Virus record (IMG/VR): IMGVR_UViG_3300020045_002971
Span: 1-35,503 of that record
Length of the DNA: 35,503 nucleotides
Strand: one strand, 5' to 3'
Source: a virus
Lineage: Duplodnaviria > Caudoviricetes
Part shown: in pieces, positions 1 to 35,503 of the stretch
How the letters are laid out: the number at the start of each line of letters is the position of its first letter
Numbering within the stretch: position 1 is the first letter of the stretch
Made by a program: the position numbers and the translations under genes
The notes under the pieces: generated by a model
The model's database searches: none
Told to the model about the DNA's origin: nothing
What the model saw: only the letters and a program-made list of their open reading frames with translations

Positions 1-121
1 ATAAGCAGCAGCAGCAGCATAAGCAGCATAAGCAGCATAAGCATAAGCATCAGCATAAGCAGCAGCAGCATAAGCAGCATAAGCAGCATAAGCATAAGCA
101 TCAGCATAAGCAGCAGCAGCA
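1..121. repeat. 121-bp terminal direct repeat (left copy), most likely assembly overlap of a circular genome; low-complexity GCA/ATA/TCA tandem repeat
   Basis: 1-121 is identical to 35383-35503 by direct comparison; a minus-strand ORF continues in frame across the junction. Confidence 0.9.
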
Positions 122-462
122 GCATTACTTCGTTTTTCTAACAACTCATTTCTAGTTATCTTTCCGTCCTGAAAATCTTTCGTTGCTTGAATACACTCGC
201 GGACTCGTAAATCGTTTGGGTATTTCTTTTCGTAAATCGGTAGAACTTGTTCAGCGCAATGGATTGCAAGTGATACTTTTTGATTGAGAGTCAGATCACA
301 TTTCCTTGTAAGAAACCAAGTAAAATCTTTAATTGGTAACCCGTTGAAAAGAGTTTTTAGATTGATGTTTTTTTGATTGATGAACTTCAGGGATTCCACT
401 TCATCCGGCTCATAGCATCCTCGATTGTCAAGGATATATTCTTTTGTAAAATTCTTTTTCAT
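1..462 (-). CDS. 5' part of a junction-spanning ~186-aa protein with Imm5-like helical domain and Ala/Tyr/Asp repeat tract
   Basis: Not in ORF track. ATG at 462, MKKNFTKEYILDNRGCY...LAIHCAEQVLPIYEKKYPNDLRVRECIQATKDF...NAAAAAAYADAYAYAAYAAY, open to base 1; TATATTTG box at 488-495 upstream. Imm5-like call is from memory of the AExVLPIxEKxYPND pattern. Confidence 0.8.
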   Translation of the reverse strand, partial: MKKNFTKEYILDNRGCYEPDEVESLKFINQKNINLKTLFNGLPIKDFTWFLTRKCDLTLNQKVSLAIHCAEQVLPIYEKKYPNDLRVRECIQATKDFQDGKITRNELLEKRSNAAAAAYADAYAYAAYAAYAAAAYADAYAYAAYAAYAAAAAY

Positions 463-487
463 TTTTATTTGGTGTTTTTGATTTGCA

Positions 488-509
488 CAAATATACTGCA
501 ATATTTCAT
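488..509 (-). promoter_or_regulatory. Bacteroidota-type TAnnTTTG promoter box with adjacent palindromic operator
   Basis: Minus strand reads ATGAAATATTGCAG-TATATTTG, in the gap between terL and the ORF starting at 462. Confidence 0.7.
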
Positions 510-520
510 ATAAACAAATT

Positions 521-1714
521 CTACCTATAAATTCCATCATATTTTCCCTCGCTCGCGACAAAGTAACACATTGCGTTCATTGCGTGGTCGTCCTTCTTGC
601 GTGGCTTGCCTGTTGGAACGCCTTTGCTATCTGTATCCCAAATATACCCATGAAGTTCGTTGATGATATTAATCGAACGCTTGGTAACGTAGAACGGTTT
701 GTTGTTCAAAATCTTCACGGCGTAGTTGATGAGGTCGGTCTTGCCGTCACAGGGATGAATATTTACACCCAACTTCTTGATCTCTGAAATAGATTTGGGC
801 TCTGCATTGTCAGCATACCACAACTCCCGATCCTTGCCGTCAACTATAATCATTTCAGCCATGTCTTGGTTGCTTAACTTGGTTTCGTATATCAGTTCAT
901 CGAACACGTAATGATCATTCCATTTGTACACCAAGATACCAGCCGCAGGATTAACGAATCCAAAGTCGATACCGCCGCCTAACAGCTTGGCTTCGGATGG
1001 GAATTCTTCTATTGTCTCCCAATTCTCAAACACAGCTCCGTCTAAGATACCAATCTCACCTAATCCATACACCCGCCACTTATTCGCCCAGTACTTGCTG
1101 ACGGGTTCGGGGTAGTCTGAGGGTTGAATAGATGGATTCCATTTGATGCCGTAGCCCTTTTCAAAGTAAAGCAGTATCTCATCGATCTCGCCCTGGTCCA
1201 GATATTCATTATCTTGAAAGGTCAGATTCAGATAGTCACAATCAGCACGGGGCATCACTTCATCATGCACCCAGAACTTTGCATTCGGGTTAAAGTCAAT
1301 GTAAATGTGTTTGAACCGGCTGGCAATCTCTCGGTATGTTTCAAAATTAACCTTATCGCCTTCGTTTAAATAAAACACGTCACCCCTAAATCCCTTACCT
1401 ATATCGTCCTTGTCCAAACCAACAAACTTCACAAACGATCCGTTAGGGAATCGGTACAAAGTTCCGGCAACGAAATTGGATTCGGAGTAAATGCCAAATG
1501 ACTTCATGACTTTGACGAAATCTTTGATAACAGTTAACCGCATCTTGGTTAACTCAGCCGATGCAATGATGGCTTCTTTGTTTGCATTGCCTGAAAGGTG
1601 GTTGATTATCACTATCAGAATCCCGATAGTCTTACCCGCTCCCTGACCGCCTTGTATAACACGTATCTTCTTTTTTAGCTTTGCTATCTTACGAAGGGCG
1701 GTGGTTGGATTCAT
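521..1714 (-). CDS. terL: Terminase large subunit (PBSX / Terminase_3-like)
   Basis: N-terminal RVIQGGQGAGKT Walker A, VFYLNE Walker B, IDFNP motif, C-terminal nuclease GIDFGF and DDHAM. Confidence 0.95.
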   Translation of the reverse strand: MNPTTALRKIAKLKKKIRVIQGGQGAGKTIGILIVIINHLSGNANKEAIIASAELTKMRLTVIKDFVKVMKSFGIYSESNFVAGTLYRFPNGSFVKFVGLDKDDIGKGFRGDVFYLNEGDKVNFETYREIASRFKHIYIDFNPNAKFWVHDEVMPRADCDYLNLTFQDNEYLDQGEIDEILLYFEKGYGIKWNPSIQPSDYPEPVSKYWANKWRVYGLGEIGILDGAVFENWETIEEFPSEAKLLGGGIDFGFVNPAAGILVYKWNDHYVFDELIYETKLSNQDMAEMIIVDGKDRELWYADNAEPKSISEIKKLGVNIHPCDGKTDLINYAVKILNNKPFYVTKRSINIINELHGYIWDTDSKGVPTGKPRKKDDHAMNAMCYFVASEGKYDGIYR

Positions 1715-1718
1715 TACT

Positions 1719-1726
1719 CAAAGGTA
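1719..1726 (-). promoter_or_regulatory. TAnnTTTG promoter box directly before terL (probably leaderless mRNA)
   Basis: TACCTTTG followed by 4 nt then ATG at 1714. Confidence 0.6.
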
Positions 1727-1727
1727 T

Positions 1728-1766
1728 AAAAAAGCTAATCCCCCACCAAGTAAATGATGAGGGATT
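1728..1766 (-). terminator. Intrinsic terminator after the tRNA
   Basis: AATCCCTCATCA-TTTACT-TGGTGGGGGATT 12-bp stem (two G-U pairs) followed by AGC-TTTTTT. Confidence 0.65.
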
Positions 1767-1806
1767 CCTTTTATCCGTATTGCCTGTATGTCGTCGGCTT
1801 TGGTTG

Positions 1807-1880
1807 TTGCGGGTATCGGAGTCGAACCGATTATTGAAAGGTTATGAGGCTTTCGTGGTTTTCCGTTCCACTCACCCGCA
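1807..1880 (-). tRNA. tRNA with CAT anticodon (Met or Ile2), atypical
   Basis: Cloverleaf: acceptor TGCGGGT/ACCCGCA, D stem GTGG/CCAC, anticodon arm AAAGC-CTCATAA-CCTTT, T arm ATCGG-TTCGACT-CCGAT, discriminator A; no CCA directly after the discriminator. Confidence 0.85.
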
Positions 1881-1883
1881 TTG

Positions 1884-1904
1884 CAAATATATAAAATATT
1901 TCAT
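1884..1904 (-). promoter_or_regulatory. tRNA promoter (TATATTTG) overlapped by palindromic operator
   Basis: Minus strand ATGAAATATTTTA-TATATTTG-CAA then the tRNA 5' end. Confidence 0.7.
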
Positions 1905-1986
1905 TCGTGAAATTTAATTTTACAACTAATTGAAATTTAAACAAATGACTTAATTAAAAATATTTCACTCACGAAATACCAGATAC

Positions 1987-2021
1987 AAAAAGCCTCCCAA
2001 CAAATCAATGCGGGAGGCTTT
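1987..2021 (-). terminator. Intrinsic terminator downstream of terS
   Basis: AAAGCCTCCC...GGGAGGCTTT stem running into a T tract. Confidence 0.75.
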
Positions 2022-2068
2022 AAGTGTTTAACTACAGATCAAGGTAGAGGGCTCAAATGTAATAATTA

Positions 2069-2548
2069 TTATGAATCTGCCAACGGATCGATGTTAATTA
2101 CTTTCACGTTATGGTTGCCTGTTACCTCGGCTTTATCAACCAGACCATTTAATCGTGCCGTGAGGTTGGAATTGTAGTCGCCTGTAAGCGCACCGTCCAC
2201 TTGCTCTGACTGAATTATATCCTTAATGCGTGTGATGATTTCCTTAAACTCATCGTACCGCCCATCAGGGTTGTCGAAGTAATTATGAATGTCCGCATAG
2301 TGTTCATAACACCATGATTTAAAGCCAACTACGGTTAATGGCCTCTTGATTTCCTTGTAAACCATATTACCATCCTTACCTACAAAGTCCTGTCTCAGGC
2401 GTGGGTTAGCTTCGATGTGCGCTCGGTATAACTGAAACGCTTTCCAAACCTCGTCGGGAGTCTTGTACCCTTTTGGTCTGCCGTCCTGCTTACGCTTTGC
2501 TGGTGCTGTTGGTCCCCGTCTCTTTTTCGCTGCTGGTTTCTTTGCCAT
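2069..2548 (-). CDS. terS: Terminase small subunit (P22 gp3-like DNA-packaging protein)
   Basis: GRPKGYKTPDE, RPLTVVGF, EFKEIITRIKDII...GALTGDYNSNLTARLNGL pattern; lies upstream of terL. Confidence 0.85.
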   Translation of the reverse strand: MAKKPAAKKRRGPTAPAKRKQDGRPKGYKTPDEVWKAFQLYRAHIEANPRLRQDFVGKDGNMVYKEIKRPLTVVGFKSWCYEHYADIHNYFDNPDGRYDEFKEIITRIKDIIQSEQVDGALTGDYNSNLTARLNGLVDKAEVTGNHNVKVINIDPLADS

Positions 2549-2996
2549 CTTTCGCCTCCAATTCTTTTAGTTCGTTGATCATTTTCTCCTGCGCTGCTTT
2601 GAGTTTTTTCTCTTGACGTTTGTGGTGAAGGTGTAACGACAACCTCAATCGTAACCTCAGAATGAAATTCCAGATAGTTTTTTTTGAAAACACCTGATCG
2701 AGTACGGCACTATGAACGATACCTCTAACCATCGGGTTACTCATTGCATCCTGAATTGCAGCCTTGCACAACTTAGGGTGTGCGTGCACCTTGGTTGTGT
2801 AAACGCCTTGCGGAGTAACAAGAAAGTCAATCATTTTGCGGTTGCCGTATTCGTCGAGAATAACGCCGGGCATTCCGGCATAGTAACCACCGGCGTTCAT
2901 GTGACCAGCATCAGCACGCCTTTTGTATGAGGGCTTGGCCGCTCCTTTTGAAACGGGCTTGCCCTTGCGCTTAACGGATCTGTTATTACTTGCCAT
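2490..2996 (-). CDS. Hypothetical basic protein
   Basis: Long ORF overlapping both neighbours; the ATG at 2996 (MASNN) is the likelier start. Confidence 0.65.
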   Translation of the reverse strand: MASNNRSVKRKGKPVSKGAAKPSYKRRADAGHMNAGGYYAGMPGVILDEYGNRKMIDFLVTPQGVYTTKVHAHPKLCKAAIQDAMSNPMVRGIVHSAVLDQVFSKKTIWNFILRLRLRLSLHLHHKRQEKKLKAAQEKMINELKELEAKDGKETSSEKETGTNSTSKA

Positions 2997-3477
2997 TGAA
3001 GTACTCAATTAGTTCATCTTTCTTTGGTGTCTTGCGTCCTTTAAGTAGCGCCTCTTTTTCTTCTGCGCTTGCTTCGTCATTGAACCGGGTTAGCAATTCT
3101 TTGTATCTTGGCTCAGGCGCTTCGCTTTTTGGTGCTGCTGGATCAGTGGTTTTTGTTTCCTCCGGTTTCAAAGGTGTCAACGGTTGAAACTTCGCAGCAA
3201 CCGATTTGCGTTGAACGTCACCGCCTTGTTTGTCGTAAAGAGCAAACCAATTTTTGATGATCTTGTTTGCTTCCAAGATACAACCGGAACAAGAGTTGTC
3301 AAACTTTGATGCGGCTTTGCCCTGCGCTACTTTGATTTCATTGTACGCCTGTTTAACAACCTCAAAGTTTTGTCCGGCGTGCTGGACGTTCTTTTCAATA
3401 TCGGTTCTTAGTTCAAGGATTCTCTTTTGAACTGTCAAGGGAAAATAGGTTTTCCCGTCTAAAAATTTTTTGTTCAT
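2986..3477 (-). CDS. Hypothetical protein with CxxC (CSGC) motif
   Basis: 163-aa ORF with A-rich start context, in operon with sigma and terS. Confidence 0.75.
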   Translation of the reverse strand: MNKKFLDGKTYFPLTVQKRILELRTDIEKNVQHAGQNFEVVKQAYNEIKVAQGKAASKFDNSCSGCILEANKIIKNWFALYDKQGGDVQRKSVAAKFQPLTPLKPEETKTTDPAAPKSEAPEPRYKELLTRFNDEASAEEKEALLKGRKTPKKDELIEYFNGK

Positions 3478-3489
3478 TTTGATTTGTGT

Positions 3490-3798
3490 TTATGGTTTAA
3501 AAGATTGGTAGCCTAGCAAGTAGTCGAGCAGTCGGCTAATGATTAAATTTGATGCGATTAAAAGTAGTGCCGTTGAATGGTCATTCGTTACGCAAAAATA
3601 AACGATTGCGTTCACAACCCCAATCCAGAACGACGTGCAGAAATAACAGCCGATCCATTGCCAGAAGAAAGGCAGTTCGTGTTTAGGTGTCCACTTCTGG
3701 AAGCCGAGCCATTTCAAAATGATGTGATGAGGCTTGACCCAATCAAACCAGATCAACACCTGAAAGGTCACTAATATTTGAAGCGTGGTAATCGTCAT
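3490..3798 (-). CDS. Small membrane protein with CxxCxSFW motif (DUF1360-like)
   Basis: Hydrophobic segments; IGCYFCTSFWIGV. Confidence 0.65.
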   Translation of the reverse strand: MTITTLQILVTFQVLIWFDWVKPHHIILKWLGFQKWTPKHELPFFWQWIGCYFCTSFWIGVVNAIVYFCVTNDHSTALLLIASNLIISRLLDYLLGYQSFKP

Positions 3799-4258
3799 AT
3801 AATTTCTGCTTTGCTAATTTCTTGTAGGTGTAATACTGCCGATCTGATATTCCGATCATGGTAATAACTGCCTTATTGTTATTGCAATTCAAGGCCAAGG
3901 TAAGAATATTTTTTAAGAATAGTAGATCTTCGTCGTCGGTTGGGGTGTTGAGCCACTCGTCTATGAATGCTTTGCCAGGGGAATCAGTCGGGTCATTGAT
4001 AAAAATCATGTCCGATTCTTTGGTGGTCTTGATTTGTTGTGTCGGCTTTGTCTGCCTGTGCCATTCAATAACCTGATTCTTCAATGCCCGAAGAAAATAA
4101 CGCTTGGGATCTTCTGGTAAGAATGTAGTGTCTTGAATTTCCCGCTCCCGAATCTTTAGCCAGACCACGTTGAAAAGTTCGTCAGGGTCTTGCGGGTAGA
4201 TGTTGCGTGCAGCTTGTTTGCACAGTTCAGATTCCGCAATGATTTGGCTTGCTGTCAT
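3743..4258 (-). CDS. ECF-like sigma-70 family factor (putative late-gene sigma)
   Basis: Region-2-like DPDELFNVVWLKI...YFLRALKNQVIEWHR and C-terminal HTH-like VITMIGISDRQYYTYKKLAKQKL; 171 aa. Confidence 0.75.
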   Translation of the reverse strand: MTASQIIAESELCKQAARNIYPQDPDELFNVVWLKIREREIQDTTFLPEDPKRYFLRALKNQVIEWHRQTKPTQQIKTTKESDMIFINDPTDSPGKAFIDEWLNTPTDDEDLLFLKNILTLALNCNNNKAVITMIGISDRQYYTYKKLAKQKLYDDYHASNISDLSGVDLV

Positions 4259-4432
4259 TGGTTCAAATGTAGGAAATTATTTTGTGCGGTGATTTCGTGA
4301 ATTATTTTTAGCTTGGAAACCGTTGATGTTATTGACTTGTTAAATTACTAACATCTTTTTTGAAAGAATTTCGCTATGAAATATTGCATACATGAAAAGT
4401 TGCAGTACATTTGTTAAACCAACAAAACAGTT
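4259..4432. promoter_or_regulatory. Divergent control region between the sigma operon (-) and early operon (+)
   Basis: TACATTTG on minus at 4264-4271, 5 nt before the sigma ATG; TACATTTG on plus at 4406-4413; operator-like 14-mers at 4297-4310, 4376-4389 and 4392-4405. Confidence 0.75.
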
Positions 4433-4555
4433 ATGAGCAAAAAAATCTGCACCAAACATCTGACCAAAGCACTTGCATTGGCGGGTAAGTTCCGGGCAAC
4501 TATGGAAAAGGTTGACAGGCCGGAAAAAGTATTTACACTTAAAGCGAAATTCTGA
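4433..4555 (+). CDS. Small hypothetical protein (40 aa), first early gene
   Basis: MSKKICTKHLTKALALAGKFRATMEKVDRPEKVFTLKAKF; follows the promoter; TGATG coupling to the next ORF. Confidence 0.6.
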   Translation: MSKKICTKHLTKALALAGKFRATMEKVDRPEKVFTLKAKF

Positions 4556-4773
4556 TGGAAAAGCAAGAACGATTGAACGCATTCCTGACTTCGTGCCACA
4601 ACAGAATGACAAGCGCATCAACTATACTTGACGAGGTTGATAAGATTCTGATCGAGCAGTTCAACAAACTTGAACACGCAAAAGATGCACAGGCAGAATT
4701 GATCAAAGCGTATGACGAAAAGATCACCGGACTTGAATCAGACATTGAAAATTTAAAACGACAAATCAAATAG
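4555..4773 (+). CDS. Hypothetical coiled-coil protein
   Basis: 72-aa ORF translationally coupled on both sides. Confidence 0.7.
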   Translation: MEKQERLNAFLTSCHNRMTSASTILDEVDKILIEQFNKLEHAKDAQAELIKAYDEKITGLESDIENLKRQIK

Positions 4774-4774
4774 C

Positions 4775-4969
4775 ATGGACATTAAAAAAGTAATTCAAGA
4801 CAGCGGCCTGAGCATCCGCAAATTTGCGGCCAGCATTTACGTACATGAACGAACCGTTTACAATTGGCTTGCCGGTTCAAAAATTCCCAAACAAAAAGTT
4901 AACCAAATCAACGACAAATATGGAGCGAGAAAATTACCTACTACACAGGGCGAGGTTGATACTGATTGA
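4775..4969 (+). CDS. Cro/XRE-like helix-turn-helix regulator
   Basis: IKKVIQDSGLSIRKFAASIYVHERTVYNWLAGSKIP is a typical HTH_3 pattern. Confidence 0.85.
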   Translation: MDIKKVIQDSGLSIRKFAASIYVHERTVYNWLAGSKIPKQKVNQINDKYGARKLPTTQGEVDTD

Positions 4970-5111
4970 ACTGGAAGAAGAATATAGAAGGGTGAATGAT
5001 GTCCGGACAAACCACCACATCAACCCCGAAAAAGATTTCTTCTTAAACGTCATTAAATCCCGAATGATTGAAGTAGAGTCCGGCATCAAAATTTTAGAAA
5101 ACATTCCATAA
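4920..5111 (+). CDS. Hypothetical protein (63 aa)
   Basis: ATG at 4920 (MERENYLLHRAR) inside track ORF 4824-5111. Confidence 0.6.
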   Translation: MERENYLLHRARLILIELEEEYRRVNDVRTNHHINPEKDFFLNVIKSRMIEVESGIKILENIP

Positions 5112-5116
5112 CCTAT

Positions 5117-5137
5117 ATGAAATAATTCATATATTTG
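5117..5137 (+). promoter_or_regulatory. Operator plus TATATTTG promoter of the recombination operon
   Basis: ATGAAATAATTCA-TATATTTG upstream of the ATG at 5162. Confidence 0.7.
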
Positions 5138-5161
5138 CAATTCAAAAACACCAACCAATTT

Positions 5162-7192
5162 ATGAAAATCCAAGTAAAAAATTTAACCCTTGTAAACTTC
5201 AAGGGCATTCGCAACAGATCAATCGATCTTAATCCAGAAGGTCAATCCTTCATCTTTGGCAACAATGCAACCGGCAAGACAACGATCTTTGATGCGTTCA
5301 CGTGGTTACTATTCGGCAAGGACTCGCAAGGACGATCAGATTTTGAAGTCAAAACAATTGACGTTGACGGCACAGTCATTGCACAGATTGAGCATGAAGT
5401 TACCGGAACGATTATCGTTGACGGAAAAGAGTCAATTATTAAACGAGTGTTGCGCGAAAAGTGGGTAAAGAAACGCGGATCTGAATCAACCGAGTTTGAA
5501 GGAAATGAAACCCTGCTATTCGTTAATGACGTTCCAAAAAAAGCGGGTGAGTTTAAAGATTTCGTTTCGTCGCTTATCAATGAGCAACTATTCAAACTAA
5601 TCACTTCACCAACCGCTTTTAATTCTTTGCCTTGGCAAGAACGCAGAACGATTCTAACAAGTATTTGCGGAGGAGTGAGCAACGATTCAATTGTTGCTTC
5701 GCTTGATGCAACACCGGAACAAAAACAACAGTTACTTAATCTTCTGGCCAGCGGTCAGGAACTTGTCGAGTACAAGAAATCAATCGCTGCCCGTATCAAG
5801 AAATTCAAGGACGAACTCAAAGCAATCCCTACCCGCATTGATGAGGTCGAGAGATCGAAGCCTGAGTTGACAGAAACCGACTTGACAAAAATTGTCAAAC
5901 AGATTGAGGCCCTGACCGCAGAACTTTCTGACATCGATTCTAAAATTATCGACAAGTCAAAAGCGTTCGACGGTGAAGTTGAAAAGATCAACACCAGAAA
6001 AAAGGAATTGGTTGCGCTTCAAACGAATATCAGCAATCGGACATTGGTTCTTAAATCAGAAGTTGAAAAGGAAATCTCTGAGCGCAATCAGTTACCAAAC
6101 AAATTGAAAGCTGAACTATCAACCATCGTGAACAACATCGCAGACACGCAACGAGAGATTGACAACACGGCTAACCGAATTGAGTTGTTAGTTGCGGACG
6201 GAAACAAGATCAACGAAGAAATTTTAGCCAAGCGCAAAGAATGGACTGAGGTAAATGCTAAGAAATTCGTTGTTGATGAATTAGATTTTTGCTGCCCTGT
6301 TTGTAAACGAGCGTTTGAAAACGAAGCTGTTTCAAAAAAGAAAACAGAATTAGAAGCGAACTTCAACACATCAAAGGCCAACCAACTTGAATCAATCAAC
6401 ACTCAAGGCGCTGCGCTCAAAAAGAAATTGGATTCGATTGCTATTGAGGTCAAAATAAACAATGAGCAGCTGGAGGTAATGACTAAATCAATGTCAACGC
6501 TTCTGGATCAGAGAGCCGGTAAGCAAATTGAAATCGATATAATCAAACCAGACACCGAAACCGTTGAGTCCCTCACACAGGCAAAGATCAGCCAAGACCT
6601 TGAGCTAATCAACCTGAAAGATCAGGCCAACGACATTGAAAAAGTAATCCACATAATGACGGGGTCACTCGGTCAGACAGACACAACAGAACTTCAAACA
6701 GAAAAAGCCACAATCAAATCAAAGATTGACGAACTTAAGACTATTCAATCACAGATCGAAGTTGTTGCCAAAGCAAACGACCGTATCAATGAACTGAAAG
6801 CCTTAGAAAAATCCCTTGCACACGAACAGGCGCAAATCGAACGAGAAGAATTTCTGATCAGCAAATTCAACAAATCATTGATCGAAGGCATCGAATCAAA
6901 AGTAAATGCCATGTTTGAAATTGCCAACTTCAAAATGTTCGAACAGCAAATAAACGGCGGTGAAACTGAGACTTGCATCTGCACAGTGAAGGGCGTACCG
7001 TACAATGACCTCAACAACGCTATGAAGATTCAGGCGGGGCTTGATATTATTAAAACGCTTTCAGGTTTCTACAAGGTGAGCGCTCCAATCTTCATCGATA
7101 ACCGTGAGAGCGTTGTTGATATTGGCGAGCAGACGGCGCAGATAATTAATCTGGTTGTTTCGGAACAGGATAAAGAACTTAGAATTGTATGA
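5162..7192 (+). CDS. SbcC/Rad50-like ABC ATPase with long coiled coil
   Basis: LTLVNFKG, GNNATGKT Walker A, central CPVC zinc hook, LNNA signature, IFIDNRE Walker B. Confidence 0.9.
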   Translation: MKIQVKNLTLVNFKGIRNRSIDLNPEGQSFIFGNNATGKTTIFDAFTWLLFGKDSQGRSDFEVKTIDVDGTVIAQIEHEVTGTIIVDGKESIIKRVLREKWVKKRGSESTEFEGNETLLFVNDVPKKAGEFKDFVSSLINEQLFKLITSPTAFNSLPWQERRTILTSICGGVSNDSIVASLDATPEQKQQLLNLLASGQELVEYKKSIAARIKKFKDELKAIPTRIDEVERSKPELTETDLTKIVKQIEALTAELSDIDSKIIDKSKAFDGEVEKINTRKKELVALQTNISNRTLVLKSEVEKEISERNQLPNKLKAELSTIVNNIADTQREIDNTANRIELLVADGNKINEEILAKRKEWTEVNAKKFVVDELDFCCPVCKRAFENEAVSKKKTELEANFNTSKANQLESINTQGAALKKKLDSIAIEVKINNEQLEVMTKSMSTLLDQRAGKQIEIDIIKPDTETVESLTQAKISQDLELINLKDQANDIEKVIHIMTGSLGQTDTTELQTEKATIKSKIDELKTIQSQIEVVAKANDRINELKALEKSLAHEQAQIEREEFLISKFNKSLIEGIESKVNAMFEIANFKMFEQQINGGETETCICTVKGVPYNDLNNAMKIQAGLDIIKTLSGFYKVSAPIFIDNRESVVDIGEQTAQIINLVVSEQDKELRIV

Positions 7193-7596
7193 ACTGCTCA
7201 GTAAACCGTTGCGCTAAGCCCGTCAAGAGTAAAGGCAAGTGTCGCAAGCACCATCTTTTGGAGTGGAGGCAAGCGAACCCGATCAAGTACGCTTATCAAA
7301 CGCTGAAGGATAACGCAAAGCGCAGAGGCAAGCCGTTTGATTTGACCCTTGAGCAGTTTGAAGCTTTTTCTATTGAGACAAAATACATCATTGGCAAAGG
7401 ACGAACACCAACATCTTTACACATTGATCGCATTAATGAAGATGGCGGATACACAATGGACAATATTCAAATACTGGACAACTCAGAGAATATCAAAAAG
7501 TTTTTACGCTGGTCAATGGATCAGCGCGGCAAACCTTACCACTTTATTAACGAAATAATTGTAGAAAAAAAACACGGACACCCTTTTAATTTGTAA
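7189..7596 (+). CDS. HNH-like endonuclease with N-terminal Cys/His zinc-binding segment
   Basis: CSVNRC...CRKH; NAKRRGKPFDLT; HIDRINEDGGYTMDNIQIL...N. Confidence 0.7.
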   Translation: MNCSVNRCAKPVKSKGKCRKHHLLEWRQANPIKYAYQTLKDNAKRRGKPFDLTLEQFEAFSIETKYIIGKGRTPTSLHIDRINEDGGYTMDNIQILDNSENIKKFLRWSMDQRGKPYHFINEIIVEKKHGHPFNL

Positions 7597-7627
7597 CTTT
7601 AAATAATGAAAAACAAACACCAATTTT

Positions 7628-8485
7628 ATGGCAAAAAAAGAAGAAGAAAACACCGCTAAGATTGAATTAGCGAAGAGAGATATTACCGCAACGGTTCTAT
7701 CAAAAGTAACGTCAATGGTTTCGACGGGCGAACTTAAAATCCCGCACGATTACTCACCGGAAAACGCCCTTAAATCTGCCTACCTTGTCCTGTCTGAGAC
7801 AAAGAACGCAGCGGGTAAGACAGCCTTAGAAGCGTGCACACCGGCTAGCGTATCAATGGCACTGCTAAAGATGGTTGTCTGGGGATTGTCACCAATGAAA
7901 AAGCAATGTGATTTCATTATGTACGGCGATAAGCTGGAATGCTCAGCCGAATATACGGGCAACATGGCTCTTGCTAAACGTTGGGGCGGTCTGGTTGATG
8001 TGAAAGCATCGGCGGTATTTGAAGGTGACGACTTCGCGTTCGAAACTGATCCGTCAACAGGGGTAAAAAGAATCACAAAGCATACTCAAACGCTTCAATC
8101 AATCGGATCTGAAAAGGTTATCGGTGCCTATGCTGTTATGACAATGGCTGACGGTTCGCGCTGGACTGAAGTTATGTCTATCGAGCAGATCCGTAAATCA
8201 TGGGGACAAGGTGGAACTAAGGGAAACTCACCGGCTCACAAAAACTTCCCCGACCAAATGGCAATTAAGACGGTGATCAACCGAGCTTGTAAATTGATTA
8301 TCCGTTCGTCTGATGATAGCGTTCTTTATTCTGGTGAAGATCGCGAATATGTCAGCCCGATTGAAGAACAAGTGGCTCACGAGATCAAGACTGAGGCAAA
8401 CAAAGAAGTGTTTAAGATTGAGGCTCAACCAGAAATGGAAATAGACCAGGCAACGGGTGAGGTAATTGAAAAGCCTAATTTCTAA
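7628..8485 (+). CDS. recT: RecT-family single-strand annealing protein
   Basis: GLSPMKKQCDFIMYG, VFEGDDF, IGAYA, FPDQMAIKTVINRACK. Confidence 0.92.
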   Translation: MAKKEEENTAKIELAKRDITATVLSKVTSMVSTGELKIPHDYSPENALKSAYLVLSETKNAAGKTALEACTPASVSMALLKMVVWGLSPMKKQCDFIMYGDKLECSAEYTGNMALAKRWGGLVDVKASAVFEGDDFAFETDPSTGVKRITKHTQTLQSIGSEKVIGAYAVMTMADGSRWTEVMSIEQIRKSWGQGGTKGNSPAHKNFPDQMAIKTVINRACKLIIRSSDDSVLYSGEDREYVSPIEEQVAHEIKTEANKEVFKIEAQPEMEIDQATGEVIEKPNF

Positions 8486-9211
8486 ATGAAACTTCATGTA
8501 CTAGCCACAGGGAGCGCAGGAAATTGTTATGTTCTGCGCTCCTCAAAAGGTGAGGCGCTAATCATTGACTGCGGAGTAAAAGCCAAACAGATTAAGGAGT
8601 TTTTTAACTTTGATCTATCTCAGGTTGTTGGGTGCTTGGTTACTCATGAGCATCAAGATCATGCCTCAGGTGTGAAAGAATTGGCCGCGCTTGGTGTAGA
8701 TATTTATACCAATCACAAGGCCACTGACACAATATTCTTTGGGCATCGAGTTTATCAATTCATAATGGATGGTGATAAATTTCGGCCTCAACAAATTGGA
8801 TCATTCACTATCTACCCGTTTTGGGTTAAACACGATGTGCCGTGCACCGGCTTTATAATCGTTCATCCAGAATGCGGTCGATCGTTATTTATAACGGACA
8901 GCTACTATTGCCCGTACACATTTGAAGGGCTGAATAATATAATCATTGAGGCTAACTACTCGGAGTCAATTATCAAAAAGCATTACGGCGAATCAAAGGA
9001 GTTTTTGAAAGACCGGATCTATAACTCGCACATGAGTTTCGAAACGTATTGCAATTTTCTCCTGGCAAATGATCTAAGCGAAGTACGCAACATTGTTTTG
9101 ATTCATTTATCAGATAGTAATTCTGATGCGGAAATGTTTAAACAGAAAACGAAAGCGTTCACGGGTAAGCCTGTGACGATTGCAGAGAATGGGATTAGTA
9201 TTAACTTATAA
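8486..9211 (+). CDS. Metallo-beta-lactamase-fold hydrolase (putative exonuclease partner of RecT)
   Basis: TGSAGN, IIDCG, THEHQDH, EANY, LIHLS. Confidence 0.9.
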   Translation: MKLHVLATGSAGNCYVLRSSKGEALIIDCGVKAKQIKEFFNFDLSQVVGCLVTHEHQDHASGVKELAALGVDIYTNHKATDTIFFGHRVYQFIMDGDKFRPQQIGSFTIYPFWVKHDVPCTGFIIVHPECGRSLFITDSYYCPYTFEGLNNIIIEANYSESIIKKHYGESKEFLKDRIYNSHMSFETYCNFLLANDLSEVRNIVLIHLSDSNSDAEMFKQKTKAFTGKPVTIAENGISINL

Positions 9212-9222
9212 AAAGCAACGAT

Positions 9223-9537
9223 ATGAGCAAAGCAGATGAAGCAAATAAATTAATCGTAAACAGAATTATACACCACTATGAGGATTTCAAAACTGGTAGA
9301 TGTACTTATGACAGGGTATTAGAGATGGGCAACCATTTAATTTCAGAACAATCAGCTTCCAAAGATCATCAAATAGATGAGTTGAAAAATCGGTTGGAAG
9401 ATTTATCAAACGTCTTCAAAAAATGGAAAACAGAGCATGAGTTGCCAAATGACAATGATGGAGAGTATAATCAGGGTTACGTCAAGGCAATGAATGATGT
9501 GATTAATTCAATTAGAATAACCAACAAAACAGTGTGA
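9223..9537 (+). CDS. Hypothetical protein
   Basis: 104-aa ORF in operon. Confidence 0.7.
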   Translation: MSKADEANKLIVNRIIHHYEDFKTGRCTYDRVLEMGNHLISEQSASKDHQIDELKNRLEDLSNVFKKWKTEHELPNDNDGEYNQGYVKAMNDVINSIRITNKTV

Positions 9538-9538
9538 T

Positions 9539-9700
9539 ATGGCAAATAATTTTTGGAATCTTTTAGCATTAATATCTGGCCTTTTGTGCATTATGTTTAG
9601 CCTTGTGTCCATGCTTGGAGATCGATACGATAAAGCGACTTATTATGTTTGTATGGCAGTGCTTATAAAATTAACTTTTCCTGATCGCCCTCAGGATTAA
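9539..9700 (+). CDS. Small two-TM membrane protein (53 aa)
   Basis: Not in track. MANNFWNLLALISGLLCIMFSLVSMLGDRYDKATYYVCMAVLIKLTFPDRPQD; starts 1 nt after the previous stop. Confidence 0.6.
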   Translation: MANNFWNLLALISGLLCIMFSLVSMLGDRYDKATYYVCMAVLIKLTFPDRPQD

Positions 9701-9724
9701 ATTGAAAACTAAAAAAGAAAATGT

Positions 9725-9904
9725 ATGAATAGAGAACAATTAAGAGAAATCATGCACAGGTTATTTGTGAAAGGTTACGGATGGGAGAAAATAAAATACT
9801 CTGACGACTTGTATAACGCAACCGAAGAAGAAATAGATTTGTGCTACGAATTTTATGAAGAGTTGCAAAAACACGGAACAGAAGAATTTTTGATTAACGA
9901 TTAA
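9725..9904 (+). CDS. Small acidic hypothetical protein (59 aa)
   Basis: Not in track. MNREQLREIMHRLFVKGYGWEKIKYSDDLYNATEEEIDLCYEFYEELQKHGTEEFLIND; A-rich upstream. Confidence 0.65.
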   Translation: MNREQLREIMHRLFVKGYGWEKIKYSDDLYNATEEEIDLCYEFYEELQKHGTEEFLIND

Positions 9905-9912
9905 ATAAACAT

Positions 9913-10182
9913 TGATTCAGATTACGGTAAGGGATCACCTGATTAAGCGCAAGCCGAAAAGTTAGCCGAACCGTTTTCTGAATTGACATTGAGAGTGAGT
10001 ATAACGAGTGGGTTTACCAACGATGAAACAGATAGTAAAATTGAAGATGTCCAAAGTCTGCGTTTCATTCCTACTGAGGGGGCTTCGGCTTGACCCAAAA
10101 GGAATATCAGTTAGTTGGCACTCACAATCAATAATGAGAAGGGCTAAGGGGTACAGGGATGCGCCCCTTGCCTGACTCTTTT
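9913..10182 (+). ncRNA. Candidate structured non-coding RNA of unknown family
   Basis: Largest gene-free gap inside an operon; three nested stem domains with GCAA, C(UUCG)G and GGGA tetraloops. Confidence 0.55.
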
Positions 10183-10202
10183 GAACTAAACAAATTGAAA
10201 TT

Positions 10203-10598
10203 ATGAAAAAATCAGATCGAGAAATTATCTTTAAGAAATATAATGGTAAGTGCGCTTATTGCGGAACTGAATTATTAAAAGGCTGGCACGTTGATGAAGT
10301 AGAGCCGGTAAGGAGAAACCACAAATGGAATCCCGAAAAAAGAAGATACGAGATTGATAAAGACAACCCAATGATGCACCCCGAAAGATTACATATCGAT
10401 AATCAAAATCCAGCCTGTGCAAGTTGCAATATCAATAAACATAGTGATAGCCTTGAAGATTTCAGGAAATCAATTAAAGGGTACATGAAGCACTTGAACG
10501 AAAAATCAACTCAGTATAAAATCGCAAAGCGTTACGGCTTAATCGTAGAAACAGATGTTGAAGTTAAATTTTATTTTGAATCTGTATGCAAACACTAA
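10203..10598 (+). CDS. HNH endonuclease
   Basis: GKCAYCG...WHVDEVEP...NQNPACASCNINKH. Confidence 0.9.
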   Translation: MKKSDREIIFKKYNGKCAYCGTELLKGWHVDEVEPVRRNHKWNPEKRRYEIDKDNPMMHPERLHIDNQNPACASCNINKHSDSLEDFRKSIKGYMKHLNEKSTQYKIAKRYGLIVETDVEVKFYFESVCKH

Positions 10599-10882
10599 TC
10601 TGCACCCTCGAATTTAAAGAGGGAAGGCCAGTGGCTAAAGAGCAAAATCCGTTTGGTGAAACGCATTCATTTTTACGACAAGATTTTACAAACAAAAAGA
10701 ATATAAGCGAAACCGACAAAAGCAATTATGCTTCCGACTATTATAATTTTACCGTTTGGCAAACCGCAGAATCCAACCGCAGGGAGTTTGAGATAGATGA
10801 AGAGGAAGGAATAAAATTTGGGCTTCACCACTATCAGAATATTCAGCGAATGATCGGAACGAAAATTGAGTTGATATATTAG
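10586..10882 (+). CDS. Hypothetical protein
   Basis: 98-aa ORF whose stop overlaps the convergent holin stop. Confidence 0.6.
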   Translation: MQTLICTLEFKEGRPVAKEQNPFGETHSFLRQDFTNKKNISETDKSNYASDYYNFTVWQTAESNRREFEIDEEEGIKFGLHHYQNIQRMIGTKIELIY

Positions 10883-11367
10883 TTATTACTCATCTTTTCA
10901 ATCTGCTTTTGCTTGCGCTCAGAACCTATTGATGTGCCTCTATGAAAGTTTACAACCGTTGAAAGCATAGCGCCCAGAACACCAAATCCGGTGTAGAAAA
11001 GTTCTTTATTTTCTTCTGGCACAGCCTTCATAAAGATCAAAACCAACATGGTAATAAAAGACACAACGAATATACCGTCAATGATATAAGCAATGTTTTT
11101 TGAAAGCCAGCTTGCCTTATCTGATTCCTGAATCTTAGTGTTCATATCACGACTATTAGCAACGTCGGACAAGTATAGTTTCAGTTCTTCATTTTGCTGT
11201 TCACCCAGCGCTTCTAAATGGCGGTTAACCTCGGCCGTCACCTTTGCTTTTACTTCGTCTTTTTCTTCTTTGGTTTGAACGAATGTATCAATAACTCCGC
11301 TTACCGAATCAATTATCTCAGAGCCTTTTCCTGAAATTAAGTTCTTTAAAAATCCTGTTCCCATCAT
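10879..11367 (-). CDS. Putative holin (3TM/GTA-holin-like)
   Basis: C-terminal TM helices, DVANSRDM and VVNFHRGTSIGS patterns; follows the endolysin. Confidence 0.7.
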   Translation of the reverse strand: MMGTGFLKNLISGKGSEIIDSVSGVIDTFVQTKEEKDEVKAKVTAEVNRHLEALGEQQNEELKLYLSDVANSRDMNTKIQESDKASWLSKNIAYIIDGIFVVSFITMLVLIFMKAVPEENKELFYTGFGVLGAMLSTVVNFHRGTSIGSERKQKQIEKMSNN

Positions 11368-11777
11368 GGCTTAATAACTTTGATTGCTAAGTGATTGCCT
11401 CGTGTGCCTAAATGCGTCCAAGTCGGGGTATATTTATTATCCTCAATTTCTCTGATGCCCATTGCGTACAATTCAATTTGGTGATCCAGACACCAATCAA
11501 AAACCTCTTTAGCGGTCATGCCTTTGACTTTTATATCAATTGCTTTGCCTTCTTTATGCGCTGACTTTTTAGCGCCGGTAGTGGTATTAATATCTCTTAA
11601 CCCAGATTCTTTGTACTGGCCTCCAGTTGCGTAGTTATTAATCGTTACTGGCTTACCTAAAGTATCTCTGATCCACTGAGCAACAATAACGAGTTTTGAA
11701 TCTACCTTATTAAAGTCTCCATTTGGATAAATAAATTCATCCTGAAAAAATGATTTTGTACATTGTATCCGTTCCAT
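11364..11777 (-). CDS. Endolysin, peptidase M15 family
   Basis: SGLR...SAHKEGKAID...WTHL zinc-peptidase motif. Confidence 0.85.
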   Translation of the reverse strand: MERIQCTKSFFQDEFIYPNGDFNKVDSKLVIVAQWIRDTLGKPVTINNYATGGQYKESGLRDINTTTGAKKSAHKEGKAIDIKVKGMTAKEVFDWCLDHQIELYAMGIREIEDNKYTPTWTHLGTRGNHLAIKVIKP

Positions 11778-12028
11778 TACATTCCGGTTTTAGTTTTTAC
11801 AATTAAGCCAATCAACGATGCAAAGAATTTTTTAAGCGTTACTTTGTTCTTGCTTTTTTCCCTGTCCTGCATTAACGTGTGTAACTGATTTTCGACAATG
11901 CAGAATCTTGAATCAGTTTTTTCGCAGTGCATATCGAACTTATAAACAAGACCTTTTTTACGGTCAAACTCCGTACCAATCAAACACTCTTTAATCTCTT
12001 TTATATCTGAGGTTTCTTCTTTGCTCAT
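11777..12028 (-). CDS. Small lysis-module protein with C-terminal hydrophobic segment
   Basis: 83 aa, coupled to the endolysin start; FFASLIGLIV. Confidence 0.6.
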   Translation of the reverse strand: MSKEETSDIKEIKECLIGTEFDRKKGLVYKFDMHCEKTDSRFCIVENQLHTLMQDREKSKNKVTLKKFFASLIGLIVKTKTGM

Positions 12029-12207
12029 TTGAGTAACGCTTTTAATTTTTCTGCCTCAGATCGGGTTAGTTCAATTGTAACAATATCTTCAGGCTTTTCG
12101 TCTGGAACTTCAATTTCTTCTATCCTGTCAATAACATTTGTCGCTAAAGGATTCTTTTTTAGTTCTGCCTTTGTTGCTGGACGATAATATTCAACTACTT
12201 TTTTCAT
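12025..12207 (-). CDS. Small hypothetical protein (possible fibre chaperone)
   Basis: 60 aa, directly after the fibre-like gene; function inferred from position only. Confidence 0.55.
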   Translation of the reverse strand: MKKVVEYYRPATKAELKKNPLATNVIDRIEEIEVPDEKPEDIVTIELTRSEAEKLKALLK

Positions 12208-12208
12208 A

Positions 12209-12814
12209 CTATAAGAATGCAGATTTATGAATTAATGGACAAACTATTGTTGAGTTTGAAATTGTCAAACCAGTAGTAGGGAATGGAGTAGGCAAGACCG
12301 CATAAGCTAAAGCCGCCAAAATTCTATTTGGCGCTCCACTTGTAAACGTAGTTTTACCAATACCCATAAATGTCGGTGTTGCGCCAGTCGTTGCCGGTAC
12401 TGCTCTCACTGTTATTGCGGCGGCTGAATTATGAAAGAACGCTAACCAATAAAGACCAGCCGTTGTAATATTCTGGTTTATGCTTATAGTCTTTACAGCG
12501 TTTGAATCGCCCGTTACCGTTCCCGCATCCAATAGTAAAGTCGTTGGGAATACGTTTCCGCCGTCTTGATAAATTCCTAATCTAATTACGCTCCCTGCCG
12601 TCCCTGATGCTGTGACCTCGATTACAATTTCATCCAAATTACAAGGTCTTGCAATCATTACAGGAACAGCAATCAATTGATTCAACACTGTTACTACTGT
12701 TGTTGGGTTAAACACGTCTGTAAATGGCCCATACCAGCCAGTATAATTTGTTGTACCGGTATGGGTGAAATAGTTTTGATCTTTTGCTGTTGTTATATTT
12801 ATATCTACACTCAT
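12209..12814 (-). CDS. Putative virion fibre / receptor-binding beta-sandwich protein
   Basis: Thr/Ala/Gly-rich; IRLGIY...LLLDAGTV...GLYWLA pattern seen in phage structural proteins. Confidence 0.55.
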   Translation of the reverse strand: MSVDINITTAKDQNYFTHTGTTNYTGWYGPFTDVFNPTTVVTVLNQLIAVPVMIARPCNLDEIVIEVTASGTAGSVIRLGIYQDGGNVFPTTLLLDAGTVTGDSNAVKTISINQNITTAGLYWLAFFHNSAAAITVRAVPATTGATPTFMGIGKTTFTSGAPNRILAALAYAVLPTPFPTTGLTISNSTIVCPLIHKSAFL

Positions 12815-13881
12815 GTTGCGTTAATTGTTAAGGCCTTTTTAATCGGCCATGTGAATGAAGTTGATAGCGAACCATCCACATAAACGTTGTATGTTTCGTC
12901 TGATACTATCTGACTTGTTGTTGCTTGCGCTTTTACTGTTTTAGAATGAAGTAGCGTACTCTCACTATTCGTAATATTTACAGTAGAATCTGAAATTGCC
13001 TGAACTTCTGCACCTTCTGCCGGAATAGAAAGCGTATATAAATTCGCACCAGCAGAATCGTTTATTTCAACAGAACCATCCCCAACATTTACAGTCAATG
13101 CCAATGCAGTATCAACAGCCGCAAATCCAACAGGGTCTAAATCGGAATTTCTTACTGTGATTACTTTGGTTGTGCCTGAATCCTGATCTGTGATTGGGTC
13201 GCCGTTGAATGTTTGGGAGGAAACGCCTGAAGTCGATGCCGGAACGGTTAGCTTTTTCAGCACATCATCATACGTATAAATCGGCGTGTTGCCATCGGTA
13301 TCAACCAAGGTTAAATCAAATTCAGCACCGCTTGCAAAGGAATCTTCGCTTGTTGTGTTGATTGAGAAAGTCACAGGGTCACAACTCGGATAAACAACGG
13401 TGCCGGTTTCAAAATCATAAGTCGGCATGAGCGATTGAATGTCACAGATCCCGTGTTTCTTTTTGATCTTCAGGGTAAATGTTGCAATCCATCCAAAGCA
13501 TTTATCAGCACCGAACTCATCCACTTTCCGGTAAGAGATTTGACCGTCTAGTCTGCTGAAATCTTGCCAGCGTTTAGAATATCTGATTGTATTTTCAATA
13601 TCCCGGAGGATGTCCATCGTGTCAGAATTAACCCTGTCACGGTTATCGTTCTGGTCCAAGACATAATCCAGGCAAATAATTTCCCACGAATAATTGATGA
13701 AGAAGTTTTCCGACGTTGCGGACGGGCTGTTGACAATTACAGCGGTATATTTATTCTCAGATGAACGAAACGTTTCAAGATATTGACCATAGCCAAAATC
13801 ATTCACCATCGGGTGAGCAGTAGCCCATTCGCTGAACTCAGCTATTAGCCGCCTTAACGTTACCGATGTGTCGATTGCCAT
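12811..13881 (-). CDS. Neck / tail-terminator-like protein with C-terminal beta-rich repeat extension
   Basis: Follows the adaptor gene; N-terminal ~150 aa ending in EFGADKCFGWIATFTLKI; Ser/Thr/Asp-rich C-terminal part. Confidence 0.55.
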   Translation of the reverse strand: MAIDTSVTLRRLIAEFSEWATAHPMVNDFGYGQYLETFRSSENKYTAVIVNSPSATSENFFINYSWEIICLDYVLDQNDNRDRVNSDTMDILRDIENTIRYSKRWQDFSRLDGQISYRKVDEFGADKCFGWIATFTLKIKKKHGICDIQSLMPTYDFETGTVVYPSCDPVTFSINTTSEDSFASGAEFDLTLVDTDGNTPIYTYDDVLKKLTVPASTSGVSSQTFNGDPITDQDSGTTKVITVRNSDLDPVGFAAVDTALALTVNVGDGSVEINDSAGANLYTLSIPAEGAEVQAISDSTVNITNSESTLLHSKTVKAQATTSQIVSDETYNVYVDGSLSTSFTWPIKKALTINAT

Positions 13882-13941
13882 TTTTAACCAATTTCTTTAC
13901 TGCCTGTTTAACTTTAATCTTAACTGCCTTGCTGACCTTTA

Positions 13942-14481
13942 TCATATAATCCCAAATTGATTGCCTGTGAATGCGCTTGACTTCTTCAAATGCGGTCTGA
14001 TTGTCTGGCTCAATTCGTCAGCATCAACCGCCTCGTAAAGTTCCGGAATATTTTCCCATTCATCACAAAGAAAGCCCTTCATTTTTTGCTCCAAGGCTTT
14101 AGCGTCTTGCAGTAATTCGTCACGGAGCTTATTGTTGTCACTGAAACTATTTGCTCGTATGTGTTCATCGTTGAATGTTCCAGTTGTCTTATTTGTGATT
14201 TGAGTGGTTGTGTGTACGCTTGCCTTCCAATCACAGTAGCAAATCATTGTTGGGATGATATGATCTTTTAAAAGGGTTGCATATAGTCCCGCAACGGTGT
14301 TGCCTTGAATATCTGTAACCAATTTATTATACAACGTGGTTCCAATCACTGGCTCAATGCGTGTGCGTTGAACTGCGTAAATGATCGGCTTTAGTTTTTT
14401 AACGTCTGTATTCGCATCGGTAAACCCGTACTCACGCCAAACCTCAACGTCAAGAAAGTATGTTCTGTTAAGTGCTATCAT
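13942..14481 (-). CDS. Putative head-tail adaptor
   Basis: Helical 179-aa protein right after portal; AVQRTRIEPVIGTTLYNKL. Confidence 0.6.
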   Translation of the reverse strand: MIALNRTYFLDVEVWREYGFTDANTDVKKLKPIIYAVQRTRIEPVIGTTLYNKLVTDIQGNTVAGLYATLLKDHIIPTMICYCDWKASVHTTTQITNKTTGTFNDEHIRANSFSDNNKLRDELLQDAKALEQKMKGFLCDEWENIPELYEAVDADELSQTIRPHLKKSSAFTGNQFGII

Positions 14482-14485
14482 TGGC

Positions 14486-16378
14486 TTAGTTTTTAAACGT
14501 GATTACTTGACTCCATTCGTGACGGCAGCCCGGCTCATTTTTATCCGTGTCAGGATTATGATACCAACCACCACGATATGCAAACACGTTGTAGCCTTCG
14601 TTGCCTGAGATACGGTTAATGTCCTCACGGGTGTACAAGCGATTCAATCCCATAAGCGTTTTGCAAAACTCACGGCTTTCGCCTTTGAGTGCCGGCGCAT
14701 TGTCACGTACCCGATACTCATACATAATCTCAATGTCCTCAACTTGGTTCAATGCGTTCTGTGCTTTACCAGCTTTGGTAAGGTCGCCAACTTTATCAAT
14801 TAAATTAAGCGTTGCCAATCGGTTATACATCTTTGCCAGATCAACGCCTGAAATATCAAGCGCCTTTCTAATCGAATCAAAAGATTCACCTTGACTGATC
14901 AGGTTTAGAACTTGCGCCTGTGTGTCGCTGAGGTCGGCGAATGATTTTTTAGCAGAGGATAGTAGATCGTCTTTTGTAAACTCAACACCGTTGATAATCG
15001 CTTGGGAATGCAGAATTGTAAAGTTTTTACGATCAGATCCGCACATTCTTAGACGCTCCAAAATCTTGTCGCTGTCCTCTTGCGCTTTTTTATCCGTGTT
15101 TAGATTAACCTGAAATTGCGGGTTCGTTGGTTCTTTTGGTAAATTCAACACCGGCATTTCAATTTTAATTTCCCCTTCAATTCCCGCGATCTCATTCATG
15201 ATGTAATTAATCACACCAGCTAAATCAGAACGCCTGCCCTCAAAGTAGTTCGATTGCATAATAGCGTAGCCGATTTCTAATTCAGATGCATTAAACGAGC
15301 CATCAGGTTTAACCCCGAATAGCGTAGGCACAACGACCTGATGACCATGTATGGTTGAATCTTCGCTGCCTTTCTTTACGTTGGTGTAGCGGTCAGGTAA
15401 ATTACTACCCGTCTGGCTTTCAATCGTTGGCTTTTCGTCTTGACCGTTACCATAAATAACCATTGATCTACCGGCCTGAAGTGCGCCCGTTGTGCTTGCT
15501 CCTAAATCACGCTCCAAATCTTTTTTATCCTTGTCGTTCTTTGGCTGACCACCCGCCAAGTAAATCAAATTACCAAGTGAAAAGCCGTTGTGAATTTCCG
15601 AGTTCCCGTGAATACCTATCTGGATTCCGGTTTCAATTTGAGTTATCGCGCCACCATAAGGCGGGTCTGGATAGTGACCAGCGTTTAATTCTCTGGCTTG
15701 TGGATTGTCAATTGATGCGCCGCTTTCTTCTTTGAATAATACGAAACACTGCTTTTGATTTGGGTCTTTCGCGTTGAATGGTTTCAATACTTCAAACACT
15801 GGCTTTGAATCCAGCCAGTTTTCAGATATACAAATGTTACCAGACAAATGTAGTTTGCCCTCTTCATCTTTGATTAACTCATATCTGATTTGCTCGTATG
15901 GTATGCGCTCAGATTTCCGGTACTTTTTCTCACCAACAAAGGAAAAGAAACATTTAACAGCAAACCAATTTGATTTTTCGTAATCCAGTGAAAGGTCGTC
16001 AAGTATAGCAGACCAATCTTTATCCTTCGGGCTGGTCTTTTTGTTCTTGAAAAATTCGTCGTAACCGATTTGATTTGGCCCTTCGTAAGTCATTCCGGCC
16101 GATACGGTGAAATGTTTCTTTGCGCGGATAATTCCCGCGTGAATAGGATTGTTTTTGAAAAGGTAATTTAAGAAATAAGAAAACTCGTTACGCTTGCCCC
16201 ACTTCAGGACCATTGAGGTCTTGTCAAACTCTTCAGTTGGCAAAGGAATATTTGAGGCCTTTGCAGACACCATAGCGTAAGAGGTGCCACGATGATTGTT
16301 TGAACCACCCTGACCACCGCGCCCGCCTCTGCGTGTGCGCTTAACCTGTGTATGTTGTGTCTGTTCCGGTTGGCTCAT
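14486..16378 (-). CDS. Portal protein with C-terminal winged-helix and MuF-like extension
   Basis: WGKRNEF...NPIHAGII...IHGHQVVVPTLFGV portal-like core; C-terminal SREFC...YRGGW...CRHEW. Start uncertain (internal MVSAK is an alternative). Confidence 0.8.
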   Translation of the reverse strand: MSQPEQTQHTQVKRTRRGGRGGQGGSNNHRGTSYAMVSAKASNIPLPTEEFDKTSMVLKWGKRNEFSYFLNYLFKNNPIHAGIIRAKKHFTVSAGMTYEGPNQIGYDEFFKNKKTSPKDKDWSAILDDLSLDYEKSNWFAVKCFFSFVGEKKYRKSERIPYEQIRYELIKDEEGKLHLSGNICISENWLDSKPVFEVLKPFNAKDPNQKQCFVLFKEESGASIDNPQARELNAGHYPDPPYGGAITQIETGIQIGIHGNSEIHNGFSLGNLIYLAGGQPKNDKDKKDLERDLGASTTGALQAGRSMVIYGNGQDEKPTIESQTGSNLPDRYTNVKKGSEDSTIHGHQVVVPTLFGVKPDGSFNASELEIGYAIMQSNYFEGRRSDLAGVINYIMNEIAGIEGEIKIEMPVLNLPKEPTNPQFQVNLNTDKKAQEDSDKILERLRMCGSDRKNFTILHSQAIINGVEFTKDDLLSSAKKSFADLSDTQAQVLNLISQGESFDSIRKALDISGVDLAKMYNRLATLNLIDKVGDLTKAGKAQNALNQVEDIEIMYEYRVRDNAPALKGESREFCKTLMGLNRLYTREDINRISGNEGYNVFAYRGGWYHNPDTDKNEPGCRHEWSQVITFKN

Positions 16379-16709
16379 AAGATTCGTTATCTGTAAAGGT
16401 TGCTTGTACTCTGGCTACTCCGTTGGATAGTTGTAGCATTTCTGCGTAGTCTTCATCGCCTGTTGTTGCGCTCTGGTAAATTTCATAAAGGTATTCGCCT
16501 TCGGTTAAATCTAAATCGGTCGGCAGAACTAATGTAAACAAATCATAACGTACATTCTGTTCTGCTGAGTTGACCAGTTCAATCAAATATTCTACCCGTG
16601 TTTGTGCGTGAACAAACCGCCACAGATAAATCGGGTTATCAATGGTCAGAATGTCGTCGCAAACAACGTACATTGAATTACTACTTGCCTTGGTTAGCAG
16701 CAGCATCAA
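16341..16709 (-). CDS. Putative structural protein (acidic, beta-rich)
   Basis: 122 aa between tail tube and portal; GEYLYEIYQ. Confidence 0.6.
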   Translation of the reverse strand: MMLLLTKASSNSMYVVCDDILTIDNPIYLWRFVHAQTRVEYLIELVNSAEQNVRYDLFTLVLPTDLDLTEGEYLYEIYQSATTGDEDYAEMLQLSNGVARVQATFTDNESYEPTGTDTTYTG

Positions 16710-16983
16710 TCAAAGCAATTAATTTATCTCTACCCAATGACGGTTTGTAGCCGTCCAAATTCTTTGCACGCTCACGAAGTTCGTGGGTCTTTAGACAAGG
16801 GATACACTCTTCGTCTTTTACCGGAACTAATTTTTTATGGACCGGCTGATCACCGTCGAGCAATTCCCAACGGCCAGCCTGTGCTAAAATTCCTGCGTGG
16901 TCCTCACGGATTTTGATTTGACCGATTCCAGGCACCGAGGTTGACGCTCCAATAAATTCCGGTTTTACTCTTAGATTTTTCAT
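16681..16983 (-). CDS. Hypothetical protein with C-terminal helix-extended-helix (Rho-N-like) motif
   Basis: THELRERAKNLDGYKPSLGRDKLIALI. Confidence 0.6.
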   Translation of the reverse strand: MKNLRVKPEFIGASTSVPGIGQIKIREDHAGILAQAGRWELLDGDQPVHKKLVPVKDEECIPCLKTHELRERAKNLDGYKPSLGRDKLIALIDAAANQGK

Positions 16984-16994
16984 AGACTCAAATT

Positions 16995-17035
16995 AAAAAA
17001 AGGGTGAGCGAGGTTTGACCCAAACTCACCCTTTT
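16995..17035 (-). terminator. Intrinsic terminator after the tail tube gene
   Basis: AAAAGGGTGAG...CTCACCCTTTTTTT. Confidence 0.75.
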
Positions 17036-17054
17036 GTTTATCAAAAACACCAAT

Positions 17055-17588
17055 TTATGATGCCGGTACAAGAATCGTTTGTACAATCGTGTCACTGATT
17101 GTAAGCGCTCTTGTGGTTTCTTTTCCTTCTAAGTTCAATAAGTGACCGCGTAAGTCTTCATACATTTGACCAGTCGAAGCCTCGGAGGTTGTAACTGCCA
17201 ATCCGTTGATGAATCCGTACGCTTTCCACTTCGCATCTTCGCCAACTGGTCGGGAGAATTTCACAAAGACAATCAACTTTGCACGTCCTGCCTGTTCATC
17301 TAGTTTGGCTGTGACCGCTTCGTCGTCTTTGAATTGAACCATTCCAACGTGTGTACGAAAGTAAGAATTATTTTCACGCGATCCATTTCCGTTGTCGTCA
17401 AATTTTGCCGATTCAAGATCCGGTGTCCACGTATAGGCCTTTGTTCCGTTTACTGTGGTGAGAGCGGTGATAACACCATCTGCGATTGTGTAGGAATTGC
17501 GATTGCATTTATCAAGAACAACAACCGCTTCAACGCCACCATTCTCCCGTTCGCACAACTCTTCATAGTCTGTGAGTGTAACTGCCAT
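17055..17588 (-). CDS. Major tail (tube) protein
   Basis: 177 aa directly after the capsid gene; C..NGGV start, YGFING, STG...D..G..L.L.G.E pattern; followed by a terminator as expected for a high-copy protein. Confidence 0.7.
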   Translation of the reverse strand: MAVTLTDYEELCERENGGVEAVVVLDKCNRNSYTIADGVITALTTVNGTKAYTWTPDLESAKFDDNGNGSRENNSYFRTHVGMVQFKDDEAVTAKLDEQAGRAKLIVFVKFSRPVGEDAKWKAYGFINGLAVTTSEASTGQMYEDLRGHLLNLEGKETTRALTISDTIVQTILVPAS

Positions 17589-17613
17589 AATTTCTAATTA
17601 TTTTTTAGTGAAT

Positions 17614-17636
17614 AAAAGGAGGGCTGTTAACCCTCC
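17614..17636 (-). terminator. Intrinsic terminator after the capsid gene
   Basis: GGAGGG-TTAACAG-CCCTCC-TTTT. Confidence 0.7.
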
Positions 17637-17641
17637 GTTAA

Positions 17642-18685
17642 TTATGATACTGGCGTTAATCTCAGTCTGGTGAAGTAAGCAGGAAATACGTAAGCGATTC
17701 CTGATCTCCATTTCACACCGAAGCGCAATTTTTCGTCGTAATCAGAATACTTCCAAGTGAAGCCGTCTTTGTCATTTTCCAAATCAGTTCCGTAGAACAT
17801 ATATTTGTAACAAACACCGTACACTAAATCAGTACCGTCAAGTTGCGGATAAGAGCGTACGGTTACGTTGGTTGTTGGAAGGGTAAATGATACCTCGCCG
17901 TCTGCCTCTGTTACCGCAAATGTTGCTGAATAATCTTTATCAGCCCAAACCTGATCGATACAAGCACGTGCAGTCTCGTAACCGCAAATGATTTCGTAAC
18001 CTACTGTATCTTTGTGACGTTTAACGATTGTTGGTGACTGATTGAACACGTCCATCAGTACGTCGAATCCGTTAGCCGATGTGATAGTTGTTGCTGCGGT
18101 TGTAACGTAAGCAATATTCAAATCAGCATCAGCCTCCCAACGGGTAGAGAATCCGTTATAATGTACAAGGTCAGTGTTTAATGAAGTCGTGTCACCGTTC
18201 ATCATTAGATTTTCATCCAACTCCTGAGCGCGTTGTTGATAATAAATCAACATTGCATCAGCAAAGTTAGGCGGCTCCTGATCCTGTGCGTTTGCACCAG
18301 CAACGTTCATCAGTTGCGCCCAAACATCGTTCAGATCTTCGTTGCAATACTCTTCCTGAATCTTAACCCTTACCGTTGAGATTGTCTCATCAGTCAAGAT
18401 CATTCCGCCTTCAGGTGTCCAGCCGCAAGTAGAGGCCGCCTGAAGAGTCGGTGTTGAGTTAATCAATTTGATTCTCTCTGATCCTTTCACGCCTGTCATC
18501 ACGTTGATACGTGACTTCAGATTGCCTGTATTAATCAGGTCTTGCATCACGTCTGGCGATTGCTCGTCAACGTAAACTCCTAAATCGGAAACGTCCCAGT
18601 TAAAGGTTTGTTTACCGAAAGAGGCTGTAATTGTAGCCATTCCAGCTATCACTGCGAATGCTAATTTTCCAAATTTCCACTTCAT
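17642..18685 (-). CDS. Major capsid protein
   Basis: 347 aa after protease/scaffold; VMTGVKG, CGWTPEG, EEYCNEDL, MMNGD, MFYGTDL..D. Confidence 0.85.
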   Translation of the reverse strand: MKWKFGKLAFAVIAGMATITASFGKQTFNWDVSDLGVYVDEQSPDVMQDLINTGNLKSRINVMTGVKGSERIKLINSTPTLQAASTCGWTPEGGMILTDETISTVRVKIQEEYCNEDLNDVWAQLMNVAGANAQDQEPPNFADAMLIYYQQRAQELDENLMMNGDTTSLNTDLVHYNGFSTRWEADADLNIAYVTTAATTITSANGFDVLMDVFNQSPTIVKRHKDTVGYEIICGYETARACIDQVWADKDYSATFAVTEADGEVSFTLPTTNVTVRSYPQLDGTDLVYGVCYKYMFYGTDLENDKDGFTWKYSDYDEKLRFGVKWRSGIAYVFPAYFTRLRLTPVS

Positions 18686-18710
18686 TTCTATTCGATTTTA
18701 ATTTTGTGAA

Positions 18711-20048
18711 TTACTTTTTTGCTTTTTTCCAACCCGGTTCTGTGCTGCCGGTTACGGTTTTGAATGCCGGTTTGCCCTCTGCCAGTTTTTCAACCGCCTC
18801 AGTGAGTGTTTGAATGTCTTTAGCAAGCTCAACGATTTTCGCGTCAGATTCTTTTTTGAAGTCAGCAAATTTCTTATCTGATTTCTTTTCCAAATCCGCT
18901 TTCATTGCTACCATTGCGGCGGCCATTTCTTCGTCATCTTCTTTCTCCATCTCAACAACTTCAACGGTATCAATCATTCCTTCGTCATCTGTCTTAACAA
19001 CATAGTTGTTTCCGTCAAACTCAAAAGAAACTTCTTCACCCGCAATTAATACGGGTTCTTCGCCTTCCGGTACTCGAAATAAAGCAGTGCCTTTTTCTAA
19101 TGCACCCTCCCATGTGATCGTTTGACCGTCAACAGTGGTAGCCTCAGCGTACTTATCCTTTTTTGTTTTGTCAAACACTGGTTTTTTAGCCGCCGGATTC
19201 TTCATTCCTAGGCGTTCCCAGATAGATTTTTTTTCCATTTTTTTAGATTTTGATTTCTTTAATTTACTTAGCGAAACGCCCTCTGTTTTGCCATCAATCA
19301 TAACAACAACCCCCTTTGCGTTTACTTGCAACGAATGACCATCGTAGTGATATTCGCCTGAACTCAGGTGGCTTGGTTTTTGCCCGGCATCAAATGGTTT
19401 GTAATTCAACTGAACACCGATTTCAATGATGTCTTCAACGATTTCAATCTCCCATTCGCTCAACTGAGCAATGACCGCAAACACTTTTTTCATAGGCACT
19501 TTCTTGTTGTTTAATTTCACCTCAACATTCTTAAACCACCCCTCAAGACTAAAGCCAGCGCCGTTTTCTTTTACAAACTTCCACGTCTTTTCGTCATTAA
19601 TTTTGTACGCAAAGATCACTGATCCTTTTTGCAAATTTTGGTTTGCAAATTCAGACGGAATATTGCTGCGTTCATCGTTAATTGTGATCATTTCTATGAG
19701 TGCCGCACCACTAACTTTTTTACTCATGTCGTGCATGAGGTTAACGTTGTTGTGGTAGCCGTTTTTTGCGAACAAATCCCTTACTTTTTCCGCATCACTT
19801 TTGGTGAAGTAAACGTTGTACTCATAGCCGTCATCATCTCGGCGGTAAATTGGTTGATAGGTTGACAAGACTACGCCCTTTACAATTTTCTTTTCTTCGT
19901 TGAAGTGGTAGCGCTCGACCTTTACGGGAGCGGCTGACATTGTTACGTAAGATTTGCTGTGGGCTGGTGAGTCCACTAAGCCGACGAAGTCCATTCCTTT
20001 GTCTTCGTCTGTTTCAACTGTAAGTCTGTATAGAGGTAATCTACTCAT
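18711..20048 (-). CDS. Prohead protease (XkdF-like) fused to scaffold domains
   Basis: VGLVDSPAH, IYRRD, VNLMHD, GFSLEG; acidic, coiled-coil C-terminus. Confidence 0.85.
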   Translation of the reverse strand: MSRLPLYRLTVETDEDKGMDFVGLVDSPAHSKSYVTMSAAPVKVERYHFNEEKKIVKGVVLSTYQPIYRRDDDGYEYNVYFTKSDAEKVRDLFAKNGYHNNVNLMHDMSKKVSGAALIEMITINDERSNIPSEFANQNLQKGSVIFAYKINDEKTWKFVKENGAGFSLEGWFKNVEVKLNNKKVPMKKVFAVIAQLSEWEIEIVEDIIEIGVQLNYKPFDAGQKPSHLSSGEYHYDGHSLQVNAKGVVVMIDGKTEGVSLSKLKKSKSKKMEKKSIWERLGMKNPAAKKPVFDKTKKDKYAEATTVDGQTITWEGALEKGTALFRVPEGEEPVLIAGEEVSFEFDGNNYVVKTDDEGMIDTVEVVEMEKEDDEEMAAAMVAMKADLEKKSDKKFADFKKESDAKIVELAKDIQTLTEAVEKLAEGKPAFKTVTGSTEPGWKKAKK

Positions 20049-20053
20049 CTTAC

Positions 20054-20083
20054 AGATAAGACGGAAAAATTATTTTTTGTGCG
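20054..20083 (-). promoter_or_regulatory. Putative phage late promoter 1 (CGCACAA-N12-CCGTCTTATCT)
   Basis: Identical bipartite motif and spacing to 30362-30391; ends 5 nt before the protease ATG. Confidence 0.75.
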
Positions 20084-20104
20084 TTTTTGTTTGAAAAAAT
20101 GTTG

Positions 20105-20112
20105 TATGTTTG
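20105..20112 (+). promoter_or_regulatory. TAnnTTTG promoter box of the replication operon
   Basis: TATGTTTG in the divergent gap with TTTG upstream. Confidence 0.65.
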
Positions 20113-20116
20113 TGCC

Positions 20117-20210
20117 GTTCCCTTCTCACTTTAACGGAACAAAAGGAATTTTAATTGAGCCTTATAATGAAAGCAGAAGTGAGAAGCTGCCGGATTTATG
20201 AGGCTTTTTT
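20117..20210 (+). ncRNA. Structured leader / small RNA with complementary loops and a terminator
   Basis: Loop CTTCTCACTT (20122-20131) is the exact reverse complement of loop AAGTGAGAAG (20177-20186); the second hairpin ends in a T tract. Confidence 0.65.
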
Positions 20211-20220
20211 ATTTTGCATT

Positions 20221-20394
20221 ATGACGTATAAAATATACACGAATAAAGGAGATGAAATAGAATTTTACCAAGTTGAAGATTGTATAATGATCGAGATTGG
20301 CGATGGTGACACAAGTGAGATTGCCTCACTTTCAAAAGACGAGGCTATGGATTTAGTGCGAGGTCTCAATTCTTTATTAAGCAACATAGGATGA
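20221..20394 (+). CDS. Small acidic hypothetical protein (57 aa)
   Basis: ATG at 20221 (MTYKIYTNKG); ATGA overlap with the initiator. Confidence 0.65.
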   Translation: MTYKIYTNKGDEIEFYQVEDCIMIEIGDGDTSEIASLSKDEAMDLVRGLNSLLSNIG

Positions 20395-21158
20395 ACAGTT
20401 ACGAGTTGTCACGAAGGTTTTTTGATTGGTGCTTTGAGAATCCGGAAAAGATAAAGCCACTCCATTCGGCTATTTATTTTTTTGCGCTTGAGCATTGGAA
20501 TAGGTTGGGTCATAAATCAAAGTTTGGTTTCCCCTCTCAAATGACTATGGATGCGGTCGGAATTAGGAAGTACCAGACTTACGGTAAAGCATTCAACGAT
20601 CTTATTGATTGGGGGTTCTTTGAGTTAATCGAGAAAAGCAAAAATCAATATTCGGCAAACATTATATCGATAAGTGCTACGCCAAAAAACGGCATAGCAC
20701 GGGGCAAAGCACTGGACAAAGCAACGATAAAGCACGGGTCAAAGCAACGGCAAAGCACAAGGCAAAGCATGGACAGTATAGATAAACCAATAAACCAACA
20801 AACCAATAAACCAATAAACCAAGAACCATTTCTTTTAAAAAAAGAAACAAAAAAAACTTCAAAGAAAATTAAGTTGGTTGATTTTTCAATTCCAATTGAG
20901 ACAAGAATAAATTTATTCAGGGAGGCATTGGTTGAATTTGAACCTGAATTTGGAAAGCCGTTGATTGAAAACTTTTTCTTGTACTGGTCAGAGAAAACAC
21001 TTTCCGGAAAAGAATTGAGATTTGAGATTCAAAAAACTTGGGAGTTGAAACTTCGATTGGCGCGGTGGAGAAATAATAATTTCGGTAACAATACCGCGCA
21101 AAAAGAAAACCCCCTAGGCACGCACCGCATAGGCCAAGACTTCACAAAAGGATTGTAA
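20391..21158 (+). CDS. Replication initiator protein (lambda O-like organisation)
   Basis: N-terminal winged-helix-like region, central iteron-encoded linker, C-terminal FFLYWSE...RLARW; precedes a DnaC-like ATPase. Confidence 0.8.
   Translation: MNSYELSRRFFDWCFENPEKIKPLHSAIYFFALEHWNRLGHKSKFGFPSQMTMDAVGIRKYQTYGKAFNDLIDWGFFELIEKSKNQYSANIISISATPKNGIARGKALDKATIKHGSKQRQSTRQSMDSIDKPINQQTNKPINQEPFLLKKETKKTSKKIKLVDFSIPIETRINLFREALVEFEPEFGKPLIENFFLYWSEKTLSGKELRFEIQKTWELKLRLARWRNNNFGNNTAQKENPLGTHRIGQDFTKGL
20691..20850. repeat. Putative replication origin (two iteron sets plus A-rich tract) inside the initiator gene
   Basis: AAAGCA cores at 20706, 20718, 20729, 20741, 20752, 20764; AAACCAAN x5 at 20784-20823; A/T tract after. 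Confidence 0.75.
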
Positions 21159-21161
21159 ATT

Positions 21162-21773
21162 ATGGAAGAAAAGAAACAAAACAGAATCAATGCGCTGGCC
21201 GCAATTCGTGAAGCCGGTTCAAGCATTGAGCCGTACTTCACACTAAACGAAGATCAGGAAGAGTATTATCTAAATCTGATGGCGTACTTCATGGACAAGC
21301 CCCGCAACCTTGACAGATTAAAGGGACTGTTGATACTTGGAACCGTTGGTACAGGTAAGACAATGTCAATGGAAGTCATGCGTAAAATGTTTGGCGGGTT
21401 TCAGATGGCGAACACCCGACACATTGCTAGGGACTACGCCATTGATGGATTGAAAACCATTGACAAATACGGGCGTGAATCATTCGGCAGGACACCCGCC
21501 GGAGTGATTGATTACAAAAAGCCAATGAAATATTGCTTTGATGATTTCGGTTTGGAATCAACAAACGTAAAGGTTTACGGGAATGTCGCAAACATCATGG
21601 AAGAAATTATTCACGACCGTTATGAGCAATTTCTTAAACACGGAATGATGACTTACGCAACCTCAAACCTTGACGCGGAACAAATCAAAAAATACTACGG
21701 CGAACGCACGACAGACCGCCTTCGTCAAATGATGAACGTTATTTCGTTAACCGGAAAATCTATGAGACAATGA
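21162..21773 (+). CDS. DnaC/IstB-like AAA+ ATPase (helicase loader)
   Basis: GTVGTGKT, YCFDDFGLE, TSNL, YGERTTDRLRQM. Confidence 0.88.
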   Translation: MEEKKQNRINALAAIREAGSSIEPYFTLNEDQEEYYLNLMAYFMDKPRNLDRLKGLLILGTVGTGKTMSMEVMRKMFGGFQMANTRHIARDYAIDGLKTIDKYGRESFGRTPAGVIDYKKPMKYCFDDFGLESTNVKVYGNVANIMEEIIHDRYEQFLKHGMMTYATSNLDAEQIKKYYGERTTDRLRQMMNVISLTGKSMRQ

Positions 21774-22384
21774 AACCACTAAAAATATCCGAACTAAAAA
21801 ACTCAACCCCGATAGATCAGTTACTCACTGACTTACTGAGAAATTCATCCCACAATCAACCGGACAAAGCAACCTTCGCAACGATGCTTAAATCAAATTT
21901 CGGATTCATGTACATTGATGAGATCCGGCGAATATTCAAGCTATTCGATTCGGGCGGGTTCACTGCTGAAACAGACGACACACACACCTTCAACGAATGG
22001 TTTTGCCGTGTCATTGCGGGCCACAAAAAATTCAAAGAGCAAACCGTAAAAGAAGTTTACCGGCCAGCCGACCACAACTTGCACGAACTGTTTCAAAAGA
22101 TGTGGGATGAATCAATTAAAATCAGTCAGTTTCAGTTCAGGCCAGACGTTGCGGTTTATGGTTACGACCAGATCAAACAGCGCGGAGAAATTCCAAACGT
22201 TGAGATTGAAAAGTCAAAGGAGTTCAAGAAATTGGAAGGTAAATTTCTCCAGGCAAAAAGAGACAACGGGGCAACGCTTTACAACCTCACTTACCCGCTC
22301 AACATGGAAGCGTACAAACGCCACGTGAAGATTGAGATATTCAAGAATTATTTTACTAACTTTATCAAAACACCAACGACATGA
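21770..22384 (+). CDS. Hypothetical protein
   Basis: 204-aa ORF, ATGA-coupled. Confidence 0.75.
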   Translation: MKPLKISELKNSTPIDQLLTDLLRNSSHNQPDKATFATMLKSNFGFMYIDEIRRIFKLFDSGGFTAETDDTHTFNEWFCRVIAGHKKFKEQTVKEVYRPADHNLHELFQKMWDESIKISQFQFRPDVAVYGYDQIKQRGEIPNVEIEKSKEFKKLEGKFLQAKRDNGATLYNLTYPLNMEAYKRHVKIEIFKNYFTNFIKTPTT

Positions 22385-22455
22385 AAGACCGTACATTTTT
22401 TATTTGGTCGACATCAATAATGATTGCGCTGTGGATTTTTAACTAAAATTATTTG

Positions 22456-22656
22456 ATGAAACTATTTGAAATCGAGCCAGAGAAACCCGTTGAGGGATTG
22501 ACTTGTAAAACTTGTGAGCATCGTGAACGTTGGGCTTTTGGTTCGGCTGTGTTTCAGTATTGTGCAGTAAGAAAGTCAAACAGAACAAGCAACGGTCAAT
22601 TGAAAATTAAATGCAAAACCCCTGCCTGTTTGAGTTATAAACCAGAAACAAATTAA
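22456..22656 (+). CDS. Small Cys-rich (putative zinc-binding) protein
   Basis: CKTCEH...YC...C...C. Confidence 0.65.
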   Translation: MKLFEIEPEKPVEGLTCKTCEHRERWAFGSAVFQYCAVRKSNRTSNGQLKIKCKTPACLSYKPETN

Positions 22657-22659
22657 CCC

Positions 22660-23148
22660 ATGAAAAAACTAATAATCTTTTTAGCCTTGTGCGGAATTGC
22701 TTGTAGTCTTACCGGAATCTATTTAGTATCTGGATTAAGAACGGTAAGACCAAAGGCTGACAGACTCGAATCAGAAATGATCTGGCCGTCAAATGAGTTG
22801 ACAAAGGAAAACGTCTATGCTGAGATTATGCGGTGTGATATAAAGTTCTCTGACATTGTTTTACGTCAGGCTTTGCTGGAAACCGGACACTTCACATCAA
22901 AAAACTGTTTGGAACGAAACAACTTATTTGGAATGAAGGGTGGCGACAAGACAAACGAAAATCCCTCAGGTTACCGCATTTTCTTACACTGGAGGCACTC
23001 AATCCAAAATTATAAGGAATGGCAAGCAAAAAGAATTTCAGACGATTGTAGCGATTGCTATGAGTTCCTTAAACGTTTTGGGTACTCTGAGAATCCAGAG
23101 CATTACGATTCGCTGTTGAGAGGGATTGATGTTAAGATAAATATTTGA
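22660..23148 (+). CDS. GH73-like glucosaminidase-domain protein with N-terminal signal/anchor
   Basis: QALLETG, NNLFGMK, YSENPEHY; MKKLIIFLALCGIACSLTGIYLV. Confidence 0.8.
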   Translation: MKKLIIFLALCGIACSLTGIYLVSGLRTVRPKADRLESEMIWPSNELTKENVYAEIMRCDIKFSDIVLRQALLETGHFTSKNCLERNNLFGMKGGDKTNENPSGYRIFLHWRHSIQNYKEWQAKRISDDCSDCYEFLKRFGYSENPEHYDSLLRGIDVKINI

Positions 23149-23167
23149 ATGTTATAAGCAGTTCCAG

Positions 23168-25315
23168 CTACTTACTCCCCCCAATCGAACTAACCGCCTC
23201 AATCTGATTCATCTCATCCTGCATTTCGTTAAGTTCAACCATTGACAGAATCACTTTTGATGTGCCTCCGTTGATCAATCCCTCCGTTGCTGTGACCGTG
23301 TTGTTTTGTTGTGAGCCAGCGTTGCCGTTGCTTGACGAGTTGGTTGAGTTGTTGCCCGTGTCTGAGATGCCTGAGAAACTAGGAGGTGTTATTAATCCCG
23401 CCGATCCTTCAAACTGTTGTGCGGAAATAGTTGCTATCTGAGCGCCAGCAGCGGCCCCAACCAAACCGGCCATGATGAAGTTAACCGGCGGCGGCGCAGA
23501 GGCCAGCGCCTTAATGACGGCACCTGCGCCATCAATTGTTGCCTGCGCAATTCTCAGCGCCTTATCCCTTTTGAATTTCTTTTTGTTCAACTCGTCAACT
23601 GCCTTGGCTGTGCGGAGTTCGATTTCAAATTTCTGTTGAGCAGTCAGGCCATTAACTGATAATTCCTTTTTTGAATCCTTCTGGATCTTTGCAATCTTGT
23701 TGTCCGAAATCTGGTTTGCAAAATCATTGAACGCTACAAGCGTGTCCATTGCTTGCTGTGTGATATCCTGAGTTTGTTTCAGGCTCTCAGATAGTTCGGC
23801 TTTAATATTCTCTGATCCGGTTTCGCGGTAGGCTTTTAGCTGCGCAAAGAATGATTCAACCTTACCCAAAGCGGTTGTAATTTCTTCCTCCGGGATTAGT
23901 TCAAATGATTCCGGTTCAACCTCAAATTTATCTGACATGTTGATCTGTGGAAATTCATTCCACATCTCATTGAACGTTGTCCAGAACTCACCAACGATTG
24001 GCTCCGGGTCAGGCATTTTGATATTTACCGGAACGGTTACGCCTTTTTCCGCTTCATTCTTAAACGCAATCAAATCTGTTTCAGCAGAAAATATCGCATC
24101 CTCCTGTGATTTCAGTTGCTCCCTGATTAGTTTCTCTGTGGTGTCTTTATTGATGCCAACGGATTTCAAGAACTGATCCAGCGATTGACCACGCAAAGCG
24201 GCCTCTAAAGTATAACGCTCAACCATTGCATTGATCAGGTCTTGGTTCAATTGTAGAACAGCTTTCTTTTCAGCGAGTACCGCCTCTAATTTTTGAGTGG
24301 TCAGCTCGTCAACATTTTTCCCCTCAGCTTTCGCCCTGGCAATATTCAAATCAAACTCAGTTTGTTTGTCATCAAATGATTCCTTTTCAATCCTGCGTTT
24401 CTCTTTGAGTTGCTGAACCTCTTTGTTGTAGTTGTCTGTGATTTGTTTGGACGCTTTCTCCCTTGCGCTGGCAAGTTTCGCTTCTTCACCAAATAGTTTT
24501 TGATAAGCCAGAATAACCCAACCAATAGGACCGAGCAAAATCAATAGAACGTCATGCAAGTTGCCAAACTCTTTGATTGCTTTTTGAACGAACGCTTGCA
24601 CCTTATCAAAGTTCGCAATCAGCAAACCAAGCCCGACGATAAGTGCACCGATACCCGTTGAGATCAAAGCAATTCTAAATAGCTTCAGCGCACCGGTTGA
24701 AGTTCCGACAACGGCGGCGTAAGCAGACTGAGCAGCGCTTTGTATGCCCGTCCAATAGGCATCAAGTTTTTTCCTGAGTAAAGTTTCTTTTTGAAGCGAG
24801 GCGTGTAAGGCTTCAATTCCCATGAGCGCAGACTGAGCGGCCTGCAACTTCATGATTGTTTTAGTCAGGTTTTCATTTTCAGTACCAAGTAAAGCGGTGA
24901 CACCCTGAAAAGCCGAATAACCACCAAGCACACCCTGACCTAATTGTAGTGCGGTTTGCAAACCTCTGCCGTCTTTTGAAAGACCATCAATCGATGCGGA
25001 CAAATCACCTATCCGATCTTTGAGTTGTCCGGCCTGTTGTAGAGCTGCTTTACCAATGGGCGAATTTTCTCCGGCTTGCAGCGCAATGGTAGCATATTCT
25101 TTGACCGCTCTGGTCATTTCACGCATTGACATTTCACCCGATGCAACACGCTTATCAAGTGCCTTCAGTTTATCTTCAAAAGACGTGACACTTTTAGCTG
25201 CTCCGTCAACATCTTTTTTGACATCTTCAAACCCTTGTGAAACATTGTCAAGACCCTGCTCAACGCCCGTGGTGTCAGCCTTTAATTTTAATATTACTTC
25301 CCGTTCTGTTGCCAT
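23168..25315 (-). CDS. Tape measure protein
   Basis: Helical Ala/Gln/Lys-rich; ALISTGIGALIVGLGLLIANFDKV; C-terminal AAAGAAQIATISAQQF. Confidence 0.85.
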   Translation of the reverse strand: MATEREVILKLKADTTGVEQGLDNVSQGFEDVKKDVDGAAKSVTSFEDKLKALDKRVASGEMSMREMTRAVKEYATIALQAGENSPIGKAALQQAGQLKDRIGDLSASIDGLSKDGRGLQTALQLGQGVLGGYSAFQGVTALLGTENENLTKTIMKLQAAQSALMGIEALHASLQKETLLRKKLDAYWTGIQSAAQSAYAAVVGTSTGALKLFRIALISTGIGALIVGLGLLIANFDKVQAFVQKAIKEFGNLHDVLLILLGPIGWVILAYQKLFGEEAKLASAREKASKQITDNYNKEVQQLKEKRRIEKESFDDKQTEFDLNIARAKAEGKNVDELTTQKLEAVLAEKKAVLQLNQDLINAMVERYTLEAALRGQSLDQFLKSVGINKDTTEKLIREQLKSQEDAIFSAETDLIAFKNEAEKGVTVPVNIKMPDPEPIVGEFWTTFNEMWNEFPQINMSDKFEVEPESFELIPEEEITTALGKVESFFAQLKAYRETGSENIKAELSESLKQTQDITQQAMDTLVAFNDFANQISDNKIAKIQKDSKKELSVNGLTAQQKFEIELRTAKAVDELNKKKFKRDKALRIAQATIDGAGAVIKALASAPPPVNFIMAGLVGAAAGAQIATISAQQFEGSAGLITPPSFSGISDTGNNSTNSSSNGNAGSQQNNTVTATEGLINGGTSKVILSMVELNEMQDEMNQIEAVSSIGGSK

Positions 25316-25316
25316 C

Positions 25317-26093
25317 TTATTCTGTTATTAAATATCCGTCAAATGTTGCGCTGGCGTCTAAGTCTGCTAAAGATCCAAACGCTTGCAATTTTACAATTGC
25401 TGGCCCCTCTATCTTATAAGGTATTTCAAACTTATAGTCGAATGAACTTGACCCATCCCCAACACATCCGAAATGATGCTTGGTTATAAAGTTTGTTGTT
25501 TGTACGTCTGGATTTTCATTGGCTAAAAAGAAGCAATCTATCTTAGTGTTTGCGGTATCATGAAGAGAAAAGTAGTAGTTTTCTAAATATAGATTCTGCG
25601 TTGAAGGAATGCCCAGAATAGCTTGTGTTGTTTGTCCATAACCAGCAAGTATAACAGCAGTTGTAGTACCGTCAGTAGCAGCAATGGCATCAATCCTTCC
25701 AACATTAATAGACGTTGCGCCAGAAGTCAATACCTTCATCCGGTTAATCATTACGTATGAATTAGCTGTGTTGACTCCAATTGCCCCGTTCATCACAACG
25801 TCTTCGAATGTTTCTATGGTTGACCACGTTTTAAGCCCCCATATTCTCACCGTTCTTGCGCCTACTCCAGCCGCTGTATCGCTTCCAGAGCTAGATCTAA
25901 TGTTATGGATTCTTGCGGCAGTTGGCGCCAACCATATTATCTGCGTGGCACCAGAGTTTGACAAAGGCCAAATATCACTCGGAGTAAGTTGAACTCCATC
26001 TGGAGCATTTCCAAATTTATTCACTGGATAATGGTCAGGAACAAGCCCCCTTGCTACCATCAGTTTAAAATCGTAATTCCCGTAATAACTCAT
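25317..26093 (-). CDS. Putative virion structural protein
   Basis: 258-aa beta-rich ORF tightly packed between tail genes. Confidence 0.65.
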   Translation of the reverse strand: MSYYGNYDFKLMVARGLVPDHYPVNKFGNAPDGVQLTPSDIWPLSNSGATQIIWLAPTAARIHNIRSSSGSDTAAGVGARTVRIWGLKTWSTIETFEDVVMNGAIGVNTANSYVMINRMKVLTSGATSINVGRIDAIAATDGTTTAVILAGYGQTTQAILGIPSTQNLYLENYYFSLHDTANTKIDCFFLANENPDVQTTNFITKHHFGCVGDGSSSFDYKFEIPYKIEGPAIVKLQAFGSLADLDASATFDGYLITE

Positions 26094-26095
26094 AG

Positions 26096-28600
26096 TTAAC
26101 TGAAATAAAATTCACCTTGTTTGTAAATAATGTTTGGCGCATCGTAAGCCGTTCTAAATGTCCACGAAGTTGCGCCGCTTAATGTTTCCCCGCCAACCAC
26201 ATCAATTGTCAGGTCGTTGCCACCCGTCTTGACAATATCCCAAGATTGACCCTCTTTATAATTGAACAGCGTTGTGTCAAAGGTTAACGTTATAGCGCCC
26301 CCAGATGTATCGGCAACGATACTCTTTTGACTTGATCTAATGGGTGAATCTGATGTTACTGTCACGGTATTCCCAACCGCAGGCTCAAAGGTTTGTGGAA
26401 CCGCTTGCTCATAACCCGACCGACTACGACCAGCGACAATACGAATCAGTTCACACTTGACTAAATTATTTGTGTTGGCTATCCAATCCTTGATAATATT
26501 TTTCCGGTAAAGAACGCCGTCAACGTTACATAAACGCCTCATAAAATTCTCGTAGAAATCATTCTCGTTTAATCTAAACCAAGCGTTTAAAACTTTTGAA
26601 TCACGACCGGTTAACTCACGTATGAACTGAGCGTGGAACCGGTAGAATAGATTATCAGTAGTATAAGTGGTTGCTGCGTAAAACACCTCAACGGGTCTGC
26701 CAAAATTCAAATCAAATGTTGCGGTTGTCAAGTTGTCAATGTGATGCGCTTGCGGGTAACTTGAATTAGTTGTGATTGCTCCAGTATCTGAGTTGACCAA
26801 ATACCAATCATCGGAGGCGATCAACCCGTTATTAAAATACATTCGGGGCTTACCCTTATGTGGCTTGGTTACTTGTGTTGACGGGTCAACCTGAATGATG
26901 CGTGGAATAATAATATCAGTTCCATCAATTTGAACCGGACACGTTTGAGCAATTCCAACCTGATACACTTTGTCGCCCGTCTTGAACGTTGATGGCACAT
27001 TGTAATCAAAGTCGCCGTAGTCGTGACCAAATTTATCAAAGTACAATTTCTTGTAGTAATCCCGATCTTCAGCCCAACGAAACCGGTAACGCTTACCTTC
27101 GATGTTAGCCGCCGGTTCAATCTCGCATTCGTGATCTCTGGCTATCTTGTCCGACCACTGATCAACGTCATCTGTCTCAAAGAAATATTCATTCTCTGGC
27201 AGTAGAACGATGTTACCATCTTCGTCCGGATCACTCATGTACCCATTGAAGATTGTGATTATATCCTTCATGAAATCAGCCGCTTTCATCTCTGGAAGGA
27301 ACCGGGAAATTTTCACCGTGTCGCCGTCAATTATTCCGCTATTGATTGCGGTTAAATCCATTGATAGGGTATTGTCCAAATCCAAAACAATATCTAGCGT
27401 CTCGCCAACTGCAAACTCGCCAACCGACGAGCCAGCCGTTGAGATTCGCAGAACGCATTGAACGATGTCGCCAGTGTTTGCTTCGATTGCCTGTGTCTCA
27501 GAGAATGTTATTGTATCACTACCTGATGCGGTGTCAATGATCATCTGTGAAAAGGTATTTAGCACGGCGCCATTCACGTAAATAATCAATTCAGTTTTGA
27601 TTCTGATAACCTGAGTTACCAGAGTTGGATCAGAATAAGCGTAATCAATCGGAAACGTACCAGAAAATGCAAGTGAATAACTGCCTCCGTTAGCAACAAC
27701 GATCTCACCGCTTGGAGCGTCGAGTTGCGCTAAGTCATCATTGACCAATGTGAGCGTTATGAATCCAGCGGTTGCTACCGGAATGTAGATCAGTGACTCA
27801 AATTTCGTGGTCGTGAATAGCACATCGTAGTATGAATAGCCTACGTTATACGTGTTTGTTCCGTCACCGGTATAATTTACCCTACGTTCTGCAACCTGAG
27901 ATGAGTCGAGCAGGATAGGTTCGCCACCGCCTGACCCCCATGTCAATTTTTTATACAATGCGGTGTTGAAAAAACCGCCCGACAAAGTAAATCCGGCGTG
28001 AGCAAAGCACTTTTCAACAATCTCTTTAACATAAACGTGTGGATAAAGTTGATTAGTAAGCACGCTCAACGGATCTGCACTCAAGCCATAATCTACCAAT
28101 GGATACCAAACACCTGAGCCGGTTGCGGCCGACCATGTGGCCTGAATGTTTGCAACGCTCAATGTGTGATCGTATGCCTCCCAGCCCAGTTCACTTACTT
28201 TAATGTCACCAAGCGCTTGAAACATATCAACGATCTCAGAATAAAGCACCGTGTGGAAGTTGTTCACCATGCCATGCTCTTGATATTTCTGGCGGGTAAC
28301 CTTCAGTAAGTGCGCTGATCCTTTAAAGAATGGTTTACCGTTGCGCTCTGCCAGAAATGGGTAACGGAGTGTTGGGTCAAAATCAAACCCAATCAAGTCA
28401 CCGTACACGTCCGAGGCTTTTAGATTGTAAGCAGACAAATAAAAGCGGTTATTCTTTTGTGTTCCGGGTAAAATTATTGTTTTAGAACTTGACCGTTTCC
28501 GTGCTTCAGGTTTCTTTGCATCAGCCTGTGCGAACGTCACAGGAAAATTCACATCTTCTGCCAAATCCAATTCCTGATTATTTACGTAGAGCCTTATCAT
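26096..28600 (-). CDS. Large tail-tip / baseplate hub protein
   Basis: ELDL...SKTIILPGTQKNN N-terminus, YPLVDYG, beta-rich insertion. Confidence 0.75.
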   Translation of the reverse strand: MIRLYVNNQELDLAEDVNFPVTFAQADAKKPEARKRSSSKTIILPGTQKNNRFYLSAYNLKASDVYGDLIGFDFDPTLRYPFLAERNGKPFFKGSAHLLKVTRQKYQEHGMVNNFHTVLYSEIVDMFQALGDIKVSELGWEAYDHTLSVANIQATWSAATGSGVWYPLVDYGLSADPLSVLTNQLYPHVYVKEIVEKCFAHAGFTLSGGFFNTALYKKLTWGSGGGEPILLDSSQVAERRVNYTGDGTNTYNVGYSYYDVLFTTTKFESLIYIPVATAGFITLTLVNDDLAQLDAPSGEIVVANGGSYSLAFSGTFPIDYAYSDPTLVTQVIRIKTELIIYVNGAVLNTFSQMIIDTASGSDTITFSETQAIEANTGDIVQCVLRISTAGSSVGEFAVGETLDIVLDLDNTLSMDLTAINSGIIDGDTVKISRFLPEMKAADFMKDIITIFNGYMSDPDEDGNIVLLPENEYFFETDDVDQWSDKIARDHECEIEPAANIEGKRYRFRWAEDRDYYKKLYFDKFGHDYGDFDYNVPSTFKTGDKVYQVGIAQTCPVQIDGTDIIIPRIIQVDPSTQVTKPHKGKPRMYFNNGLIASDDWYLVNSDTGAITTNSSYPQAHHIDNLTTATFDLNFGRPVEVFYAATTYTTDNLFYRFHAQFIRELTGRDSKVLNAWFRLNENDFYENFMRRLCNVDGVLYRKNIIKDWIANTNNLVKCELIRIVAGRSRSGYEQAVPQTFEPAVGNTVTVTSDSPIRSSQKSIVADTSGGAITLTFDTTLFNYKEGQSWDIVKTGGNDLTIDVVGGETLSGATSWTFRTAYDAPNIIYKQGEFYFS

Positions 28601-29757
28601 ACGATCATAGAGTTATAACCCGGCAAATCAATCGTAACCTCTTCCAAGAATAGCATATCATTCTCCTGAATCTTTTCGTCAATGGTTTTATTCGTAACCC
28701 TGCGGCGAATCATTAACGTTCCAGACTCTTCATAAACAATTGGTGAGCCGTATAGGTTCAACACCATCCAGTTCTGATTCTCTTCGGTGAGCCAGTCAGA
28801 TACACATTTCATTGATCGTGCAACCGTCTTGCCATAATCAATATCACGGCCTTGCTCTTTGCCAAAAACAAACTGATTCCCGTTCCATTCTCCAAATCCT
28901 TTGCGGTAAGAATGTGATTCTACGGTGCCGGACCTACGACTAATCAAACCAAACGACCACGAAGCAATGTCGCCCCACTGAGTTAAGAAGTGAAGGCGCT
29001 TGTAAGTATCATACACTAACGATGTATCAATATCAATTCGGAAAGCAACCACATCTAAAAGATCCTCAACGGTGTAATAAGCCGCAGCATCAAAATCGCT
29101 TTGCTGAATGCCGATTGATTCGTTCACAATCACGGACGGCGTGACGTTTACCATGAGCAAACGGAACGATGTTGCTGTGAATCCGTAAGTACCAGAGGCG
29201 AGCAAGTTGTCGCCGGAGTCATATACTTTGATCAGTATATTGACGTTGTTTAGGTTGTTGATCAGTAGTAACCGGATCTGTTCATCGGTTGCCCGGACCT
29301 TTGGCGAGATGTCCGCAATAGGATAGTTCGTTAAGAACTTGGCAGACGTTCCAAAGATATAATCTGCCGGGTCCCAATCAACGAAATCATCATCTAACAT
29401 TCTGGCTTTCCATGCTGTGATATTTGTTCCGGCGGCGTTTGCTCCGTCTGCCACAGGGTCACCGTAACGCTCAACGATTGTGATCTTGACCTTGCAATAG
29501 TTGTTGGCATCCACAACCAGATCGGATGAAATGGTCGGAGGCTGACAATTAACTGAAGCTATCCATGAAGCATCATAACGGGCGTAAATTCCCGATGTTG
29601 GGAATACCAAATCAGTTGCAACTTGCACATCGTTTATAAACACTTTGACCGCATAAACGAAATTCGGTTGCGCCGTCTGGTCAGATGAGAATGTCCAGAT
29701 AATCGGGTTATCTGAGGGCGTATAAGATTCTGGGGTTTGGTGGATCGTGACGCTCAT
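28597..29757 (-). CDS. Tail protein (distal-tail-like)
   Basis: 386 aa, coupled to the hub gene; RLHFLTQWGD...SDWLTE...LYGSPIVY. Confidence 0.65.
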   Translation of the reverse strand: MSVTIHQTPESYTPSDNPIIWTFSSDQTAQPNFVYAVKVFINDVQVATDLVFPTSGIYARYDASWIASVNCQPPTISSDLVVDANNYCKVKITIVERYGDPVADGANAAGTNITAWKARMLDDDFVDWDPADYIFGTSAKFLTNYPIADISPKVRATDEQIRLLLINNLNNVNILIKVYDSGDNLLASGTYGFTATSFRLLMVNVTPSVIVNESIGIQQSDFDAAAYYTVEDLLDVVAFRIDIDTSLVYDTYKRLHFLTQWGDIASWSFGLISRRSGTVESHSYRKGFGEWNGNQFVFGKEQGRDIDYGKTVARSMKCVSDWLTEENQNWMVLNLYGSPIVYEESGTLMIRRRVTNKTIDEKIQENDMLFLEEVTIDLPGYNSMIV

Positions 29758-29758
29758 A

Positions 29759-30358
29759 TTAAATAAGGTTTACCATTGCATCGATTAATAAATTTTCTAG
29801 TTCTTTGAGTGATTCTTCGTTGATAGATTTACCCACGAAGTTTGACGGCTTAATACCTTTACGCTTAACGGCACGGGCAAATACAAAAGCTGCAGCTCGG
29901 TAATCCGATTCGGTGGTTAACTGATAAGTCTCACCGCCGTATGTAAGCGAAGTGATCCCTTTCGATGCAAGCCAATTCTGTTTGCCTTTACCCATGAATG
30001 AATCAATCATGGCCCGCCCAGGTATTTCAGTTTTGAACGAATAGGTTTGACCGAATTTATTTGGAATTGCACCGGCCGAACCGCGCACACCGTCAACGCC
30101 TGAGTTGACATAATCCCAATAATCATCGGCGAGAAAGTCAACTGTAAGAATCCCGCCGTCATTCCCAAACTTGAACCCGATTGAGGCAGCCAAAGAGCCG
30201 CTACCCTTTGGCGTGTTGGTTTTCATTTCTGCAACATTGCTTTCGGCAAATTGCTTCATGATCATTGCAAGCAGGTTGCTGGATTCGGTTTTGACTGTCT
30301 CAGCAGCTTTGCCGAGTGTTTGAGCAAATTCGCCTATTGGTATCTTCGACTTAGCCAT
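29759..30358 (-). CDS. Tail completion / HK97-gp10-like protein
   Basis: SGSLAASI, YWDYVNSGVDG, FARAVKRKGIKPSNF; ATG at 30358. Confidence 0.65.
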   Translation of the reverse strand: MAKSKIPIGEFAQTLGKAAETVKTESSNLLAMIMKQFAESNVAEMKTNTPKGSGSLAASIGFKFGNDGGILTVDFLADDYWDYVNSGVDGVRGSAGAIPNKFGQTYSFKTEIPGRAMIDSFMGKGKQNWLASKGITSLTYGGETYQLTTESDYRAAAFVFARAVKRKGIKPSNFVGKSINEESLKELENLLIDAMVNLI

Positions 30359-30361
30359 CAA

Positions 30362-30391
30362 AGATAAGACGGGAATGTTTGGAATTGTGCG
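30362..30391 (-). promoter_or_regulatory. Putative phage late promoter 2 (CGCACAA-N12-CCGTCTTATCT)
   Basis: Same motif as 20054-20083; ends 3 nt before the ATG at 30358. Confidence 0.75.
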
Positions 30392-30394
30392 AGG

Positions 30395-30631
30395 TTACTT
30401 TTTCTTAACCTTCATAATCGTATGCTCAATATGATCACACCGATACCGATAGTACACAATGTTCCAAGATAGAACCTCATCCATGGTTAAGCCCTCATGC
30501 TTTGCCACAAAGTCAACTGAATCCTCCCACTCCCATTGTTTGGGTTTGCGTGGTTTTATTTTCTTGGTATTCGGGAGAGTTGATTTTCCAGATAGGATAG
30601 GCGCAAGACGGGTAAGCTCTCCAAAAAAAAA
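30395..30631 (-). CDS. -1 frameshift extension of the tail assembly chaperone (gpGT-like)
   Basis: T9 run at 30623-30631; -1 frame open to TAA at 30395-30397: FGELTRLAPILSGKSTLPNTKKIKPRKPKQWEWEDSVDFVAKHEGLTMDEVLSWNIVYYRYRCDHIEHTIMKVKKK. Confidence 0.75.
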   Translation of the reverse strand, partial: FFFGELTRLAPILSGKSTLPNTKKIKPRKPKQWEWEDSVDFVAKHEGLTMDEVLSWNIVYYRYRCDHIEHTIMKVKKK

Positions 30632-31143
30632 GCCGACACCTCAATGTATTGCGCCAAATTGAAATGCGGCTCTAAGGCTTTGGCTCGCGTGTGCCGTTCG
30701 TTTAGAATGACTTTTGAGTCTTTATCGATCTTATTGTAGGACATGCCCTCTTCAATGTAGCAGAACGCTAACAAGTCAGCCGGATGTTCTTCAAATTTGC
30801 AACGGCTTATATCCCGATGGAATGATACAGGTTGTTTAGAATAGTCGGATTGCCAAACGTACTTTTGATCTCCGATAATTATTTCAGGTCGCAACGGTTC
30901 CGGCTTACGCTTTTCGGTTGAATCGATAATGTTGTTGAGTAGTTCCAAATTACTATCATGCGTGAACTTATCGAAGTACTCCAATTCGTAACCGTAGAAC
31001 AAAGCGCAAAGGTCAGACACCTCTTCAGGTCGCAAATCGGTTGTCAGCTTATTACCCTCCTTCATCTTTGCTATTGCGAAATAGAATGGAAGATGTGACA
31101 GATTCATGTCGCTTAGACTGTCGGGCACTTTGATTGTCTGCAT
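30556..31143 (-). CDS. Tail assembly chaperone (gpG-like)
   Basis: 195 aa with a slippery AFFL near the C-terminus; precedes tail genes. Confidence 0.7.
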   Translation of the reverse strand: MQTIKVPDSLSDMNLSHLPFYFAIAKMKEGNKLTTDLRPEEVSDLCALFYGYELEYFDKFTHDSNLELLNNIIDSTEKRKPEPLRPEIIIGDQKYVWQSDYSKQPVSFHRDISRCKFEEHPADLLAFCYIEEGMSYNKIDKDSKVILNERHTRAKALEPHFNLAQYIEVSAFFLESLPVLRLSYLENQLSRIPRK

Positions 31144-31145
31144 AA

Positions 31146-31400
31146 TTATTCTTTTAATTCGATTAGATGAGACGGATCAATTTCTTCAATTTCATAATTT
31201 ACAAATCCTGCTTTCTTCTTTTCAGGAACTATTCTAAACTCAATCTCACCATGCCAAGTCGTTTTGAATTCACCATTTGTAAAATACGACAACTCATAAA
31301 CAACGTGTGCCTCACGAATACATACACCAGTTACCAATGCTTCAATCTTTCCAATTACGGTTTCAACCTTGGTGCCATGCTTAACTATTTTTAGAGCCAT
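31146..31400 (-). CDS. Hypothetical protein
   Basis: 84-aa ORF overlapping the upstream GT and 2 nt from the chaperone start. Confidence 0.7.
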   Translation of the reverse strand: MALKIVKHGTKVETVIGKIEALVTGVCIREAHVVYELSYFTNGEFKTTWHGEIEFRIVPEKKKAGFVNYEIEEIDPSHLIELKE

Positions 31401-32106
31401 ATCTCAATTGAAAAATTTCGTTTGCAATCTGATTCTGTCTTGGCGTTCCTTTCGATGCCTCGGTAAAGAAAATTGATTCTTTGTTGTCAATGTGACCTAT
31501 CCAATTTGGAGCGTGACTAATGACTCCCATTTGCTTGTTCTGTTTGGCCGCCTCAAGTGAAAACACTAGATCACTCATTCTTTGATCTGGTGAGTTTGCT
31601 AATCCTTTGGGATGGAAATAACGGGTATCGAATCCGGTTACACCGGTGCCAACAACATCAACAATCTCGTCGTGAATAACCCCGTGAATGCAGTGAAAGA
31701 TTTTGTGATCCGTGTAGTAATTAAGTCCAGTTCCGAGTAATTGCCGCCCGTGAAATGATATGATGCACTTGTAGTGATCAATAGCAGCTTCCAATCTTTT
31801 GCGATAATCTGGTGGATAAATCAAGTCATCGTCAAGGGTGCAATATTTTTCAGGGTGTTCCACCGTGTCAAGAAAAATAAACTTGCCGTTGTCGGTGTGG
31901 TTTGATGATGCGATGCATGCAGTGATTTTAATTGGTGATTCAAAATCGAGATCGTGAAATCCTTCGCCAATATGTTTGACAGGCCAATCGTTAAAGCATA
32001 CCCGAACCTCATCAAATTGCCCTTCGATACTTTTAAGCATTCGTTTAAGGCTTTCCTTTCTTGGCGGGTAGGTAGCTATGTTTGCGGTTACTTTCATTAG
32101 AAACAA
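31381..32106 (-). CDS. Glycosyltransferase, GT-A fold (GT2-like)
   Basis: ANIATYPPR, DNGKF, YCTLDDDLIYPPDY, GTG, MSDL; true start may be MKVTAN at 32097. Confidence 0.85.
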   Translation of the reverse strand: MFLMKVTANIATYPPRKESLKRMLKSIEGQFDEVRVCFNDWPVKHIGEGFHDLDFESPIKITACIASSNHTDNGKFIFLDTVEHPEKYCTLDDDLIYPPDYRKRLEAAIDHYKCIISFHGRQLLGTGLNYYTDHKIFHCIHGVIHDEIVDVVGTGVTGFDTRYFHPKGLANSPDQRMSDLVFSLEAAKQNKQMGVISHAPNWIGHIDNKESIFFTEASKGTPRQNQIANEIFQLRYGSKNS

Positions 32107-33164
32107 TATTTTTTAAAGAACGTGTAAGGTACAATCTTCATTTTAGCCATGATCCAGATCAACGGTCGGTAGCGTTTGAAGTTGTATGTCTTGAAATCTT
32201 TATGCGTGCGCTTTTCGTTGGTGATTAAACTGAAATCAATATCCTTAAACTTTGCCAGATCAACCACTCCCTTATGATTGAAAATGGTTCGAGCCTCTTC
32301 CTTTGAAATCATTCCAGATCTGACCTGAGCCGAAAGGTAAACGATGCGTTTGTCAATCTTGAATTTGTTTGGCAGCAAATAAGCGCCGACAAACTCAGTA
32401 TAAATATTCTCAGCGTGCTTGCCTCCGTATGGTCGCCAGTCGCAGTACGAAATCATTTCGGCTTCCAATAGGCTGCGATCAGTCATGTAGTGAAACGGCC
32501 TGATATTCTTGATTCCTTTGAGTGAGTAAATGATTTGATCCTTAAAAGTAAATAGCGGGTAATTGGTTAATTCTTTGCGGGTGTACCAACGATAAACAGA
32601 ACGAATGTATTCAGCATCCATGTACGTCCAGCCTTTCGGCGTTGATCCTTCTTCACGGAAATCATGTCCGTTCAAAATATATTTGATACCGTACTTATCA
32701 GCCGTTTGATACATCAACTTAGTCATCGCAATGTCATTCGGGATATCAGCGTCAGGAACGCCAGCACAAAGAAAGGCATCGTTCAAAGTATCGTATTCGT
32801 CCTTGTTGACTGTGTACGTAATTGAATCCACGCCAAGGCGCTGAATCAAATTGCTCATGTTCTTTTTTGCAATCTCTGAGTTCCAATGATTATCAAAGTG
32901 GATAACAAGCGGTTTAAGGTTCCACCATTTAACAGCGGCATAAAGCATTGCACTTGAGTCCTTGCCGCCTGAGATACCGATAATACAATTGTACTTGCCC
33001 TTCTGTTTGCGAACCTTTACAAGTTGCTTTTCAAAGTCAATCGGGTTGGATTGCTTTTCCAGAGTGTCGTGAATATCACAGTACTCACATTGAGTTTCTC
33101 CGATCTTTGCTATGTCTGAGGTAAACAGACAGCGAGGGCATTCCTCTAAGGCTCCTTTTTCCAT
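32097..33164 (-). CDS. N-acetyl sugar amidotransferase (WbuX/WbpG-like PP-loop ATPase)
   Basis: N-terminal CPRC...CEYC, YNCIIGISGGKDS, PLVIHFDNHW, YGGKHAEN, LSAQVRSGMISKEEA. Confidence 0.88.
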   Translation of the reverse strand: MEKGALEECPRCLFTSDIAKIGETQCEYCDIHDTLEKQSNPIDFEKQLVKVRKQKGKYNCIIGISGGKDSSAMLYAAVKWWNLKPLVIHFDNHWNSEIAKKNMSNLIQRLGVDSITYTVNKDEYDTLNDAFLCAGVPDADIPNDIAMTKLMYQTADKYGIKYILNGHDFREEGSTPKGWTYMDAEYIRSVYRWYTRKELTNYPLFTFKDQIIYSLKGIKNIRPFHYMTDRSLLEAEMISYCDWRPYGGKHAENIYTEFVGAYLLPNKFKIDKRIVYLSAQVRSGMISKEEARTIFNHKGVVDLAKFKDIDFSLITNEKRTHKDFKTYNFKRYRPLIWIMAKMKIVPYTFFKKYCF

Positions 33165-33733
33165 TGGTAAATTTTATAAAGTGCGTCATTTCCGCTTTCC
33201 ATTTGCAAACCTACAAATTCAAATCCAAACGATTTATAATCATGTCCGTAATAGAACTGACCCTTAATGTCCGTCGTCTCACAAATAATAATTGAATGGT
33301 TGGCTATGCGCTTAAATTCTTGCACAATATCGGAAATATCTTCGATGTGGCAAAGCACTGAGGTTGTTACGATAATATCAAACTGAGTGATCCGGCATAG
33401 GTGGTACTCATCGCCCAGTATCAACATATCAATTTGATTCTTTGCCTTTGCGTGAATGATATTCAAGAAACTCATATCAATTCCGCAAGCCGTTAAGCCC
33501 TTGATTGAATCGCGCAAGTACTTCAGATTCTTGCCAACACCACAACCAAAATCTAAGACTGACCTCGGACTGTTTGATATTACAAAATCGTTCATCATTT
33601 CATCAAGCGGTGCTATCTCATCGTTTGCTTGGTAGTTATGGTAAAAACTTTTCGGGTGCATTGTTGTTTTATTTAATTGGGGTGGAAATCGAGGTACATC
33701 ATTTGGATGCTCTAAACCATAGCTTCGTTTCAT
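33146..33733 (-). CDS. Class I SAM-dependent methyltransferase
   Basis: VLDFGCGVG, GIDMS, FDIIVTTSVLCHI. Confidence 0.9.
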   Translation of the reverse strand: MKRSYGLEHPNDVPRFPPQLNKTTMHPKSFYHNYQANDEIAPLDEMMNDFVISNSPRSVLDFGCGVGKNLKYLRDSIKGLTACGIDMSFLNIIHAKAKNQIDMLILGDEYHLCRITQFDIIVTTSVLCHIEDISDIVQEFKRIANHSIIICETTDIKGQFYYGHDYKSFGFEFVGLQMESGNDALYKIYQWKKEP

Positions 33734-34438
33734 TTAAAAAATTATTTTATGTTCAGGAAATTCTTTATCAAGCCAATCCGTTTCGAGTCTCTTTGAGAAT
33801 GCTGGTACTTTGTTGAGCCAATGATCTTCAAACTTATGAAGATTATCCCAACGATTTGTGGATATGCTTAGTGATTTGATATGATCGCCAGTGATCAGTT
33901 TCATCTTGCCGCCGTTGTCTCTGACTTTTAAATACATTTGCCAGTCAAGGGAATGATTGGCGCCTTCATAAAATGGCTTCCAGTCGAATGAGTCCATAAT
34001 CTTTGCCGACACTATGCGCCCGATTCCAATTGGTTCGTATTGACGCTCACCTTTACCATAACCAGACCACCAGCAAGAACGCAATGATGTGCCAATGTCA
34101 AGCATGTAAAAGTCAGGCTTACCAATCATATCGTACTCGCCCAAATAAGGAAGCGACTCATCAAGCCAATTGTCACTGAGCCAGTCAGAAGATCCAACAA
34201 ACAGCAAAGCGTCAGGCATCAACTCACGGGCGGCAACAAATCCAGCGTTCCACTTCTTACCAAGCGGTTTGTTCTCGTGCATGATGAACATTGCGCCAGC
34301 ATCTGTGCAAGTGTTACGCTCTTCTTGACTGCCAACGCATACGACGGCTGAAACTTTATTCTTATTCAGTAACCTTTGAATCGTTTGTTTAAGCAAGGGC
34401 AAGCGACCATGACACGCAACTACTGCAACTACTTTCAT
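33734..34438 (-). CDS. Glycosyltransferase-like protein, GT-A fold
   Basis: VACHGR, NKPLGKKWNAG, LLFVGSSDW (degenerate DxD), EPIGIGR, SLD. Confidence 0.75.
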   Translation of the reverse strand: MKVVAVVACHGRLPLLKQTIQRLLNKNKVSAVVCVGSQEERNTCTDAGAMFIMHENKPLGKKWNAGFVAARELMPDALLFVGSSDWLSDNWLDESLPYLGEYDMIGKPDFYMLDIGTSLRSCWWSGYGKGERQYEPIGIGRIVSAKIMDSFDWKPFYEGANHSLDWQMYLKVRDNGGKMKLITGDHIKSLSISTNRWDNLHKFEDHWLNKVPAFSKRLETDWLDKEFPEHKIIF

Positions 34439-35163
34439 TTACTGATTAATTTTGTGGTTTTTCTGTGTTCCTTGTGCATCACTGACTCATGATCCCCATG
34501 AAAAGCAAGCGATATGTCAGGCAGCATCATAGGGCAGCCAAGCGCACGAAGTTTCTGAGTCATTTGATAACCTACGCCACTTGATTTGTCTGGACGGTCG
34601 AACCATGCTGAAGTCACTGGTTCAATGTCGAACGCTTGCAAGGTTGTTCTATTGGTCACAAATGCCCCGTCAACGTAATCACATTGTTGCCATACTCGAC
34701 CAGCCAAGGTAAAATCTTCTTGAATCGGTTTGTATTGCCCCCATCGATAACACTCTCCTGCATTCAGTAGGTTAAGTGCAAAGAGCCTATCAGTCCAGCC
34801 TTGCTTCGTGATCTCTTCAATGGCTTTCAAATCAATGTTGCTAACATCGTCAGGCAGAAAGCAAAAGTATTCATGATCAGTACCGAGTGCAATCTGACGA
34901 GCGAGTAGCCACTTTTTCCAGAATCCTTGTTTGCCTTCGTGGATGGTGCGGATTATCTCGTCACACTGAAAGCAGTACGGACCTATGTTTCTTGTGGGGC
35001 TACCTAACCAATCACTACCGTCATCAATAACTATGATTTGTCTATTTGAAGACGTAAGAACAGTGTACCCATGTTCATCAACTGACTTGTTCATCGCGCT
35101 TATCTCGTTAATCAGCGCCTTCAGCATCTGCTCCCGATTGTAGGTGAAGATTACGAACAGCAT
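34435..35163 (-). CDS. Glycosyltransferase, GT2-like
   Basis: IFTYNREQML, IIVIDDGS, YFCFLPDD, SSGVG, HGDHES; ATG at 35163. Confidence 0.85.
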   Translation of the reverse strand: MLFVIFTYNREQMLKALINEISAMNKSVDEHGYTVLTSSNRQIIVIDDGSDWLGSPTRNIGPYCFQCDEIIRTIHEGKQGFWKKWLLARQIALGTDHEYFCFLPDDVSNIDLKAIEEITKQGWTDRLFALNLLNAGECYRWGQYKPIQEDFTLAGRVWQQCDYVDGAFVTNRTTLQAFDIEPVTSAWFDRPDKSSGVGYQMTQKLRALGCPMMLPDISLAFHGDHESVMHKEHRKTTKLISK

Positions 35164-35164
35164 A

Positions 35165-35287
35165 CTACCACAATTCAAACATCAACCCAACACAATAAAT
35201 AATCCCGCAGATAATCGCCCCAGCGAAAATTAATACACAGCCGTTTGCGGCTTCTTTGTCGCCGGGCTCTTTTAGATTTTGTTTCAT
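35165..35287 (-). CDS. Small single-TM membrane protein (40 aa)
   Basis: Not in track. MKQNLKEPGDKEAANGCVLIFAGAIICGIIYCVGLMFELW; ATGA overlap upstream and 1 nt from the GT start. Confidence 0.6.
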   Translation of the reverse strand: MKQNLKEPGDKEAANGCVLIFAGAIICGIIYCVGLMFELW

Positions 35288-35382
35288 AAAGTATCTGTTT
35301 TAATTTGATTTTCTACCCATTGCCAAATTGATTGTCTGTAAGCAGCAGCAGCAGCAGCATCAGCAGCAGCAGCAGCAGCAGC
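35284..35382 (-). CDS. 3' part of the junction-spanning Imm5-like / Ala-Tyr-Asp repeat protein
   Basis: AAAAAAADAAAAAAYRQSIWQWVENQIKTDTL-stop, in frame with 462..1 after removing the 121-bp overlap. Confidence 0.8.
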   Translation of the reverse strand, partial: AAAAAAADAAAAAAYRQSIWQWVENQIKTDTL

Positions 35383-35503
35383 ATAAGCAGCAGCAGCAGC
35401 ATAAGCAGCATAAGCAGCATAAGCATAAGCATCAGCATAAGCAGCAGCAGCATAAGCAGCATAAGCAGCATAAGCATAAGCATCAGCATAAGCAGCAGCA
35501 GCA
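35383..35503. repeat. 121-bp terminal direct repeat (right copy)
   Basis: Identical to 1-121. Confidence 0.9.

What the first reader, a model, noticed from the sequence alone, without database searches (positions are those of the whole stretch)
31381..35287. Five-enzyme glycan-building cassette among packaging and tail genes: candidate virion glycosylation system
Seen: a small TM protein, a GT2-like enzyme, a GT-A-like enzyme, a SAM methyltransferase, an N-acetyl-sugar amidotransferase and a second GT2-like enzyme are translationally coupled. They occupy about 11% of the genome between terL and the tail chaperone. None of the enzymes has an evident TM segment. I see no flippase or GtrAB, no nucleotide-sugar synthesis genes, no base hydroxymethylase and no DNA polymerase. 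Established: WbuX/WbpG-type enzymes aminate or amidate sugars of O-antigen and flagellar glycans, normally with HisH/HisF-like partners that are absent here; GT genes beside structural genes glycosylate virions in some mycobacteriophages. Inference: the phage builds a methylated, amidated oligosaccharide on its own particle from host nucleotide sugars. Alternatives are host surface-glycan remodelling or DNA modification. This is my best candidate for an undescribed system in a Bacteroidota phage.
Basis: partly seen in the sequence, partly recalled or inferred. Interest (0 to 1): 0.85.

Follow-up and report, generated by a model that had tools for sequence, protein, structure and literature searches.

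The report
Phage amidino-sugar capsid coating cassette
An uncultured phage carries five soluble sugar-handling enzymes among its particle-building genes; in related phages a serine ends both the capsid and the tail-tube protein wherever one of these enzymes is present, so the phage likely sugar-coats its own shell, probably with a positively charged amidine sugar known from bacterial surfaces.

Summary
The cassette is real, and virion glycosylation is the best reading (about 0.8), though no glycan has been observed. The last gene is not GT2: it is a KfiA/heparosan-synthase-type HexNAc transferase (profile E 8e-35, TM 0.85). The phage's capsid and tail-tube proteins both end in Ser. Among 95 related capsid lineages, all 36 carrying this gene end the capsid in Ser (tail tube 32 of 32), against 1 of 7 and 0 of 7 without detected glycosyltransferases. 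Only 3 independent contrasts back that link. Capsid and tail-tube serines switch together (6 of 6 informative independent pairs, p 0.03). This matches mycobacteriophage C-terminal glycosylation, but the enzymes show no sequence match to Che8's. The WbuX-like amidotransferase travels with one GT-A partner (70 of 70 and 60 of 60 loci), without a glutaminase, across several phage architectures; it likely makes an acetamidino sugar. Against: WbuX-only lineages lack the terminal Ser, so that branch may have another acceptor. The small membrane gene is not conserved. The scan has noted Ser-plus-glycosyltransferase cassettes on other phage genomes, but no look-alike of these proteins. New variant of a known kind.

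The parts
34435..35163 (-). GTa, GT2-like GT-A glycosyltransferase of a virus-dominated family (longest ORF starts at 35178; likely start ATG 35163)
   Evidence: PF00535 E 4.3e-4, 20.7 bits, under cut-off 23.3; Atlas neighbours are viral GT2-like clusters; no PDB profile hit
33734..34438 (-). GTb, GT-A fold transferase with the DxD position changed to G-S-S-D; constant partner of the amidotransferase
   Evidence: AF2 pLDDT 93.6; Foldseek top hits SpsA/GT2-type, TM about 0.6; motif in alignment; pairing
33146..33661 (-). Class I SAM methyltransferase (longest ORF starts at 33733); alternates with a GT-B gene in the slot between GTb and WbuX
   Evidence: PF13489 E 1.4e-12; TIGR03587 E 3.4e-9, under cut-off; slot tally
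32097..33164 (-). WbuX-like N-acetyl-sugar amidotransferase, phage clade; four Cys and the SGGxDS loop invariant
   Evidence: TIGR03573 E 3.7e-48, 164.7 bits, cut-off 203.2; alignment; best PDB hit 8WEX
31381..32097 (-). GTc, KfiA/heparosan-synthase-type N-acetylhexosamine transferase (longest ORF starts at 32106); candidate priming enzyme
   Evidence: AF2 pLDDT 86.1; Foldseek 8viw E 1.5e-19, TM 0.85, and KfiA 5z8b; profile E 7.8e-35 and 1.1e-29 with DDD motif aligned
17642..18685 (-). Major capsid protein (assigned by position after the prohead protease and by size), ends in ...TPVS; terminal Ser is the predicted acceptor
   Evidence: translation; PHROG 11320 of unknown function; co-variation with GTc
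17055..17588 (-). Probable tail-tube protein (assigned by position and size), ends in ...VPAS; terminal Ser is the predicted acceptor
   Evidence: translation; Ser177 invariant in 9 close relatives; co-variation
35165..35287 (-).
   Evidence: hydropathy 2.63; no tblastn hit (E 1e-3) in 468 fetched loci

Best explanation
The five genes encode soluble sugar-modifying enzymes in the late gene block and likely build a short sugar chain on the C-terminal serine of the capsid and tail-tube proteins. Shown here: the genes, their folds and families, the terminal serines, the co-variation of the serines with GTc, and the fixed GTb-WbuX pairing. Inferred: GTc would use a host UDP-N-acetylhexosamine and is the likeliest enzyme to put the first sugar on the serine; GTa would extend the chain; the WbuX-like enzyme would use ATP and free ammonia (or a host glutaminase) to turn an N-acetyl group into a positively charged acetamidino group, probably on the nucleotide sugar; GTb would transfer that sugar; the methyltransferase would cap it, either on a hydroxyl that a GT-B enzyme extends in relatives or on the amidine nitrogen. 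The inner genes vary between relatives like a serotype locus, so the coat is likely under diversifying selection (masking from host or grazer recognition, or changed adsorption; untested).
For: Terminal Ser on capsid in 36 of 36 and on tail tube in 32 of 32 GTc-bearing lineages, against 1 of 7 and 0 of 7 in lineages where no glycosyltransferase was found. Capsid and tail-tube Ser agree in 84 of 87 lineages; independent pairs 6 same, 0 opposite, 2 tied, p 0.031. Twelve other protein families in GTc-bearing records end in Ser 8 of 265 times. An unrelated HK97-type phage with GTa and GTc also ends both proteins in Ser (G112). Eight HK97-type records with GTb and WbuX and a second GTb-family gene inside the head-neck genes end the capsid in Thr (8 of 8) and the tail tube in Ser/Thr (7 of 7 closed). 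Some records place GTc between the tape measure and the protease-capsid genes (G042, G125). Relatives fill the slot with GT25, GT11, sulfotransferase, FkbM methyltransferase, hexapeptide acyltransferase, DegT aminotransferase and sugar N-formyltransferase genes. GTb-WbuX pairing 60 of 60 and 70 of 70. Precedent: glycans at the C-termini of capsid and tail tube in mycobacteriophages (passage in PMC12619734).
Against: No glycan, transcript or particle has been observed; no cultured relative was found. The GTc-to-Ser link has only 3 independent contrasts (3 of 3, p 0.25), and 45 of 95 lineages have unknown gene status. Only 2 of the 7 GT-less lineages have a record with terminal repeats, and Pfam misses this phage's own transferases. 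G016 and G017 end in Ser/Ser without GTc (they have a GT2 and a GT-B-like gene), so GTc is not the only possible primer. The solved relatives of GTc act on polysaccharide, not protein (PDB titles). The large lineage with only GTb and WbuX ends in ..SPN and ..QSPxx, not Ser (13 capsids, 11 tail tubes), and G136 has GTb, GT-B and WbuX with neither protein ending in Ser/Thr. The WbuX-like protein is under the family cut-off. Surface exposure of the C-termini was not modelled.
Confidence: 0.6

Rival explanations
1. Split function: GTc and GTa glycosylate the terminal serines, while GTb, the methyltransferase and the WbuX-like enzyme form a separate module that decorates another target (an internal Ser/Thr, another virion protein, or packaged DNA).
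For: The GTb-WbuX pair moves as its own unit and occurs without GTc. Four of 6 complete close relatives lack WbuX but keep Ser/Ser. WbuX-only lineages lack terminal Ser and G136 has no Ser/Thr end.
Against: In this phage and in G009, G012 and G047 the pair is nested directly before GTc in one run of abutting genes. The WbuX-only lineage has a Ser-Pro a few residues from the end of both capsid and tail tube, which could be a shifted acceptor. HK97-type carriers end both proteins in Thr/Ser.
Confidence: 0.2
2. The cassette remodels the host surface (LPS, capsule or host glycoproteins) to block superinfection or alter recognition.
For: The closest characterised enzymes act on O-antigen and capsule (PMC10607449; KfiA and heparosan synthase). 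Cellular WbuX homologues lie in LPS-type loci.
Against: No flippase, GtrAB, membrane anchor or integrase was seen; the genes are in the late block; a scan of prokaryotic genomes with the capsid alignment found no prophage. It does not explain the serines.
Confidence: 0.08
3. The cassette hypermodifies phage DNA with a sugar chain against restriction.
For: GT-A enzymes glycosylate phage DNA in other systems (mentioned in PMC12619734 and PMC10202952 passages; Pyle et al. 2024 recalled), and late-expressed DNA modifiers exist (Mu mom, recalled).
Against: No thymidylate-synthase-type hydroxymethylase in 0 of 33 near-complete records (control rang in 10 of 14). No TET/JBP hit in 33, but that control rang nowhere, so inconclusive. 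No DNA methyltransferase or polymerase among 41 window proteins. It does not explain the serines.
Confidence: 0.07

Closest known systems
Mycobacteriophage virion O-glycosylation (Che8 gp108-110; Freeman et al. 2023, Cell Host Microbe 31:1216, PMID 37329881; paper not held, seen only through passages in PMC12619734, PMC11256854, PMC13445384; the serine detail is recalled)
   Same: Several soluble phage glycosyltransferases plus a methyltransferase domain, no export machinery, capsid and tail tube as predicted targets at their C-termini.
   Different: No sequence match between GTa, GTb, GTc or the GT-B profiles and Che8 gp108-110 (best E 0.45). Host is probably Gram-negative Bacteroidota. Adds a KfiA-like transferase and an amidotransferase. 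Not shown chemically.
N-acetyl sugar amidotransferases, TIGR03573 (E. coli O145 WbuX, P. aeruginosa O5 WbpG, LpNASAT 8WEX; PMC10607449)
   Same: PP-loop SGGxDS, two CxxC pairs, best family hit at E 3.7e-48.
   Different: Phage clade scores 145-174 bits, under the 203.2 cut-off, while 3 cellular homologues pass. No class I glutaminase in 25 carrier records. Fixed partner is a GSSD-motif GT-A gene.
KfiA and heparosan synthase GlcNAc-transferase domain (PDB 5Z8B, 8VIW; CAZy GT45, family number recalled)
   Same: Fold (TM 0.85) and motifs DNGKF, DDD, HG, GTG, MxD.
   Different: Stand-alone, phage-encoded, no capsule export genes; tracks a protein terminus, suggesting a protein or short-glycan acceptor (inferred).
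Amidine N-methylation by Campylobacter PtmH and the Legionella ORF 8 methyltransferase (passages in PMC3766260)
   Same: A methyltransferase beside an amidino-sugar pathway.
   Different: Homology to these enzymes was not tested; no nonulosonic acid genes here; the slot alternates with a GT-B gene, which fits O-methyl capping equally well.

Membership tests
Phage virion C-terminal O-glycosylation systems (Che8 type) | Phage-encoded soluble glycosyltransferases without export genes | tested here: met
Phage virion C-terminal O-glycosylation systems (Che8 type) | Capsid and tail tube end in a hydroxyl residue | tested here: met
   ..TPVS and ..VPAS; co-variation. Protein identities rest on gene position and size.
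Phage virion C-terminal O-glycosylation systems (Che8 type) | Enzymes homologous to Che8 gp108-110 | tested here: not met
   best E 0.45 with four profiles: works like Che8, not an orthologous set
Phage virion C-terminal O-glycosylation systems (Che8 type) | Glycan found on virion proteins, dependent on the genes | not testable with these tools
   needs mass spectrometry; phage is uncultured
TIGR03573 WbuX/NASAT | Score above curated cut-off 203.2 | tested here: not met
   164.7 bits; five viral relatives 144.5-174.1
TIGR03573 WbuX/NASAT | PP-loop SGGxDS | tested here: met
   SGGKDS; invariant in 14 of 14
TIGR03573 WbuX/NASAT | Tetracysteine motif CxxC..[GN]xCxxC | tested here: met
   four Cys invariant in 14 of 14; the G/N two places before the third Cys is missing in this protein and present in some relatives
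TIGR03573 WbuX/NASAT | HisH/HisF-like ammonia-supplying partners nearby (recalled as usual, not obligatory) | tested here: not met
   PF00117 in 0 of 25 records, control 14 of 14; HisF not searched separately
TIGR03573 WbuX/NASAT | ATP-dependent acetamidino formation | not testable with these tools
   needs an assay
KfiA/heparosan synthase-type HexNAc transferases | Full-length sequence and fold match with DxD motif | tested here: met
KfiA/heparosan synthase-type HexNAc transferases | UDP-GlcNAc donor and glucuronic-acid-terminated acceptor (recalled) | not testable with these tools
   no uronic-acid partner identified; acceptor may differ
GT2 (for GTb) | GT-A/SpsA fold | tested here: met
GT2 (for GTb) | Canonical DxD metal-binding motif | tested here: not met
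   G-S-S-D at the aligned position
Phage DNA glycosylation systems | Hydroxymethylase of thymidylate synthase type | tested here: not met
   0 of 33 records
Phage DNA glycosylation systems | TET/JBP dioxygenase | tested here: inconclusive
   0 of 33, but no positive control rang
GtrAB serotype-conversion systems | Flippase, bactoprenol transferase and membrane GT | tested here: not met
   no such Pfam/PHROG hits, no membrane segments in the enzymes

The most novel reading that the evidence does not exclude
A large group of uncultured Bacteroidota-type phages coats capsid and tail with a variable, self-made glycan 'serotype'. A capsule-polymerase-type (KfiA-like) enzyme has been turned into a protein-priming transferase for C-terminal serine, and a glutaminase-free amidotransferase with a dedicated DxD-less transferase adds a cationic acetamidino sugar, giving virus particles a charge-tuned sugar coat.
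Probability: 0.35. Interest if true: 0.85.

Novelty: new variant of a known kind. Interest (0 to 1): 0.68.

Why it matters
Phage virion glycosylation has been shown chemically for a few mycobacteriophages. This case extends the same signature to a widespread phage group of probably Gram-negative hosts, with unrelated enzymes and a natural gain-and-loss control. It names the acceptor residues and a candidate priming enzyme, so it can be tested by co-expression without culturing the phage. A cytoplasmic enzyme that glycosylates a protein's last serine would be a useful tool. An amidino sugar on a virus particle would change particle charge and could matter for adsorption, decay and grazing in the environment. 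The phage amidotransferase clade is large (top 120 hits at 59-100% identity), and where sources name its members they call them hypothetical or, once each, PAPS reductase, QueC or TilS.

Tried and rejected
Cultured-phage searches with WbuX, capsid, a distant capsid, GTc and GTa found nothing. A scan of prokaryotic genomes with the capsid alignment found no prophage. Scans for more GT-less controls gave little: two alignments were too diverse to search, one query returned only four known loci, one none. QueC/7-deazaguanine or TilS reading of the WbuX-like gene: rejected; TIGR03573 164.7 bits against TilS 26.3, no QueC hit. Nucleotidyltransferase reading of GTb (weak CTP_transf_3 hit in one relative): rejected; structural top hits are glycosyltransferases. 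GT2 label for GTc: rejected. Orthology to Che8 enzymes: not found. Terminal Ser as a general family trait: rejected; 34 of 147 full-length distant capsid representatives end in Ser and close sister lineages differ. PDB profile searches for GTa and the GT-B gene gave nothing; the GT-B label rests on a recalled motif seen in the alignment. No complex prediction or read mapping was run.
Full report
Observation. The window is a complete virus record with a 121-nt terminal repeat, 35,382 bp when closed. It has terminase, portal, protease, tape measure, lysis and recombination genes of a small tailed phage. The host is probably Bacteroidota: the best cultured matches to its RecT are Cellulophaga phages at 53% and only 2 of 25 gene starts have a Shine-Dalgarno-like word; this is an inference. 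The six ORFs of the finding are present on the minus strand, abutting or overlapping, and make up 11.0% of the genome; none of the five enzymes has a membrane segment. The 40-aa membrane ORF has no homologue in 468 fetched loci and is set aside.

What the enzymes are. GTa (34435-35163) is a weak GT2 match whose nearest Atlas clusters are viral. GTb (33734-34438) folds as an SpsA/GT2-type GT-A domain but has G-S-S-D where DxD aligns. The methyltransferase is class I; relatives start at the Met at 33661, and the upstream residues match a separate 86-aa ORF in L381. The 355-aa protein matches TIGR03573 at E 3.7e-48 but under the cut-off, as do 5 of 5 viral relatives tested, while 3 of 3 cellular ones pass. 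It keeps four Cys and SGGxDS, the motifs that PMC10607449 (part 1 of 4 of the text read) gives for enzymes that convert N-acetyl to acetamidino. GTc (31381-32097) has no Pfam hit but matches heparosan synthase and KfiA over its whole length by structure (E 1.5e-19, TM 0.85) and by profile (E 7.8e-35 and 1.1e-29).

A variable cassette in a fixed slot. Eighteen viral loci share the capsid closely. All 6 complete ones have glycan genes between terminase and tail chaperone, but only 2 have WbuX. GTa and GTc usually flank the slot. Inner genes include GT25, GT11, sulfotransferase, FkbM methyltransferase and hexapeptide acyltransferases. G016 and G017 have a GT2 and a GT-B-like gene (label by eye, no Pfam hit) and no GTc.

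The acceptor signal. The window's capsid ends ..TPVS and the next gene, the probable tail tube..VPAS; both assignments rest on position and size. I gathered 199 closed capsid sequences from all fetched loci and grouped them into 95 lineages at 95% identity. In the 87 with a closed tail tube, both end in Ser in 52, neither in 32, capsid only in 3, tail tube only in none. On a tree built without the last 8 residues, 8 independent pairs gave 6 same, 0 opposite, 2 tied (p 0.031; quick tree, some long branches flagged). By gene content I labelled 36 lineages GTc-bearing (most found by a GTc search that does not look at the capsid; two labelled from a GTc-like end fragment judged by eye), 7 GT-less, 6 GTb-WbuX only, 1 other GT, and 45 unknown and not counted. 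GTc-bearing: capsid Ser 36 of 36, tail tube Ser 32 of 32 (4 truncated). GT-less: 1 of 7 and 0 of 7. Independent contrasts number only 3 (3 of 3, p 0.25). GT-less means that terminase runs straight into the chaperone and that PF00535 (not all records), my profiles and a Pfam scan of ORFs of 140 aa or more found nothing; only G032 and G037 have terminal repeats, the rest are partial, and Pfam misses this phage's own GTc. Background: 8 of 265 unique ends in 12 other families (a 13th, the small gene before the portal, 8 of 18) and 19 of 248 ORFs in six complete relatives.

Other capsid families. G112, an HK97-type phage with GTa, a methyltransferase and GTc, ends capsid and tail tube in Ser. Capsid-sized genes in G080, G100, G104, G108 and G127, all GTc carriers, end in Ser, but those assignments are by position only. 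Eight HK97-type records with GTb and WbuX and a second, GSDD-motif GTb-family gene inside the head-neck genes end the capsid in Thr (8 of 8) and the tail tube in Ser or Thr (7 of 7 closed); two more were truncated, and I sampled no GT-less HK97 control.

The amidine module. Of 69 viral loci with a WbuX relative, 60 have GTb just upstream and the other 9 end within 0.9 kb. Of the best 80 of 253 GTb loci, 70 of 70 with 1.2 kb or more downstream have WbuX. Many loci are near-identical, so these are not independent counts. In the 72 with both genes the slot between holds a GT-B-like gene (33), a methyltransferase (24, of two families only 21-27% alike) or nothing detected (15), never both once the L381 hit is read correctly. 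That exclusivity suggests alternative fates for one position (inference). G129 inserts a DegT aminotransferase and a sugar N-formyltransferase there, which points to nucleotide-sugar chemistry. No class I glutaminase was found in 25 carrier records, 17 of them at least 90% complete. The 8 cellular homologues found are 35-40% identical; 5 have HisH/HisF-like neighbours, recognised by eye. A protein search gave 2,188 hits at E 1e-10 among 7,998 scored candidates, cellular members included; the top 120 are 59-100% identical.

Results against. The large lineage with GTb and WbuX but no GTc ends in ..SPN and ..QSPSI/QSPVV/QSPAV (13 capsids, 11 tail tubes): a shared subterminal Ser-Pro, but not a terminal Ser. 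G136 has GTb, GT-B and WbuX with ..SLAY and ..LELP ends. So the terminal Ser follows GTc, not WbuX, and the amidine branch may have another acceptor. G016 and G017 show that Ser/Ser can go without GTc. GTc's solved relatives build polysaccharide. For the DNA rival, 0 of 33 near-complete records have a thymidylate-synthase-type gene; the TET search was empty but had no positive control.

Mechanism. Most likely, late in infection the cytoplasmic enzymes add a HexNAc-initiated chain to the last serine of capsid and tail-tube subunits, extend it (GTa), add an acetamidino sugar made by the WbuX-like enzyme and transferred by GTb, and methylate it. Gene identities, pairing and serine co-variation are shown; donors, order, linkage, the ammonia source and the purpose are inferred. 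I put virion glycosylation at about 0.8, the whole cassette acting on that one glycan at 0.6, a split function at 0.2, host-surface remodelling at 0.08 and DNA modification at 0.07.

Known systems and literature. It works like the mycobacteriophage system of Freeman et al. 2023. That paper was not held; I saw passages citing it in PMC12619734 (C-termini of capsid and tail tube), PMC11256854, PMC13445384 and PMC12582341. The serine detail is recalled. It is not an orthologous set: no profile matched Che8 gp108-110. N-methylation of amidino sugars has precedent (passages in PMC3766260). PMC10202952 (passages) shows the usual default reading of phage glycosyltransferases as DNA or cell-wall modifiers. 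Pyle et al. 2024 was not held and is recalled. Searches (listings only) showed no paper on a phage-encoded N-acetyl-sugar amidotransferase or on virion glycosylation in Bacteroidota phages; the library lacks most subscription journals and I opened no supplements, so this is not proof of absence. Earlier notes of this scan describe terminal-Ser cassettes in other phages (unchecked, seen after my own); sequence look-ups with WbuX and GTc found no look-alike.

Verdict. Real, coherent and testable: a new variant of a known kind, with an unrelated enzyme set, a probable new host phylum, a gain-and-loss control and a candidate amidino-sugar decoration. Interest 0.68.

Noticed in passing
window junction, minus strand, about 1-560 joined to 35284-35503: A 219-aa open frame with a low-complexity Ala/Tyr/Asp repeat spans the terminal repeat, between terL and the cassette; the record's ends fall inside the repeat, so the repeat copy number is uncertain. 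Relatives G009 and G012 go from terL to GTa without it, which supports the closure by synteny.
   Followed up: partly
L454-L459, L066, L003 (G134, G130, G128, G132, G135, G131, G069, G047): HK97-type phages carry a GSDD-motif GTb-family gene inside the head-neck genes and end their capsids in Thr: a candidate Thr-specific priming system.
   Followed up: partly
L167-L179, L465 (G049-G070, G140): A large lineage with only GTb, an optional GT-B or methyltransferase, and WbuX has a Ser-Pro near the end of both capsid and tail tube; in some members only two enzymes remain, a minimal system.
   Followed up: partly
window 16341-16709 (-) and relatives: The small gene before the portal ends in Ser in 8 of 18 GTc-bearing sequences and 0 of 9 others; possibly a third acceptor in some lineages (not in this phage).
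   Followed up: no
window 20155-23148 (+): A replication block and a glucosaminidase-domain gene sit on the opposite strand between tape measure and protease; other relatives put glycosyltransferase genes in this same slot (G042, G125, G136).
   Followed up: no
window 3743-4258 (-): Weak ECF sigma-70 match (TIGR02937 E 2.7e-4) heads the late block here and in relatives; candidate late regulator of the cassette.
   Followed up: no
L463:7927-9185 (G129): DegT-type aminotransferase and sugar N-formyltransferase inserted between GT-B and WbuX in a phage with a weak crAss-type capsid match that ends in Ser.
   Followed up: partly
L153:9527-10258 (G027): A GT-less relative encodes a Mom-family protein and a C5 cytosine methylase.
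   Followed up: no
L271:4428-6207: A Clostridia MAG has WbuX followed by a methyltransferase fragment similar to the phage one, with no glutaminase gene seen in the 7-kb contig.
   Followed up: no
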